A DNA stretch of 64,000 bases from contig JALMLS010000120.1 in the NCBI GenBank assembly GCA_038496445.1, positions 52,188 to 116,187 on the forward strand, in the 5' to 3' direction. Source of the DNA: Trichosphaerium sp. ATCC 40318 (lineage: Eukaryota; Protista; Tubulinea). The first letter of the stretch is position 1; every line of letters starts with the position of its first letter. The translations under genes and the position numbers were made by a program. The notes beneath the pieces are model-generated. The model had not been told where the DNA came from and made no database searches. It was given only the letters and a program-made list of their open reading frames with translations. Of this stretch, positions 1 through 64,000 are shown one piece after another.

Positions 1-4
1 GGCA

Positions 5-520
5 GTGATTCGTAAACTACGAAATACGTTGGTCGTTTTGAAAACGAACTGCGATGCAAAACTCGAGAACCTTTTACATCACAATCGAAACGTAACTGTA
101 AAACAATCCCATATTGAACAGTACGTCAATTCCGAACAACAATCGAAGAAACGTAAACGTGGACCCGTGATGGCAACAGTTATTGATACAATACCACCAA
201 TGCCAAACACCAAACGTCAGCGTTTGATGAATAGCCAGAAAAGCGTCAATGTAGAACAAACCTGTCAATCTCGTAACTCTCCTTTGTACCTTCCTGGTCA
301 TCAACATGTAAAGTTTGAGAGATTCTATGAACGTACGACAATCATTGCACCTGATCTTCCATCACTCTCAAATCCTTGTTCAATCAAGAAGCTCAGGGTA
401 AACTCAAAGCCAAGTTCAAAACCACAACAAAAGAAGAGTGTATCAAAACCAAAGTCAAACAAGCCCAATGTAAAAACAAGGAGCAAAACACGACTCAACC
501 CAAAAATAGCTAGTAGCTAG
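5..520 (+). CDS. 3' part of a hypothetical Lys/Ser/Pro-rich basic protein, probably entering from left of the window
   Basis: 171-codon open frame from the window edge to TAG at 518-520. Contains an NLS-like KKRKR and a low-complexity basic tail. No recognisable domain. Confidence 0.35.
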   Translation: MIRKLRNTLVVLKTNCDAKLENLLHHNRNVTVKQSHIEQYVNSEQQSKKRKRGPVMATVIDTIPPMPNTKRQRLMNSQKSVNVEQTCQSRNSPLYLPGHQHVKFERFYERTTIIAPDLPSLSNPCSIKKLRVNSKPSSKPQQKKSVSKPKSNKPNVKTRSKTRLNPKIASS

Positions 521-666
521 ATAACTCTGTCAGATACCGGCATCCTATAGCAGTTCTGTGTATACAAATAAACTGTAGATTTTGAACACTAAGCTGTATT
601 CTTACACTTCAAGAGTAATTTGTGAAGGGTCACAACAGTGGATGTACTTATTTTATTATCAAACAT

Positions 667-850
667 GTCGACTTCCATGTAAACGTTTCCGCCTCTGTGC
701 GGACTTTATGTAAGCGAGAGGCAAAAAAGCCGAAAACTGTGCGAGTAAAAAGTTCTGTATATGACATGAAACTCGCACAATATTCGGCATTTTTGCCTCT
801 CGCTTACATAAAGTCCACACAGAGGCGGAAACGTTTAAGTGGAATTCGAC
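667..850. mobile_element. MITE-like fold-back element (~80 bp inverted arms, ~23 bp loop)
   Basis: gtcgacttccatgtaaacgtttccgcctctgtgcggactttatgtaagcgagaggcaaaa...tgtgcgagt is the near-perfect reverse complement of actcgcaca...ttttgcctctcgcttacataaagtccacacagaggcggaaacgtttaagtggaattcgac. Confidence 0.7.
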
Positions 851-959
851 TTATTGTCTGGCATTGGAAGTATTTGTTGACCGTACTCAAAAGATAGGAA
901 GTTAAGCAATCTATTGGTGTACCATACATTTATCAAACTCGAAAAGTAACAGACAGGCG

Positions 960-1871
960 TTATGAGTACAAGTAAATTTTAATAAGTTTGTTAGAATAAT
1001 TACTTTCCAAGCATTCTTTAATTTACAGTGTTGTTTAGTAATAGCTTGTTCGAATAGTATAGATTGATTGCAGTGTTATTTACGTTGATACCTGGGCACA
1101 GTGTAAAAATGTTGAAGGTTCTTTGGCAGGTTTTTTCCTTTTTTTTTTTCTACAAGAAAATCGTTAGAGCATGCTTGAAACTAATACAAAGAGTTTCTCA
1201 AGTAGTTCACAATTCAAATATACTACCACTTATAGTATTCCCCAACATAAATTTGTCTAGAAAACTATACAGGACAATGTTGCTGACAGGAAAGCTGTCT
1301 AACAAGCCAATACTTAAGGTGGCCAACTTGACTTATGTACGTTGTTTTCATACCTTGACTACTTATAATTAATGGTAACCCTTTCCTTCCTTTCATTACT
1401 ATTGGATCACCTTTACCATCTACTTTTTTCTCAAATAGTATATCCTCAATGTTGCTATTGTTTAGGAGTATTTGATGGAACAGTTTGTAAAAGGCAATAT
1501 CCAGCTTGATCCATCCTGTATTGTCCATGTTTATTATCACTTTTCTGATATTCTTGGAATCATAAAGGGCCATATATACTATAAAGGGTCCAGGATTCAT
1601 CGAGCTATTACCACCAATGTGTAACACCTGAGTATCTGTATTCTCATGGAACAAATAATCACAAAAGTTCTTGCTATTCTTCAAAAAAAAGTAAGGTTGT
1701 CAAAATCTGGTAACACGTCGCTAATACTCCAATATTAAATCGTACCAATACTAATCCTTTGATATTATTTTTACCATAGAAACTAAATTTATCTATTCGG
1801 GAAGCTGTTTGTATTGCAGCATGATGATAAACCATAAACCTTAACAAGAAAAAAGTGAGAAAAAAATACAT
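960..1871 (-). pseudogene. degenerate LRR(RNI)-like coding relic
   Basis: ORF fragments 1674-1871 and 1265-1684 are in different frames and contain NTDTQVLHIGGN, SKNIRKVII and NNSNIEDILF repeat-like segments. Flanking frames are interrupted by stops. Confidence 0.25.
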
Positions 1872-2050
1872 CTGAAGTCAAAACTCGATATCCGCTGGGG
1901 TACTTACGAGTTAATTTTTTGAATATAGCGGTAGGCTCTCAACGCTGCTATATTTTTTGCCTCTCTTTTTTGTGTTGCCCAACCCTTGCGTACAATAGTT
2001 TTTACTTTTGTAGCGCACGTGATCTAAACAAACGCGGTTTTTTTTTTTGA

Positions 2051-3341
2051 CTACTGATGATTGTTCTGTACCTTAGCTTTCCATAACTGTGGTCCTATTT
2101 GCTCTGAATCAAATGTATAATTGTCAGATGCTTTCTTCCAAAACCTTGGAACTTATAAAGGGTCAATGCGTTAAAAAATAAGATAGATATTGAACAAACT
2201 TGTTACAAGCGAAAATATTAGAACCTTGGTACAGTGTATGCAACGCTTGAATTGGGTTTTTCCTTTCATCGCATCCCTTCAATATAAAGCAGTACATAGC
2301 CTGCCGATTTTTGAAGTTAGTTGTGTTATTTATCCTTTCTTAAATAGTGAACAAAACGCACGTGAGTTTTCCAATTTTTGTTGCTTAAGTTTTTTTTGTC
2401 AGCAAAATCTCTTTGTGATACCTCTTGCCACAGGTGCTAAACAAACGTTACCTTCTAGGAAATTACATCACAAATATAATGGTCATTTACCTCGGTGTCT
2501 ATGACCATGTGTAGTTTCCTACTGGTCATAGAAAGTGAAACAATAGACGTAATGTCCATGTGTGGAACAATATAGAATTGCCACGTTTCTATCGGCATCT
2601 TCTCTGTTGTTGATAGTCCAATCCACGCTTCTTCTTCCTTCTTGACCTCCAGATCTAAGAGGTGATCAAGTGCTAACTTGGCAAGCAAATGTTCGCAAAT
2701 TTTTTTGGTTGAAGCTGCTTGATTTGATTTGATAACAACGTCATTAAACAAGGTAACTGTGGAGCAAAGACATTAGTTACAGATGAACCACGATTAAACA
2801 CTAAGGCATCAACAAGCTACAACAGCACGTACTTTGTCCTGTAAACGGAGATGAGCCAGAACAAGTGTATTGTGGAAGAGGTTGTTTAAGTTTCTGAAGG
2901 TATTCATTGAGTTTGCCTTTGTGGTTATCTGTACACGTGCTGACAAGTACAGGTTCTTCTAAAATACGTTCAGTTAATGTTTTACTCCTTCCTTCCTCAT
3001 TTTCTGCAAAATTAGACGCATTTGACGGTATTTCAGAGGTGCAGAGGTGTTTTTCGCTAGAATCGTGGTTTTCCTCCTTTTTATCATTCTCTTTGCTCTG
3101 TAGCGAGGCCAGCGCTGTTTTGGCCGCGTTGTGTTCTGATTCTTTTTTCTTTGCTTTCGGATCACTCTCATACGTAGTCTCATTCACTTTTACAGTTGCC
3201 TATACTACAATAAACCCATTGGAACGTTTTTCCTAAACGTACAATCCAAAGATCGTCTGTGCGTCTCTGAGCGGAATAAACTGGAAGTGGTACACCACAA
3301 CGCTGGCAATGCTCTTGTAGTTTACTTTTCCAGGTCGCCAT
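2051..3341 (-). CDS. protein with two double-stranded-RNA-binding motifs followed by an F-box (6 exons)
   Basis: ATG at 3341. dsRBD1 is WKSKLQEHCQRCGVPLPVY...ATVKVNETTYESDPKAKKKESEHNAAKTALASL. dsRBD2 is HKGKLNEYLQKLKQPLPQY...STKKICEHLLAKLALDHL. The F-box is MPIETWQFYIVPHMDITSIVSLSMTSRKLHMVIDTE-HLWQEVSQRDF...NWK. Five GT-AG introns keep the frame to TAG at 2051-2053. Confidence 0.8.
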
Positions 3342-3484
3342 AACGCCCTGTTATCCTTTTAGCCTCAGCTAGGAACATATATTCAAGTCAAGGTTGTTCT
3401 TTCAACCATATTTTGTTCCAAACAGAAATAACTGATAATCTCTGTTGTTTATACATTGTTTATTTTAATGTTTATAATGATTAT

Positions 3485-6400
3485 AAAGTTTTACACCAAC
3501 GTATGCTCCAAGTGATAATACAATAATAAGACTAAGATAGAAAACGTTAGAAGAGAAAAAAACTTATCAAAGCTGAAGTAAAAAAAAACAACAATATTTA
3601 ACAAACACGTGCCCAATTATTATTGCTGCTATGAGCACACGATCAATTGTAGATTCTTTTCCTGGGATTTCAGGAGTTCCATTTACATCAAGAAGAAGCC
3701 TTCCCATACTATGATTACCATCTATAACTGCTGAATTCTCGAATTCTAAAATTAAAGTAAAAATCAGTTTAAAAAATTCCATTGTTACGCACTCCACTCG
3801 GCCCAAAGGCGTCCGCCAACCAAGTATTTAGATACATCTAGCTTATTAACTTGTAGTCTAAAACCAATACTTTCATTTCCCACCATTTGTGGTATTGTAA
3901 GTGTCTGTTTAATAGAGCCCTAAACTCAATTAGAAACGAAGGAAAAAATACTGTACATACCCCAATGTCAGATAGAGCGTTAAAATTAAAAACTTTCAAC
4001 ATCAAGTTCCATGGATATGTAGTCACATTTGTGACGGAAAACTAGTGCAAGAAAGGTAAGTAACAAACAAAAAAAACATATCTGCCAAATTTTCTTTGAA
4101 AATAAGAAAGAAATGAGAATTTAAGTTTTTATCAACACTGTTTACCTTACTATCAACAACATCATAATGGAACATTGATTCGTTAACATTACTTCTACCT
4201 TTAATTTTAGGTAAATGACAGTTCACCTTGACCTCAAAATCAAGTACTGCGTCCTAAGCATCAAAAGCGTTAAAACACAATTTTTGGTATTTCAAAAAAA
4301 AAAAAGAACACTGCGTACCATGTCACATTCCAAGTCTGCTTTATCCCCATCAAGATGTATTTTATATTCTTCCAAGTATTCAAGTTCTCTAGAATCATGA
4401 CACTCTATATACAAAGTAAGAGAGGCCACAAATCAGAGCAACGTGGTAAAAAGTCAGTTTTCATCCTAAAACTTACGTTTGTGCTGACTTGAAGTGACTG
4501 TTAAGCCACATGAAAACTGTCTAGGCTTCTTACACTTGGAACCTTCCTAATAAATCTATCAGTACCGTAAAAAATGTTTAAACCAGTAGGTGGCTGGCAG
4601 GTGAGTTGCCGTACGTAATCAATTGGACAAATACAACCCTCGCGTGTTTGTGTTTGATAGCAAAAGGCTAAACAGTCACTGGTATGCTTCTGCCATACGC
4701 ATTGGACACCACTACGTCATCTGTATAAGAAAAAAGCCACGAGTAAATAAAACAATACCCTTTACAACCCAAATCAATCGTCGTGCAAGATGTATTCAGT
4801 ATACTTTGGCCAACACAAACAATCTACAAATAAAATATAAACATTGCAACACAATAAAACAAACGCTTCTGTACCTGAGATATTGCACAACCTTCTGGAA
4901 TAGTTGGTGTAGTGAAAGGAACAAACGTATTTCCACATTGAAGCTAAAAAATATAAGCACGTAGAGATAACCTGTTACGCACTTGTGCAACTCTACAAAG
5001 CGTTCCATTATCACCAATACGTATCGAATTATCTTGGCATATGACCTAAAAAGGGTTTAACACAAGTTGCTAAAAAACAAAGCTAAAATACCTCTTGAAT
5101 GTTCCAACAAGACGCAAGAGATTGGTTGAACTTATCAGCGTCTATACCACGATTAAGACCACAATCAATCTCAAGAAATATTAGTAATCAGTAACCTAAC
5201 CCTACAAGTTTGTACAGTCTTAAGCCTACAATCATTAGGCTTGCCAGCTTCGCAAGCAATTGTTTTATCCTACATAGAACGTAAACTTTTTCATGTTCTC
5301 CAATGTTGGCTTCAAACGAACGCACTTGTATCTCTGTACACCCAAGTAAGTTACCTTGGTCATTCGTCTTTGGACATTCTTTCTAATACAAAGTTTACAA
5401 ACCAACACTCATACTACAAAAAGCAAGAGTACCTTGTACCAAGTACATTGTTCATCAACATGAAGTTCTGGACAAGGCTTATCTCGAGTAACACAATCAC
5501 TGCTGTCAGGTACTTGGTCCTTTTCTACTACTTTGCCATCGCATACCATCTAATCAAATAAGCACTTGTAGGTATATAATTTTGAAGCACCTCTTGTGTA
5601 CTACACCTATACTCCCATGCTTGATAACCAAATATTGTAAAATTATTATTACACCGGACTTGAGCAAAGCAACTATTGTTTGTATTGAAAACTATCTCTT
5701 TGAACCTTGTGGGATCTGATACTTCTTCAATACCACAAAAAAACTAGGATTTGTTACAAATGACCGAAGGAGAAAGTCTCAGAATCGATTCTTTGACATT
5801 TGAACGGGTTTTTTTCCGTCAGAATTTCAGCGTACTTTTTCTATTTTACAATCATCTGTTGGGTATGTGTAATAAGACGTTAGGTCCTCAACACGCGTAA
5901 AGCAGTCTAAAGAGAGAACGGTACACTCGTCCAAATTAATATCGGCGATGTCGCTCTCTGTTCTATTTGTTACGTTTACCGTTACGCCGTTACAATCAAA
6001 GGCGTAAACAGTGCACCATTTGCCTGTACATTTGTCTACCTACATAAAAATGAATCTTTACCGTGTAAATGGCGTCAAGAAGGCGCGAATGTATAAAATT
6101 AGGCGTAATTGAACATTTGGGAAAATAACACCTATTCTACGTACTTTGGAGGTGACATTTCCAATAATACCAATGCCATTACAAGGTTCTTCAACCTCAG
6201 TCGCGTTTTCCGCCGGTAAATCTTCTAAAGATCGCTTCCGTCGCGTGGAAAGTGTTTTTGGGGAATATGGAGCAGGAAAAAACACTTTTCTGGCTGTTGT
6301 AATTGTGGCATGTAACGATTCTACCATAGGGTTCACCTTCTCAGCGTAGACATTGTTTATAGTGTCTGACGGCCACCCTGTCGTGAAATAATCCAACACC

Positions 6401-6488
6401 GTCTTAAATTCGCCTATATCTCTGACACTTGCGTTGGTAGGTACGATCAAAGCAACAAGCAGGCAGAATGTGAACGCTACCCAACGCA
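3485..6488 (-). CDS. multi-exon Cys-rich type I membrane/surface protein with signal peptide and furin-like RRKR site
   Basis: MRWVAFTFCLLVALIVPTNA signal peptide, then RRKR/S. Cys-rich exons at 5400-6040 and 4610-4830 (CICPIDY, EGF-like). C-terminal hydrophobic segment VLIAAIIIG...SILVLLLLSLGAYVGV near 3485-3640. Internal exon joins only partly traced. Confidence 0.55.
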
Positions 6489-6716
6489 TTGTTACCAAAC
6501 GCGCGTTTTGCTATTTGTTTTCACAACCAAAATGAGGCACAAAACTGCAGGCAAAAAAAAAACCGTTGTTCAACAATTTTCTTCCACCTCCGTATTTTTA
6601 GACATAGCGCACAGAACTATACTTGGGAGCCTCGGACTTTACCGTAGTACACCCCCTCTAGCTGTTGCGTCTAACCACGAATACACCGAAGAAATAACAA
6701 CTCAATTTGTAAAACA

Positions 6717-8944
<2,228 letters not shown>

Positions 8945-9403
8945 CCCTTCTCATGTGCTAATTTAGTTTCACTTTAAAAAATCTAAAAGAGAAAAAAAAC
9001 CAAAAAAAAACCCATAAAAACGATAACGTTACCTACCAAGAAAAAGGTTTCGGTTGTAATAAATTGTAAATTATCACTCAATAAATACCGTCATAAATTA
9101 GGACTAATAACTGCCTTTTCTGTGATGGTGCACTAAACGATCTTAATTTGCTTTTTGTAGGTAACTAAATTAATCTCATCACAACAATGCTTTGGTGCCT
9201 TTGTGGGCAGTATGGATAGCAAAAGTAGGTGGCAACAGTTTCTAATGGTGTATTTGTAAGATGTGAATGAACTAGTCAGTGTTGGAGTACGCAGTAGAAA
9301 AGTATTAAACAGTTATTTAGACATATTGTAACTGAACGGGAAGAGAATAACAAAATGGTGTATTTATTTATTTAGATATTTAGTTGTGAAATACTCAGGC
9401 GGT

Positions 9404-10041
9404 TTATTCTGCTTTTGACTCAGAGCGTTTTTTCGACTTCGAATTATCAGTGCCGTTCTGTATCAAGCCTAATAATATTATGGCCGTTGAGCCAATCATC
9501 CCAATAGTAACAGGACCCAAAAGAAGAGTCTGAACGATCAACTCTTGAAGATCACTAAAGGGGAGATCAGACAAGGTTTTCTTGTATAAAATACGGGCCT
9601 AGCCGGCGTCTTAGATGGCGTAGAGTTCGGTAAGAGCTTGAAATTGGTACCAAAAACGGCACATAGCATATAAGCAACCACGTGTAGGTAGGTTCCTATG
9701 GAGAAAAGTAGTTGGAGTTTATTGTTTTAATGGGAAAAAAAAACTGATAAAAAAGTAAAGCCTAAAACGTGTCATTCACGTGTACCTGCCATGAGAAGCC
9801 ATACCATTAAGTGGCGCATGGTTTTACCAAGGTTTAGGTAAGGTACCATTAAACCAACTACACATATCCAGGTGCCGTTTAGTACGGCCTCAATGTGACC
9901 ACCAACGGCTGCCCTGTAGCTGTTGTAGAAACCGAAAGCAGCTCCAAGGCCTGTTATGGTCAATCCAAGGAAGAATAATAGAGCTCCCATGAAGAAGAGT
10001 CTTTTTTGGACTCTTAGAACGTCTGGTGATGGTGCTAGCAT
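9404..10041 (-). CDS. small multi-pass membrane protein resembling the bacterial styrene oxide isomerase (StyC)-like family (3 exons)
   Basis: LLFFLGL...GHIEAVLNGTWICVVGLMVPYLNL...GTYLHVVAYMLCAVFG...DLQELIVQTLLLG. The H-x4-LNG motif matches StyC AHSGPALNG as I recall it. The second intron (9555-9598) needs a GC donor. Confidence 0.6.
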
Positions 10042-10169
10042 TGATGGTTATTGTGAATTGTTTGTATTAATTGGCAAACTTGATCATCATGTTTTAAGTC
10101 AGGAGCTTTCTTTTTCACAGAACTGAATCCTTTTCGCAATAAACCGACTTGAAGTGTAATAAAAATTTG

Positions 10170-10790
10170 ATGATCTCAATAGTTTTCATATATTATGACA
10201 AATGACGTCACCATGCTAAGTGTATGAAATTACAAACTTGATTTGCCAAAAAAGGGAAGCGAAAAATCAATGGTATGAGGACAGTAAGATGCGGAGACAA
10301 TGTCATTGTGTAAATAGCATCATTGAAGGCGAGGAACGTTTTTGGCATCCCAATGGTATGTTGGAAAGGTGTTGTAATTTTGTAAACCGTGTACTTCATG
10401 GAGAGTATAAATGATGGAGTGACAGTGGAAAATTAGTCTTACACTGTAATTATACTATGCGGAGAATATGGCACCACAACGTACAGCTGTGGAAGCAAGA
10501 AAATGTCACGAATTGCAAACTTGAAGGAGTAAAAAAAATGGTTCAATAATGGATAATTGCATGTGAGTTTTAATTATATGGCATGGCTGATGGAGAGTAT
10601 AAAGAATTGTATAAAAGTGGTCAATTAAGAGCACATAGCTACTTCATCAATAATAAACAAGAAGGAGTGTTCCAGAAATGGCATGACAATGACAGGTTGT
10701 AGGAGCAATCAAATTATCAACGGAGAGCTTACCAGGTACAGTAAAGGCTACGGAGGAACAGTCTAATTAAGGTAACTGTGAACTAGAAGG
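10170..10790 (+). pseudogene. degenerate MORN-variant (MORN_2/YwqK-type) repeat gene
   Basis: Fragments WYEDSKMR, EGEERFWHPNGMLER, HGEYK, DGEYKELYKSGQLR and EGVFQKWHDN are separated by stops and frameshifts. Same repeat type as the 11292-12644 gene. Confidence 0.7.
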
Positions 10791-11291
10791 AGAACAATAA
10801 GTTTGTTTTGCCATTACATATTATGGGATAAACTTTGTTGGAACAACAGACAAGTTTCCAACTATTAACGCAAAAAATAAAACAGTTTTGGAATGTTGAT
10901 ACTAAAATTAGTCCTGAGATATTTTTGTTCAGAGCAACAAAGTTGAGGCTTGTTTACAATATAATTCTGCACCATAAACTTGCTGACATGATACATACGA
11001 AACCCTTCACAAGTCAGAACTCATTGCCTAAAACAGTAGAAAACGCAAACTGGCAAAATTACAGTATCGTCCTTATTCACAGTATATGCTCGAGTGAAGG
11101 AGTAGAAGTTTACAGGAGTACCGCAGCATATCCTTTATCATGTCAAGAGACCTTGATGTGAACTATTTTATCCGGACTCCGTGAATAACCAGCTGTTTTG
11201 GGAAGAAAAATTATCGACTTAAATTGGCGTTAAGCCACTTACAATTGTGTTAGTTGTTACGCACAATTATCACGTCGTCGCTGTATTTTTC

Positions 11292-12644
11292 ATGGAAGAA
11301 ACGACTATTGCGTCAGAACCTCATTCTGAAACGAAAATTACAATTTCGGTTAAACAGCCTCAAATCATCATAACAGCGTTACCGAGCGATGTACAAAGGT
11401 TAATATGTACTCTGGACTCTGAAATATTCATGAAATACCACCTCCTATCCAAACAAGCGGCGATTAGAACTCACTTCAATAGCGCTCTTGAGAAGGACGG
11501 TTTATGGATATCTTGGTACCCAACAGGCGAAATAAGACAACACTGGCGTAGAGACGGTACTTGTAAGCGCTGGTACAAGAATGGGAACATACAATTCGAA
11601 CATTCCCAGCGAAACGGTAAATCCAACGGTATTTTCAAGTTATTCAGAGAAAGTGGAAGTCTCGCCATAGAGGTTGAAATGAAGGATGGTTTACAGGATG
11701 GTATGTTAAAAGAGTATTACGGAGACTTTCCAAGGAGGTTGGCAAGACCTTTGGGAAGATTAAACGAGAGAGAACAAGAAAAAACACCGGAAGATCCAAA
11801 CGGAAGACTCAGGTATAAGTTTACAATGAAGAATGGTGTGAAACACGGTTTGTATGAGGAGTTTACACGTAAAGGTAAAGTAAGTGCTATAGGTAATATG
11901 AAGGATGGTAAACAAGATGGTTTACGTATAGAGTATAGCGGTGATGTAAAGTATAGAGAAAGTATGTGGAAAGAAGGTAAAAAACATGGTTTTTATAGAC
12001 AATGGTTCAGAGATGGTTGTAGATGTCTTGAGTATCATAATATTGATGGTAAAAAACAAGGTGAGTCTAAGGAGTGGTTTAGGACAGGTCAGATTAAACG
12101 TCATTGTTTTATGAAGAATGGTTTTAAAGAAGGAAAATTTAAGGAATGGTTTGCTGATGGCAAGCTTAGAATTGAAGCTGTTTATTATAAGTCTAAAAGG
12201 CATGGTGAGTATAAAGAGTGGTATGAAAATGGACAATCTAAGGAAGAGAGTATGTACAAAGAAGGTAAATACGATGGAGAGTTGAAGCGGTGGCATAGTA
12301 ACGGACAAATGAGCACTCATTGTTTTAAAAAAAATGGAATAACTGATGGTTTATATAGACTTTGGTATAAAACAGGACAACCTCAGACTGAGTACACCAT
12401 TGGTAATGGTGTGAAACAAGGTTTATATAGGTCGTGGTACTCTAATGGTGTTCAAAACAAGATATGTACTATGAAGGATGGTCGTCAATGTGGTGAGTGT
12501 AAGACTTGGTATATGAGTGGACTTCTTTCTACACATTCTGTTGTGGAAGATGGTAAAGCAATTAAACCTCGTAAGACTTGGGATAGTAAAGGACAGCTTA
12601 CGTATAGTTCTATACTTGCCAATTTAAAGGGTGGTATATTCTAG
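11292..12644 (+). CDS. intronless MORN-variant repeat protein with F-box-like N-terminus
   Basis: Single ORF with ~24-aa repeats of type GKKHGxYKEWYENGQ. N-terminal ITALPSDVQRLICTLDSEIFMKYHLLSK is F-box-like. First ATG at 11292. Confidence 0.85.
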   Translation: MEETTIASEPHSETKITISVKQPQIIITALPSDVQRLICTLDSEIFMKYHLLSKQAAIRTHFNSALEKDGLWISWYPTGEIRQHWRRDGTCKRWYKNGNIQFEHSQRNGKSNGIFKLFRESGSLAIEVEMKDGLQDGMLKEYYGDFPRRLARPLGRLNEREQEKTPEDPNGRLRYKFTMKNGVKHGLYEEFTRKGKVSAIGNMKDGKQDGLRIEYSGDVKYRESMWKEGKKHGFYRQWFRDGCRCLEYHNIDGKKQGESKEWFRTGQIKRHCFMKNGFKEGKFKEWFADGKLRIEAVYYKSKRHGEYKEWYENGQSKEESMYKEGKYDGELKRWHSNGQMSTHCFKKNGITDGLYRLWYKTGQPQTEYTIGNGVKQGLYRSWYSNGVQNKICTMKDGRQCGECKTWYMSGLLSTHSVVEDGKAIKPRKTWDSKGQLTYSSILANLKGGIF

Positions 12645-12942
12645 ATACTGTATGCATACATATAATTGAGGAATCTGTACTCTTAGTATAATTTAGATTT
12701 TTGTAAATAAAACTTTGCCGTAGTACAATCACTGTTGTGACAGCTTATTTTACAAAAGAGTAAATTTATTTTCATCTGAACCAGGCCATTACAGTATTAA
12801 AACAAGAAGCATGTGTTCATCATTTATGATGGCGAGTTACAAGTTTCTTAGGTGGTACATGTGCTGACTTTATTTGATTGATGGCTGCTAAAGTACTGCA
12901 ATAGCCAAATGGCCAGCATTAGCGCTTTAGTTGTATTTGAAG

Positions 12943-14084
12943 TTACACAAGAATGAGGTTTTTAGGAGGGTCAGTATTGTCTCCTCCCCAGTAAGCAGAG
13001 TTATTATTTACAGGCCAAGCGTGGAAACTACCAGATTTGAGATATGCTGCAATCTTTGGTAAAGCTTGAAATCTCTTGATGTATGCGATCAACACATCTA
13101 AAATGAGTCGATAATAATAGTTATAATTTTATTACCACTGAACCTGGTTTCTCAAATAGCACAGGAGCAAACAAACGGCAATGATCTAATATTTCAGCCA
13201 TGTGAAAATCAGGCCATGACAAGTTGTCTCCATTCAAAAATTTCCGATCTTTAAGAAGGCTTGCTATCTGATTGAGCTTTGCTATAAACAAAAGTAAAGC
13301 AAAAACCCACGGGGTAGTATAAAACAAAAAGCGCAGCTATATGCCCTGAATGTATGGGATAATAGTAAGATTCTGTAAAAAGTACTGGACATTTCTTTTT
13401 CACTCCCAGATTTGTGAACAGCGTAATCACCAAAACGTGCATTTAGTAAAAAGCGTACGTTGCAATCTCTTTGCCTTGAATTTAGCAACAGATTCAGTAG
13501 TTTCTTTAGTACTATAAAAGTGGTTTACAGCCATATTTCTGACATCCATTACCTACAATCGCAAAACAATTCAGATATCGCTTTCAATAAGATAAATCAC
13601 GTGACATACAAAATCGCCCCACATGTCAATAGTTGCTGATTCGGTAGCATTCGAACCTGCTAGACCAGCACATTTACCCAAGTACCTCAGTATGGCATTG
13701 GATTGAGTAATCTTTGGTCCGGTCTCTACTTTGTTTTTAACAGTTTGTAATGACCACTTCAATTTGAATTACCACAAATAAGATACGGAAGGTTTGGTGA
13801 AGCTAAACCTAATGTTGTCTTGACATCTATCCATTCCTTTCGTGACATTTCAGGCCTAGGACCTTGCTTGTACCGTTTGTTCTAAAATACGTGGGATCAG
13901 CGTAATTTACGACGAAAAGCATTAAACCGATATGTACAGTGTATTTACAACCCAAGTACTCCAACATGTAAACACATGGTTGCCCAATGCCCCTTATTGC
14001 CCAATAACCCAATTCTATCTTACCAGCTATCAAACCAAAGTCAGTACGACAAGAACAGCGCTATCCGTTGCTACCTTGTTCCAT
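12943..14084 (-). CDS. glutathione S-transferase (mu/sigma-like, Tyr-type)
   Basis: MEQ/AGKIELGYWAIRGIGQP, SPNLPYL, KITQSNAILRYLG, FLNGDNLSWPDF and RFQALPKIAAYL. GT-AG introns. TAA at 12943-12945. Confidence 0.9.
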
Positions 14085-14281
14085 TATTTCTTATTTTTGA
14101 ACCTGGTAAAACGAAGTCGCACGTTTTTTTCACAAAGAGCATTCAAGAACAATTGGCTATATTTTACCTTCAAAACTGTAGATATTTAACATTAAGCATT
14201 ATTTGAATGCACATTGTGATCCAACACGTGATTGACCGATAGTTTAGCATTCAATACTGGCGTACCTTGTCTCCTTTTTTG

Positions 14282-14772
14282 GGTTGTACTGGTGATACTG
14301 TAGTTGATACTACTATTGTTGATGTTTTTGATGTTGTTGTCGGTTGAAAAGTAGTGGGTGCGTCTGTTGTAGGTTGTGTTGTTAGAGGAGGCACAAGATC
14401 CATTGCCCAAGTCCTTGACTGTGCATAGCTGGAGTCACAATAAATGAGATAACTGCGTTTTTGCATTGTGCAACCAACATTTCCACCAACGACTTTGGTG
14501 CATCATGTTTTTATTGTGAGCAGTTGTTGACTTATATCAGAATACACTACAGTACAGGCATAAATCAAGTAGTGTTAGCTTTGCTTGTTCAATGTCGGAT
14601 AAGTACTAATACCGTTGGATGTAGCAATGAATGTAAATGTTCCGCATTATACTTAGGCAATGTATCTTGTGTACCTCCTCCAACAATGCAGCCAACAACA
14701 GACGCACCCACTACTTCTCAACCAACATCACCAACATCAATAGTAGCAACTACAGTATCACCAAGTACAACC
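14282..14772. repeat. diverged inverted repeat (~120-130 bp arms) of a Cys plus Thr/Pro-rich mucin-like fragment
   Basis: 14282-14411 (minus) and 14654-14772 (plus) both read LGNxSC..PPxTxQPTTDAPTTxQPT...TTVSP, with small indels. Confidence 0.7.
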
Positions 14773-15207
14773 AACAATTACAGTCTCACCAATTACAACC
14801 AACTCATCAAGGTGGAGTACATCATTTTTATCAGTATTGACGCTTTTTGCTTATTATCGTGTTCTCATGTACAGCTATAAAGTTAAAAACCTTCGAATAC
14901 TTTGAACTTTTTAATGTTTTTGAAGGTTTGATTTTCGTCTATGCGACAATCAGCGTGTGGACAACAACTGATATTGACTATTGACTGAAACGGACAATAG
15001 TTAGATACATCCAAACAACAGAAAAAAGTACGAATAAACAAGACAGCTGTATGCTGTATAACAACTCCCTAAAGTGTTTAACAGGTTGCTATGTTGGAGC
15101 ATCTTCGCAATGGGTGCTTTCCGTTTATTGAATAGTTAGCGTTACTATCTTATTAACACAGTCGAACTACTTGCAACACTAAACAGAGCCTTTGCTTCAT
15201 TTTACGT

Positions 15208-17305
15208 GTTTTGAACAAGAAAATGTTAAGCAACACCTAAATTTAGGTCAGTGTTGATCAAAACACGCGAAACAGCTATCGCGCAACACAGTTATGGCTT
15301 TGGTCGCCACCAGAGATAAAATAACAGCTGTACTAAACAACAAACGGCATCAACTCGTCTCATGACCATCCACGTACGTTACAACTACTATCACGTATAG
15401 TGGTATGCTTCACGCTTTATCTAATTTGAGGATAAACAGGTATTGGTTTAAATACCTACTGGAGAACAAAAATAACCCCAGGACGCGAACTGATCAACCA
15501 TTAGAAATAATGCAAAGACTAAACCATCAAATCTCTCCATAGCCCTAAAACGGTACTGAACAACTCTGTTATGCTCAACATGACTCATAAATAATGTTCA
15601 GCGCGCTCCCAGCTTACACAGATTTGTTTCTCCTACAACTCACTATAGAAATAACTACAGGGCATACAGCGCGAAATCAAAGCAAACAGCGCCAATTTAG
15701 CACATTGGATACGTTTTTTAATAGCGTTCCAATTTTACAATCACAAACGAAGTAAAAGTAATTGTATACGCTACTGGATTATTGTGAGAGTTCATTGGAA
15801 CGAAATAACGTATATTCGATTGATCACTTTACAAATGACATGGAATGGAGCAACAGTTGTAGAAAAGGACTGCACTTATAACAAGTAGTACAACCACACC
15901 TCTGTGGGTCAAAAGAAAGTACGTAGCGCCAAGATAGTCAAGTACTCATTGTGTTTTGTCGTTTCGCATCTTTTTTTTTGACTCATTTTAGCGATTGATT
16001 TATCTTGGGCGTGTATTGAGCTGTTTTATGCGATTTCTATCACTAGATTCAACTCACCGAGGTTTGTAACGTTGTTACAGAGTTTTCATTTCAAACTAAA
16101 GAGTTCTTTGTTTAATAGACTCTAGGTAACCACTTCGTTTGTGTATTGAGCCTTTGCGCTGGGAAAGAGAACCGACAATGCTACAGAACAAACTGCAAGT
16201 TAACCTTTCGCTTGCATAGATGGATGATCAGGTCATGCAAGCCAAGACACAGAGGAATATTCACTTTCGGGCAGACTTTTGATAAATAATTTTACACCTG
16301 CTAGAAACATGTTTAATGGTCCAAATACGCACGCTGGTCGATGGTTATTGGGTTTATTCATACTATGCGCTATTTCTGTTACATTATTTATGACAAATCG
16401 TATTATTCATCCTACATGGACCCATACGCGCACAAGGCATGAGAAAAAACGACAGATACTATTTGCTTGTCTCTACAAAAAACTGCAATAGTACAGGGTT
16501 GAAATTTAGATTATTTTGGTCATTATCTCATATCTACAAGGACGAAGCAACTCCTCCTCATATCCCATACACCTACGATGCCTTCTATTATCAAATCCTT
16601 GACGAAGTTTGGAAGAAAGATGATTAACAAGCTCAGAAACAAGCAAACTCGGCAACGACAAGAAGAACCCACCGAAATAGCCGAAAAAGCTATTGATAGA
16701 CAATGCAGCGTGGAAAAACTTGGTTGCGTGGACACAGCGACAAATTCTGCTATTATTGGAGAATGTCTTATGAGTATTGCCAAATTTCATAAACAGGGTT
16801 TGGCCGGTCTAAATCTAAAGGCAGAAAATATCTTTACCTCCTCCGACTTTGATATTTTTTTGGATCCTCTGGCAACCGATTTAACGGGCAGGAAATCAGA
16901 TGATTTCTTCGACATTGGTAATATAACTATGCAGCTTGTTCTTGGATGCGACAATGCTTCAGATGAAACAAGAGGAACTGATATATTCGATAAAATGTTC
17001 GCTGACTTGACAATTCAAACACGATTTGAAGAGTTAGAAATGAACCCAAAAACTGATTCTGATCTTTTGGACTTTGTAGAAAAGTGCATCGATAAAGAAC
17101 ACCCACCGACATTAGATGAGCTATTGAGGCATCCTTTTATTAGACATAAGAGACACAACGAGTGCTACGATTTCGGAGATGCTGTCATACGCAGACGTTG
17201 AGTTACAACAAGTAACAGAGAAAAAAAATGTAAAACAAAAAACTAAAATGTAATTTATTAAACCCCAAAACCTTTGTACAACTTGTTTCGTTCCCATTAT
17301 CTTTC
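15208..17305 (+). repeat. copy A of a ~2.1 kb inverted segmental duplication (partner 37715-39803)
   Basis: Collinear reverse-complement identity from ttgaacaagaaaatgttaagcaacacc to gtacaacttgtttcgttcccattatctttc. A short extra match lies near 15021-15045 / 39869-39891. Confidence 0.95.
16578..17201 (+). CDS. protein-kinase-like (pseudokinase) C-lobe ORF, copy A
   Basis: IIGECLMSIAKFHKQGLAGLNLKAENIF resembles alphaE plus the catalytic loop but lacks HRD. Also DFFDIG and LLDFVEKCIDKEHPPTLDELLRHPFI. A putative N-lobe lies in another frame (16439-16627). Confidence 0.6.
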   Translation: MPSIIKSLTKFGRKMINKLRNKQTRQRQEEPTEIAEKAIDRQCSVEKLGCVDTATNSAIIGECLMSIAKFHKQGLAGLNLKAENIFTSSDFDIFLDPLATDLTGRKSDDFFDIGNITMQLVLGCDNASDETRGTDIFDKMFADLTIQTRFEELEMNPKTDSDLLDFVEKCIDKEHPPTLDELLRHPFIRHKRHNECYDFGDAVIRRR

Positions 17306-17339
17306 TTCGTTAAGGTGTTTTCCAAAATGACATCACAAG

Positions 17340-18333
17340 TTATTCAAGGATGAGGTTTTTAGGAGGACTAGCAATATCTCCACCCCAGTAAGCAGAAACA
17401 TTGTTTACAGTGGAAACGACCAGATTTGAGATATGCTGCAATCTTTGGCAAAGCTTGAAATCTCTTGATGTATGCAATCAACACATCTAAATAAAATAAA
17501 GAATTTAGTCACGTTATATGTTGTACACTTTACCTTGTTTCTCAAATAGCGCAGGAGCAAACAAACGATATTGATCTAATATTTCAGCCATGTGAAAATC
17601 AGGCCATGACAAGTTGTCTCCATTCAAAAATTTCCGATCTTTAAGGCTTGCTATCTGATTGAGCTTTGCTATAATATATTTTAATAAAACTCTGGTGTAA
17701 ACAAAAAGATGACGTACGTTCTAACCTCTTTGCCTTGAACTCAGCAATAGATTCAGTAGTTTCCTTGACACTATAATAGTGACTTACGGCCATATTTCTG
17801 ACATCCATGACCTACAATCGCAAAACAAGTCAGATCACTCAACGCCAGATAAATTATGTGACGTACTAAATCACCCCACATGTCGATAGTGGCTGATTCG
17901 GTAGTGGTCGAACCTGCTAGACCAGCACATTTACCCAAGTACCTCAGTATAGCATTGGATTGAGTAATCTTTGGTCCGTTCTCTACTTTGTTGTTAACAT
18001 TTCAGCATTTCATTCCAAGTACCACAAGATACGGAAGGTTTGGTGAAGCTAAACCTAATGTTGTCTTGACATCTATCCATTCCTTTCGTGACATTTCAGG
18101 CTTAGGGCCTTGTTGGTATCGTTTTTCCTGAAACACGTCAGTGTGAGAGTTGCAATAAAAGATGTCAGCATGAAAGCCTGTACGTACAGTGTATGTCCAA
18201 CCTAAGACTCTAACATGTAAATACATGGTTGTCTTAGACCTTATCGCCCAATAACCCAATTCTACCTTACCAGCTATCAAACAACGTTAGTTCCGAGAGT
18301 AAGTATTCGCTATGCGTTGCTACCTTGTTCCAT
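17340..18333 (-). pseudogene. GST paralog with frameshifts (tandem duplicate of 12943-14084)
   Basis: Same exon structure as the intact GST. A -2 and a -1 nt deletion scramble RGIGQPCVYMLEY into RSKTTMYLHVRV. An 8-nt deletion near 17410 shifts the C-terminus. Confidence 0.8.
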
Positions 18334-18717
18334 TGTTTATATCTTGTAAGCTTGTTAGTTTTTACAAGATCTATCTGTTTTGTTGGACTAGCCGACAAAG
18401 TGATGCGCCTTTTTACAGGTTCGCTGCAGATAAATTATGGAATGGTGTGGATTATCAATAAAAAGAATATGATACTTCTTTTTGAGCTGTTTTTTGTTGT
18501 CACGTGATTTGTCTTTAATCTGAAGTGATCTGACTTGCTTCTGATTGTAGGTTACTCTTTTGAAAACAATCAGCTGTGCAAGCTGAAAATAAAAAGTGTT
18601 TTATTCTAAAATTGGATGTGCTTTGTAGTTACTGGCAACATCTCTGCATCCATATTAATGTACTTAAGCTATGTGTCCATAAAATACCTGATAATGATCT
18701 TTGGTAAAACCAACTGA

Positions 18718-19938
18718 TTACATGTACATAGGACCAAGATAAGTATTCATGTTTGAACCATTCTCAATAAGTGATTTAACACAATCATCTGTAACATTAA
18801 GACAACTCCTAACATTAATAGCATGAACACCTTTCAATGCTTTTATACCCTCATCTGTTACGAAAGTATGAGACAGGTTAATTGTATGAACACCAGCCAT
18901 AGCTTTAACACCTTCGTCAGTTATATTACAAGACAGTAAGTTAATCAAATGAACGCCAGCCAATGCTCTAACACCATTGTCAGTGACTGATGTGTGACCA
19001 AGACCAATTGAATGAACGCCTGATAAAGCTTTAGCACCTTCATCAGTTATATTACAACAATTTAAGTCAATTGTATGAACACCAGCCAATGCTTTTACAC
19101 CCTCATCAGTAACTCGGGTATGAGACAGGTTAATTGTATGAACACCAGCCAACACTTTTACACCCTCATCAGCAACTAGGGTATGAGACAGGTCAATTGT
19201 ATGAACACCAGCCAATGCTTTTACACCCTCATCTGTAATTAGGCGGCAAAGCTTCAAGTGTATTGTATGTACGCCAGCCAATGCTTTAATGCCTTCATCT
19301 GTAATATGTTCACAACAGTTCAAATCTATCGAATAAACACCTTTCAATGCTTTAACACCCTCATCTGTAATACTCCTACACTTAGATAAGCTAATAGTAT
19401 GAACACCAGCCAACGCTTTAACACCTTCATCTGTAATTTGATTACTCCCCAAGTGTATTGTATGTATACCAGCCAGCGCTTTAATGCCTTCATCTGTAAT
19501 ACGTGAACTAAAAAAAGAAACTCTTTTAATTCCAGAGAGCTGTTTAAGATGTTCATCAGTAAGTGACTCATTGAATAGAAAGGATATCCCATCAACAACT
19601 TTGAAGTGAGTAAAGTCAATTTTTCTAAACTTTTTATGCATTTCAAGTGCGTATGCACCTTGTAGGTACTGTAAATGCTTTTGTTGAATACCAAACTCGA
19701 TAATAATCGTGTGTTCTTTGATGAGATTAGGCGCGTTTGTAAATAGTTTCCGGAGCTTTTTTTTCTTCTGTAAAACGATATATTTCCTATTGGTATATCC
19801 AAGGTACTGTTTTGCGATGTTTGAAAGTAATTTGGATACACGGACAACGGAATGCATGGATACCATCGAAATAAACTGTAGAACGTGAATAATGACTTCT
19901 ACAGGTATCTCATCAAATAATGAGCTGTTTCTGTTCAT
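18718..19938 (-). CDS. intronless F-box/LRR-repeat protein (FBXL-like, 24-25 aa repeats)
   Basis: F-box FDEIPVEVIIHVLQFISMVSMHSVVRVSKLL, followed by about ten repeats of AGVHTIxLSxTxVTDEGVKAL. ATG at 19938. Confidence 0.88.
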   Translation of the reverse strand: MNRNSSLFDEIPVEVIIHVLQFISMVSMHSVVRVSKLLSNIAKQYLGYTNRKYIVLQKKKKLRKLFTNAPNLIKEHTIIIEFGIQQKHLQYLQGAYALEMHKKFRKIDFTHFKVVDGISFLFNESLTDEHLKQLSGIKRVSFFSSRITDEGIKALAGIHTIHLGSNQITDEGVKALAGVHTISLSKCRSITDEGVKALKGVYSIDLNCCEHITDEGIKALAGVHTIHLKLCRLITDEGVKALAGVHTIDLSHTLVADEGVKVLAGVHTINLSHTRVTDEGVKALAGVHTIDLNCCNITDEGAKALSGVHSIGLGHTSVTDNGVRALAGVHLINLLSCNITDEGVKAMAGVHTINLSHTFVTDEGIKALKGVHAINVRSCLNVTDDCVKSLIENGSNMNTYLGPMYM

Positions 19939-21399
19939 CTCTTTAGTAACGCCAGATTTTACGAAATATGACCAACTCAAAAATTCGGTTTTAGAAGTAG
20001 ATCACGTTTTTCAAAACGAAAGGCACTGAAACTGGTCAAAGCGTCATGAATACTTCCACACATAGCATATCGATTAGTTATACGTAATCACGTGATCTTT
20101 AGCAATAAAAAGTCGCTAGCGTTAATCACGTTTCTACGGCCGAATCAAATGCAACAAAGCTCTAAAGCGCCACTGACGCCTGTATATGCTCTGATATGAA
20201 CAAAAGCTAAAAACCGGTACAATCACTTTTTTTTGAATCGAATACATTTAAAAACGACTATTTCACAGAAACGTGCTAACAACTCTCTCACAGATTAGTA
20301 AATGTCTTCTAAATATACGATAGGAGCTTGATACGCTGGTACACGTCTAGTAGCTTCTAATGCGCATGAGAACACTTTCTATGCTCGACTTTTCAGAGTA
20401 GTACTTATTTTTGCATAGCGCAATTGGTAGTAAGGTGGACTGTGCGTTTTGCAATTGCGTAGACGAAGGCTAAGCCTTTTTGAGAAGTATTGCAGATGCA
20501 TATCGCTTCGCACGAAGGATTTCTGCAAAACAAAAATGATAATTCTGCAATCAAGCAAATATTTGAAGTTGTTGTGATTGATACTACTGTCAATTGCATT
20601 TTTTTAAAATTTCTCAAGCCCATAAAAGGACATTGTCGCTCACGTCTAAATTATAATAACTGACCACGATATTGTTCTAGCGTGTGAAAACTGACTTTTT
20701 AGCAGTTTTTTTTTATCTTTAACAAAAAGGCTACCAGCACTTTCTACATAAATGACGCGTAGAGGAGTAATTAGACCATATTATAGCTCTTTAGCTTTGC
20801 CCTCCCCTGTGTAGAACATGGTTGACTTGGTGCTTGTGGTTTCGGTTCGCAAATTTGTGTATCTCGAGTCAGTACTATTCTACTTGAAGTACTTCTCCTA
20901 AACGCAACGAGAAGAAATTGGAGTCCGTTAAACTAGATCAACAAAAACCAATGAGTAGTATAAACAGTACGTACTAGTAACAGATCACGTGTATGATTTG
21001 CTAATTACAACTCCTGAACAGCAACAATCGTCCCAAGAGCCCAAGCAGCAGTAGTGTATCATGTGCGTTTACCTTCAAGTTTGCAATCGTTAACAGGTTA
21101 AATAGTTTCCCAAAACACTGGGTAGACACTGAAGATCGTAGGAATCGTAACAGCAATGTAAATCGTCGTAAGAATGAACCGTACAATTAGTTTTTATTTT
21201 GTTTTTGGCTGCCACTTTTTAAATCAAACAAAAAACGTGAAAAGCTAACTTGATCTTGAAGGATCCGCTTCACACGTAGTAATCCCAAACCTAACGGTGA
21301 TTACATCAGGGACGGTAATAAAACTATTGGCAGGTTTAATCGCACAAAATTCTACAGCTTTCTTAGCTCGGTATCGGACACATTTTACAATGTTGTTGC

Positions 21400-21660
21400 G
21401 AAAAATGCCATACGGTAACGTGGAGGCAGTTTTTTACAAATTGTGATTACGCAACTGGAGAACGTTGTGCACCTGTTTACGGTTAACGAGGGAAGAGTCA
21501 GACGTGCTTTGGTTGAAGTTAAGCGAGCTGATACAGCACAGAAACGCTATTGCTCACGGCAACAATGATTGTACCAATTTATGAAAAGCGCAGGCTGAAG
21601 CCGAAATATGTGCTATCATTCTCGGCTACACAGAAGAAGAATTATACTGAAATGATTTAG
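21400..21660 (+). pseudogene. HEPN (Swt1-like) domain relic
   Basis: FLQIV/ (frameshift) RNWRTL...WLKLSELIQHRNAIAHGN contains an Rx4H motif at 21540-21557 and is followed by an in-frame stop. Confidence 0.4.
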
Positions 21661-22006
21661 GTACAGTAAAGGAAACAACAAGAGTTTTGGCTGAAGAAAA
21701 CACCTGACACAAACGGCTGTATCAGAAACTAGTGAAACTGGAAACTATGATGTTAAAGTTCTTTGGGTACACAATATGTGCTTAACACATTATAAAAATA
21801 GACAAATTAAGCAAAATACAATTAGCTGTTTAGGCAACAGCTCATGTCATAACAAGACCCAACGATTAATGTTACGCTAGTATTGAGACATGATTGGATA
21901 TTTACTATCTCGGAGGCTAAAATACAACAGTTGTGAGGATCTGTTCCTAATAAATCCACAATTCAAATAAACAAAACCTGGCATTCATTGTTCTATTTTG
22001 GCTTTA

Positions 22007-23663
22007 TTAGTCAAGTTCATCAAGCCAACCACCACTATCAACAACATTAGGTGTTGCAGTGGTATTTGTACTTGATTTATCCTTTGCATTGTTCGTATTA
22101 CTACTGGTAACAGTACTATGTGTAGGAGGAGTAGTAGATGATACTTTTTCTTCTTCTTTTATCAAAGGACAACCCCAATGATGAACCGACTGTGCACCTG
22201 TCAAGTAACCAATACCTCTGTTTGTAATACGTGTACAATCATAAAACCTTAAACTTCTTACTTTCCTCAACGCCTTAAGACCATTATCATCAACTTGATG
22301 ATTTTCTCTTAAAACAATAAAATCACAGTTAGCCAAATGTTTCATACCAGAGTTCGTAAACTGAGGACAATTTGATATGTTCACAGATGTCAACCCCTTT
22401 AAATGCTTTAGTCCATTATCAGTAATACGTAAACAACCAGATAGATTAAGTCTAGGTACTTTACGAAGAGAAGAGAGTCCCTTATCATCTATTTGCTGAT
22501 TGTAAGATAAGTTAACATAACTACAGTTCCCGAGGTATTTAACACCTGCATTAGTTATTAATCTTGATGGTGGTAAGTCAACTGACTTTAGACCACCATT
22601 TGCAAGGTGTTTAATACCTAAATCTGTTATACCACCTAAACCACTTAATATAACAGACTTAACACCTGAAAGATTCTTTAAACCGTCATCTGTTATTTGT
22701 CGACAGTTTGATAGATCAACACTCTCTGCTTTGTTTAAATACTTCAATCCCTCATCAGATATACTCACACAGCTTCCTAGAACAATATCCTTGACACCTG
22801 ATAACGATTTCAAGCCTTCATCTGTTACATCATAATTTTCTAAAAGAGAGATATAATCGCATTTACCAAGTGACTTAACACCTTTGTCTGTGACGTAATG
22901 ACATTCATCTAATGTTATATGACGTACACCACCTTCTGCAAGTGCTATTATACCAATATCAGTAACATTTGTACAAGCAAGAGAAATAGTATGAACACCA
23001 GCAATTGCTTTAAGTCCTTCATCTGAAATAAGAGCACAAGTTGATAACTCAATAGTATGTACTCCAGCCAAATGCTTTAAGCCCTCATCTGTTATAAATG
23101 TACAATCATTGAGTTGAATAGTATGTACACCACCAAGTGTCTTTATAGCGTCATCTGTAATATTGTCACACATGCTCAAGTTTATCTCATGAACTCCTGC
23201 AAGTGCGCTTATTGCTTCATCTGAGATATCAAGCATCTCCAATAGATTGATTGTATGTACACCTGAAAACTCGATAACATGCTCGCTTAGTACGAATTCG
23301 TTATATCCAACATCTACTTTTAGTGGTTTCGCACGTGCGAGTTTAAGTATGTTGTTTGTGTTTAAGGAAGTCGCGAGTGTTAATGTTGTTTTTTTTAATA
23401 CTCCTGGCGCTTTTATTACGTCATGTACATTATCGTTCGTTATGCATACGTTTCTACAGGTTTTGAGTGAAATTTTGTAGAAGTTTGTTTTATGTTACGT
23501 ACACGTATCCTACTGTATTATGAATGAGGTCTCTATACGATCGGCAGCATGCTGCGAACGATGCGCGATCGTTATCATCGAGAAATACAAATACCTTTAA
23601 AGTAACCAAGGTCGCCGGCAAATCACAAATAGACATCGCTCGCGCGTCGGTTTTGGGTTCCAT
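22007..23663 (-). CDS. F-box/LRR-repeat protein (FBXL-like, one intron)
   Basis: ATG at 23663. F-box ICDLPATLVTLKVFVFLDDNDRASFAACCRSY. Intron at ~23457-23503. Many ITDxGLKxL cysteine-containing LRRs and a Thr/Ser tail. Confidence 0.88.
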
Positions 23664-23915
23664 TCAAAAACCGCACGTAAGATGTATTAATACTAGATTT
23701 AGGTTTATGCGATATACAGAAGCGTAATTACGTGTTGACGAGCTGCTTTGAATGATTAAAACCTAACTGACTTTTTTTGACATGCCAAAATGCGACAATG
23801 GTGTTATTCTCAATGCAATATGTCAATACGACCTAGTGGTAAGCCCATCGAGGGTTTGAAGCTAATAACCAAAAAAACAAAGCTGACCACGAAGGAAGAC
23901 GTGCTAATTTACATT

Positions 23916-25763
23916 TTACATTTCGTTACGCGAAGGCGCAAGCTGTCGCTTCTCATACAGAGATTCTGAAAAAAATTGTGCGCTCACTACACGCCCACCA
24001 AAAAATCGTCCATTTAAATCCTTGATAGCTGCAAAGCTCCCGTTAGCATAAACCTTTGTAGTTGTAGACATACCTTTAACAGCTTCTTCTCTTCGTTGGA
24101 ACTGTACAAAAATTCTTACAGCTTGATCAGGACGTGCCATTGGCGTCTATTAAACTGCATGAGGAGTTGCAGTTGTAGGTTCAAAGCATACCTCAATTAT
24201 AATTACACCCAACACAACGCCATATTTGCCACATTCCTCTCCAACTTCTTGTTCAAGCGCTGGATCAACTTCTCCTGCTCCAACCATATTCTAGCCAAGG
24301 GATTAATAAAAACAAACGAAACTACAAAAATCTAAGCGTACACGTAATAAAACCACTCTTGATGTATTTATATTTCCCTGTGCTTGTTGTCTTGCTGAAA
24401 GGAAAATGTCAGCTGTCAAAACGCACTACGAATAGGCACAATACCGTTTTTATCTATAATTACGCCCTGTCTTCCATCTCCTGTTTGTCTTGCCATGATT
24501 GGTACAGCTATGCCTTGCTCTTGCTTACCGACGCCTGAAGAAAAGAATGCGTGAGTACAAAGCCGACATTGTAATGAAACTAACCGTGTCCTTTTCCCTT
24601 CCAACCATATGATTTTAATATCTTCTCACCAAATGATTGTTTCTTAGCTTTCTTTTTCCCTCGCGGTTTTTGTGGTTGTACTGGCTTTACTGGCTCTTGT
24701 GTATTTAGTAGAGGGAACGTTAAGCCACCAGGTAAGTCAATAGGCAGTCCTATCCGTGATTAAAGAAGCGAAAAAGAAATTTAAAAGCTAGTCTACAAAA
24801 ATGTCTTACCATCGATATCTTCACCGTCAATATCTTCACCATCAATATCATCATCATCGTCACTCTCGTCTTGTTTAACAATCTCTTTAGGCTTTTTAGA
24901 CACTTCCACTAATGGCTGCTTTAACGTTGTATCAACATGCTGCAATGACGCAGTAATCTCTCCAAAGGGGTTCGTGGGCATTGGCATGGGAATAGAGGAG
25001 TCAATAGCTGTTATAAGAGTGTCAGTATAGAAAAAATGGACCAAGACATTATTGTTCCTCACCAGCAAGTTTCTTTTTATCAATTAAATAGTCATCATAT
25101 TCATTAGGCTTCCTGGGATCGTATGGGTCTGCAATATTGCCAGGGAACAAGGATTCTGGCATTGCCATTGGCGCTAGCACTGGTTCATTTTTCTGCATGC
25201 GTTAATACCAACATTGTGGTGAATTGAAGGCTATTTGCTCAATAACGGCAAAAAGCAAAGAAAGTTTTTCTCTTTTTTGAACGTTATTTTAAATGTTGTG
25301 CTTACTTTGCGGTATGGTGGTCTTTGTGGTGTTGATAGCTTGCGTCGAGGGCGTACTCTAGCAGGTTTTTTTTTTAATATTCTTGGCTGAGGTGGATGGA
25401 TTAGTATTCCAAGAGTTATTCTTGGTATCTCTGGAGGTCATACTTTTAGAGGGCGAGGCTTCAGGGAGCGAGGGGTCATGAGAGTGCGTGGTTTCATAAC
25501 TTCCCTCACAGGCTCTGTAAAACGCATTAAAAACATAAAAGCACGTTACTGGTAGTACTTTTGTTCAGTTGTGGCCCCTTTGAAATAGTTCCCACAACAT
25601 TGCCTGATTTAGCTCCCTGAGTTGTATGTTGTCGTTTAGCAGCCGGTTTCTGATACCATTAGCAATTATTACAACTAATTTACAGTACAGTTGCTGGATC
25701 GCCGTCTGCTGGTCGTTTTTGACCTGTTTCTTCAACGTCATCGTATATACCCCAAAACGCCAT
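23916..25763 (-). CDS. RBM17: splicing factor 45 (SPF45/RBM17): SF45 motif, G-patch, C-terminal UHM/RRM
   Basis: DPYDPRKPNEY motif. G-patch FGEKILKSYGWxGK..G.GKQEQGI. UHM region NMVGAGEVD..LEQEVGEECGKYG, VRIFVQF and DLNGRFFGGRVV. Confidence 0.88.
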
Positions 25764-25909
25764 TGTGTCTCGTTGTTGACGAGAAATTTAAACTGGTTTT
25801 AACTATGACTTAAAGCTTTTCATTTTTTGAGCGCTCAGGCGGCAACGAGCACGTAAATAGCGGCCTCCAATAACATGTCAAAAAACAGCTGTTGTTTTGA
25901 TCGTTAAAC

Positions 25910-27159
25910 ATGGAAGAGGATATACTAACGCGCGATGATATACTACAACGTATAGAGGAGATAAAAAGCAAGGGTAGAGAATCATGGTGCGCTGTTTTAA
26001 CTAAATTACATTAAATGTCATTACACACGCAAAGTGAACGCTTTTAACCGTATACTAACGCTTTACGTCAGGACCAACGAACAAATCTATCAAGCGCTGC
26101 TTAAGAACAATTTTTCAGTCCCAGCGGCACGTCTTGAGCTCCAACTCGAAGATAGTACGTCCTGTAACGGCATTACACTTTTTATTAGAAAAACTTTGTT
26201 AAAACCCAATAAGCAATGTCATCATACTTTTACACGCGTAATAACGCGTCTACGATACATTTTAGTCGTTTTCGAGCGTTTAGCATCAAAATTCACTAAA
26301 ACCACTTTACAAAACGTACTATTAGTGTAGACAACATATACAGTGCCACCACTGACTTCTGCGAACAGGTAATGTAGAAATATCAACAGCAAAAGAAACA
26401 CCAGGAGAACCTTCTGACTTTGACGCATTCATTAAACAAGACGATGAATTGCAACAACAAAAGAAACAACGAATATTAAACGAAGCTAAAAATCAAATGA
26501 CATTAGATGATTTGTTATGGAAACATGACGATGATAATGGATTTAATGATGATGATTGTGAGCTTGATGATGATTTTGTAGTAAAGAAGAAGAAACATAA
26601 AAAAACAGAACCTGTTAGCAGGTATGCTTTTCGGAATAAGCTTCGACAAGTGAGGAACAATGGTCCTAAATCGAACGTGAGATATTTTTTTTTTGCTCTT
26701 TTTTTTTTGGTGCTGTTTGTTTGGTTGTTGGCTTACTCCTTTAAATAGTTTATAAACACGTTCTTGAATGGCGCAGATGATATTGATGATATAGAAGAAG
26801 ATGTTCATTCGCCTAAGAAGAGACCTAGGAAAGAAGAGATGGAAGATATTATAGCTGATGAAGCACTTCAATCTCCAAAAAAAAAAGCTAAAACAAATGT
26901 CTCAATTGACCTCACAAATGAGTCACGGGATGTTCAAAAACTATCACGTGATACAGATATGACACCAAAAACAAATAAAGGTACGCAATTGACACTCATA
27001 TTTGTTATTCATGCATGTTGTTTAGATAATGTATTTGCTACATTTGTTGCTGAAGTTTCTGAATCGGAAAAAAAACAAGCAGACAAAGATAAACTAGATC
27101 TAACTCTTCCTGACTTTTTCTTTCCTGATGACGATGATGATGATAACCTAGACTTTTAA
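25910..27159 (+). CDS. hypothetical acidic/basic multi-exon protein with possible UBA/CUE-like N-terminus
   Basis: ATG at 25910, divergent from RBM17. TNEQIYQALLKNNFSVPAA segment and NLS-like KKKKHKK and PKKRPRK. Ends DDDDDNLDF-TAA. Confidence 0.5.
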
Positions 27160-27336
27160 TGTAAACTACTAAACCTAAAAAAAATCCCTTTTGAAGTCTG
27201 AGTTTGAGATGCTGACGCAAGAGCACACACGAAAAATCCAAAAACCCAAAGAGACAAAGAGACAATAATATGTACATAAAGCTTTTTCTTGTTCTCTTTA
27301 TTTGTTCTTTCATTTTTTATGGCATTTATTTGTTAA

Positions 27337-29600
27337 TTACAAAGCATGAAGTGGAATGCCAGCATCATTGAACCTTGTTCTTTCAAGAACAGTTTTGATT
27401 CTGTTGAATTTTGCAAGAACATCATCTGCATCATTTATCCTTACTGTCATAAAATACCTCTTCTTGGGATCACTATAAGGGTCCATTGCAAACTTGAATT
27501 TCTCTATTACAAACTGTACAGCTCTTGCAACATCATTACCGCCTATTTTATTTGTCAGACAAAAAAAAGTAAGAAAGAAATAAGAAAGTTGTTGTTTCGA
27601 AGAAGCTTCTGCGGTTTATCACGTTTCTTTTTGTTTTTTCAAAATCGTACCAAAATAATCAGGGAAACAATTGGATAGAGGTGAGTGAGGAAGTGATTCC
27701 TTTAAAAATTCTGCATCAGCAAACAAAACAAACTTTGTTTGTTTTCGGAACCATGTTGAATTGCTTAACCTCTCAAACAGTCTCAAAGCAGAAAGTATAG
27801 GTGGTTGCTCTCCTGGTCTCTTTGGTATATAATCCGCCAATGACACATAAAAAACAAGCGAACAAACAGCAGTTTGGAACTGGTTTATTATCTTGCGGCT
27901 ACAATTAAGCCGTGTGCTAAAATCTATGAACCTAAGGCACTCTGTCAATGATCACATTCTTTCCTGGTTAGATATTTACTTACTTGTATCTTGTATGTTC
28001 ATCTATAGTACATTCAAACTCATCTAATAAACCACTAGTCTCTGGAGTACGTATGTAATCTTCCTCTGAAATTTTGAATTTCTTTCCACCGAGTCTGTGC
28101 AACTGGTTTAAGAAGCTACAACAGAAAGAAACATTAGAAAATCCATCAAATGTAGTACAGTATGTGTAATAATTAAGCGTCACCATTTTCAAGAAGTAGC
28201 AAGAGTGAAAAAAATAATGAGAAACAATAGAGTAGCACAAAGAACATGGTTGTTTCATAGACTCTTTTTTTTTTTTTTGGAAATTAAAGATACTTGTAAA
28301 TTCTTTCAAAAACCTTAACTTGGCGATCATAAAAATCTAACGTACTACTTTGCATTTCTTGGTAGTTTACGTGTAAGTTTAACACGCTCATATGCATTCT
28401 GTATAGCTTTTGATTTCCAAACACTTGACAAGTACTCAGCGAGTACAGGCGTAAGACCTGTTTTATCTAATGTATCTAGCATGTCTATATCACTAGGAAC
28501 CTATGGGAAACACATTAGTAAAAGTAGAAGCCAGTTAACGCTTCAATAAAGTGATATTCAGTAGAAAATTCTCTTTTCTTTTTCTTATTTTTGAAAAATA
28601 CATACTGCTTCATCACTCGCTTCAGGTGATCGTTTTGCTTCAGCTATCAAAATACGCAATGCAATAGCACATAAAATAAGTATTTTTCTTCTACACTCTT
28701 TCTGTTCTGCGCTTGGGACATCTGGGAAGTGGAAAAAAAATTCAAGTCGTTTTACTATTTATGTCAATCAGAAAAAACAAGTAAAAAATGAGAAACAGTT
28801 TTTCTCGTCTTTACAGTCACGTACATATGACATGTTTCCCTGAATTGTCTGCGCCTATATTCATTATATTATAATACTCATTCATTTCATCTCTAGAATG
28901 CCGTATATGAGCATCAATCCCATTGGAATTTGACCTTTCCCTTCGCCATATTTTTTGTAAACATCTATGTTGTTGTGACGTCCAAAGCACTTGCTTTGGT
29001 TTAAATTCGTAATCTAAGCACATTTTAGTTTTCTCTTGTGTGTATTAATGTATGTCAATGAAACTCAAGGTTGACAGGAGGCACGTACGCCAGTAATTTT
29101 GACCTAGTTTGTAGAATAATTTCATTTTGTTTTTTGTCTTAGCACGAACCTAAGGCACTTAGTCAGTTGCTCAAAATCGGTCTAGGTGATATCTACGTAC
29201 TGTATGGGTAGAGCATAGGTATCTAAGATGCGGGACGCTATCTATAATATTTTTATACTTGCGGCAAGTCAACGCAACGCAATTCAAGTCCTTTGGTCCC
29301 AAGTGTTTTAGTAATTGTAAAGATAGCTCTACAGGGCAATCTAGTCGTATTTTAGCGTGACAAGCGTCATACAAAAGCTTCATTGAAATTCACTGCAGAG
29401 GTAATAAAATACCCGCGTACCAACGAAATAACAGTGTTCCACTGTCTCTTTTGCTTTTTTAGAACTTTTAGATGAGGATCGAGAGCGTGGTTTAGATGAA
29501 GACCGCGAGCGCGATTTTGATGATGAGCGAGCGCGTGTAGAGACGAGTTTGCGAACGCCATGTACTAGGGGGTCGTATGTAGCTACAATATGTACCACGA
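27337..29600 (-). CDS. F-box fused to a divergent heterotrimeric G-protein alpha subunit (probable pseudo-GTPase); 5' end uncertain
   Basis: Arg/Ser-rich exon, then F-box YFVDCPVELSLQLLKHLGPKDLNCVALTCRKY. GT-AG introns join this in frame to GIDAHIR..IMNIGADNSGKH, helical domain VWKSKAIQNAYER, EEDYIRTPETSG, RFIDFSTR, LVFYVSLADY, ALRLFERLSNSTWF and GNDVARAVQFVIEKF. TAA at 27337-27339. Confidence 0.78.
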
Positions 29601-30189
29601 CGCTATAAACTGTTATTCAAGGGATAAATTCAATAGTGACAGCTGTGAGTAAGTTTTTTGTTACTTTTGCACAAAACCAAAAACACTGAATTTGTTATCA
29701 GTGAGGTTAAACCGTTACTGCGTGTTGTTTTGACGTCTTAAAAAATCATACAAGTAGGTAATAACAGAAATTGCCGATTGGTTTCTTTTAGCACGCATTG
29801 TACCTGTATAGCGCTTTTTGTAGCGCGTCATTGTCTTGTAGACGATTTAGAGTTCGCTGAAGCTCGTCTCGTTCCTGGAGCAATAAGCTTGGCTGAAAAT
29901 AACTTTACTAACCTCTTGTAGCTTGCTGAGTAACGATTCCATTGCTGACTGCTAATTTTGCAGATTTAAACTTCTGTTGCTTCCACTGCTCGTTGAGCGA
30001 TATTATGACGCCAGTGCTGATGAGATAAGGACTTATACCTAATCGTGCAACAAACAAAATGTGTATTTCTAATACTATGCGCTGCCGGCCAGGCTTAGGG
30101 TCCTTAGAATGCACAGCCGTATTACACCGTTCTGTGCACTATAGCGCTTAAAACTACTAACTTAAAAGAAAACGTTCTGGTTTGTTTAT

Positions 30190-33074
30190 TGATGGTCCTG
30201 GAAATACATTGGACCACTACTTTGATACACACAAATGATTAGTCTGTTTTTACAGGTTTTGCCGCTGCGCACGTGTTAAAATAAGTGAAAAAAAAAACCA
30301 CACGAAAAAACGCGACGTACCAAAGCAAGCGTACTCGATTTTCTTGTCAATCTCGAACCTCTCACGCTTTCCACCAAATAGAATCTTTTCGTAAACAAAA
30401 TTGATAGAGAATGAGTACAGCTGCTGTTGACCTTTTTGATAAAAACAATAAGTTAGAAGGCTACTATGACCAAAAGAAGAAGCTTAGCACTTACCAGGGT
30501 GTCGTTTGTTGTATTCTCTGCAAATATAATCTGGAAAAGTCTATAAGAGTGTCTGTTAGTTGTTGGAAATCATTGTAGATGTTCCGTACGAGTAGTAGAT
30601 GCTCAAATGAAGCTGCTCTGTCCTTGTAATTTTCGTAAAACTTGAACCATCTGTGATTTTTAAAAGCTTGCACGTGTGATGCGGGAGGATCCCAACCTAT
30701 ATCTTCTATTCGAGCATAATGATCCGCTTCCCAAGTATGCCTACTGATAGCTACAAAAGAGTTACACTAATCCAACACATTGTAAATAAGCGTACCTCCA
30801 TTTCGCCACAACTCTACTGCTGTACCATCCAACAGCTTACCTGGTACAACCATGTACCAATTGAATTTCGGAGGCCCGGGCGCAAACATACTCCATTGTT
30901 GATCAGTTCGCATCATCCACACAAACCAATGGCTATCAGTTCCAGGTGATAAACTTGGTGTCAAGTTAGTTAATTGGTAATGTTATCTTTTGGACGTACT
31001 TTGTGAAACCGATTGCCCTGAAGTTAATGATAAGAACTTGGTAAAGAGCAAACGCAACAATGGCGTATTTGAACATGAGTAAAGCGAAAGCCACTCCTTT
31101 CTTTCCCATATTACATCCCTTACGACATTTATGTTTTGCGTAAGATACATCGTTCTTTTTGTGGATTGTTATGGTTTTCCTATTTGTGAGAATGTGAAGT
31201 AACTCTAGGCAATATTTGAATGGTTTCTGAAGTGTATCTGAAAGCTTGGCTAGGAACCTAAACACGCGATCTTAATAAGAATGTACGTATTCAACAAAAA
31301 TGAGCTCACCAGCCTACGTAATGAAGAAGCGGAGACAATAATAGTAGTTCTACAAAGGCTTCGAAATCGTAAAGCACAGTTCCTGAAAAGAGTGTTAGAA
31401 GCATGGTCATTATAAATAAGTACCTTCTTTATCTAGAACCACTAACCAAGTTGTATTACGGATTGTAGGTAACTTTGGTGAAGTTTCAATGTCAAAAGCA
31501 GCCATCTTTCCTTTTTTTTGACGTAAATTTCAACCAGTAATAGATAGCGCAATACCTTTGAATTGTGTGCCGTCATCCTTTTTATCACTATCAACCCCAG
31601 GTTTACTTTCGTCCCTCAATGAGTGCTCCATGTTCTGTAATGATAATATAGATGTCTCTGGGAGAAGAAAGAAGTGTTTAAACGCGAAACCAACATAACT
31701 GCCTAACCAAGATGTCTAGGTTGCTTTAACAAAAAGTTGAACATCTTTGTCGTACCTCGCTATAGAATACTTTAGCATTGGATCTCTCCTGTGAGCGGAT
31801 GTAAGGAAATATGAAGTCATCCCATATCATAGGCGGCATAAAACCGAGCAGAGCAGCCTGAGGTATCAATCCAAAAAGGCCTATTAAAGAGTTACAAAAC
31901 TTGCATAAAACAAGGCTCACGTGCCTAATCTCATAGCCGCAAAAAGCCCAGCATGCATCCCCATAGTTCCCAGCGTTCCAAATAATCTGCTCCATTGCGT
32001 ATACACTGGAGATACCCAAAAAAAGGGTCCCCAGAATTCCCTTAAATATACACTAAGACAATGATGTAAAAGTGTTTTACGCACCACCAAACAACAAGCT
32101 TCGTCATAATTATGCAAACAAACTCAAATCTTCGCAGTACTCTACCAAACAAAGTAGAGAAATAGTCCATATTAAGAGCGTAGTAAGTTGCAGTTCCTAC
32201 CGGTTAGGTTAGTCATATAATTACTACAAACGCTACACTAGCTTTACCTGTGACTTTCCACTCTGGTTCTGTTTTATGATACGTTGACATGATGTATATC
32301 AAGGCATACTGCACTAAAAGGGCTATGCTGGCTATAGACACGTGAATAGGTGCCCTGCAAACTCTAGTTAAAAAAGAATATCAGTCGTAAAATGTGTCTT
32401 ACTTTTTCGTTTGTGTTGGTCTTCCCTCTCGCTCTACCTTAATTGCAGCATCCACAGACCAATACTGTTCGAGTTAGTGAGTACATGTAGAAAAATAAGC
32501 GAGTACGTACTTCACCCAAAGGCAAGAACATTATCCAAAATAATGTCATCCGATACATGACATCTCCACCGTGACAAACAAACAAGTTTATCTCGTGCAA
32601 GCTTGATACCATCCACCATGTCATAAAAGACGAGAAAGTAGTATGATAACCAACGAGCATACAAACAGCAAAGATCGCATGACACAAAAATATAGCTGCT
32701 TGCCCGTATACGCCTAGATTTAATAAAATTAGGCGAACTATGCCTTTTCGAAAAAGAAACACGTGGGCATTATTTGTAAATTGTTTCGTACTGCCATTGA
32801 TGTGATGAAACACTACAAACAGGTCGCTGGTATGATGTTCCATCATTTCAAAGTGTCTAACAACGCCTTGATCAGAGTAATGCGCCATTAAGTCCTCACT
32901 TCTGTTCCAGAGGTCCCACAGTGTACATAGAGCAACGCAGACGCGCATTAGAGCAAGAGAGCGTTTATCGAAGCCAAACATCATCTTAAATTTGCTGTAA
33001 AGCAATACCCACCATCCTTGAGGCGTTTTAGGCAGCTTTTGGCTGAAAGTTTTATTGCTGTGGCCCAAATTCAT
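30190..33074 (-). CDS. HTTM-domain multi-pass membrane protein (intron-containing)
   Basis: FGFDKRSLALMRV..DLWNRSEDLMAHYSDQGV, HGGDVMYRMTLFWIMFLPLG, GMHAGLFAAMRLG..F, DQQWSMFAPGPP and HRWFKF match bacterial HTTM-protein motifs. 3' end approximate. Confidence 0.8.
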
Positions 33075-34749
33075 GTATTGTGATTACAGCTTAGTTGTAA
33101 CTTGCTAATGTAAGACAATACTGTCAATACGTATTTACGGTTCAACTGCAACTGTTTGAGTACTTTAAGAAGAGTGGAGATTGTTCACATTGTGAATTTC
33201 AGCACGCGATTGAGCTCTCGTAACAAGTGACATAAGGCAAACGCTTGTTTATTCTCGTTTACACTGGGTGTAGTAATACAGAGCAAAATGTACGCACCAG
33301 GCTTTTTGTTGAGACTCTAACACGTGGAACTAAAGCTCATCCTTGAATTTTGCATATGCCATGTCCGCCGTTACGTTGTTGAGAATGAAAAGTTTGTTGC
33401 GAGACTTATCACCTTTATCGAGAGTGACATCTCTCTTTTTAACGCCAAGGATAGAGGCAATGTACTCAGTAAGCTCCTTGTTTGCTTTTCCATCACTACA
33501 AACGATATTTCAGTTCTCAGAGCGTCTATATACTAGACTGAGCCAAGAGCGTACACTGGAGGCGAAGTTATGGCCAAAACAACCGCTTCATTGTCAAAAC
33601 CTAATAAATACGGTTACAACGCGACCCGACGCTCTGAACCAACCTACTACACGGGTACGCTTGGCGTTTGGTTTGGCATTTACAACTAAACGAACACGAC
33701 CATCCGAGAAGCGCCTAAAGCAACGCGGCAACTACAAAAAACTGGTGTCAATGCGTTATATTAAGAAAGTGGGCGATAAGTATTACCATTTCAGATGAAA
33801 ACAGGCTTAGTGGCCAAAATAAAACCGATTATTTACTTGTAACCACGATCAAGATTGCGATTTTCAAACGGGAAAACTAGAGGCAACCTTAAAGAGGCAA
33901 ATGAGCTTTGCGGGGCAAAAAAAAGCTGTCAAAAGGGCAATTAGCCAATATACGCAGTTTAACGTGGTACAATGGTAGGGCCGAAAAGAAACGGGATGTG
34001 TAGAAGACTTTGGAAGAATTTCTTAACTTTGATGGGCTTAAGCGATTAGTAAACTTCTGAGCGCGCGATTCATCTAACTCGCCCGCAGGCATAATACACA
34101 TACTCTGAGAAGAATTTCAAACCCTTTCAGGTGCGTCTCTGCTTACCAAAGCCAAGATGTCTCGCATCTTCTTGCTCACAAAAACCTGCACTTTTTCGGT
34201 TCAGTCCTTTCTCGAAAGCGGCTTTAAATACTAATTCAATTTGGACGTTCTGTTTTTAAGGGAAGGTGCGGTTAGTCGGCATTTATCTTAAGCCTAAACC
34301 AACACTTTACATTTGTACAACCTAATTTCATCATGCGAGAACGTTCCGCCGGCCATTTTCTTGAGAGCACCGTTTTGAAGCAAATTCGCCGAGTGCAATG
34401 TGCACAGAAGGCAAAAAGCTTCGCTCTGGCCTGTGGAACACTTCTTTGCGAAAGACGCAAGTCTTTTTCTGAAAATTTGTTCAGTATTAAATAGCCGTTG
34501 GTTCTTGCTTAAGATTAAAAACAATACTTGCTTTATGCGCCGTTACCTCTCCCTTTTATCGTCCACTACAAAAAGTTCCCTTTTACCGCTTTTTTTTTTT
34601 TGCGTTGGATTTTTTTTTTTTAACGTGTACCACAATGTGGCCGAATCAGCAATCGTCTTCCACCTTTAACTATTTGCAATAACTGCTCGAGTTTTTTTCT
34701 CCACGTGTTAGTGAGAGCTATCAACTTATCGTAACACACAAGGGTAATT

Positions 34750-37263
34750 AGCCAAAATTAGTCGTCGCAAGAAGAAGCAGGAGGAGGACGAAGATTTCGT
34801 ACCTGATGAAGAGGTCGATCTAGACATCCTCGATGATGAACGGACACTGATACAAGCCGAAAAGGAAGATAAAGGTGAAATCGTTGAGGATCCAGATAGA
34901 GAAGAAGATGATGACTTTGATGATGAGGACGTATGACACCAAAGCGCTTTTATATTTATTTCTTTTTTGTTTTTGTTTCCCCGCTTTTCACCTTTTTTTT
35001 TTGTACGTTTGGCGAAGTTTATCTCAACACACTGCTTTAGCCTAGCGTACGTTTGGTCGTTTTTGACCTTTTTTTTTGTTTTTATTGAACATTTATGTAT
35101 TACTATATTTCTGTGCTTAGTCAGCGCTTGCTGTGTTTACTATGTGCTTACGTTCTCTCCTTGTAGAATTATTACAAAGATGAAGGCCCAGCCATTGAGT
35201 TACTAGCTCGAGGAGGTTACAACGGTCAGGACATATCTATTTCTGTTCATGGCACTGGTATGTATTTGTCCCTTTTTGTTTCTTTGTGATTAATAACTCA
35301 AAAGGCCTTGAAACTTGTTATATAAACCGAGAAGCCGGCTTCTTCGTACAGGTACGACCTCAATTGACTGACACCTTATCGTTTGTTGCCTGGCTGCTCT
35401 AGGCAAAGCGTGGGCAACTGTTGAGGGTAGTATTCGAGCAAAGATTAACTTTAAAACTAGGTCAAGACAAAAGAAACTGGTCAGCCAGTAGACGTAGACT
35501 ACAGGCAAATAAGGATTGAAATGACTGGTCCTGATTCAATTATACCTATGGTATTGAAGTCAAAAACGGTAAGCGCTGATAAAACTGAACGTTTAAAAAA
35601 GAACGTTTCTCTTATATTCTTGCTAGGGATGCTTTGAAGTGAGTTATATTCCAACTGTTGCTGGCGATTATCAGATCAGTCTTCATATTTTAAATTCAAC
35701 CAGTCCACCAATCAGCGTCACTTGTTACAGTAAGTTAAAGGCTTCGTAATTTCTTTTTTGACGTTTGTAAACGCTAAATCACATCATAGATACTGGTCGT
35801 GATGCTATACACAAGCGTCGACTCGCTGAGACACCTCTTGATAGCTTTGTTGCTGAACAACCTGTGCGAAAACGACAAAGAACAGAGGTATGATTTTATT
35901 ATCGACGTTTTACACAAAGTTTTAATTTTTACGGTTTTATGAATCTCATTTTCTCACTGTATTTGTAGCATCACCCACAACCTACATATGGCGGTATGCA
36001 TGCTGGTATGGGCACTCTTGGAGGCATACCACACATGCCTGGTATGGGCGGACACCCTAATTATTATAATCCTGCTGCAAACGTACCTCAAGTTCAACAC
36101 CAGCCACACGCCGTTCCACAGGCTCCAGTAGGCGCACCACAGCCTCCAGCTCAGGACTACTCAAAATCTGTTGAGGTGTACAGACAAGCTGCTGCAGACG
36201 GTAGCGCTGAAGCGCAATACAACCTGGGTGTGATGTACTCCCATGGTCAAGGCAGTCACGGTGGTCCCGCAGGTAGTACGTATAACCTTTGACTCATACG
36301 TTTGTAAACTTGAGCTTTCACTTTGTAATGTGTTGCTTCCCTGTTGTTTTTGACTGATTCTGCAGGAGTAGCAGTCAATAAAGCAGAGGCTGTAAAATGG
36401 TACAAAATGTCTTCTGAGAAAGGTTTCTCTCGTGCTCAGTACAATCTCGGTGTTATGTACCGAGACGGCGATGGTGTTCCACGAGACTTCCAAGAGGCTC
36501 ATAAATGGTTCTTGAAAGCCGCAGAGCAAGACGATTGGAGAGCTCAAGTATGTCGGCGAAGTTGTTGTTATAATTTTAGTTTTTTTATCTTTTTTTGAAC
36601 GTTAAAATGTGAACATTTGCTCACTGTGGTGTCTAATAGGTGAACCTCGGAGCTATGTATCAAGAGGGACAAGGTGTATTACAAAGCTATCCGCAAGCTA
36701 TGTTTTGGTACGTCCAAATAGAGCCTAGATTTTGCAGGTATTTGTCAGCAGCTTAATGTTTTTCTTTGTCTTAGGTATAAAAAAGCAGCTGATTTGGGTT
36801 TCTCCGAAGGATTTTACAATGTTGCTGTACTGTACGATAAAGGGTTGGGTGTGAACCAAAACAGACAAGAAGCTATAAGGTGGTATACCACAGCTGCCAA
36901 CAAAGTGCGTCAAAAGAAAAAAAAAAAGCATAAGAAAGCAACATTTTGTCTAAATTGTATTCTATAGGGTAACCAAAACGCTCAGTTTAACCTGGGTATC
37001 ATTTATGGTCAAGGCAAGGGCGTAGATCAAGATTTTCATCAGGCTTTAAAATGGTTCAAACTTGCTGCAGAGCAGGGAGATAATGAGGCTCATGGTACGT
37101 GTAATTTCTTAACTTGGAGTTTTTTTTTGTTTATCCTTGCAAAACACAACAGAAATTTGGATATCGCTTTTGATGCTAACTTTGCATAGCGTATGTGCAA
37201 AATATTGAGAATATCACAAAGAACAATAACATGGCCGGTAGTGCTGGAATCCATGGAAGTTAA
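34750..37263 (+). CDS. Sel1-like repeat protein with acidic N-terminus, filamin/ABP280-like Ig repeat and Pro/Gln/Gly-rich linker; start codon not located
   Basis: Filamin-type IEMTGPD...GCFEVSYIPTVAGDYQISL. Five Sel1 repeats such as AQYNLGVMYRDGDGVPRDFQEAHKWFLKAAEQ. TAA at 37261-37263. Confidence 0.8.
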
Positions 37264-37714
37264 AAGCGCGCTTGTTTTTTTTGCGCAGCATTCCTGTGGC
37301 ACACACCTTGAAAAGCTCTTACTCCCCTTTTCTTGTTTTTTTTGATATAGTACATAAAATAACGATTAACCAACTCTTTTTGCACTTGCTTGTTTGCACT
37401 TGTTTCGATTTTTGACCATAGATACGTTACGTAAAGTAGTCACAACCAAGGCATTATTAATACAGAACTTGTCCCACCTCAGAATGTTGCTACGTGTCCT
37501 CTGAAAGTTACGTGCATAATACCATTGCTAGACCAGTAACCAGCTATTCTGAATGTCTTGACCGTTGGTTTGAATGTTGAAAAAATAATATACCCAGAAT
37601 GATTGTACCTACTCTGAAATATGATGTCACTACATAAGTTGCTGTACCTACTCTGAAAGCTCTAGTGCCAGTTCTTTTTTGAAAAGACCGTAAGATGATA
37701 ATAGAAACAAAACG

Positions 37715-39803
37715 GAAAGATAATGGGAACGAAACAAGTTGTACAAAGGTTTGGGGTTTAATAAATTACATTTTAGTTTTCTGTTTTACATTTTTTTTTC
37801 TCGTTTCTGTTACTTGCTGTAACTCAACGTCTGCGTATGACGGCATCTCCGAAATCGTAACATTCGTTGTGTCTCTTATGTCTAATAAAAGGATGCCTCA
37901 ATAGCTCATCTAATGTCGGTGGGTGTTCTTTATCGATGCACTTTTCTACAAAGTCCAAAAGATCAGAATCGGTTTTTGGGTTCATTTCTAACTCTTCAAA
38001 TCGTGTTTGAATTGTCAAGTCAGAGAACATTTTATCGAATATATCAGTTCCTCTTGTTTCATCTGAAGCATTGTCGCATCCAAGAACAAGCTGCATAGTT
38101 ATATTACCAATGTCGAAGAAATCATCTGATTTCCTTCCCGTTAAATCGGTTGCCAGAGGATCCAAAAAAATATCAAAGTCGGAGGAGGTAAAGATATTTT
38201 CTGCCTTTAGATTTAGACCGGCCAAACCCTGTTTATGAAATTTGGCAATACTCATAAGACATTCTCCAATAATAGCAGAATTTGTCGCTGTGTCCACGCA
38301 ACCAAGTTTTTCCACGCTGCATTGTCTATCAATAGCTTTTTCGGCTATTTCGGTGGGTTCTTCTTGTCGTTGCTGAGTTTGCTTGTTTCTGAGCTTGTTA
38401 ATCATCTTTCTTCCAAACTTCGTCAAGGATTTGATAATAGAAGGCATCGTAGGTTTCTAGGGTATGAGGAGGTGTTGCTTCGTCCTTTTAGATATGAGAT
38501 AATGACCAAAATAACCTAAATTTCAACCCTGTACTATTGCAGTTTTTTGTAGAGACGAGCAAATAGTATCTATCGTTTTTTCTCATGCCTTACGCGCGTA
38601 TGGGCCATGTAGGATGAATAATACGATTTGTCATAAATAATGTAACAGGAATAGCGCATAGTATGAATAAACCCAATAAACATCGACCAACGTGCGTATT
38701 TGGACCATTAAACATGTTTCTAGCAGGTTTAAAATTATTTAACAAAAAGTCAGCCCGAAAATGAATATTCCTCTGTGTCTTGGCTTGCATGACCTGATCA
38801 TCCAGCTATGCAAGCGAAAGGTTGAGTTGCAGTTTATTCTGTAGCATTGTCGGTTCTCCGTGCAGTGTTAAGGCTCAATACGCAAACAAAGTGGTTACCT
38901 AGAGTCTATTAAACACAGAAACTCCATAGTCGAAATGAAAACTCTGTAACAACATTACAAACCTCGGTGAGTTGAATCTAGTGATAGAAATCGCATAAAA
39001 CAGCTCAATACACACCCAAGATAAATCGCTAAACTGAGTCAAAAAAGATGCGAAACGACAAAACACAATGAGTACTTGACTATCTTGGTGCTACGTACTT
39101 TCTTTTGACCCATAGAGGTGTGCTTGTACTACTTGTTATAAGTGTAGTCCTTTTCTGCCACTGGTGCTCCATTCCATGTCATTTGTAAAGTGATCAATCG
39201 AATATACGTTATTTCGTTCCAATGAACTCTCTCAATAATCCAGTAGCGTATACAATTACTTTTACTTCGTTTGTGATTGTAAAATTGGAACGCTATTAAA
39301 AAACGTATCCAATGTGCTAAATTGGCGCTGTTTGCTTTGGTTTCGCGTCGTATGCCCTGTAGTAATTTTTAGACAAACGAATCAACTTATTTAAAGTGGG
39401 AGCGCTCTGAACATTGTTTATGAGTCATATTGAACATAATAGAGTTGTTCAGTACCGTTTTAGGGCTATGGAGAGATTTGATGGTTTAGTTTCTTTTTGC
39501 TCTATTTCTAATGGTTGATCAGTTCGCGTCCTGGGGTTATTTTTGTTCTCCAGTAGGTATTTAAACCAATACCTGTTTATCCTCAAATTAGATTAAGCGC
39601 AAAGCTTACCACTATATGTGGTAGTAGTTGTAACGTACGTGGATGGTCATGAGACGAGTTGATGCCGTTTGTTGTTTAGAACAGCTGGTATTTTATCTCT
39701 GGTGGCGACAAAAGCCATAATTGTGTTGTACAATAGCTGTTTCGCGTGTTTTGATCAACACTGACCTAAATTTAGGTGTTGCTTAACATTTTCTTGTTCA
39801 AAA
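37715..39803 (-). repeat. copy B of the ~2.1 kb inverted segmental duplication
   Basis: Reverse complement of 15208-17305 with scattered substitutions and small indels. Confidence 0.95.
37824..38447 (-). CDS. protein-kinase-like (pseudokinase) C-lobe ORF, copy B
   Basis: 207 aa, differing from copy A at two residues (R/Q and A/S). Confidence 0.55.
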   Translation of the reverse strand: MPSIIKSLTKFGRKMINKLRNKQTQQRQEEPTEIAEKAIDRQCSVEKLGCVDTATNSAIIGECLMSIAKFHKQGLAGLNLKAENIFTSSDFDIFLDPLATDLTGRKSDDFFDIGNITMQLVLGCDNASDETRGTDIFDKMFSDLTIQTRFEELEMNPKTDSDLLDFVEKCIDKEHPPTLDELLRHPFIRHKRHNECYDFGDAVIRRR

Positions 39804-40089
39804 TATGTACGTTGTTGCAATCTTGTGGCATAATCTATTAAACACTGCAAGGGCTTGTCCTAGGTAGTTGTCTTGTTATTCGCACTTTTTTCGTGGCCTT
39901 AGTACAAAAAAGGCCTTGTTGTCTATTTACACGGTAGTACAGTTGGGTACAACTCTTGGATATGAAGGGTGCAAGTATTACACTGGTGTTATTTATTCTT
40001 TACACTAAAGGAATAGGTACCCAGTTCGATAGACCACAGCCCAACAAAATGTCAAAAAAGCCGACAAGAAAAGGGTCAAAACCCAGTCA

Positions 40090-41633
40090 TTAACTCGTTA
40101 TTCGTAACAAAAAAATAAATTACGCGTAACAAATTTTAATAAAAACCCCTGTTGACTATGACAACATTAATACCACTACATTTGTTACCTATTCCAATAG
40201 TTTAAAAGTCGCTTCACGCAAAATAAAACGCAAACCGTTACACAATCATGAAATCGCGTAAACGCCGTGCTGCTACGCGTCAATTACTGCTTGAAGGTGT
40301 CAGCTGGACGCAGGAGCAGGTGATAGCCTAAAATCGCTAAAATATCGCGCACTCAGACATAAAACAATCTAAAAGCCAACAGGAAGAGACAAATGCAAAC
40401 GACAGAGCAGATTGAAAGCTAAACAAAGTTATTGATGAAGGTTGGCGAGTTTTGACACATGAGCAAATTTTCCTTACCCGAAATTGAGCATGTCTCTAAA
40501 CCCAGTAGCAAAACTGGGAGTTCCAATACAATGCAAAGACAGTGTTTGAGTGGTTGGTAATAAGTCAGAGTTAATTGATAGACTTTTAAAGGCACGTGAT
40601 CCTACTTTTGAAAACAGCTTTAATATCCATATTAAGCTAGTTTTTGGGGCTGTTCAGCTGTCATACATTCATTTTATACAACTCACTTTGATGTTGTTGA
40701 TCATGCTAATCAAACTAAATGGAGTACTTCAATGCCTGGGCAGTGTATAGAGCAAAACTATCGAATGATTATGGGAATTATGAATATGACAATGACATCC
40801 CTGTAGCCATCACAGATTACAATATAGTATCCAAGTGTCCTGATCATAATCAAATACATCTTGTACTTGCAAAGGCCTTGTGTTATGGTGACGTTTTATA
40901 ATTCTGAATAAATTGTATTTTTTTTTTGTTGGACACTCAAAAAACAATCCGAAAAATGCTATCACCAATAGGTACCTTTAAAAAAGATGGTGTTAGTTGA
41001 AGGAGATGCTGTATTTCAGACGATCAAATGATCAATATTGACTAAGTGCACAATATTAGCATAAAAATGAATAGTTACAAACACACAAAAGATACAAAAA
41101 ACCATTTTCTGAACCTGTTTGTAGCTAACTGTAACAAACCTTTTACACCTAGAACTCATATATAAGCAATATAAAGACGCTAGAAAGTGAAATTACTAAA
41201 AAATTTATTCAAGAGTCTGTGTAGTACATGCTACAACTTTGCAAAAATAAAAAAAAACAATCTCAACAATTTTTGAGGTGTCTGTCAATTCTGCCATTAC
41301 ACTAAAAAACTTCAAGTTTAATGAGGTTTGTTTAATACCATTCTATTTTATGTGTTGTATATATAAACAACAATGCTTGGACAAAAGATGGAATATTATT
41401 GCAAACTTTGTAACAAATACCGAAAAAACCCACTAAAATTGGAATCAGTCAGCTGACTTTGCTGGCTTGTTCACAAATTCCATGATCGCATCAAAGTATA
41501 TCCTGCACTTGTAGGCATGATTAAAACGTATATGGCGTTTCTCAAAAAAAAATAGAACAAGGACACTGAGTCACTTGACCAGGAAAAATTTGTTACGTGT
41601 AACTTTTTTTTTTGTTACGCGTAATGAGATTAA
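40090..41633 (+). mobile_element. degenerate piggyBac-like DNA transposon relic
   Basis: TTAA at 40090-40093 and 41630-41633. Imperfect ~45 bp TIRs: ctcgttattcgtaacaaaaaaataaattacgcgtaacaaattt versus the right-end reverse complement tctcattacgcgtaacaaaaaaaaaagttacacgtaacaaattt. Internal broken frames contain SAP-like VGNKSELIDRLL and Cys-rich YYCKLCNK. Confidence 0.6.
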
Positions 41634-41797
41634 ATAGTTAACGTGTTCATCGTTCACGACCATAGGCCCGTGTGTAAACTATGTGTTTATTTTTCAACAA
41701 AGCCAAAATACTTGGTTTAGGATAGATGATCATGATAGGCATCTATTGATGGTACAAATACAAAAAAAAAATGGGATGTGCTCTAGTAAACTCATTA

Positions 41798-43045
41798 GGC
41801 CTAGTAACTGGAAAAATTAGGACTAGTACAATTTTCGTTCACACCGTGTGAAGTTGCGTTAATTTCAATAGAGCCCTTATTGTCAGGTTACAATCTAGTG
41901 CGTTTATAATATGCTATATATAGTGCAGGCGACCAACACATCATTCTCACGGATGCAATCACAAATTGTAAGTGTACTGGTCAAACTCAAGTTTAGTAAA
42001 TGCAACATAGCAGGATGCTCGTCAGTTTGAATCCCATAGAAGGAGTTGGTTCGCCAACAAAATCAAGTAACATTGTTAAGAGACATAACGTTATCATGGT
42101 AAAGTATGTGGAGAATAGGTTTGTCACTCATTGGAGTGCCAAAAAAAATACTAGGTTGAGACACATATTAACTGAATTGAAACACGTTCATACATCTGTA
42201 AGTCTCTGGGCGAGTACATTTAATTTAATATTGCTTTTTAGAAGTATGCTAATACAATGACTTGCATCAAAGGGTTTTCAGTGCTTTTCGATTTTCTTGG
42301 GCCAGGTGAGTGGCCTTTTACAACTTTTTGGATGGCTCAAATTGCACAGCCGCTACTTACCTTCAGAATTGTTCTCTTCGGTTTTATTATGTCAATTGAG
42401 GTGTTCAGTAAGGACTAATGGATAACAGTAATTGCTGTTAATTATTGATTTGCCAATACTTTTTTTTTACTGTAGACTATCTTCGATGCAATGAAATTCT
42501 GTGATTTATTGAAACAATTATTTTTGATTCTGAACTACACATGTATGCTTCCTGTGCTTCAATGATGAAGCCAATAAATGCGCTGGTACAAAATCACCTA
42601 GCTCCAGGATATATGTTACATTGTTACCAACACCTTTACTAGGACAGTTCAGCTTGACAAATGATGTAAAAGTTTTCACGTGACAAACTTCTTTAAAGAA
42701 GGTGAATTTGAAAAATCTTACTGATAGTTCTGGATTGGCACGGTTACAGCCATATCTAAGAACCCCCACCCAATAACTCTGAACTTGAGTACTTTTTGCC
42801 TTGCAAGATACCACCACACCTTTAGTTTGTGTTGAATGTTATGTACATCGCTTATTTTTTGTGTGTTAATCGATGCACGTGTTGAACTGGCGTTTTTCGT
42901 CTTTTGTGGGCTTTTTCTTATGGTTTGTCAAACGAGCCTCTTAGCATGTCTATCATATGTGCGAGATGCGTTTCCGAGTATTTTTGAGCTGTTTTGACCA
43001 AGTTTTACAAGGGTTACTAGTCCTAATTTTTTTTTTTACTAGCCC
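41798..43045 (+). mobile_element. degenerate TIR element with Tc1/mariner/IS630-like transposase remnant
   Basis: Imperfect ~32 bp TIRs: ggcctagtaactggaaaaattaggactagta versus the right-end reverse complement gggctagtaaaaaaaaaaaattaggactagta. LNPIE motif at 42027-42041. Confidence 0.45.
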
Positions 43046-43138
43046 GAACGAAGTAAATCCAGCAGGATAGTGCAGCAGGCAGGTATTTAAAATGTTTGAG
43101 TGAACACAGATTGGTTTTAAATTATGGTTTTTTTTCTG

Positions 43139-44895
43139 CTACATAGAGATAGTTACCAAAAAAATCCATACGAGGAAAACATAATATACGCCATGAAATC
43201 CGTTGGCACTACAAGTCAAGCTGGTCAATTCAAGTATTTGAAATATTCCCTGGTTTGTTGTTTTTTCCTCAACACACTGTCCGTTTGACACTAGCGCTGG
43301 TGGTGAAACGCTTTCACAGTCTTTGAGTTGTTTGATAGTCAGCATAGACTCCTACTTTGACGGTTAGTACATTCAGATTGTTACAATAAACTTTCCTCAA
43401 CACTCATCCAATCTATTGAAAAGCTTCCACTGATGCACCCTCGTACTTCCCACGTGGTGGAATCTTTGTCAATAACAAGGGTTATAGTATCAAAAGTTAC
43501 GTTACCTGTAAGCTGTCAAAAAGAACAAATGTCATTGTTATGTACCGTTTATCCTATAGTCAACTGAAAGAATTATAGAGTCTTCAGTTGGGTTAAAATC
43601 ACCTTCAAGATGTTAATAGAAAGATAATCATTATTAGTGTACCATTGATGATTGTAACGCCTGTCACTGGAGGTTCCATTACTACTATACTCATTTCACA
43701 TATTGCTTTGTCTATCGTCCCGTTGATGCAGAACATACTGCGTAAGTCACCAGAATTGTTGCCAAGTTGAAACCTGCAAAACAATTATTACATTCTCACC
43801 TGACTCACGTTAATTATACACTGCGCAACTATGAGTTAGTAAAGGGTTTGACCCTTTCCATTGTAATTCTAGATCTCCCTTTGGGTTTACTGTTCCATTA
43901 GATTGGTGATCGAAAACCTACTATGACTATAAATTTTGAAACCGTTTGTTTCTCTGTTTTATACCCATTCAAAGCCTGCCATTCCGTCAGATACTAGTCC
44001 TACCCAGTATGGTACATCAAATTCCGTCAGGTTTTTAAGAAACACATTTTCAGCAGTTGTGGAGATTGTTGCAAGAAATCCACCCTTCTTGATGCACGCG
44101 ACTACCCAATTATTATTAAGAAATTATTACAAAAGATTACTTACCCTGTGCTTCCACCCATGTCTGCCCTTGCCCAGAAAATGGTTCAATAACCTCGTAA
44201 CAGTGATTGTGGCCGTCTAAAGCACAGTCCATTAATACGATAGTGTCACACATTGTTACTGTACCAAATGTGAAAAATTGCTCATCTTTAGTACATGAAG
44301 TTTCACGCTTCCTTGAGACACACCTTGGTACATCTTCTGTATCGTTACTTGGTCGTTCACAAACATAAAAAGGGGTGATATCTTGAGCATTCATAATGAC
44401 CTAGTAATTAGTAAACAATCAACATATGGAGCATGTCCATATAGAGTTGTACACCATTTTGTATTGTCATATTTTTTTCGTAGTTTGGCTCATTGTTTAT
44501 GAGTGTAGGTATTATTGATTCGTTTGTAGAGCCCCACTTACCCTCTCCATTGATATTCAAGTGAAGTGGCTTTTGTATTGTTAGTTACTCTGTATTGCGC
44601 TGGACTAACACGTACAGGGAATAGAGATACTATCGCTGCTTCCACAAGATCTTCAATAGCGAGCGTCACGCCTGTCCATTTTGAATCGGGTATTTTCGTT
44701 GTATTTTGAGTTGGTACCTTGTTTTTGGCATAGATTTAGGCGTTGTGTCGTGTTGTAAAGGTCATAAGTAGTACCACTCCAAGTGCAGGAGCGTTGTAGT
44801 TTGCTATGTATTGTTTGGAAGCATGTAAAGCATATTACAGCTAGTATCAGAGCTTGCAAGCTTGTCAATGCGAAAACGGTTCTTGAACGTGTCAT
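43139..44895 (-). CDS. secreted/anchored C-type lectin-domain protein (multi-exon)
   Basis: Signal peptide MTRSRTVFALTSLQALILAVICF. CTLD motifs NHCYEVI..TWVEAQ..CIKKGGFLATISTTAENVFL..YWVGL..FEWV. Hydrophobic C-terminus YYVFLVWIFLVTISM. Confidence 0.75.
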
Positions 44896-45194
44896 CACGT
44901 GATAACCTTGTAACTCCACTTAGTGCAATGTGGGCTGTAAATACAATTTATCTTTGTCTTAGCGCCGAAGTGAAAACTGGAGAAAATTTGCTTAGTACGT
45001 TTTTTCGCCACACTTTCACTATTTTTGGCTACTGGTGCCCAGGTACGCTTGCGACATGAATAAATACCCTATTGGGACTAGAAAGGAGCAGTTTGGGTTT
45101 AGCAGTTAAGTCAACGCGACAAGCGATTTTTGCTTCGTTTAACCAAACTTCACAAAACAAAAACCTCAACCTCCAACTTGTTACAAAGTGCTCC

Positions 45195-48100
45195 ATGGGC
45201 AACACAAGTTGTAGATTGGGGTTCGAGGACGTTCTAAACAATGTTTTCGACAAGGAGTATGTAGAAAAAAAATATGAACAGATAACAGACACACAATTCA
45301 AAGATATAGACATGGGAAGCGAAGGGAGCGATGCAGAGTATATTCGTTTATTATTTGAACAGATCACTTCTATCGATAAAAAGACCATTGTTGAGAAGCA
45401 GTTACAACTGTTATCGCACGTAGAGGTGCGCGGTCGTTTCTACAGTTGATTCTGCGAAGCAATTCCACTTGACAAGCAGAAGATTTACAATTATTTTTTT
45501 TACCTGCCCTTTTTTGCCGTTTGCGTCTGTGCTATACGCTCACTAGCTTTTTGTTAGACTAAAGAGCCTCGTTCTGCGCGAGCTGCCAAACGTTTTGAGC
45601 GGTACAATGATGAACCGATCAAAGTGGACTCAAGACTCTTCTTTCCGTTATTACAGTGGTCCTACAAACACAATAAACCGTTATGTGGCCTTTTACTTGA
45701 TCATCCAATCATAAAACGTACGCCACGTTTCACGCGTATTTTGCGCGCCGCTAAAATATTATATTAAAGATGCCATGCATTCTGGAGATGATGCGGGTGA
45801 TGATAATGAGGATAAACAAAATAAAAATGAAAAGCAGGAAGAAAAGCCTCAAGCAACGATGTCAGATAAGATAAATGCGATAGAAAACAATCTTGCTAAA
45901 AAAGGTGCGCGTTTTTAAACCGACGGCTTTGGCAATGTCATTAATCGTCCCACAGGTCTCTCTACAATGTTAAACAGCGTTGAAAAAGAACAAGCGATTG
46001 TTGGTATGCTAGATTACATAAAAACAAGGTATGTAGGGTATTTGAGGGCTCCTAAACCAAAAAATAACAGAAAACGAATTCGTGGTTGGCAATGTAGCGT
46101 TTTATTATTATTTTTTCAACGTCATTTTGATATCTTTTAATAGAGGGTCTTTGCGTGACCTGTTGATGGTTTTTATGGCTCTTATGCCATCTCAAGAGAA
46201 CCAAGACAAAACACAGAGTTTTGACATGGTTGGTCCTGCTCTAGTGGAGCTTCAGCAGCTGTCTTTCATTGAAGAGAAAGGTACCATGCGCGAACATTTT
46301 TTTTACTATTTTAGTTTGAATTTTTTGTCTGGCTGTAGGCCAACAAATACGTAATTCTATGTGCCTACTATATGGCTATACATGTGCTATATTTTATAGG
46401 CGTTTCTAACTCAGAATAGAGAAGGAAGCACCAGCGCCACCTCCTTTCAATGAAGCGCGTCAAATTCAAGCTATGCAGCTCTTGGGTATCACCAATTGTG
46501 AAATAGATGTCTGTATGAAAGCCCTAGAAATGGCTAATGATGACATTAATGTTGCCATCAATTTTTTGTTTGATGACGCCGATAGGTAAGCACTCTTTTT
46601 TAGCATGAACAAACAAACTAAAATTGTAAAGGATTCAACAACGTATTGCCTCCGATCAAGCAAAAAAAGAAAAACTAGAAAAACGCATTGCCGAAGAGAG
46701 AGTACGCCGCAAGGAGGCTGTAACAATAGCCAAAAGTGAAAACAAAACAAAGGAGCTCCGTTATGCAACTTTCTTTGCCAAAGCTTGTCTTCCATTTAGC
46801 TTGCCTAAAGAACTTAAAGACATGACCATTGAAGGGGCTGTATTATTGCTCTTTGGAAACCTAGACAAGCTTTTAGTAGAGAGTAAATGCTCTCTAAAGC
46901 TTAAAAATGCTGCAACATTCTTAGTCGCTGACTATGATCCTCTCTCTCTTGCCATTCTTGGTCATATCATAGAAAGGTATACGAAGAGTGAGTTTCACGG
47001 AAATGAAGCATTTCGTGGATACTTGCTAGTGCTCAGCTTGAAATTATTGAAAGAGAACATTACCCACTTTGTAGCAGCAAAAGGTGATCATTTTGCTCAA
47101 AATAATTGTTCAATGTTAGTTGTTAACATAATATTATTAGAATTGCGTGCAGTATCTGAACAACTATGTAAACAGGTCACTGGACTTATCAATAACATTG
47201 ATACGTTGTCAGGAGGTCTAACAATGATCAAGGATCTAACCTTTCAAATGGTACAAAAATGACGTTCAATTTCTTTTGTCTTACAGTTACTTCAGGCACT
47301 TGATTGTTGGTCTGCTGGTGTTGAAGCATTTTATTGTGATGCGACATCGCGCATTGCTCTAATTAAAGAGTTAATCAGTCAAGACATCCATAGCAAGACA
47401 TCACAGGTTTGCGATTTTCGTCTTTTTTGTGATAGCGAACTAAATCCCATAGGCTAAATTAAGACCTGTGGTTGAGTGCCTACACAATGACCCATATTTC
47501 TTGCATAATTTCGACGATCCTATGGAGTTAATGTCTTTGGCTGAAGATATTTTTCGCGTAATAAGCCAGGAGTCACAAAAATCGCTGGAGCAATTTAAAT
47601 CAGAATCGGAGGAGAGTTTGCGAAATTCTGGCGTGTTTTTGTTCGGTAAATCATCAGGTGAAGTCCCAAAATCTGAACCGGACAAAGCTGCTACTCCACT
47701 TCAACCGTTTACTTTTGGATCATCTCAAGACGTGCCCTCACCCCCACCTCCACCAGCGTTTGGCACCAAAAACCCAAAACCACTGAGATCTTCTCTAAAT
47801 AGCTCTGGGTAAAAGCTAATAATATTTTCCTGTTTTTTTCTTACTCTTCTTTAGAGGTTCAGAGCCATTCAGATTTTATCCGCTTGTTGATGGAGTAACT
47901 AAGGTAATAATACGAGGGTTTGGGGTTTTTTAAAGACTAAAACTGGTCCTAGAAACCGAAATTGTATAAGCCAAAAGTGTCTCGTTCCACAGCCTCTCAA
48001 ATTCACCAAATCGTGCTCTATATGCAAGAAAGTCTTGTTGCAGCAGCCCTGAGAGATCCTTCGTTTAGAGAAGTGTGCGTTAAGTATTCTAAACTTGCTA

Positions 48101-51100
48101 TACGCATGGTACGGGCCAATTACACATGATTCTTACATTGTTAACTTGTGCACAAGGCCATTACTTCATTAGAAGTAGTTATGAAGGTGGAAAAATCAAA
48201 GGAAGCGAAACAAGCCTTTTTGAGATCAACTGTCGTGCGACTCACGCTACCATACCTTGTACTTGGCTTATCGCTTTTCTCGCATGAATTGTTATTCTCT
48301 TTTGGGTTCGTTACACTTTATATTTATTTATCAGGTCTCATTCCGTATGTAGAGAAGATCTGTTGCAGCTTGTATCAGAGCTAGCTACACTTGTGAGCAC
48401 TTTTATTGGTCCTGAACAAATTGGCGGTGAAGTAGACGCAGCGACATCGTGGCTTTATGACTTTGCTGATTCATTGGCGTATCTTAGCGGAAAAATCGCT
48501 TTAGGGTTTGTATTAGGAGAAAAAAGTGAGTCTCCTTCTCCCAAAGAAGAAGAACTTCTGCGCTCAAAAGTATGCTATTTTATTATTTGCTACCAGCTAA
48601 GGAACGACTAGATAATGCGTGGTGGTATATTAGAGCAACCACGTCTTAATGGAGATGAAGTGCTGTTTGTTAAGCAGTTTTCTGAAGGGAGCGATGAAAT
48701 CAAGCCTCTCGAAGAATGGCTGAATAAAGCAGCAGCTATGAAGCTACCACTGGCTTCAGAAGAAGCCAAAAACTGGGTTTCCAAAGCTGTGAGACAATCT
48801 GTACTAGCGTTATTGTATCACCACAACTTGCTATCTCCGATGGTTGAGCATGCCGGCAAAGTCAATGAAACTGCTTTGCAGTGGCTTGGTGCGTTTTATT
48901 TCAAGTTTACTCAAATTCTTATCCTTTTTGTTAGTTCCTGTTTGGAAGTCGGTGTTCCAACGCATCGGCACACATGTCATTCGTCTTAGACACACGAAAC
49001 TTGGCGCTCAAGATGAAGAAGGAGCTGCATATTCGAATCTATGTGGAAGAATCATAAGTGATGCTAAATTTATGATGCGATTCCCACCAGGTATGATAGC
49101 TAATAGAACCTTCTTTTCCTGGTTAACTTTTTTGGATAGTTTGCGAAGAACCCCAAAAGGATAAGCTCCTGGAATCTGAGTATTCGCAGTTCCTGCTTAC
49201 CTTTGTTATTTCTGTGGATGTCAGTAACGTATGATAATAACATTTTTCTTGTTACACAGAGATTAAAGGTTTGTAGGATGTTTTACTAAAATGGGTGACA
49301 CAAAGGACAAGTAAAGTCACCACTAGATTGACGGGTTTATCAATGTTTGCTAAACTGATGACTCTTTGGAAAACACCAACTGTTCTTGAACATGTACGTC
49401 ACCATGTATACAAGCTTTGATAACAGTATGTTGTAGGTATTAAAGAACTTTGCCGGGTGCTTCAAGAACGAACATTATCTCGCTAAATGCGAAGGTGCAC
49501 CATCCAAGATACTTGAAGATACACGTTTAGCATGGCGTCAACTATACATTGCCATATCTAAGCAGCTAAAAGTACGTCTAACACAATAACAAACCGAATT
49601 TTTTTATATCGCTGACATTCTACAAAAAAGGTGCAAACTAATCTCGATTACTTGCTCGTACTTGTCAAGTGTTGGGCAGTGCGCATAGCAGAGGCTGAAG
49701 ATGTTTCCTTTTTCAATAGAGTTGGCATCTTTGATCTACTCCAAAAAGTGCTTGTTCAGTTTCAAGAACAGTCTAAACTAGCTACATCTGGTACTGTTTA
49801 CAGATTTTCCAGAGGTGATTTGATAAGAAGCAATAATGAAGAGAAAAAATCATGCTACAGCGCAGCAGTCAAAGTTTTCAGATTATTGGCAACACAAGTT
49901 GCCAAAACAACTTTTGCTTCTTCTCTTCGCTTTGATAAGACAATGTTTGACTTGCTATTATCTGAAATGAACAGAAGTTTACCTGGAATGATGTATACAG
50001 CTCCTTTGTTTAAAGAAACATCAGATTGTCAGCAACTTTTGAGTAGAACTCATAGATTCTATGCTAACTACCCCGGATTAGCCATTTACAATGTAAGTAT
50101 CCTTTGGTATTTTAGCAGTTGTTAACACATGTAGGTCATCTCCTCGGCTACAGATGATAACCCTATACCAACAGATGAGACGTTCACTGTCTCTTTGTGG
50201 GTTTATCATACAGACTCTGACACATCTTATGACAAGTGTATATTCTTCCGTGGTGTTGCTGACAACTACTGTGCACTTACTATAAATACTTCAAGCTTGT
50301 TGTTGTTTACCCACTTATCGGACAATGGCGATACTCAAAAGATCCAGTCAAGGGTACGCCGTTGAGAGTCAGTTACTAAACAAACCTCATGTCTAACATT
50401 GTGCCGCAGTCTGTTATTGGGTTGAACAAGTGGACACACATTGCATGTACTGTCAATGATAAGGTCATGACAATGTATGTTGATGGCATTCAAGAACGTA
50501 CCCTCACAACGAAAGAAAAAGCAAAGGTTCGAAATACTCTTCTTCTATCTTCTCTCCTTACACCTCAAAAGGTTATTTCAGCAGCGCACCCATTTTACAT
50601 TGGTAAAATGAGAAAAGCTGTAATGAGCAAATGGTCACTTGGTATGAACGGCATGCTCAACGATATGAGATACATGACACGGTTAGCATGTTTTGACGGT
50701 GTCAAATACTTATTTTGTTGTAGGTCCATATCTGGTGATGAAGTCGCACTCTTATACAAGGGTGGTCCGTGTATTGAGCGGGCTGACGATTATTGTTATC
50801 AATTAGTGTCTGTATTGAAAGCTGTATCGAATACGGATATAGGAAAAGCTGAACTTGTCTCTGAGGCTGCTGTATCACTCATTCTGAAGACAATTGATGC
50901 AGGCACCTTTAGAGGTTCGTTTGATCCCTCAGCATTAAATTTTTAACTTGTTGTTTTATAGTGTGTTCTGTGGCGTACAAATTACTCCAGACCATTCTAC
51001 CTAACTTCAAACCTACCAAAAGTTTGACAGCAGAGCGAGTAGTAAAGACACTAGTCAACAGTGCTATTCATACTCTTAATGCTGATAAGCACAGAGGAAG

Positions 51101-54100
51101 TGGAGAGGCTGTACGTTTTGCATTAGAAGCCAATCCTAACAACTTTGTAGACATTCGCAAGAGCTTTCGAAATTATCATGCTAATACGATCTCTTCTTGA
51201 GTCCTCAGTGTGGCGTGACTGTATCCTGGACCAAGTATCTGTCTTTCTAACAGAAACAACGCCGAAGATTAAACCAGATGAGAATGATCACTTTCCTGAG
51301 GAGCTAGCACGTTCTAGAAGCTACTACGCTGTGCTATTTGTGCTTTTCCTACTTGGTGGCAACTGTGATGTCATTAGAGAAGGTGGTACTGTAATGCACG
51401 TGAAGAAACGGTAAGTGATACACTATCTATCAAATCAACTTAGATCTTACAAATAGGTTGGATGATGGTCGTGTGGTATTCTATAAACCTCCAGAAGAAT
51501 CTGTTAAAGTATCTTTCAATGATGGAGATGCTTCTATTTACGATATTGCAGACTTGAGAGCGGTAAATACTATTGAACACTTGGGTGATAACTCACTTAC
51601 CAACTACTTAGGTTGACACTGTACCATATAAGCCAACGTTTTCAAAGGCTACACCTGTCTTTATAGATGCAGTAGTTCGCATTATTTCTATGGAACTTAG
51701 TGTTGAAAAGACTACGAATTTTGTAAAATATCTACTCTTAAAGTCAAGATGTGTTCGCGCTCTTACTGTCGCTATTAACGTACCCCACAATTTATCTCAC
51801 ATGTGGGAACGAAATGTAACACGCTTAATTAGGATGTGGAAACTGCAAAATTGTTGTTGAAGAGTGGCGAGTCGGCTTTCCGTGCTCTAGCCAAACTGAG
51901 CTGTCTTCAGATCAATAGGGCAATTTCTCGTAATGAGCTCGAGCATTTGTCTCTGAAGCACTGGCAGCTATTTTATACAATTCAAAACGCACCAGTAGTG
52001 CCTGAAACAAAGAAGGAAACTCAGGAGTCACCTGAGCAAATCAAAGAACGAGCTGAGATGTTGGCTACACTTCAAAAAGACTTTCCTAGTATTCCAAAAG
52101 ACCAGTTGGAATCCATCTTGTCCAAGGTAAGGCAACGCAGTCATTTACTGATAATTAATATTTCATAGGCTGGATACAAGCTAGATGAAGCGAAAGAGGT
52201 AAATAGCACTTTCTTTTGACTTTCTTTTGTCAGTATTTTAACAGTTTTAACTTCATTTCCGCCTTGTTTGTACTCGTTTTATTGACAACCCTTTTTAGAA
52301 TGTTGAAGCAAATAAAATGAGAATTCTAAGCAATGAGGTGATGCAAATCGTAGGTCGCGGATATCCAACTAGCTGGTGTAAAAAGGCTCTTGAAAAGAAT
52401 GAATTCAACATTGAAAAAGCTAGTGCTTGGGTCAAAGACAATATCTTTCAGCTAGCGAGAGAAGAAGATGATCAACTTAACGACTACCAAGTACGCACTA
52501 TAATAATCCTAATGTCGCTTGGTTCTCATCGCTTTACTCCCAGGGAGAAGAATCTTATAGTGATCGCTTTTTCCCTCCTACAAAACGTGATACAGATAAC
52601 CCTCCTCCAATTGATAAGATTTACAGCAACAACACAATGTCACAAACTCAAGTTGTAGCAAACATTATTGAACTAGATGGTGCTGCACTTGTTATGAGTG
52701 CTCGTGTCGCTTTACTTACAGTACGTCATTTAGACCGAATAAGATATTGAATAACATACCTTGTAGCTGCTGGCATCTACAGAGAAGACTATCCGTGATG
52801 CTGTAGTACACAAGTACCTAAAGCCACAGCAGTTTGTAGATTTCATGCACTTGGTTGTTTTCAAAGGAGAGAATACGCTCAGTGTCAATAAGCGCTCTGC
52901 AACAAGTATTATGGCCAGTGTAATTCGTGAATCTATAAAGACAAGCAACGAAGAGGTTAGGAACTTTTATTTAAATCAAACTTTTAATCAACTAATTAGG
53001 AGTCAAAACAACTTTTGCAAGCCATTGTCAACGAGTGTTCAGCTCAGCTTGCACGGTTATCAGCACAAGACTACACTGATAGAGCTGCTAAATCTGCACT
53101 ATCTGGACTCAATACTGTAGAATGGGTTCTCGAATTTCTGCTTGAAAGTGATAATCCAGATAATGCAACATATGTAAAACACATTTACGAAGCATTATTG
53201 CTTGCCATGAAATCTGCTGTGATGTCTATAAAAGAGCGTGTTATGGATATGATAACGTCTATTCTTAAATGGCTACAAGGTAAAGAATTTGTGAAAGAGA
53301 TCCTAGATAAACTACCACTTCAAAGACTTGAGCAACTTGGTACGTGTTTATTGATGATACAACAAACTATTTATTTCAGTGCTAAAAGCTTTGTGTGTTA
53401 GTTACAATGCGTCTTGCTACGGAGAGAATACAAGGTTTGGTGAGCACTGAATACTTATGCAGTCTTGTGGATGTTGTATCATTAGCACGTGAGCTACAGT
53501 CACACCCTGCGCGTGCCCAAGTACGTTTTATTTTAATTCTTTGAAAGTGTTATGAATGACTCCATTTTGTAGCAAGCATTGGACAAAGCAAAAGGCATTC
53601 TACCATTTTGCCTTGAATGTACTGAAATATCAGATAATGCCATCACGCTAGGTACACTCTGCCCCGTTTACTGTACCAATTCCTAAATTAATTGTTTAGA
53701 GTGGACAACTGTTCGTCGGGCGTACTGCTATACTTTCTATGAGATTGAATACCGAATCTCTAACTCTGACAAATGGGAGTCTTGGTACAGGTAAGCTCAC
53801 AATAACTAGCCTTTTATTACCAAGTACTTTCTGACCGTTTTTTTAAGAGGAAGTCTGCGAAAGGTAAGAAAGACCATGAAAGGTGCTACAGAGTATCAGT
53901 TCCGTGCAAATGCCAAAGTTGGACAATGGACCTCTGGTTGGACAGCACCAATTCATGTTAGTACACATGCTAGCCAAGGTACATATGCACTTCAAAGTTG
54001 CATTGACTAACGTCAACTTAACAGAACTTGACTTGAAATTTGATCAAACAGAAGGCAATTTTGGTAAAAATGTCGAGTTCTCAAATGAAGGCAAAGCAAT

Positions 54101-57100
54101 CAAAAAATTAGAAGGAGACGCTTGGGCGATGGCGTTTGCTACACAGTCTATAACTTGCGGTGTACACTATTGGGAAGGTACGTTATAAAGCCAAGCATGA
54201 AAACGAACGTTTCCGACTAATGGTATTCAAAGTACTTGTTGAAAACTCTCGCATGGGAAGCGGCACGGTCTGGGTTGGTGTTGCTGACAAGAACAAGAAC
54301 ATATTGACTAATATAACTGGGTATGAGCACACTTTTTATTAGTTTTCAGACTTTTTTTCTTCGATTTGTTGATGGTGTTTTAGTTGGGGATTTCTTAATA
54401 TCAGGCGTGTCAAAGATTGTTTTACGGATAAAACAAGAATATACGGCAGGAATTTTGGATCAGGAGATATTGTTGGCGTGTTGCTTAACTTCAACGATGA
54501 GACTATAAAGTTTTTTGTAAACGGTGAACCTCTAGGACACGCTTTCACGCACCCTCTTAAGTTAGCCGGTAGAGAACTATTACCGGTTCTGGGTGTACGC
54601 GAATCTAATACTAAGATATCATTCTTGTCCAGAAGCTTATCTTATGGCACGTGTTTTCTGTTATACTTTTAGTTTATACTTGATCTAACCATAACATTTA
54701 GCCGGTTTGACTACTCCGAGCATCTCCAGTTCGCTGCTAAACACAGCATCACTTGTTAGGTGCCGCCAACATAACCACAAGACACCTACTCCCTTCTTGG
54801 TAGAAGTAAGCTTAATAATCACTCCCATTTGTGCCCTAATTATGAATGTAGGCATACCATATGTGGAAGCTTTGGCGCCGCGAGAGCAGCTATATTTGTA
54901 TTACTAGACCAGGAATACCAGTTCAAATGTCCATATCTCCTGACGCTCTAAGAGGTCACACGTTTAAATTTGGTGATATTGTAGCTACACCAAATGGTGA
55001 ATGTACAGTTGTTGGTGTTCAAGGAGACAATGTGTTCTTTGAACCCCGCAGTAGAAGCAAGAAAGGTATATTGTATCTACTAGCCCGTACGTAATATTAA
55101 CAGCGCTTTTTTTAAAGGCGTATGGTATTGGCCTGAGAGAGATATTAAGGCACGTGCTGAAGAGTTCAAATTTATTGCAAAGTCAACTCCGTATGGCTTT
55201 GAACCGAATAAGAAGAAAGGTACAGCTGAGCAAAACTTTTAACATACTAAGTGACTGCGTAAGGTAATTACATGGAATTTGTTGCGTATTGTGATGACGA
55301 ATGGTCAAGGCAAATGGACGATTGTATCCTAAACGCTATTAACAAGTATGTGGTTTGTTTTATGTTCACACTCAGAAACTCATACTTGTTTGTTTTAGAT
55401 TAAATGAAAGACAAGATTGGGTATCCAATATATCTGTACAAGATCTCCTGGAATCACTTAAAGACCAACCTTGTATGGAAGGGAAAAACTCTGATGCTTT
55501 ACTTGCAAGGGTATGTTCTTGTGTTTGTTCAACAAATACCGCATGCTAACTCGTTGCAGGCATCATATTTCAGAGCCTTAAATACTCATCTTGAGCACTT
55601 ACTCTTTACCACCAACTTTGCAAAGTTAAGTGATACATGGGGCCTTGGAAAATGTGTCAGCACTCAGAAGCATGTCATCCTGTACCAAACGAAACTGAAG
55701 GTTATTCGAGAGTACGTGTAATTGATGTCAATATCACGTGGACAAGTATTTTGGCTAACATGCTTGGTAGACTTTTAGAAAAGACCAGGTATCACCCTAC
55801 TCTTCCAGAAGATGAATATGAATCTCCACAGCACCTTCCTCAGGTACTTCAACAAAAATTGGAGAAAGAAAATGACGTGATTAACTTTGTATTAGTTTGA
55901 ACTCAACAGGAATAAAGCAGCTAATGCTTCTGATTGCCAAGGTAAGATTAAAGCGAATATTATCTTGTTTGTACTAAATCTGATCTATAGATGCTTACAA
56001 GCGATTAAAGTCGTCTCTATTTGGTCAGATTTTCCTTCACATGCAAGCAGAAAAGAAGTACAACTGGGTGCGCCTCAGACAGTCCACAGTTGGTATTCTG
56101 GATGCAGGACAAAAACGTGCCTTCAAGGTAAATACACTAAAAAGTATGAGCTGTCTTATAGTACGTTAGGTTAAATTCCACGGAGAAGGAGTACAAGATA
56201 ATGGCGGACCATACCGTGAAGTTTTTGAAGATGTTGTTTCTGAGCTACAATCAGAAGTTCTTTCACTATTTTTACCGAGCCCAAATCAGATCCATGGTGA
56301 GGGCGAATACAGAGACTACTTTACAGTGAACCCTGGCGCTACAAAGAATCTAGATAGAGAAATGTATAGATGCTTCGGCCAGTTGATTGGTATTGCCATG
56401 AGAAGGTTAGAAACTTGAATTTAATAAGATATTCATTTCTGACTCTATTTAAGTGAACTCACTTTGAACCTATCTCTACCTTCTCTACTTTGGAAGGGCT
56501 TAGTCGGAGAAACAGCTACAATTGAGGATTTGGAGATGGTTGATTCACGCAGTGCAAAGATGATACGGGATATTATTACTCCTCCAGATGGCATCAATGG
56601 TACACTTGTTTGTTAGCAGTTTTACTGGTCTGTAACAGTTTTGGTTTAGAAGAAACATTTGCAAGCATTTATTTGGATACAATGTTTGTACTCCCTGGAA
56701 ACGAACAAGTTGAACTCAAGCAGGGTGGAGCCGAAATAAAGCTTACGTATGAATCCCTTTTTTACTTCAAACAAACCAAGAACAACACTCATTGTATAAT
56801 AGGTGGGAAAACAGAAAAGAGTACGCAGATCTACTTCTAGAAAAGAAGCTGCAGGAAGGATCAAAGATGGTGAAGTCTATTAAGCAAGGTGAGAACAAAA
56901 TAGTGAATACAAGGTATATCTTTAGCGTTTCTTACTCTTTTACAGGTCTTGGAAACATCGTACCATTGGAATACTTGAAGTTATTTACATGGCAAGAACT
57001 CGATCTTCTCATTTGTGGATGTCCTACAGTGGATATTGGGCGCTTAAAGGTACCAACTATTAGTAGTGATTAAACACGGACTACCCAACTAACATTTCAA

Positions 57101-57495
57101 ATAGCAAAACACCATTTACGAAGGCGTTGCTCCAAATGACAAACATATAAAACTATTCTGGGAATCACTTGAAGAATTTACACAACCTCAACGTAGCCAA
57201 TTCTTACGCTTCGTTTGGGCTAGATCCAGGCTTCCTGCGTCGTGTAAGTCACTTAAGGTTTACTATATAGGCCCAGCCATTAACTTTTGTTGTAGCACTT
57301 CCTATGCCTTTTAAAATGCAGGCACCGCCACCAAAGTCTCGTGGAGAACCAGATAAACATCTACCAACAGCTCAGACATGCTTCTTCTCAATAAGCTTGC
57401 CTCAGTACTCGAGCAAGGATATTTTGAAAGCAAAGTTATTGTACACTATTCAGAATTGTATGGCTATGGATAATGATTTCTTGATTGGTGGGTAG
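45195..57495 (+). CDS. very large multi-exon HECT E3 ubiquitin ligase with UBA/CUE, LamG (ConA-like), FN3 and SPRY domains
   Basis: Starts MGNTSC. UBA CMKALEMANDDINVAINFL. LamG FTVSLWV..NKWTHIACT..MYVDG. CUE-like LQKDFPSI. UBA GYPTSWCKKALEKNEFNIEKA. FN3 LEW..YEIEYR..ATEYQFRA. SPRY GVHYWE..GDIVGVLLN..FFVNGEPLG. HECT FHGEGVQDNGGPYRE, FLRFVWARSRLP and LPTAQTCFFSISLPQY with catalytic Cys. Stop at 57493-57495. Confidence 0.9.
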
Positions 57496-57811
57496 AAGAG
57501 TAAATCGCTCAACAACACATAGCTAAAAAACAAAACAAAACACACCTGTACAACTGTAAAAAACCAAAAACAAACATTTTTGCCACACAATCTTTTTGCT
57601 TTGGATTTGCTTGAGTCAAACATTAGCTTGCAGTTAGTTAGTAACAAAGAAAAGTGCTTGTTGAGCAATGATAATGACAAAGAAAAGAATGCAAACGTGC
57701 TAAGTGCAATTTTTATGTTTACACTGGTGGATTTGTTGGGTCGGGAAAATATCCATAATTGTTGGATAAAGCAAATCCTAGAAGGACTAGAAAGGCTATC
57801 CAGCTTATTCC

Positions 57812-59486
57812 ATTAACAACACGTATCACGAAAAGTATAAACTTCCACGGAGCTAATCCTTGAGGGATAATAAATTTGGAAAACCTAAATTTGTTAAAAA
57901 GAGAGGTCGTTTACAAAAGCTGTATGCACGTACTTCTTCAATGCTAAGCAATCCCCTGATGGGCCAACATCGGTATCAAATTCATCGCTGTCATCGTTTG
58001 TAAAATTAATAACAGCTTGGTAATCTTCTTGATATGGACTAGTGCCAAGGAGTTGAATGTCAGAAAAAGTTTGTTTTCGACACATTCTAAAGATAGGTAC
58101 AAAAAGAATTGTTGAAGATATTACCAGAACACCTAAGGCTTGAACGCAAACGCCTAACAGTGTTTGGCCCCAGTTAATCTTATCAACCTAAATACACATT
58201 AAGTTTGAGGTCGTGCTACAAAGTTTACATACTGACACCGGACGAGCTTTTACAACAAACCTAGACTCAAACAGTCAGCAAGTTCGATATCATATAAAAG
58301 GTACCAAATAATAGCAGCAACAAAGATAATCATTGAGATGCCTTCAAATACGTAGATAAATACTCTGCAAAATAAATGCTTCTTTGCACTCTTTGTGTGC
58401 CGTTCGTTGGTTTTCAGATGAGTCATGAGGCTGATGACGAGAACAAACAGAATCCAAAATCCCCAAATAAATTCAGACACCTCCACTGATGTCCTAAACT
58501 TATGAATTCCCGGCCACATTGGCCTTTTTAGATGACCAAAAGCATAAATCCATCCCATTGTAACACCTTCTTTCAGTTAGTATTATAAACTAACGCAAGA
58601 AAAAGCCACACCAGAGAGACTATATTCACTACCGTATCCATACAGGTGTAAAACAAATCCAGGTAATGCTGTTTGAAGTAACCCTAAAATGTCAATGATG
58701 TTCGTGACATCAGAAAATTACTTACCACACAAACACATGCCCGTAACGTCTCTGAACATTTTGACAGCCACAGAAGCAAATTCTACAAGGTTCAGAATAC
58801 GCGGATTGGTACAAGTCAATACCTGGTTGAGGATTCCCCACTATGAAATCAAACAATCCCCATGTCGGTCCATTCTTGTACCCATAACCAGCGCTCTAGC
58901 AGATAGAACATCAACTTAAGTACCGTTATGATACGTACTTGGTAGGTGGTGTGGTCGACATAAAATCCTAAAGAAATCGCAAAAAAGAAAGAAAAGAATA
59001 ACACAATTCTTCTGCTGATGTCAAGCCGAGTGGACGCAAACACAACGCAGACCTAACACGTGACTCAGCCATACAAACTAACATATTAAAAAAAAACCAA
59101 AAACTAACTGTCAACACCATACTGGAAGTCACGTGGCAGTTGCTTACGTACCAATGCCAAAAAAAAGCCTACTGGCCATCGCAAAGCTGCATCATGTAGT
59201 AAAATACCTTCGAATATTGTTTCATTCGCCAAATTTATCTGTGCAGGCCGTACTGTGTAGCGTTAGAAATTTCTATTTGCGTGTACTAAGCTATTTTGGT
59301 TTAGCTTGAAGGTGTCGTACAGCCAGGGTGCCAGCCACCTTTAAACCGAAATAATACGCCGCTCACACATGACAGAAAGATAATAATGGGAGAATACAAT
59401 GCTAGGTGAATTGCGCCGTGTTTGCAACGCCTCCTTGAAACGGAGGACGAAAACTTGTAAGGTATGTACATGTGAAGTATTAGCAA
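57812..59486 (-). CDS. hypothetical multi-pass membrane protein (multi-exon; ends approximate)
   Basis: Several hydrophobic exons (IVLFFSFFFAISLGF, FIWGFWILFVLVISL, VFIYVFEGISMIIFVAAIIWYL) separated by GT-AG introns. Family not recognised. Confidence 0.5.
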
Positions 59487-60005
59487 AAATTTGATGGTTG
59501 AAGGCTGTCATTTTTGTTCAACGCAAAACGTGACCTAGCAGGTCTTTTTCAATCGGCACGTGAGGTGTATAGGTTGTACTCACTCCATCGCGTACGAGTA
59601 GTAGAAAGTACTATCAACTGCTAGACAGTTTGGCTTTTTTCAAAAACCACCAGCCGTTGTAATACTACCAAAAATGAAACACCTAAGGCCGTACAGGGCG
59701 TTGCAGGAGTGTAGTTGGACTTGGAGCTAAAACACCAAATTTTGTTCATCAAACACGCTCAAGAGAACTGCTTGCAATCAAATTTAGCTATGGTTGGCTT
59801 TAAAGCGAATATGTCGCTACCATGAATGTACTGAAAATGACTGCCACATTTGGAGCTCTTGTGCGTATTAAGACGTTTGGAGCGAATAACGGGTTGAGTT
59901 TTCCGTGCTTGGTAAGTTTCTCGGAGTTTGTTTTTTTCACTGGCAAAAACCAAGAGTTTATTTTATTCTAGAAATAGTGCCTGCCCTCTAGATGGGCTAA
60001 CAAAT

Positions 60006-62584
60006 ATGTCAAAAGATCTAGCGTGGCGGTTTTCGCAGGTTTTTGGCGCTACGTCGCCTGCACCAGTCGATGAGGGTAAGTGCGCTTTATTTGCGTATTT
60101 TCACAACGCAGAGAGTGTGGCAGTACAGTATCTTATCGCAATAGCGTACTTGCGCATCTATTAGTCACAATAAATGCCCTGCAGGAAGATTAACAGTGTT
60201 TAGCCGATATAATCTCTACAATCGAATTTGATCAAACGGGATCGTTCTTGGCAGTTGGCGATAGGGGTGGGCGAGTCGTAGTGTTTACTAGATCGACTCC
60301 TACGAAAACTGTAAGTGCAGGCACAAAGTAACTACTTCGGAATTAAAACCAATCTATTTTTTTTTTGACGGTAACCGCGTTGGACACAAGCGGCTGCGCG
60401 GTCTAAACCAATCCATTTACTAAAAACAAATAATCAATAGCGGTGGAGTAATTAATGGTGTCCAATACATTGTTATTTATCCACCGTTGGTATCAATGGC
60501 GCTAACTAAATACATTTTTGCGCTAAATTCGAGCACGCAGCCTTTTTTTTTGTTTTTCCAACAATTTACAGACTAACTCTACGTGCAAAAGGGTAAACTC
60601 CCAGAGTACAAATTCTTGGTGGAATTTCAGAGCCATGAGCCTTCGTTCGACTACTTGAAGTCTCTAGAAATAGATGAAAAGATAAATGCAATTAAATGGT
60701 TGCCAAGACGGAGTGCTTCTCGCTTTTTATTGTCGTCCAATGGTATGTTTGTATTTTATTGCGTTAAAGCGTGCTATATTTCTGCACATAAGGCGACTTT
60801 TGCATTTGGAGGATTATTGTAAGCATCAAAAACAATTGACAGGTTTCTTTAATAGATAAAACGGTAAAATTGTGGAAGATATTTACGAAAACAGCGCACA
60901 GATTTACTGACCTAAATATTACAAGTGACTATCGCGGTCGAAAGGAAGTTGTACGTCGACAAAAACGGGTTAGCACGCTTACAAAAAAAAAAAATGAAAA
61001 ACTGAAAAAAAAAACTGTCAAAAAGAAAAGAAACTTAGTCTTGTTATTCAATTACTTTTTGTAATTTTTGTACTTACAATCCAATTACAGATTAAAAAGC
61101 TCAAAGTTCCTAAGATGGAGATAGAGGATGTAGCCGTAATGGCCAGTCCTTGCAAAAACTACGAAAACGGCCACATGTTTCAAATCAATTCGGTGTCACC
61201 AAACTCTGACCAACAAACTTTCTTATCTGCTGATGATCTACGGATCAATCTCTGGAATTTGGATGTCACATCTGAGTGTTTCCAAATTGGTACGTTGCTC
61301 TATGGATTTATGGCAGCAGTTTTATTTTTTTGGATAAATTATTTATTTGTCTATTTTGTTTTGTTCGCTTTCAGTTTTGTAGTTTTTAGCGTTATTAAAA
61401 TTATTGTAGTTGATAAAAAACCGGAAGACATGGATGAACTATCTGAGGTTCGTGCAATATAAAAGGATTTTGTTGTAAAAATAGTTTGCGTTATTAATAG
61501 CACTAACCGTCTTTTTTTTCTATAGGTCATAACCTCAGCAGAGTTTCATCCACGGCATTGTAATATATTTTTGTATAGTACCAGCAAAGGCTGTGTTAAA
61601 ATGGCAGACATGCGTGCAAATGCGTTGTGCGACAGGCACTCTAAACGTGCGTATTATATATTCATCAAACCATACTAGCACGTGTAAATACCAAAACAAA
61701 AACCCGTGGAAATTGAGCTTTTGATTTTTGTACCACCCAAAAATGGCAAAACCCTTCGCTGACGACTGTACAGAGTTTGAGCACACAGTAGACTCCAAAA
61801 ATTCGTCTTTCTTTGCAGATTTTCTATCATCTATTTCGGATGCCAAATTTTCCAGGGATGGCAAGTTCATTATTGCACGAGACTACGTACAACTAAAAGT
61901 TTGGGATGTGCGCAAGGAAAAGGAGCCTTTCAAAACGTTTGATCTACACAACCACCTTCGTTCGAGGTTTTGCGAACTCTACGAAAGTGATACAATTTTC
62001 GACAGTTTTAAATGTTGTGCTAGCCCAGATTCAAAGTGCGTGTTGTTTTTTTTTGTTTTTTGAAGCAATAGTTCTTTTTGTGTTAAAACCGTTATTTGCC
62101 ATGTTCTCTTTTTTTTTTTTCAACAGCTAATATTCGGTCTTGGTAGATACACATTAACTGGAACGTACAATAATAAGTTTGTAATACACAATATTGCCCG
62201 TGGTACAGCTGTTAACCTGGAAGCGGCAAAGTTTCAACCACACAAAGCTGCAGGTACGAACAAGTTTTCTTACTTGTGTTTTTTTTTATAGTTCCTTCTG
62301 ACACTCTGTAGTTGATTTGTCACGGAAGGGCACTATCAACAGCTTAAACATTCCATTATCTCCAGCGCACCATAGAAGTACGCGCATTCGCGGTCACAAC
62401 GTTGAAACTTACTAATTTCTGTATAGTGTCAAATGGTAACGCCAAAGCTGCAGCTGCGCACAGCGAAAATCTTGATTTTACAAAAAAGATTCTGTGTACC
62501 GCTTGGCATCCTAAGGAGAACGTCATTGCAATTGGGACAGCATCTTCTTTGTTCACATACAATGCTGTAGACGCTGATAAGTAA
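60006..62584 (+). CDS. PPP2R2: protein phosphatase 2A regulatory subunit B55 (CDC55/PPP2R2 family)
   Basis: [76 protein letters not shown] and [23 protein letters not shown] at 62582-62584. Confidence 0.95.
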
Positions 62585-64000
62585 TGACGACACGCTGTAT
62601 AAAAGTGTAAATTTTTAAAACAAAAAGAAGGAGATACCATTTTTGGATGGCAAAAAAAAAGTTTGTTGTTTTTGTTTTTTTTTTTTTTGGCTGACGTTTC
62701 AAAATACTTTGCACCTTCCTATGCAACTGTCAACACTTATTTTTTGTAATACGACTTTACAGCATTAGCAAACTCTTCGACAACATTTTGTTCTACACCA
62801 CGTGCTCTACCATCGCCCAACAGGTCCGCTAAAATTATGTTAAATGTTATGTCTGCAATCTGTAGTGCACCTTTTGTTCCCGCAATGTACAATTTACATT
62901 GCTTTTCATTTGAACGTAACTCTTCAGCCCAGTTCTTTACTTTGGCAAAACTTGCGGTATTTGTCAGATCTATACAGTCATGTTACAAAACAACGAACGC
63001 TATTGTTGATTACAGCTGAACGCAAGAAGAAGGAAGCTAAGTGTCACATTCCTCCATAGCAATTCAGTGTATCCCCAAAAATTCAGTTGTGACCACTCTT
63101 GCGCATATGGAAGCGTTGGGGCATTTCAAAAATGACACGAAGTAAAAAAATTGTGTCGGGGGTTTTTTCGTGTAGCTTTTTGCGTACCAAAACAAATGAC
63201 GGCAGCTTTCGCAGAGCGATAGTAAATGCGTGACATGCTCTCGTAGCGCTCTACGTAAAATAGGAGAGTCAGTAAAACGTTATTGCTTCTCACTAGTACC
63301 AGCGCCAGCAGTATCCTAAACACTGTTAGATGGAAGCGGAGGTATTGCCTTTTAATTTTACCCAAATACCCAATGTCACCATACCACCCGTTTTGAGGTG
63401 AATGCGTTTAGCGCCAAACGCTGCGCCGACGGTCTAGTAGAATTAGACGATCAAGTGTTTTCGAATTAAAACCAACAACATTACGGAGGTTAAAAACTCT
63501 TTCTACCCAACAGATCACGTACAGCTGTAACATTCTCGTTGAACTTTCCCTGTAAATAGCGCTCAACAAGGCTGGTTTTACCCACGGAGTGCATACCCAA
63601 GAGAACAACCTTAACGTCTACTTTGGAGCTCATGCTGCGTATCGCTTTGTAAATGTGACTGTAACTTCAGAAAATAGTAGAACGTCGTGGACGAGCCAGT
63701 ATGTTTTCAAGAACGTGCCACAAGACGCCCTCCTATGACACTGGTTATCTATTATTACGCTAAAACACTGACTAGAAAGGCACACAATGCAAATTATTTG
63801 GGTTTCTTCTTTACGTTATGAAAAAAAAAAAAAACAAAAACAACAAACTTTTTTTTTGCCATCCAAAAATGGTATCTCCTTCTTTTTGTTTTAAAAATTT
63901 ACACTTTTATACAGCGTGTCGTCATTACTTATCAGCGTCTACAGCATTGTATGTGAACAAAGAAGATGCTGTCCCAATTGCAATGACGTTCTCCTTAGGA
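62509..64000. repeat. perfect inverted repeat: 62509-62688 versus 63821-64000 (B55 3' end), continuing beyond the window
   Basis: The 180 nt arms are exact reverse complements, including the 14-nt T/A run at the inner ends. The spacer is 1132 nt. Confidence 0.97.
62689..63633 (-). pseudogene. RAB24: Rab24-like small GTPase truncated immediately after the G5 motif
   Basis: [54 protein letters not shown] and YFETSAK. The frame then runs into an A-tract belonging to the B55 3' region. No final helix or prenylation motif. Confidence 0.8.

Follow-up and report, generated by a model that had tools for sequence, protein, structure and literature searches.

Gene structure and transcription

The minus strand of a 64-kb window of the genome of Trichosphaerium, a marine amoeba (the whole stretch of DNA that was analysed, to which all positions refer) carries a gene of 10 exons with 1572 coding bases. 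Its 523 codons end at a TAA at 1078-1076, as determined from joints in RNA contigs and a check of the reading frame (Table 1). By exon-length arithmetic, the predicted protein consists of a first double-stranded RNA-binding domain (dsRBD1, residues ~3-66), dsRBD2 (~126-189), a probable F-box (~208-254), dsRBD3 (~284-357) and a C-terminal tail (~361-523). No paralogue of any exon was found by tblastn within the 64-kb window. The window is in keeping with the GC content (37.69%), mean intron length (75 bp) and number of introns per gene (∼8) published for the genome (PMC10521059).

The first-pass annotation had joined six exons by canonical introns into one frame, and most of that model stands: a single frame of 327 codons is open on the minus strand up to a TAG at 2053-2051, introns 1 to 5 are all GT..AG (lengths in Table 1), and introns 3 to 5 are spliced in RNA. 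Its 3′ end had to be revised, because the stop at 2051-2053 is removed by a 48-nt intron and four more exons follow.

The RNA evidence consists of assembled contigs from four public runs (X1 to X4) aligned to positions 900-3600. Several of these contigs end in template-switch-oligo or Illumina adaptor sequence and hence derive from cDNA. Joints that read CT..AC on the plus strand, and GT..AG on the minus strand, were found for intron 3 in X4 and for intron 5 in both X2 and X4, while behind 2300 a loose end of 11 bases agrees with the sequence from 2362 onward, indicating that intron 4 is spliced as well. Two runs of separate studies, X2 and X4, join 2072 to 2023 and skip 48 nt, again CT..AC on the plus strand. 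As this joint drops the TAG at 2051-2053, the frame runs on to the TAA at 1078-1076. Additional spliced joints lie downstream at 1907/1840, 1745/1679 and 1353/1150, so that exons 3 to 10 are linked by spliced RNA contigs from several samples. At the other end of the gene, the reverse complement of the template-switch oligo directly follows 3376 in the X4 contig 3092-3376, which places a 5′ end of sense-strand RNA 35 nt upstream of the ATG. The gene is real and expressed.

Table 1. Exons, introns and 5′ end of the dsRBD/F-box gene, in order of transcription.
Feature	Positions	Strand	Content and RNA joints
5′ UTR	3342..3376	-	sense RNA 5′ end ~3376, from X4 contig 3092-3376
Exon 1	3243..3341	-	ATG at 3341; 33 codons; dsRBD1 first half
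Intron 1	3200-3242	-	43 nt
Exon 2	2833..3199	-	122 codons + 1 base; dsRBD1 second half, acidic/Ser-rich linker, dsRBD2 first half
Intron 2	2757-2832	-	76 nt
Exon 3	2491..2756	-	2 bases + 88 codons; dsRBD2 second half, linker, F-box helices (probable F-box)
Intron 3	2437-2490	-	54 nt; spliced in X4
Exon 4	2362..2436	-	25 codons; end of probable F-box (HLWQEVSQRDF) and linker; joint 2436/2491 in X4
Intron 4	2301-2361	-	61 nt; loose contig end matches 2362 onward
Exon 5	2225..2300	-	25 codons + 1 base; linker and presumed dsRBD3 helix 1
Intron 5	2152-2224	-	73 nt; spliced in X2, X4
Exon 6	2072..2151	-	2 bases + 26 codons; presumed dsRBD3 strands 1-2; GT donor at 2071
Intron 6	2024-2071	-	48 nt; holds TAG 2051-2053
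Exon 7	1908..2023	-	38 codons + 2 bases; dsRBD3 second half; K-R-E-A-K at helix 2 start
Exon 8	1746..1839	-	1 base + 31 codons; orphan C-terminal region starts; joints 1837/1906 (cut +2) and 1678/1746 in X2, X4
Exon 9	1354..1678	-	108 codons + 1 base; orphan-region core; joint 1149/1354 in X1, X2
Exon 10, coding part	1076..1149	-	2 bases + 23 codons + TAA 1078-1076; basic tail; X2 contig reaches 1069

Probable joining of exons 1 and 2 to the rest of the gene

The RNA support for the proposed splicing covers introns 3, 4 and 5 but does not extend to introns 1 and 2. Three contigs lie over these two introns (X3 2746-3106, X3 3090-3472 and X4 3092-3376) and all run through unspliced; no contig over them has a spliced intron 1 or 2. 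Assembled contigs drop minor forms, and the unspliced contigs over introns 1 and 2 are therefore absence of evidence rather than counter-evidence. Were the two introns retained, translation from the ATG at 3341 would end after 53 codons.

Four features of the coding sequence argue that introns 1 and 2 are real. Exon 2 has an open frame of 122 codons with zero Met, the dsrm profile positions on the two sides of the exon 1/2 junction are complementary (1-21, then 34-66), the two ends of exon 2 align to opposite halves of the plant DRB2/DRB3 dsRBDs, and both the exon 1/2 and exon 2/3 junctions yield dsRBDs of normal length (63-64 residues). On this reasoning, exons 1 and 2 are very probably joined to the remainder by splicing of introns 1 and 2.

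A different gene structure, in which introns 1 and/or 2 are not productively spliced, would have its product start with the F-box Met (ATG 2601-2599). The ~316 residues would make up an ordinary F-box protein, with the F-box at the N-terminus followed by one dsRBD and the orphan tail, and exons 1-2 would be left as a decaying or separately used piece. Such a structure would fit the unspliced state of all contigs over introns 1 and 2, one of them capped at the sense 5′ end, and the stretch from 2663 to 2745, which is without any RNA contig cover. It would also place the first Met of the exon 3 frame, which falls exactly at the start of the F-box, where F-boxes usually lie, near the N-terminus. 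We consider this structure improbable, since exon 2 has a half-dsRBD at each end, which exon 1 and the beginning of exon 3, respectively, complete with correct length and phase, and since the open frame of exon 3 begins as far upstream of the F-box Met as the acceptor at 2756. The sole exon 1 difference in X4 is synonymous, and the missing spliced contigs weigh less in view of the loss of minor forms during assembly and the antisense appearance of one of the unspliced contigs.

In one X3 contig the template-switch oligo sits at 2746, on the plus-strand 5′ side; a second X3 contig extends past the sense 5′ end (3376) to 3472. The X3 coverage from 2746 to 3472 may come from an antisense transcript over exons 1-2, from pre-mRNA or from DNA carry-over. 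An antisense RNA over exons 1-2, if there is one, would form dsRNA with the mRNA.

Three double-stranded RNA-binding domains

Domain scans were done exon by exon, with a Pfam cutoff of 23 bits for the dsrm profile PF00035. Exon 1 matches positions 1-21 of the profile (E 0.024; 15.6 bits, below the cutoff for what is half a domain alone). Exon 2 matches in two stretches with 35.7 bits, above the cutoff; its first 33 residues correspond to profile positions 34-66. Against solved structures in the PDB, the first 38-45 residues of exon 2 align to the second half of the dsRBDs of plant DRB2/DRB3 and the last 26 residues to the first half of the same domains. Exon 7 matches positions 36-65 of 66 (E 2.6e-4; 21.9 bits, again below the cutoff for half a domain alone), and its best PDB matches, with weak E-values, fall without exception on dsRBD proteins (Xlrbpa, R2D2/Loqs, PKR and RDE-4). 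The first half of dsRBD3 is presumed to lie in exons 5-6; exon 5 alone has no Pfam match. The two dsRBDs claimed by the first-pass annotation are thus both present (exons 1-3), and a third, which it had missed, lies after the F-box, with its second half in exon 7.

Measured across the splice junctions, dsRBD1 and dsRBD2 are 63-64 residues long and dsRBD3 is ∼74 residues, compared to the 65-70 expected of a domain with alpha-beta-beta-beta-alpha order. The basic patch at the N-terminus of helix 2, as read from the sequence, is KKKESEH in dsRBD1, TKKICEH in dsRBD2 and QKREAK in dsRBD3. At the beginning of helix 2, dsRBD1 and dsRBD3 retain the basic patch (KK/KR..K). In dsRBD2 this helix is degenerate (TKKICEHLLAK), and dsRBD1 is without the loop-2 His; these two departures suggest that some of the dsRBDs may bind protein, not RNA. 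In a low-confidence single-sequence AF2 model of exon 3 (pLDDT 51), the dsRBD2 half forms a strand followed by a helix. The profile matches establish the identity of the domains as dsRBDs, with RNA binding as their putative activity.

A probable F-box between dsRBD2 and dsRBD3

A single exon, exon 3, encodes in one frame both the F-box helices and the second half of dsRBD2. Exon 3 matches the F-box profile PF00646 over positions 15-37 of 43 (E 0.016), with 15.6 bits vs a cutoff of 20.5; this score comes from exon 3 alone, and the remaining profile positions lie partly in exon 4. The helices in exon 3 read MP.E...I...L......L..L..SRKL..VID. Outside the stretch aligned by Pfam, both the MP.E start and the LW continuation (HLWQEVSQRDF) stand at the spacing expected of an F-box, as read from the sequence. 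An Atlas feature search with residues 46-88 of exon 3 returned F-box families as all of its top named clusters, the best at 0.90. The F-box with a trailing LW....RDF..WK helix that had been proposed corresponds to the profile match in exon 3, with its score below the cutoff, and to the LW stretch in exon 4. An F-box, with putative docking on Skp1, is probably present.

The low score (15.6 bits vs 20.5), the restriction of the alignment to positions 15-37, and the failure of exon 3 to match any PDB sequence by phmmer or to yield a usable model leave room for a false positive, in which case the product would be an RNA-binding protein with three dsRBDs and helical linkers, unconnected to ubiquitination. 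This seems very improbable to us: the E-value of 0.016 was obtained from an exon that does not contain the last F-box positions, the Atlas features indicate F-box families independently, and the MP.E and LW landmarks are correctly spaced beyond the aligned stretch. F-boxes are moreover hugely expanded in this genome; the F-box repertoire of Trichosphaerium is heavily expanded, and the F-box is among the commonest domains of its putative giant-virus-derived genes (PMC10521059).

The position of the F-box differs from the C-terminal one given in the first-pass annotation. Approximately 270 residues follow it, comprising dsRBD3 and an orphan region of ∼165 residues.

The orphan C-terminal tail

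The tail (residues about 361-523, exons 8-10) is expressed, correctly spliced and open in frame. Exons 8-10 match no Pfam family, and no LRR family was found even at E 10. An exhaustive HMMER search of exon 9 against 1.84 billion protein representatives found no true relative. Five matches of exon 9 in that search were rejected as repeat artefacts rather than homologues; four of the five are bacterial STAND/WD40 proteins that match one 20-residue piece repeatedly, and the fifth is an adhesin-like fragment with adaptor-derived MCIRDR/SYTHLTLPT tags. Matches of exon 9 to PDB sequences by phmmer are at chance level only, and its single-sequence AF2 model (pLDDT 46) is unusable. We did not adopt an LRR identity for the tail, for which the only lead was a weak one in the Atlas, to LRR_6 (RNI-type) clusters at 0.90-0.92; shuffled sequences reach this range in 4-10% of cases, and Pfam gives no support.

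The ∼165-residue tail occupies the place in which F-box proteins usually carry their substrate-binding domain, and it is thus a candidate substrate-binding module. The dsRBDs are consequently not the sole possible recognition modules of the protein, in contrast to the earlier view of them as the only recognisable ones.

Relatives and sequence variation

Single-exon searches found no orthologue of the gene that would attest conservation of its architecture. Exon 2 had no relative in a word-index search whose length window is blind to full-length relatives. Scans that see close relatives only found none among viral contigs (exons 2, 3 and 9) or metagenome contigs (exons 9 and 3), and within this reach a recent giant-virus origin receives no support. 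A full-text literature search found no description of a dsRBD/F-box fusion, in agreement with the first-pass view of the architecture as uncharacterised; the corrected architecture (three dsRBDs, a central F-box and an orphan tail) appears to be undescribed as well.

Three of the four coding differences in strain X4 are synonymous. A contig from X1, a run labelled as another organism, is ∼97% identical to the linker region of exon 2 (2846-3120) and could represent a diverged strain, an allele or a paralogue. Its differences cluster in the linker between dsRBD1 and dsRBD2 and are mostly amino-acid-changing (H>N twice, I>M, E>G), suggesting that this linker evolves fast. Taken together, the X4 and X1 differences, a tiny sample, fit constrained domains joined by a fast-evolving linker.

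Comparison with known F-box and dsRBD proteins

Like the F-box receptors of SCF ligases (FBXL, FBXW and FBXO proteins, among them Skp2), the predicted protein has an F-box-like motif of ∼45 residues, (L/M)P.E ... L..L..V/S.K/R.. ... LW, followed on its C-terminal side by a region that could bind substrate. Unlike in these receptors, no LRR, WD40 or Kelch repeats are detectable after the F-box by Pfam, and the absence of detected LRRs C-terminal to the F-box sets the protein apart from the FBXL class. The F-box is central with dsRBDs on both sides, an arrangement for which the literature provided no description.

Two N-terminal dsRBDs and a separated third are also the arrangement of the tandem-dsRBD Dicer cofactors and their relatives (TRBP, PACT, Loquacious, R2D2, RDE-4, HYL1 and the DRB proteins), and the best matches among solved structures are the dsRBDs of DRB2/DRB3, R2D2/Loqs, RDE-4 and PKR. 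The resemblance is confined to the level of domains and gives no indication of orthology: Dicer cofactors consist of dsRBDs only, whereas here a probable F-box separates dsRBD2 from dsRBD3 and the protein ends in a ∼165-residue orphan tail.

PKR, ADAR, RNase III/Dicer/Drosha and DHX9 resemble the predicted protein in that RNA-binding modules bring an effector to RNA. The effector here would be a cullin-RING adaptor motif, in contrast to the kinase, deaminase, nuclease or RING of the dsRBD-effector fusions and RING E3 ligases. Ubiquitin ligases that bind RNA are already known. Roquins reportedly unite RNA binding with E3 activity, and to our knowledge the RNA module of the known RNA-binding E3 ligases (Roquin, MEX-3, CNOT4) is a ROQ, KH or RRM domain and not a dsRBD. 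We found no described cullin-RING receptor with canonical dsRBDs, nor a described dsRBD-effector fusion with ubiquitination as its output.

Polerovirus P0 and plant FBW2, which targets AGO1, are F-box proteins that tie SCF-type ubiquitination to RNA silencing. Both recognise AGO1 by protein-protein contact and have no dsRBD. No homology to P0 or FBW2 was detected.

Trypanosoma brucei CFB2 offers the clearest precedent for an F-box protein bound to RNA: it binds the VSG mRNA and interacts with SKP1, and its F-box appears to limit the abundance of CFB2 itself (PMC8051951). CFB2 differs in being described as an RNA-binding protein of an "unconventional" kind, no dsRBD being named, and in stabilising its mRNA via MKT1 (PMC8051951). 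No sequence relationship between CFB2 and the dsRBD/F-box gene was detected.

Proposed function

The most likely mechanism, which we put forward tentatively on the strength of domain composition, is that of an RNA-tethered SCF substrate receptor. The F-box would dock on Skp1/Cul1, and the dsRBDs would keep the receptor attached to RNA that is double-stranded or highly structured; ubiquitination would fall on proteins that sit on the bound RNA or are caught by the orphan tail. In favour of this mechanism is the presence of the dsRBDs and the probable F-box in one frame that stays open over ten exons, while the AF2 models of exons 3 and 9 (pLDDT 51 and 46) lend it no structural support. Should it prove to bind Skp1 as well as dsRNA, the protein would provide a simple, testable case of RNA-dependent ubiquitination in a little-studied eukaryotic lineage, one with heavy giant-virus gene traffic. 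This prospect is tempered by the lack of a detectable orthologue; some F-box fusions in the Trichosphaerium genome may be neutral products of domain shuffling, and the present gene may be such a product rather than part of a conserved pathway.

The dsRNA-guided ubiquitination proposed in the first-pass annotation is plausible from the identity of the domains. In a stricter form of the RNA-tethered receptor, which we think unlikely, the three dsRBDs would place the SCF ligase on long dsRNA, with replication intermediates of viruses, paired sense and antisense RNAs or hairpin transcripts as ligands, and bound proteins would be ubiquitinated only when dsRNA is present. Such a receptor would correspond, in a protist, to the effectors PKR and OAS, which dsRNA triggers, and its output would be ubiquitination.

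The dsRBDs could also act as protein-protein modules that capture a dsRBD protein or a Dicer-like enzyme, leading to RNA-independent SCF degradation of an RNAi or RNA-processing factor. The third dsRBD of TRBP, PACT and Loquacious binds Dicer, and the layout of the predicted protein recalls these cofactors in its two N-terminal dsRBDs and separated third. The weak R2D2/Loqs matches of exon 7 in the PDB, the degenerate RNA-binding helix of dsRBD2 and the missing loop-2 His of dsRBD1 point in the same direction. It is dsRBD3, however, the domain in the protein-binding-type position, that has the most canonical RNA-contact motif (K-R-E-A-K); dsRBD1 retains KKK.SEHNAAK. We regard capture of a protein partner as an unlikely role for these domains.

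A further possibility, which we judge to be quite unlikely, is that the protein is mainly a dsRNA-binding protein acting in RNA stability, in RNA localisation or as an RNAi cofactor, and that its F-box chiefly limits its own abundance through self-ubiquitination by SCF. RNA-binding modules outnumber all other modules in the protein, and there is a parallel in CFB2, whose abundance is raised by deletion or mutation of the F-box and for which auto-ubiquitination has been proposed (PMC8051951). A self-limiting F-box would leave unexplained why an intact, expressed tail of ∼165 residues follows the F-box and dsRBD3 in the usual place of a substrate domain.

Neighbouring hairpin and upstream gene

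An inverted repeat at 662-855 consists of 85-nt arms (662-746 and 771-855) that are 89% complementary and separated by a 24-nt loop. The repeat occurs as a single copy, and the 64 kb contain no other inverted repeat that is both tight and strong. The hairpin starts ∼220 nt beyond the stop of the dsRBD/F-box gene, between this gene and a convergent ORF on the plus strand, and folds with -138 kcal/mol (z -22.9) on the strand of the gene and with -132 kcal/mol on the other. Neither this difference in energy nor the number of G-U pairs (3 vs 1) is decisive for a strand-specific fold. An assignment as a MIR6462 precursor (Rfam) was rejected, with 37 bits vs a cutoff of 96 on both strands, a score that reflects a generic hairpin shape. 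In the stricter, dsRNA-dependent form of the receptor that we think unlikely, the hairpin and the possible antisense RNA over exons 1-2 might even let the locus supply its own dsRNA ligand.

Upstream of the gene, the ORF pieces of the neighbour match no Pfam family. In an X2 contig covering 3483-3615, position 3532 is joined to ∼3614 with 81 nt skipped, which indicates that this neighbour is also a spliced, expressed gene. The skipped segment lacks clean GT..AG ends; on the minus strand they may read GC..AG.

Follow-up and report, generated by a model that had tools for sequence, protein, structure and literature searches.

Trichosphaerium sp. ATCC 40318 apparently encodes a protein in which an F-box is followed, in one spliced frame, by a complete heterotrimeric-type G-alpha subunit whose nucleotide-binding motifs are all degenerate. 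The gene lies on the minus strand (29383-27337) of the analysed window, a 64,000-nt stretch of contig JALMLS010000120.1 in assembly GCA_038496445.1 (52,188-116,187, forward strand) that consists of low-GC eukaryotic DNA (~38% GC). The combination of F-box and motif-dead G-alpha very probably represents a real architecture, which the reading frame, the splicing signals and the matches to both domains support. The best explanation overall, proposed here with moderate confidence, is an intact spliced gene encoding a pseudo-GTPase that works as the recognition module of an SCF ligase.

The gene was rebuilt from the six-frame translation as eight exons separated by seven GT..AG introns (Table 1). 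The joined frame of the eight exons comprises 447 codons and contains no internal stop; the remaining two frames of the same exons contain 33 and 44 stops, respectively. At this base composition, the probability of 447 open codons is approximately 4e-14. The seven introns range from 51 to 230 nt and have GTACG (five introns), GTAAGT (one) or GTATGT (one) as donors. On the minus strand of the gene region the GTACG motif occurs six times, once in the leader and five times in the coding region, and all five coding-region sites fall exactly at modelled donors. Every intron would introduce an in-frame stop if retained; thus, the fusion depends on splicing, and the eight exons are presumably joined in a single mRNA.

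Table 1. Features of the F-box/G-alpha gene and of the surrounding window (positions in the window)
Feature	Position	Strand	Description
F-box match	2470-2595		Weak tblastn match
F-box-like/LRR gene	18721-19980		
LRR gene	22010-23242		
AATAAA, likely poly(A) signal	27325..27330	-	7 nt after the stop codon; read from the sequence
Exon 8	27337..27542	-	G5 (TVRIN), helix alpha-5 and C-terminus; coding 27542-27340, stop TAA 27339-27337
Exon 7	27651..27931	-	Beta-3 strand to alpha-G helix; G3 = DFSTR, G4 = ADAE
Exon 6	27984..28115	-	Linker 2 and switch I (G2 RT-PETSG); local profile and alignment
Exon 5	28346..28500	-	Helical domain; Pfam and local profile
Exon 4	28606..28721	-	Start of helical domain, shortened and too diverged to be recognised; placed solely by its open frame and its position
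Exon 3	28825..29034	-	N-terminal helix of G-alpha; P-loop degenerate (G1 GADNSGKH)
Intron 2	29035..29088	-	54 nt, GTACGT..CAAG, phase 1; stop met if read through
Exon 2	29089..29149	-	20-codon basic linker continuing the open frame; no Pfam match
Intron 1	29150..29200	-	51 nt, GTACGT..TTAG, phase 0; stop after 9 codons if read through
Exon 1	29201..29383	-	Start codon and F-box, 61 codons
Candidate leader intron, doubtful	29393..29420	-	28 nt, GTACGC..CAG; sixth GTACG of the gene region
Probable 5' leader (untranslated or otherwise)	29477..29641	- (putative)	Identical 165-nt contig of run X1

Translation probably starts at the ATG at 29383, because an in-frame TGA (29392-29390) stands directly before it, and the resulting protein begins with MKLLYD. 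The same TGA means that any upstream exon joining the nearest acceptor would meet a stop. Another ATG, at 29561 within the probable leader, complicates the assignment of the start. The leader region contains an arginine/serine-rich low-complexity frame in which no Pfam domain was found. The candidate intron of the leader is far shorter than the 56-nt intron confirmed by RNA in the neighbouring gene, and its use would place the TGA directly in the F-box frame. Several candidate upstream coding exons were also considered and rejected. The coiled-coil frames at 29942-29788, the frame starting at ATG 29561 and the arginine/serine-rich frame contain no domain, and the TGA blocks the passage from these upstream frames to the F-box frame; a 43-nt intron leading to a weak AAG acceptor is possible on paper and unlikely.

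Transcript data are limited to one run of low depth (X1), which is stored as contigs and whose RNA label is presumed. One contig of the run derives from the upstream gene and is spliced, showing that RNA of this organism is present in the run. This contig confirms an intron of 56 nt (30320-30265, GTACGT..CAG), the sole intron of the neighbourhood confirmed in this way, which is of the same style as the introns of the F-box/G-alpha gene. Because the upstream gene's contig stops at 30180, right behind an AATAAA, the 165-nt piece represents a transcribed unit of its own, most simply regarded as the leader of the F-box gene. None of the low-depth contigs in run X1 falls on a coding exon or crosses the junction between F-box and G-alpha.

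The first-pass annotation had proposed that the F-box exon is joined to the G-alpha N-terminus by two canonical introns with the frame kept, and both of the junctions that it gave (..STHT/VRAK.. and ..NYWQ/KTKMCLDY..) are correct. In introns 1 and 2, the donor is the consensus GTACGT, the acceptor is a YAG, and a branch-like TGAC motif is present. The locus could instead yield two products: a 70-residue F-box peptide, formed when exon 1 is read on to the stop at 29171, and a stand-alone pseudo-G-alpha initiated at ATG 29023 in exon 3 through an internal promoter or alternative splicing. Both of these open frames are present, the internal ATG lies ahead of the G-alpha N-terminal helix, and the junction is spanned by no RNA contig of run X1. 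However, the stop at 29171 and the ATG at 29023 are only 148 nt apart, the two introns carry consensus signals and preserve the frame through a 20-codon exon, and a 70-residue F-box without a target-binding part would be unusual. Separate products are thus considered highly unlikely, and a single spliced product is preferred.

Exon 1 encodes a well-supported F-box. Residues 14-52 of the exon match the Pfam F-box family PF00646 with an E-value of 1.6e-7 and a score of 31.4 bits (curated cut-off, 20.5), the exon matches the F-box-like family PF12937 with an E-value of 1.2e-6, and it aligns to the F-box of FBXW7 in Skp1 complexes. The N-terminal extension of the protein consists of this F-box and a 20-residue basic linker, with no further domain there. 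No exon has a Pfam match to a BTB domain, and the protein ends with the G-alpha C-terminus.

Domain searches of the G-alpha part were run exon by exon. Exon 7 gives the strongest match to the Pfam G-alpha family PF00503 (E 2.8e-9, 37 bits, profile positions 194-279), and weak, collinear matches are found for exon 5 (E 0.048, 13.2 bits, profile 104-141, in the helical domain) and exon 8 (E 0.12, 11.9 bits, profile 283-332). The PF00503 cut-off of 48.8 bits is reached by no single exon; a rough sum over exons amounts to approximately 62 bits. Eight canonical G-alphas from the database search were used to build a local profile, which is matched in order by exon 3 (11-50), exon 5 (117-146), exon 6 (157-189), exon 7 (207-292) and exon 8 (294-350), with scores of 64.9 bits for exon 7 and 13.3 bits for exon 6. 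Taken individually, exons 3, 5, 6 and 8 are weak matches, and G-alpha similarity was undetected in exon 4 with either Pfam or the local profile. Exon 7 also matches 138 distinct solved G-alpha chain sequences (E down to 1.9e-7), exon 3 has a phmmer match to a miniGq chain over the stretch covering the N-terminal helix and P-loop, and a search of the look-alike atlas returned G-alpha and nothing else.

The collinear exon matches bear out the earlier proposal that both the Ras-like and the helical domain are present, the helical domain being shorter by about 17-20 residues. The spacing of the exons fits a full-length G-alpha, minus the same ~17-20 residues after the P-loop. The body of approximately 340 residues retains the N-terminal helix, a shortened helical domain and the C-terminal helix, and does not correspond to a 'mini' version of the protein. 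Its N-terminal helix begins at about residue 100, behind the F-box. A site for N-terminal lipidation (myristoylation or palmitoylation) is absent, as the first-pass annotation had stated, because the G-alpha part is internal.

The nucleotide-binding motifs were read from alignments with solved chains of G-alpha-i and with a canonical G-alpha, and these alignments confirm that all five are degenerate, as suspected at the outset. In G1 (canonical GAGESGKS, here GADNSGKH) the Lys is kept and the Mg-binding Ser/Thr is replaced by His; in G2 (RTRVKTTG, here RT-PETSG) the Arg finger is lost and the Thr is kept. G3 has changed from DVGGQ to DFSTR, with loss of the Gly and replacement of the catalytic Gln by Arg, and G4 from NKKD to ADAE, with loss of the residues for guanine specificity, while G5 reads TVRIN (TVRIND) in place of TCATD. 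The residues lost include those that bind Mg, guanine and the gamma-phosphate, as well as both catalytic residues. In the region of exon 7, nine of the 11 positions that are near-invariant among 62 database relatives are kept. The retention of core positions together with the loss of the nucleotide motifs suggests that the fold has been preserved and the nucleotide site given up. The G-alpha body is most likely a pseudo-GTPase that would neither bind nor hydrolyse GTP.

Engineered mini-G proteins have the identical P-loop sequence, GADNSGK; in them, the changes G49D and E50N were taken over from Arl2 to make the P-loop stiffer (PMC5181381). This two-residue match may well be coincidental. A reading of the protein as a natural mini-G counterpart, in which the dead G-alpha is locked in a nucleotide-free or GDP-type shape and hands activated receptors or free G-beta-gamma to an SCF ligase, is regarded as improbable. 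On that reading, the protein would represent a ubiquitin-based route for the desensitisation of G-protein signalling.

A phmmer search with exon 7 against 1.84 billion representative proteins returned 62 matches, all of them G-alpha proteins, the best scoring 57 bits. Identity to exon 7 is 29-43% for the matches that span most of the exon, and one 93-residue fragment shows 53% identity over half of it. Neither a close orthologue nor the protein itself was found among these representative proteins. Many of the nearest relatives of exon 7 are degenerate G-alphas too. Among them, P0003, P0024, P0029 and P0031 (37-42% identity) also miss the G3 and G4 motifs; P0003 has an N-terminal domain of the PigL_N type. 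No F-box was found in any of the 62 relatives, the contig of P0031 being 1258 nt long and cut at its 5' end. Judged by their motifs, dead G-alphas exist outside this genome, and there they are without an F-box. The first-pass annotation pointed to no characterised F-box/G-alpha protein, and this still holds: none was found among the 62 nearest database relatives, and none is described in the literature searched, whose coverage did not extend to the survey of Anantharaman et al. 2011 (Gene 475:63).

The loss of all five nucleotide motifs, the lack of coding exons in run X1 and the failure to find an orthologue with exon 7 among the 1.84 billion proteins are compatible with a silent or recently dead gene copy, in which the motifs degenerated through decay of the locus. 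However, the gene maintains 447 codons without a stop or frameshift, and 14 of its 14 splice sites are canonical, despite an identity of at most 43% in exon 7; an unbroken frame at such divergence argues for long maintenance under selection. In addition, the structural core positions are kept and the losses are confined to ligand-binding positions, the F-box scores above its curated cut-off, and the leader region is present in run X1. Decay of the locus is thus a very improbable explanation, and an intact gene for a pseudo-GTPase remains the preferred one.

A tblastn search of the 64-kb window with every exon identified no paralogue, yielding a weak F-box match alone; the window also contains an F-box-like/LRR gene and an LRR gene (Table 1). 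A proposed HTTM-type identity of the upstream neighbour is unsupported by Pfam.

G-alphas with N-terminal extensions are known from plants (XLG) and mammals (XL-alpha-s), and the nucleotide motifs of XLG are non-canonical. The XLG extension comprises a cysteine-rich region and a nuclear localisation signal ahead of the G-alpha-like domain, and both XLG and XL-alpha-s still function in G-protein signalling with G-beta-gamma. Their extensions are not F-boxes, whereas the protein described here combines degeneracy of all five motifs with an extension that is a ligase-docking motif; an XLG-type extension is absent from it, its place being taken by the F-box and basic linker. RhoBTB proteins carry a partly non-canonical GTPase domain and, C-terminal to it, a BTB domain that serves as Cullin-3 adaptor. 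They resemble the Trichosphaerium protein in uniting a GTPase domain and a cullin-adaptor domain in one chain, but the adaptor domain in the latter is an F-box (Cullin-1) and is N-terminal.

ARF and G-alpha are sister families. Fusions of ARF-family GTPases to F-box or BTB domains are recurrent and represent lineage-specific recruitment of GTPase domains into ubiquitin-ligase adaptors (PMC8358228). The P-loop of the Trichosphaerium protein carries the Arl2-type Asp-Asn pair; the ARF fusions, however, contain an ARF/ARL domain of ~180 residues, in contrast to a G-alpha of ~340 residues with a helical domain. Human FBXO4 (Fbx4) consists of an F-box followed by an atypical GTPase domain that binds the substrate TRF1 (PMC7086354). 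With an F-box and a substrate module of GTPase fold that has no nucleotide role in signalling, it is the closest functional model, although no sequence relationship was seen and its GTPase domain, which belongs to the small-GTPase type, lacks the helical domain and the N- and C-terminal helices of G-alpha. TbFRP of trypanosomes and euglenids has the order FYVE, F-box and Ras-like GTPase (PMC3593210). It is likewise a lineage-restricted protist protein with an F-box and a C-terminal GTPase domain, but that domain is Ras-like and not G-alpha, and the FYVE domain is additional.

By analogy with FBXO4, TbFRP, the ARF-F-box proteins and RhoBTB, the Trichosphaerium protein could act as an SCF substrate receptor, a prediction that stands at about even likelihood. 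Through its F-box the protein would dock on the Skp1 subunit of a Skp1-Cullin-1 ligase, and its dead G-alpha fold would act as a fixed binding module through which a partner protein is recruited for ubiquitination. The partner would probably come from among the normal interactors of G-alpha, for example G-beta-gamma, a receptor or an RGS-type regulator. The contact residues of switch II are only partly kept (Trp is replaced by Ile, and Lys-Lys by Arg-Lys), and the sequence therefore points to none of them in particular. By the same analogies, a role as SCF adaptor or decoy is plausible, with GPCRs, G-beta-gamma, RGS proteins or effectors as targets; the targeting of pathogen effectors is purely speculative.

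The protein may also be made without its F-box serving substrate delivery. In that case the F-box could promote turnover of the protein itself, or the protein could function as a decoy without degradation, by sequestering G-beta-gamma or receptors or by tethering Skp1. The authors of the TbFRP study treated its GTPase as functional and linked the F-box to the rapid turnover of TbFRP itself (PMC3593210), which favours such a role, as does the retention of the G-alpha N- and C-terminal helices in their length. However, the C-terminal domain of characterised F-box proteins usually binds substrate, as in FBXO4 (PMC7086354), and the present data fit the adaptor model equally. Self-turnover or a decoy function is unlikely, and recognition of a substrate for an SCF ligase is the favoured role.

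Fusions of a GTPase fold with a cullin adaptor are known for small GTPases (RhoBTB, FBXO4, TbFRP and the ARF fusions). For a heterotrimeric G-alpha, no record of such a fusion was found in the literature and databases searched. Should the protein be produced and bind Skp1, the G-alpha fold would prove reusable for nucleotide-independent recognition by a ubiquitin ligase, and the gene would offer a handle on the turnover of G-protein signalling components in amoebae. A naturally nucleotide-dead, full-length G-alpha could moreover reveal which surfaces are able to work without the switch.

Transcription is seen upstream of the F-box/G-alpha gene (29383-27337, minus strand), in contigs of X1, a single low-depth sequencing run whose RNA type is guessed. 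One frame of the leader-like stretch translates into an arginine/serine-rich low-complexity run, and the stretch contains an upstream ATG at 29561, the frame of which would stop at a TGA formed on removal of a doubtful 28-nt intron (29420-29393). As read from the sequence, the frame from this ATG may act in translational control as an upstream open reading frame.

The neighbouring gene on the 5' side is covered by an X1 contig that contains the splice joint of an intron at 30320-30265 and stops at 30180, 5 nt past an AATAAA; from a loose end of this contig we infer a second intron (30490-30433). As read here, the stop codon (TGA, 30364-30362) precedes the last intron, which would therefore be a 3'-UTR intron. 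Two exons of this gene have no Pfam match.

On the same strand as the F-box/G-alpha gene lie two long, single-exon frames rich in RNI-type leucine-rich repeats, which are, as predicted from their sequences, additional F-box or LRR adaptor genes adjoining it. Elsewhere in the window, two 207-residue open frames with a weak match to the protein kinase C-lobe (E 2.4e-4) are inverted relative to each other across about 21 kb and differ at only 2 residues; the pair appears to have arisen by recent segmental duplication in inverted orientation. The exon with the lectin-like match (see table) probably belongs to a large multi-exon gene over approximately 46.8-51 kb.

Features in and around the F-box/G-alpha gene (window positions)
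Feature	Position	Strand	Evidence
MORN_2-repeat frame, 465 residues, single exon	11247-12644	+	MORN_2 E 2.1e-28
207-residue open frame, copy one	16578-17201	+	weak protein kinase C-lobe match
LRR frame, F-box-like head	18718-19980	-	LRR_6 E 1.6e-41; F-box_4 E 0.0087 (weak)
LRR frame	22007-23242	-	LRR_6 E 5.4e-24
Natural P-loop GADNSGK	28838-28858, exon 3	-	sequence
Leader-like transcribed stretch	29477-29641	-	X1 contig
Upstream gene	30180-30673	-	X1 contig
207-residue open frame, copy two	37824-38447	-	weak protein kinase C-lobe match
Exon, Laminin_G_3/concanavalin-like lectin match	50389-50946	+	E 1.1e-6

The P-loop of exon 3 matches that of engineered mini-G proteins letter for letter; in the latter, the changes G49D and E50N were taken over from Arl2 (PMC5181381). 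This identity explains why a miniGq chain is the sole solved-structure match for that exon.

Four public G-alpha-like proteins related to exon 7 (P0003, P0024, P0029 and P0031) lack the G3 and G4 motifs. P0003 (637 residues) carries an N-terminal domain of the PigL_N type. P0031, from a 1258-nt JGI environmental contig, is degenerate in the P-loop region as well. Judging from these sequences, dead G-alphas may form a wider, little-described group.
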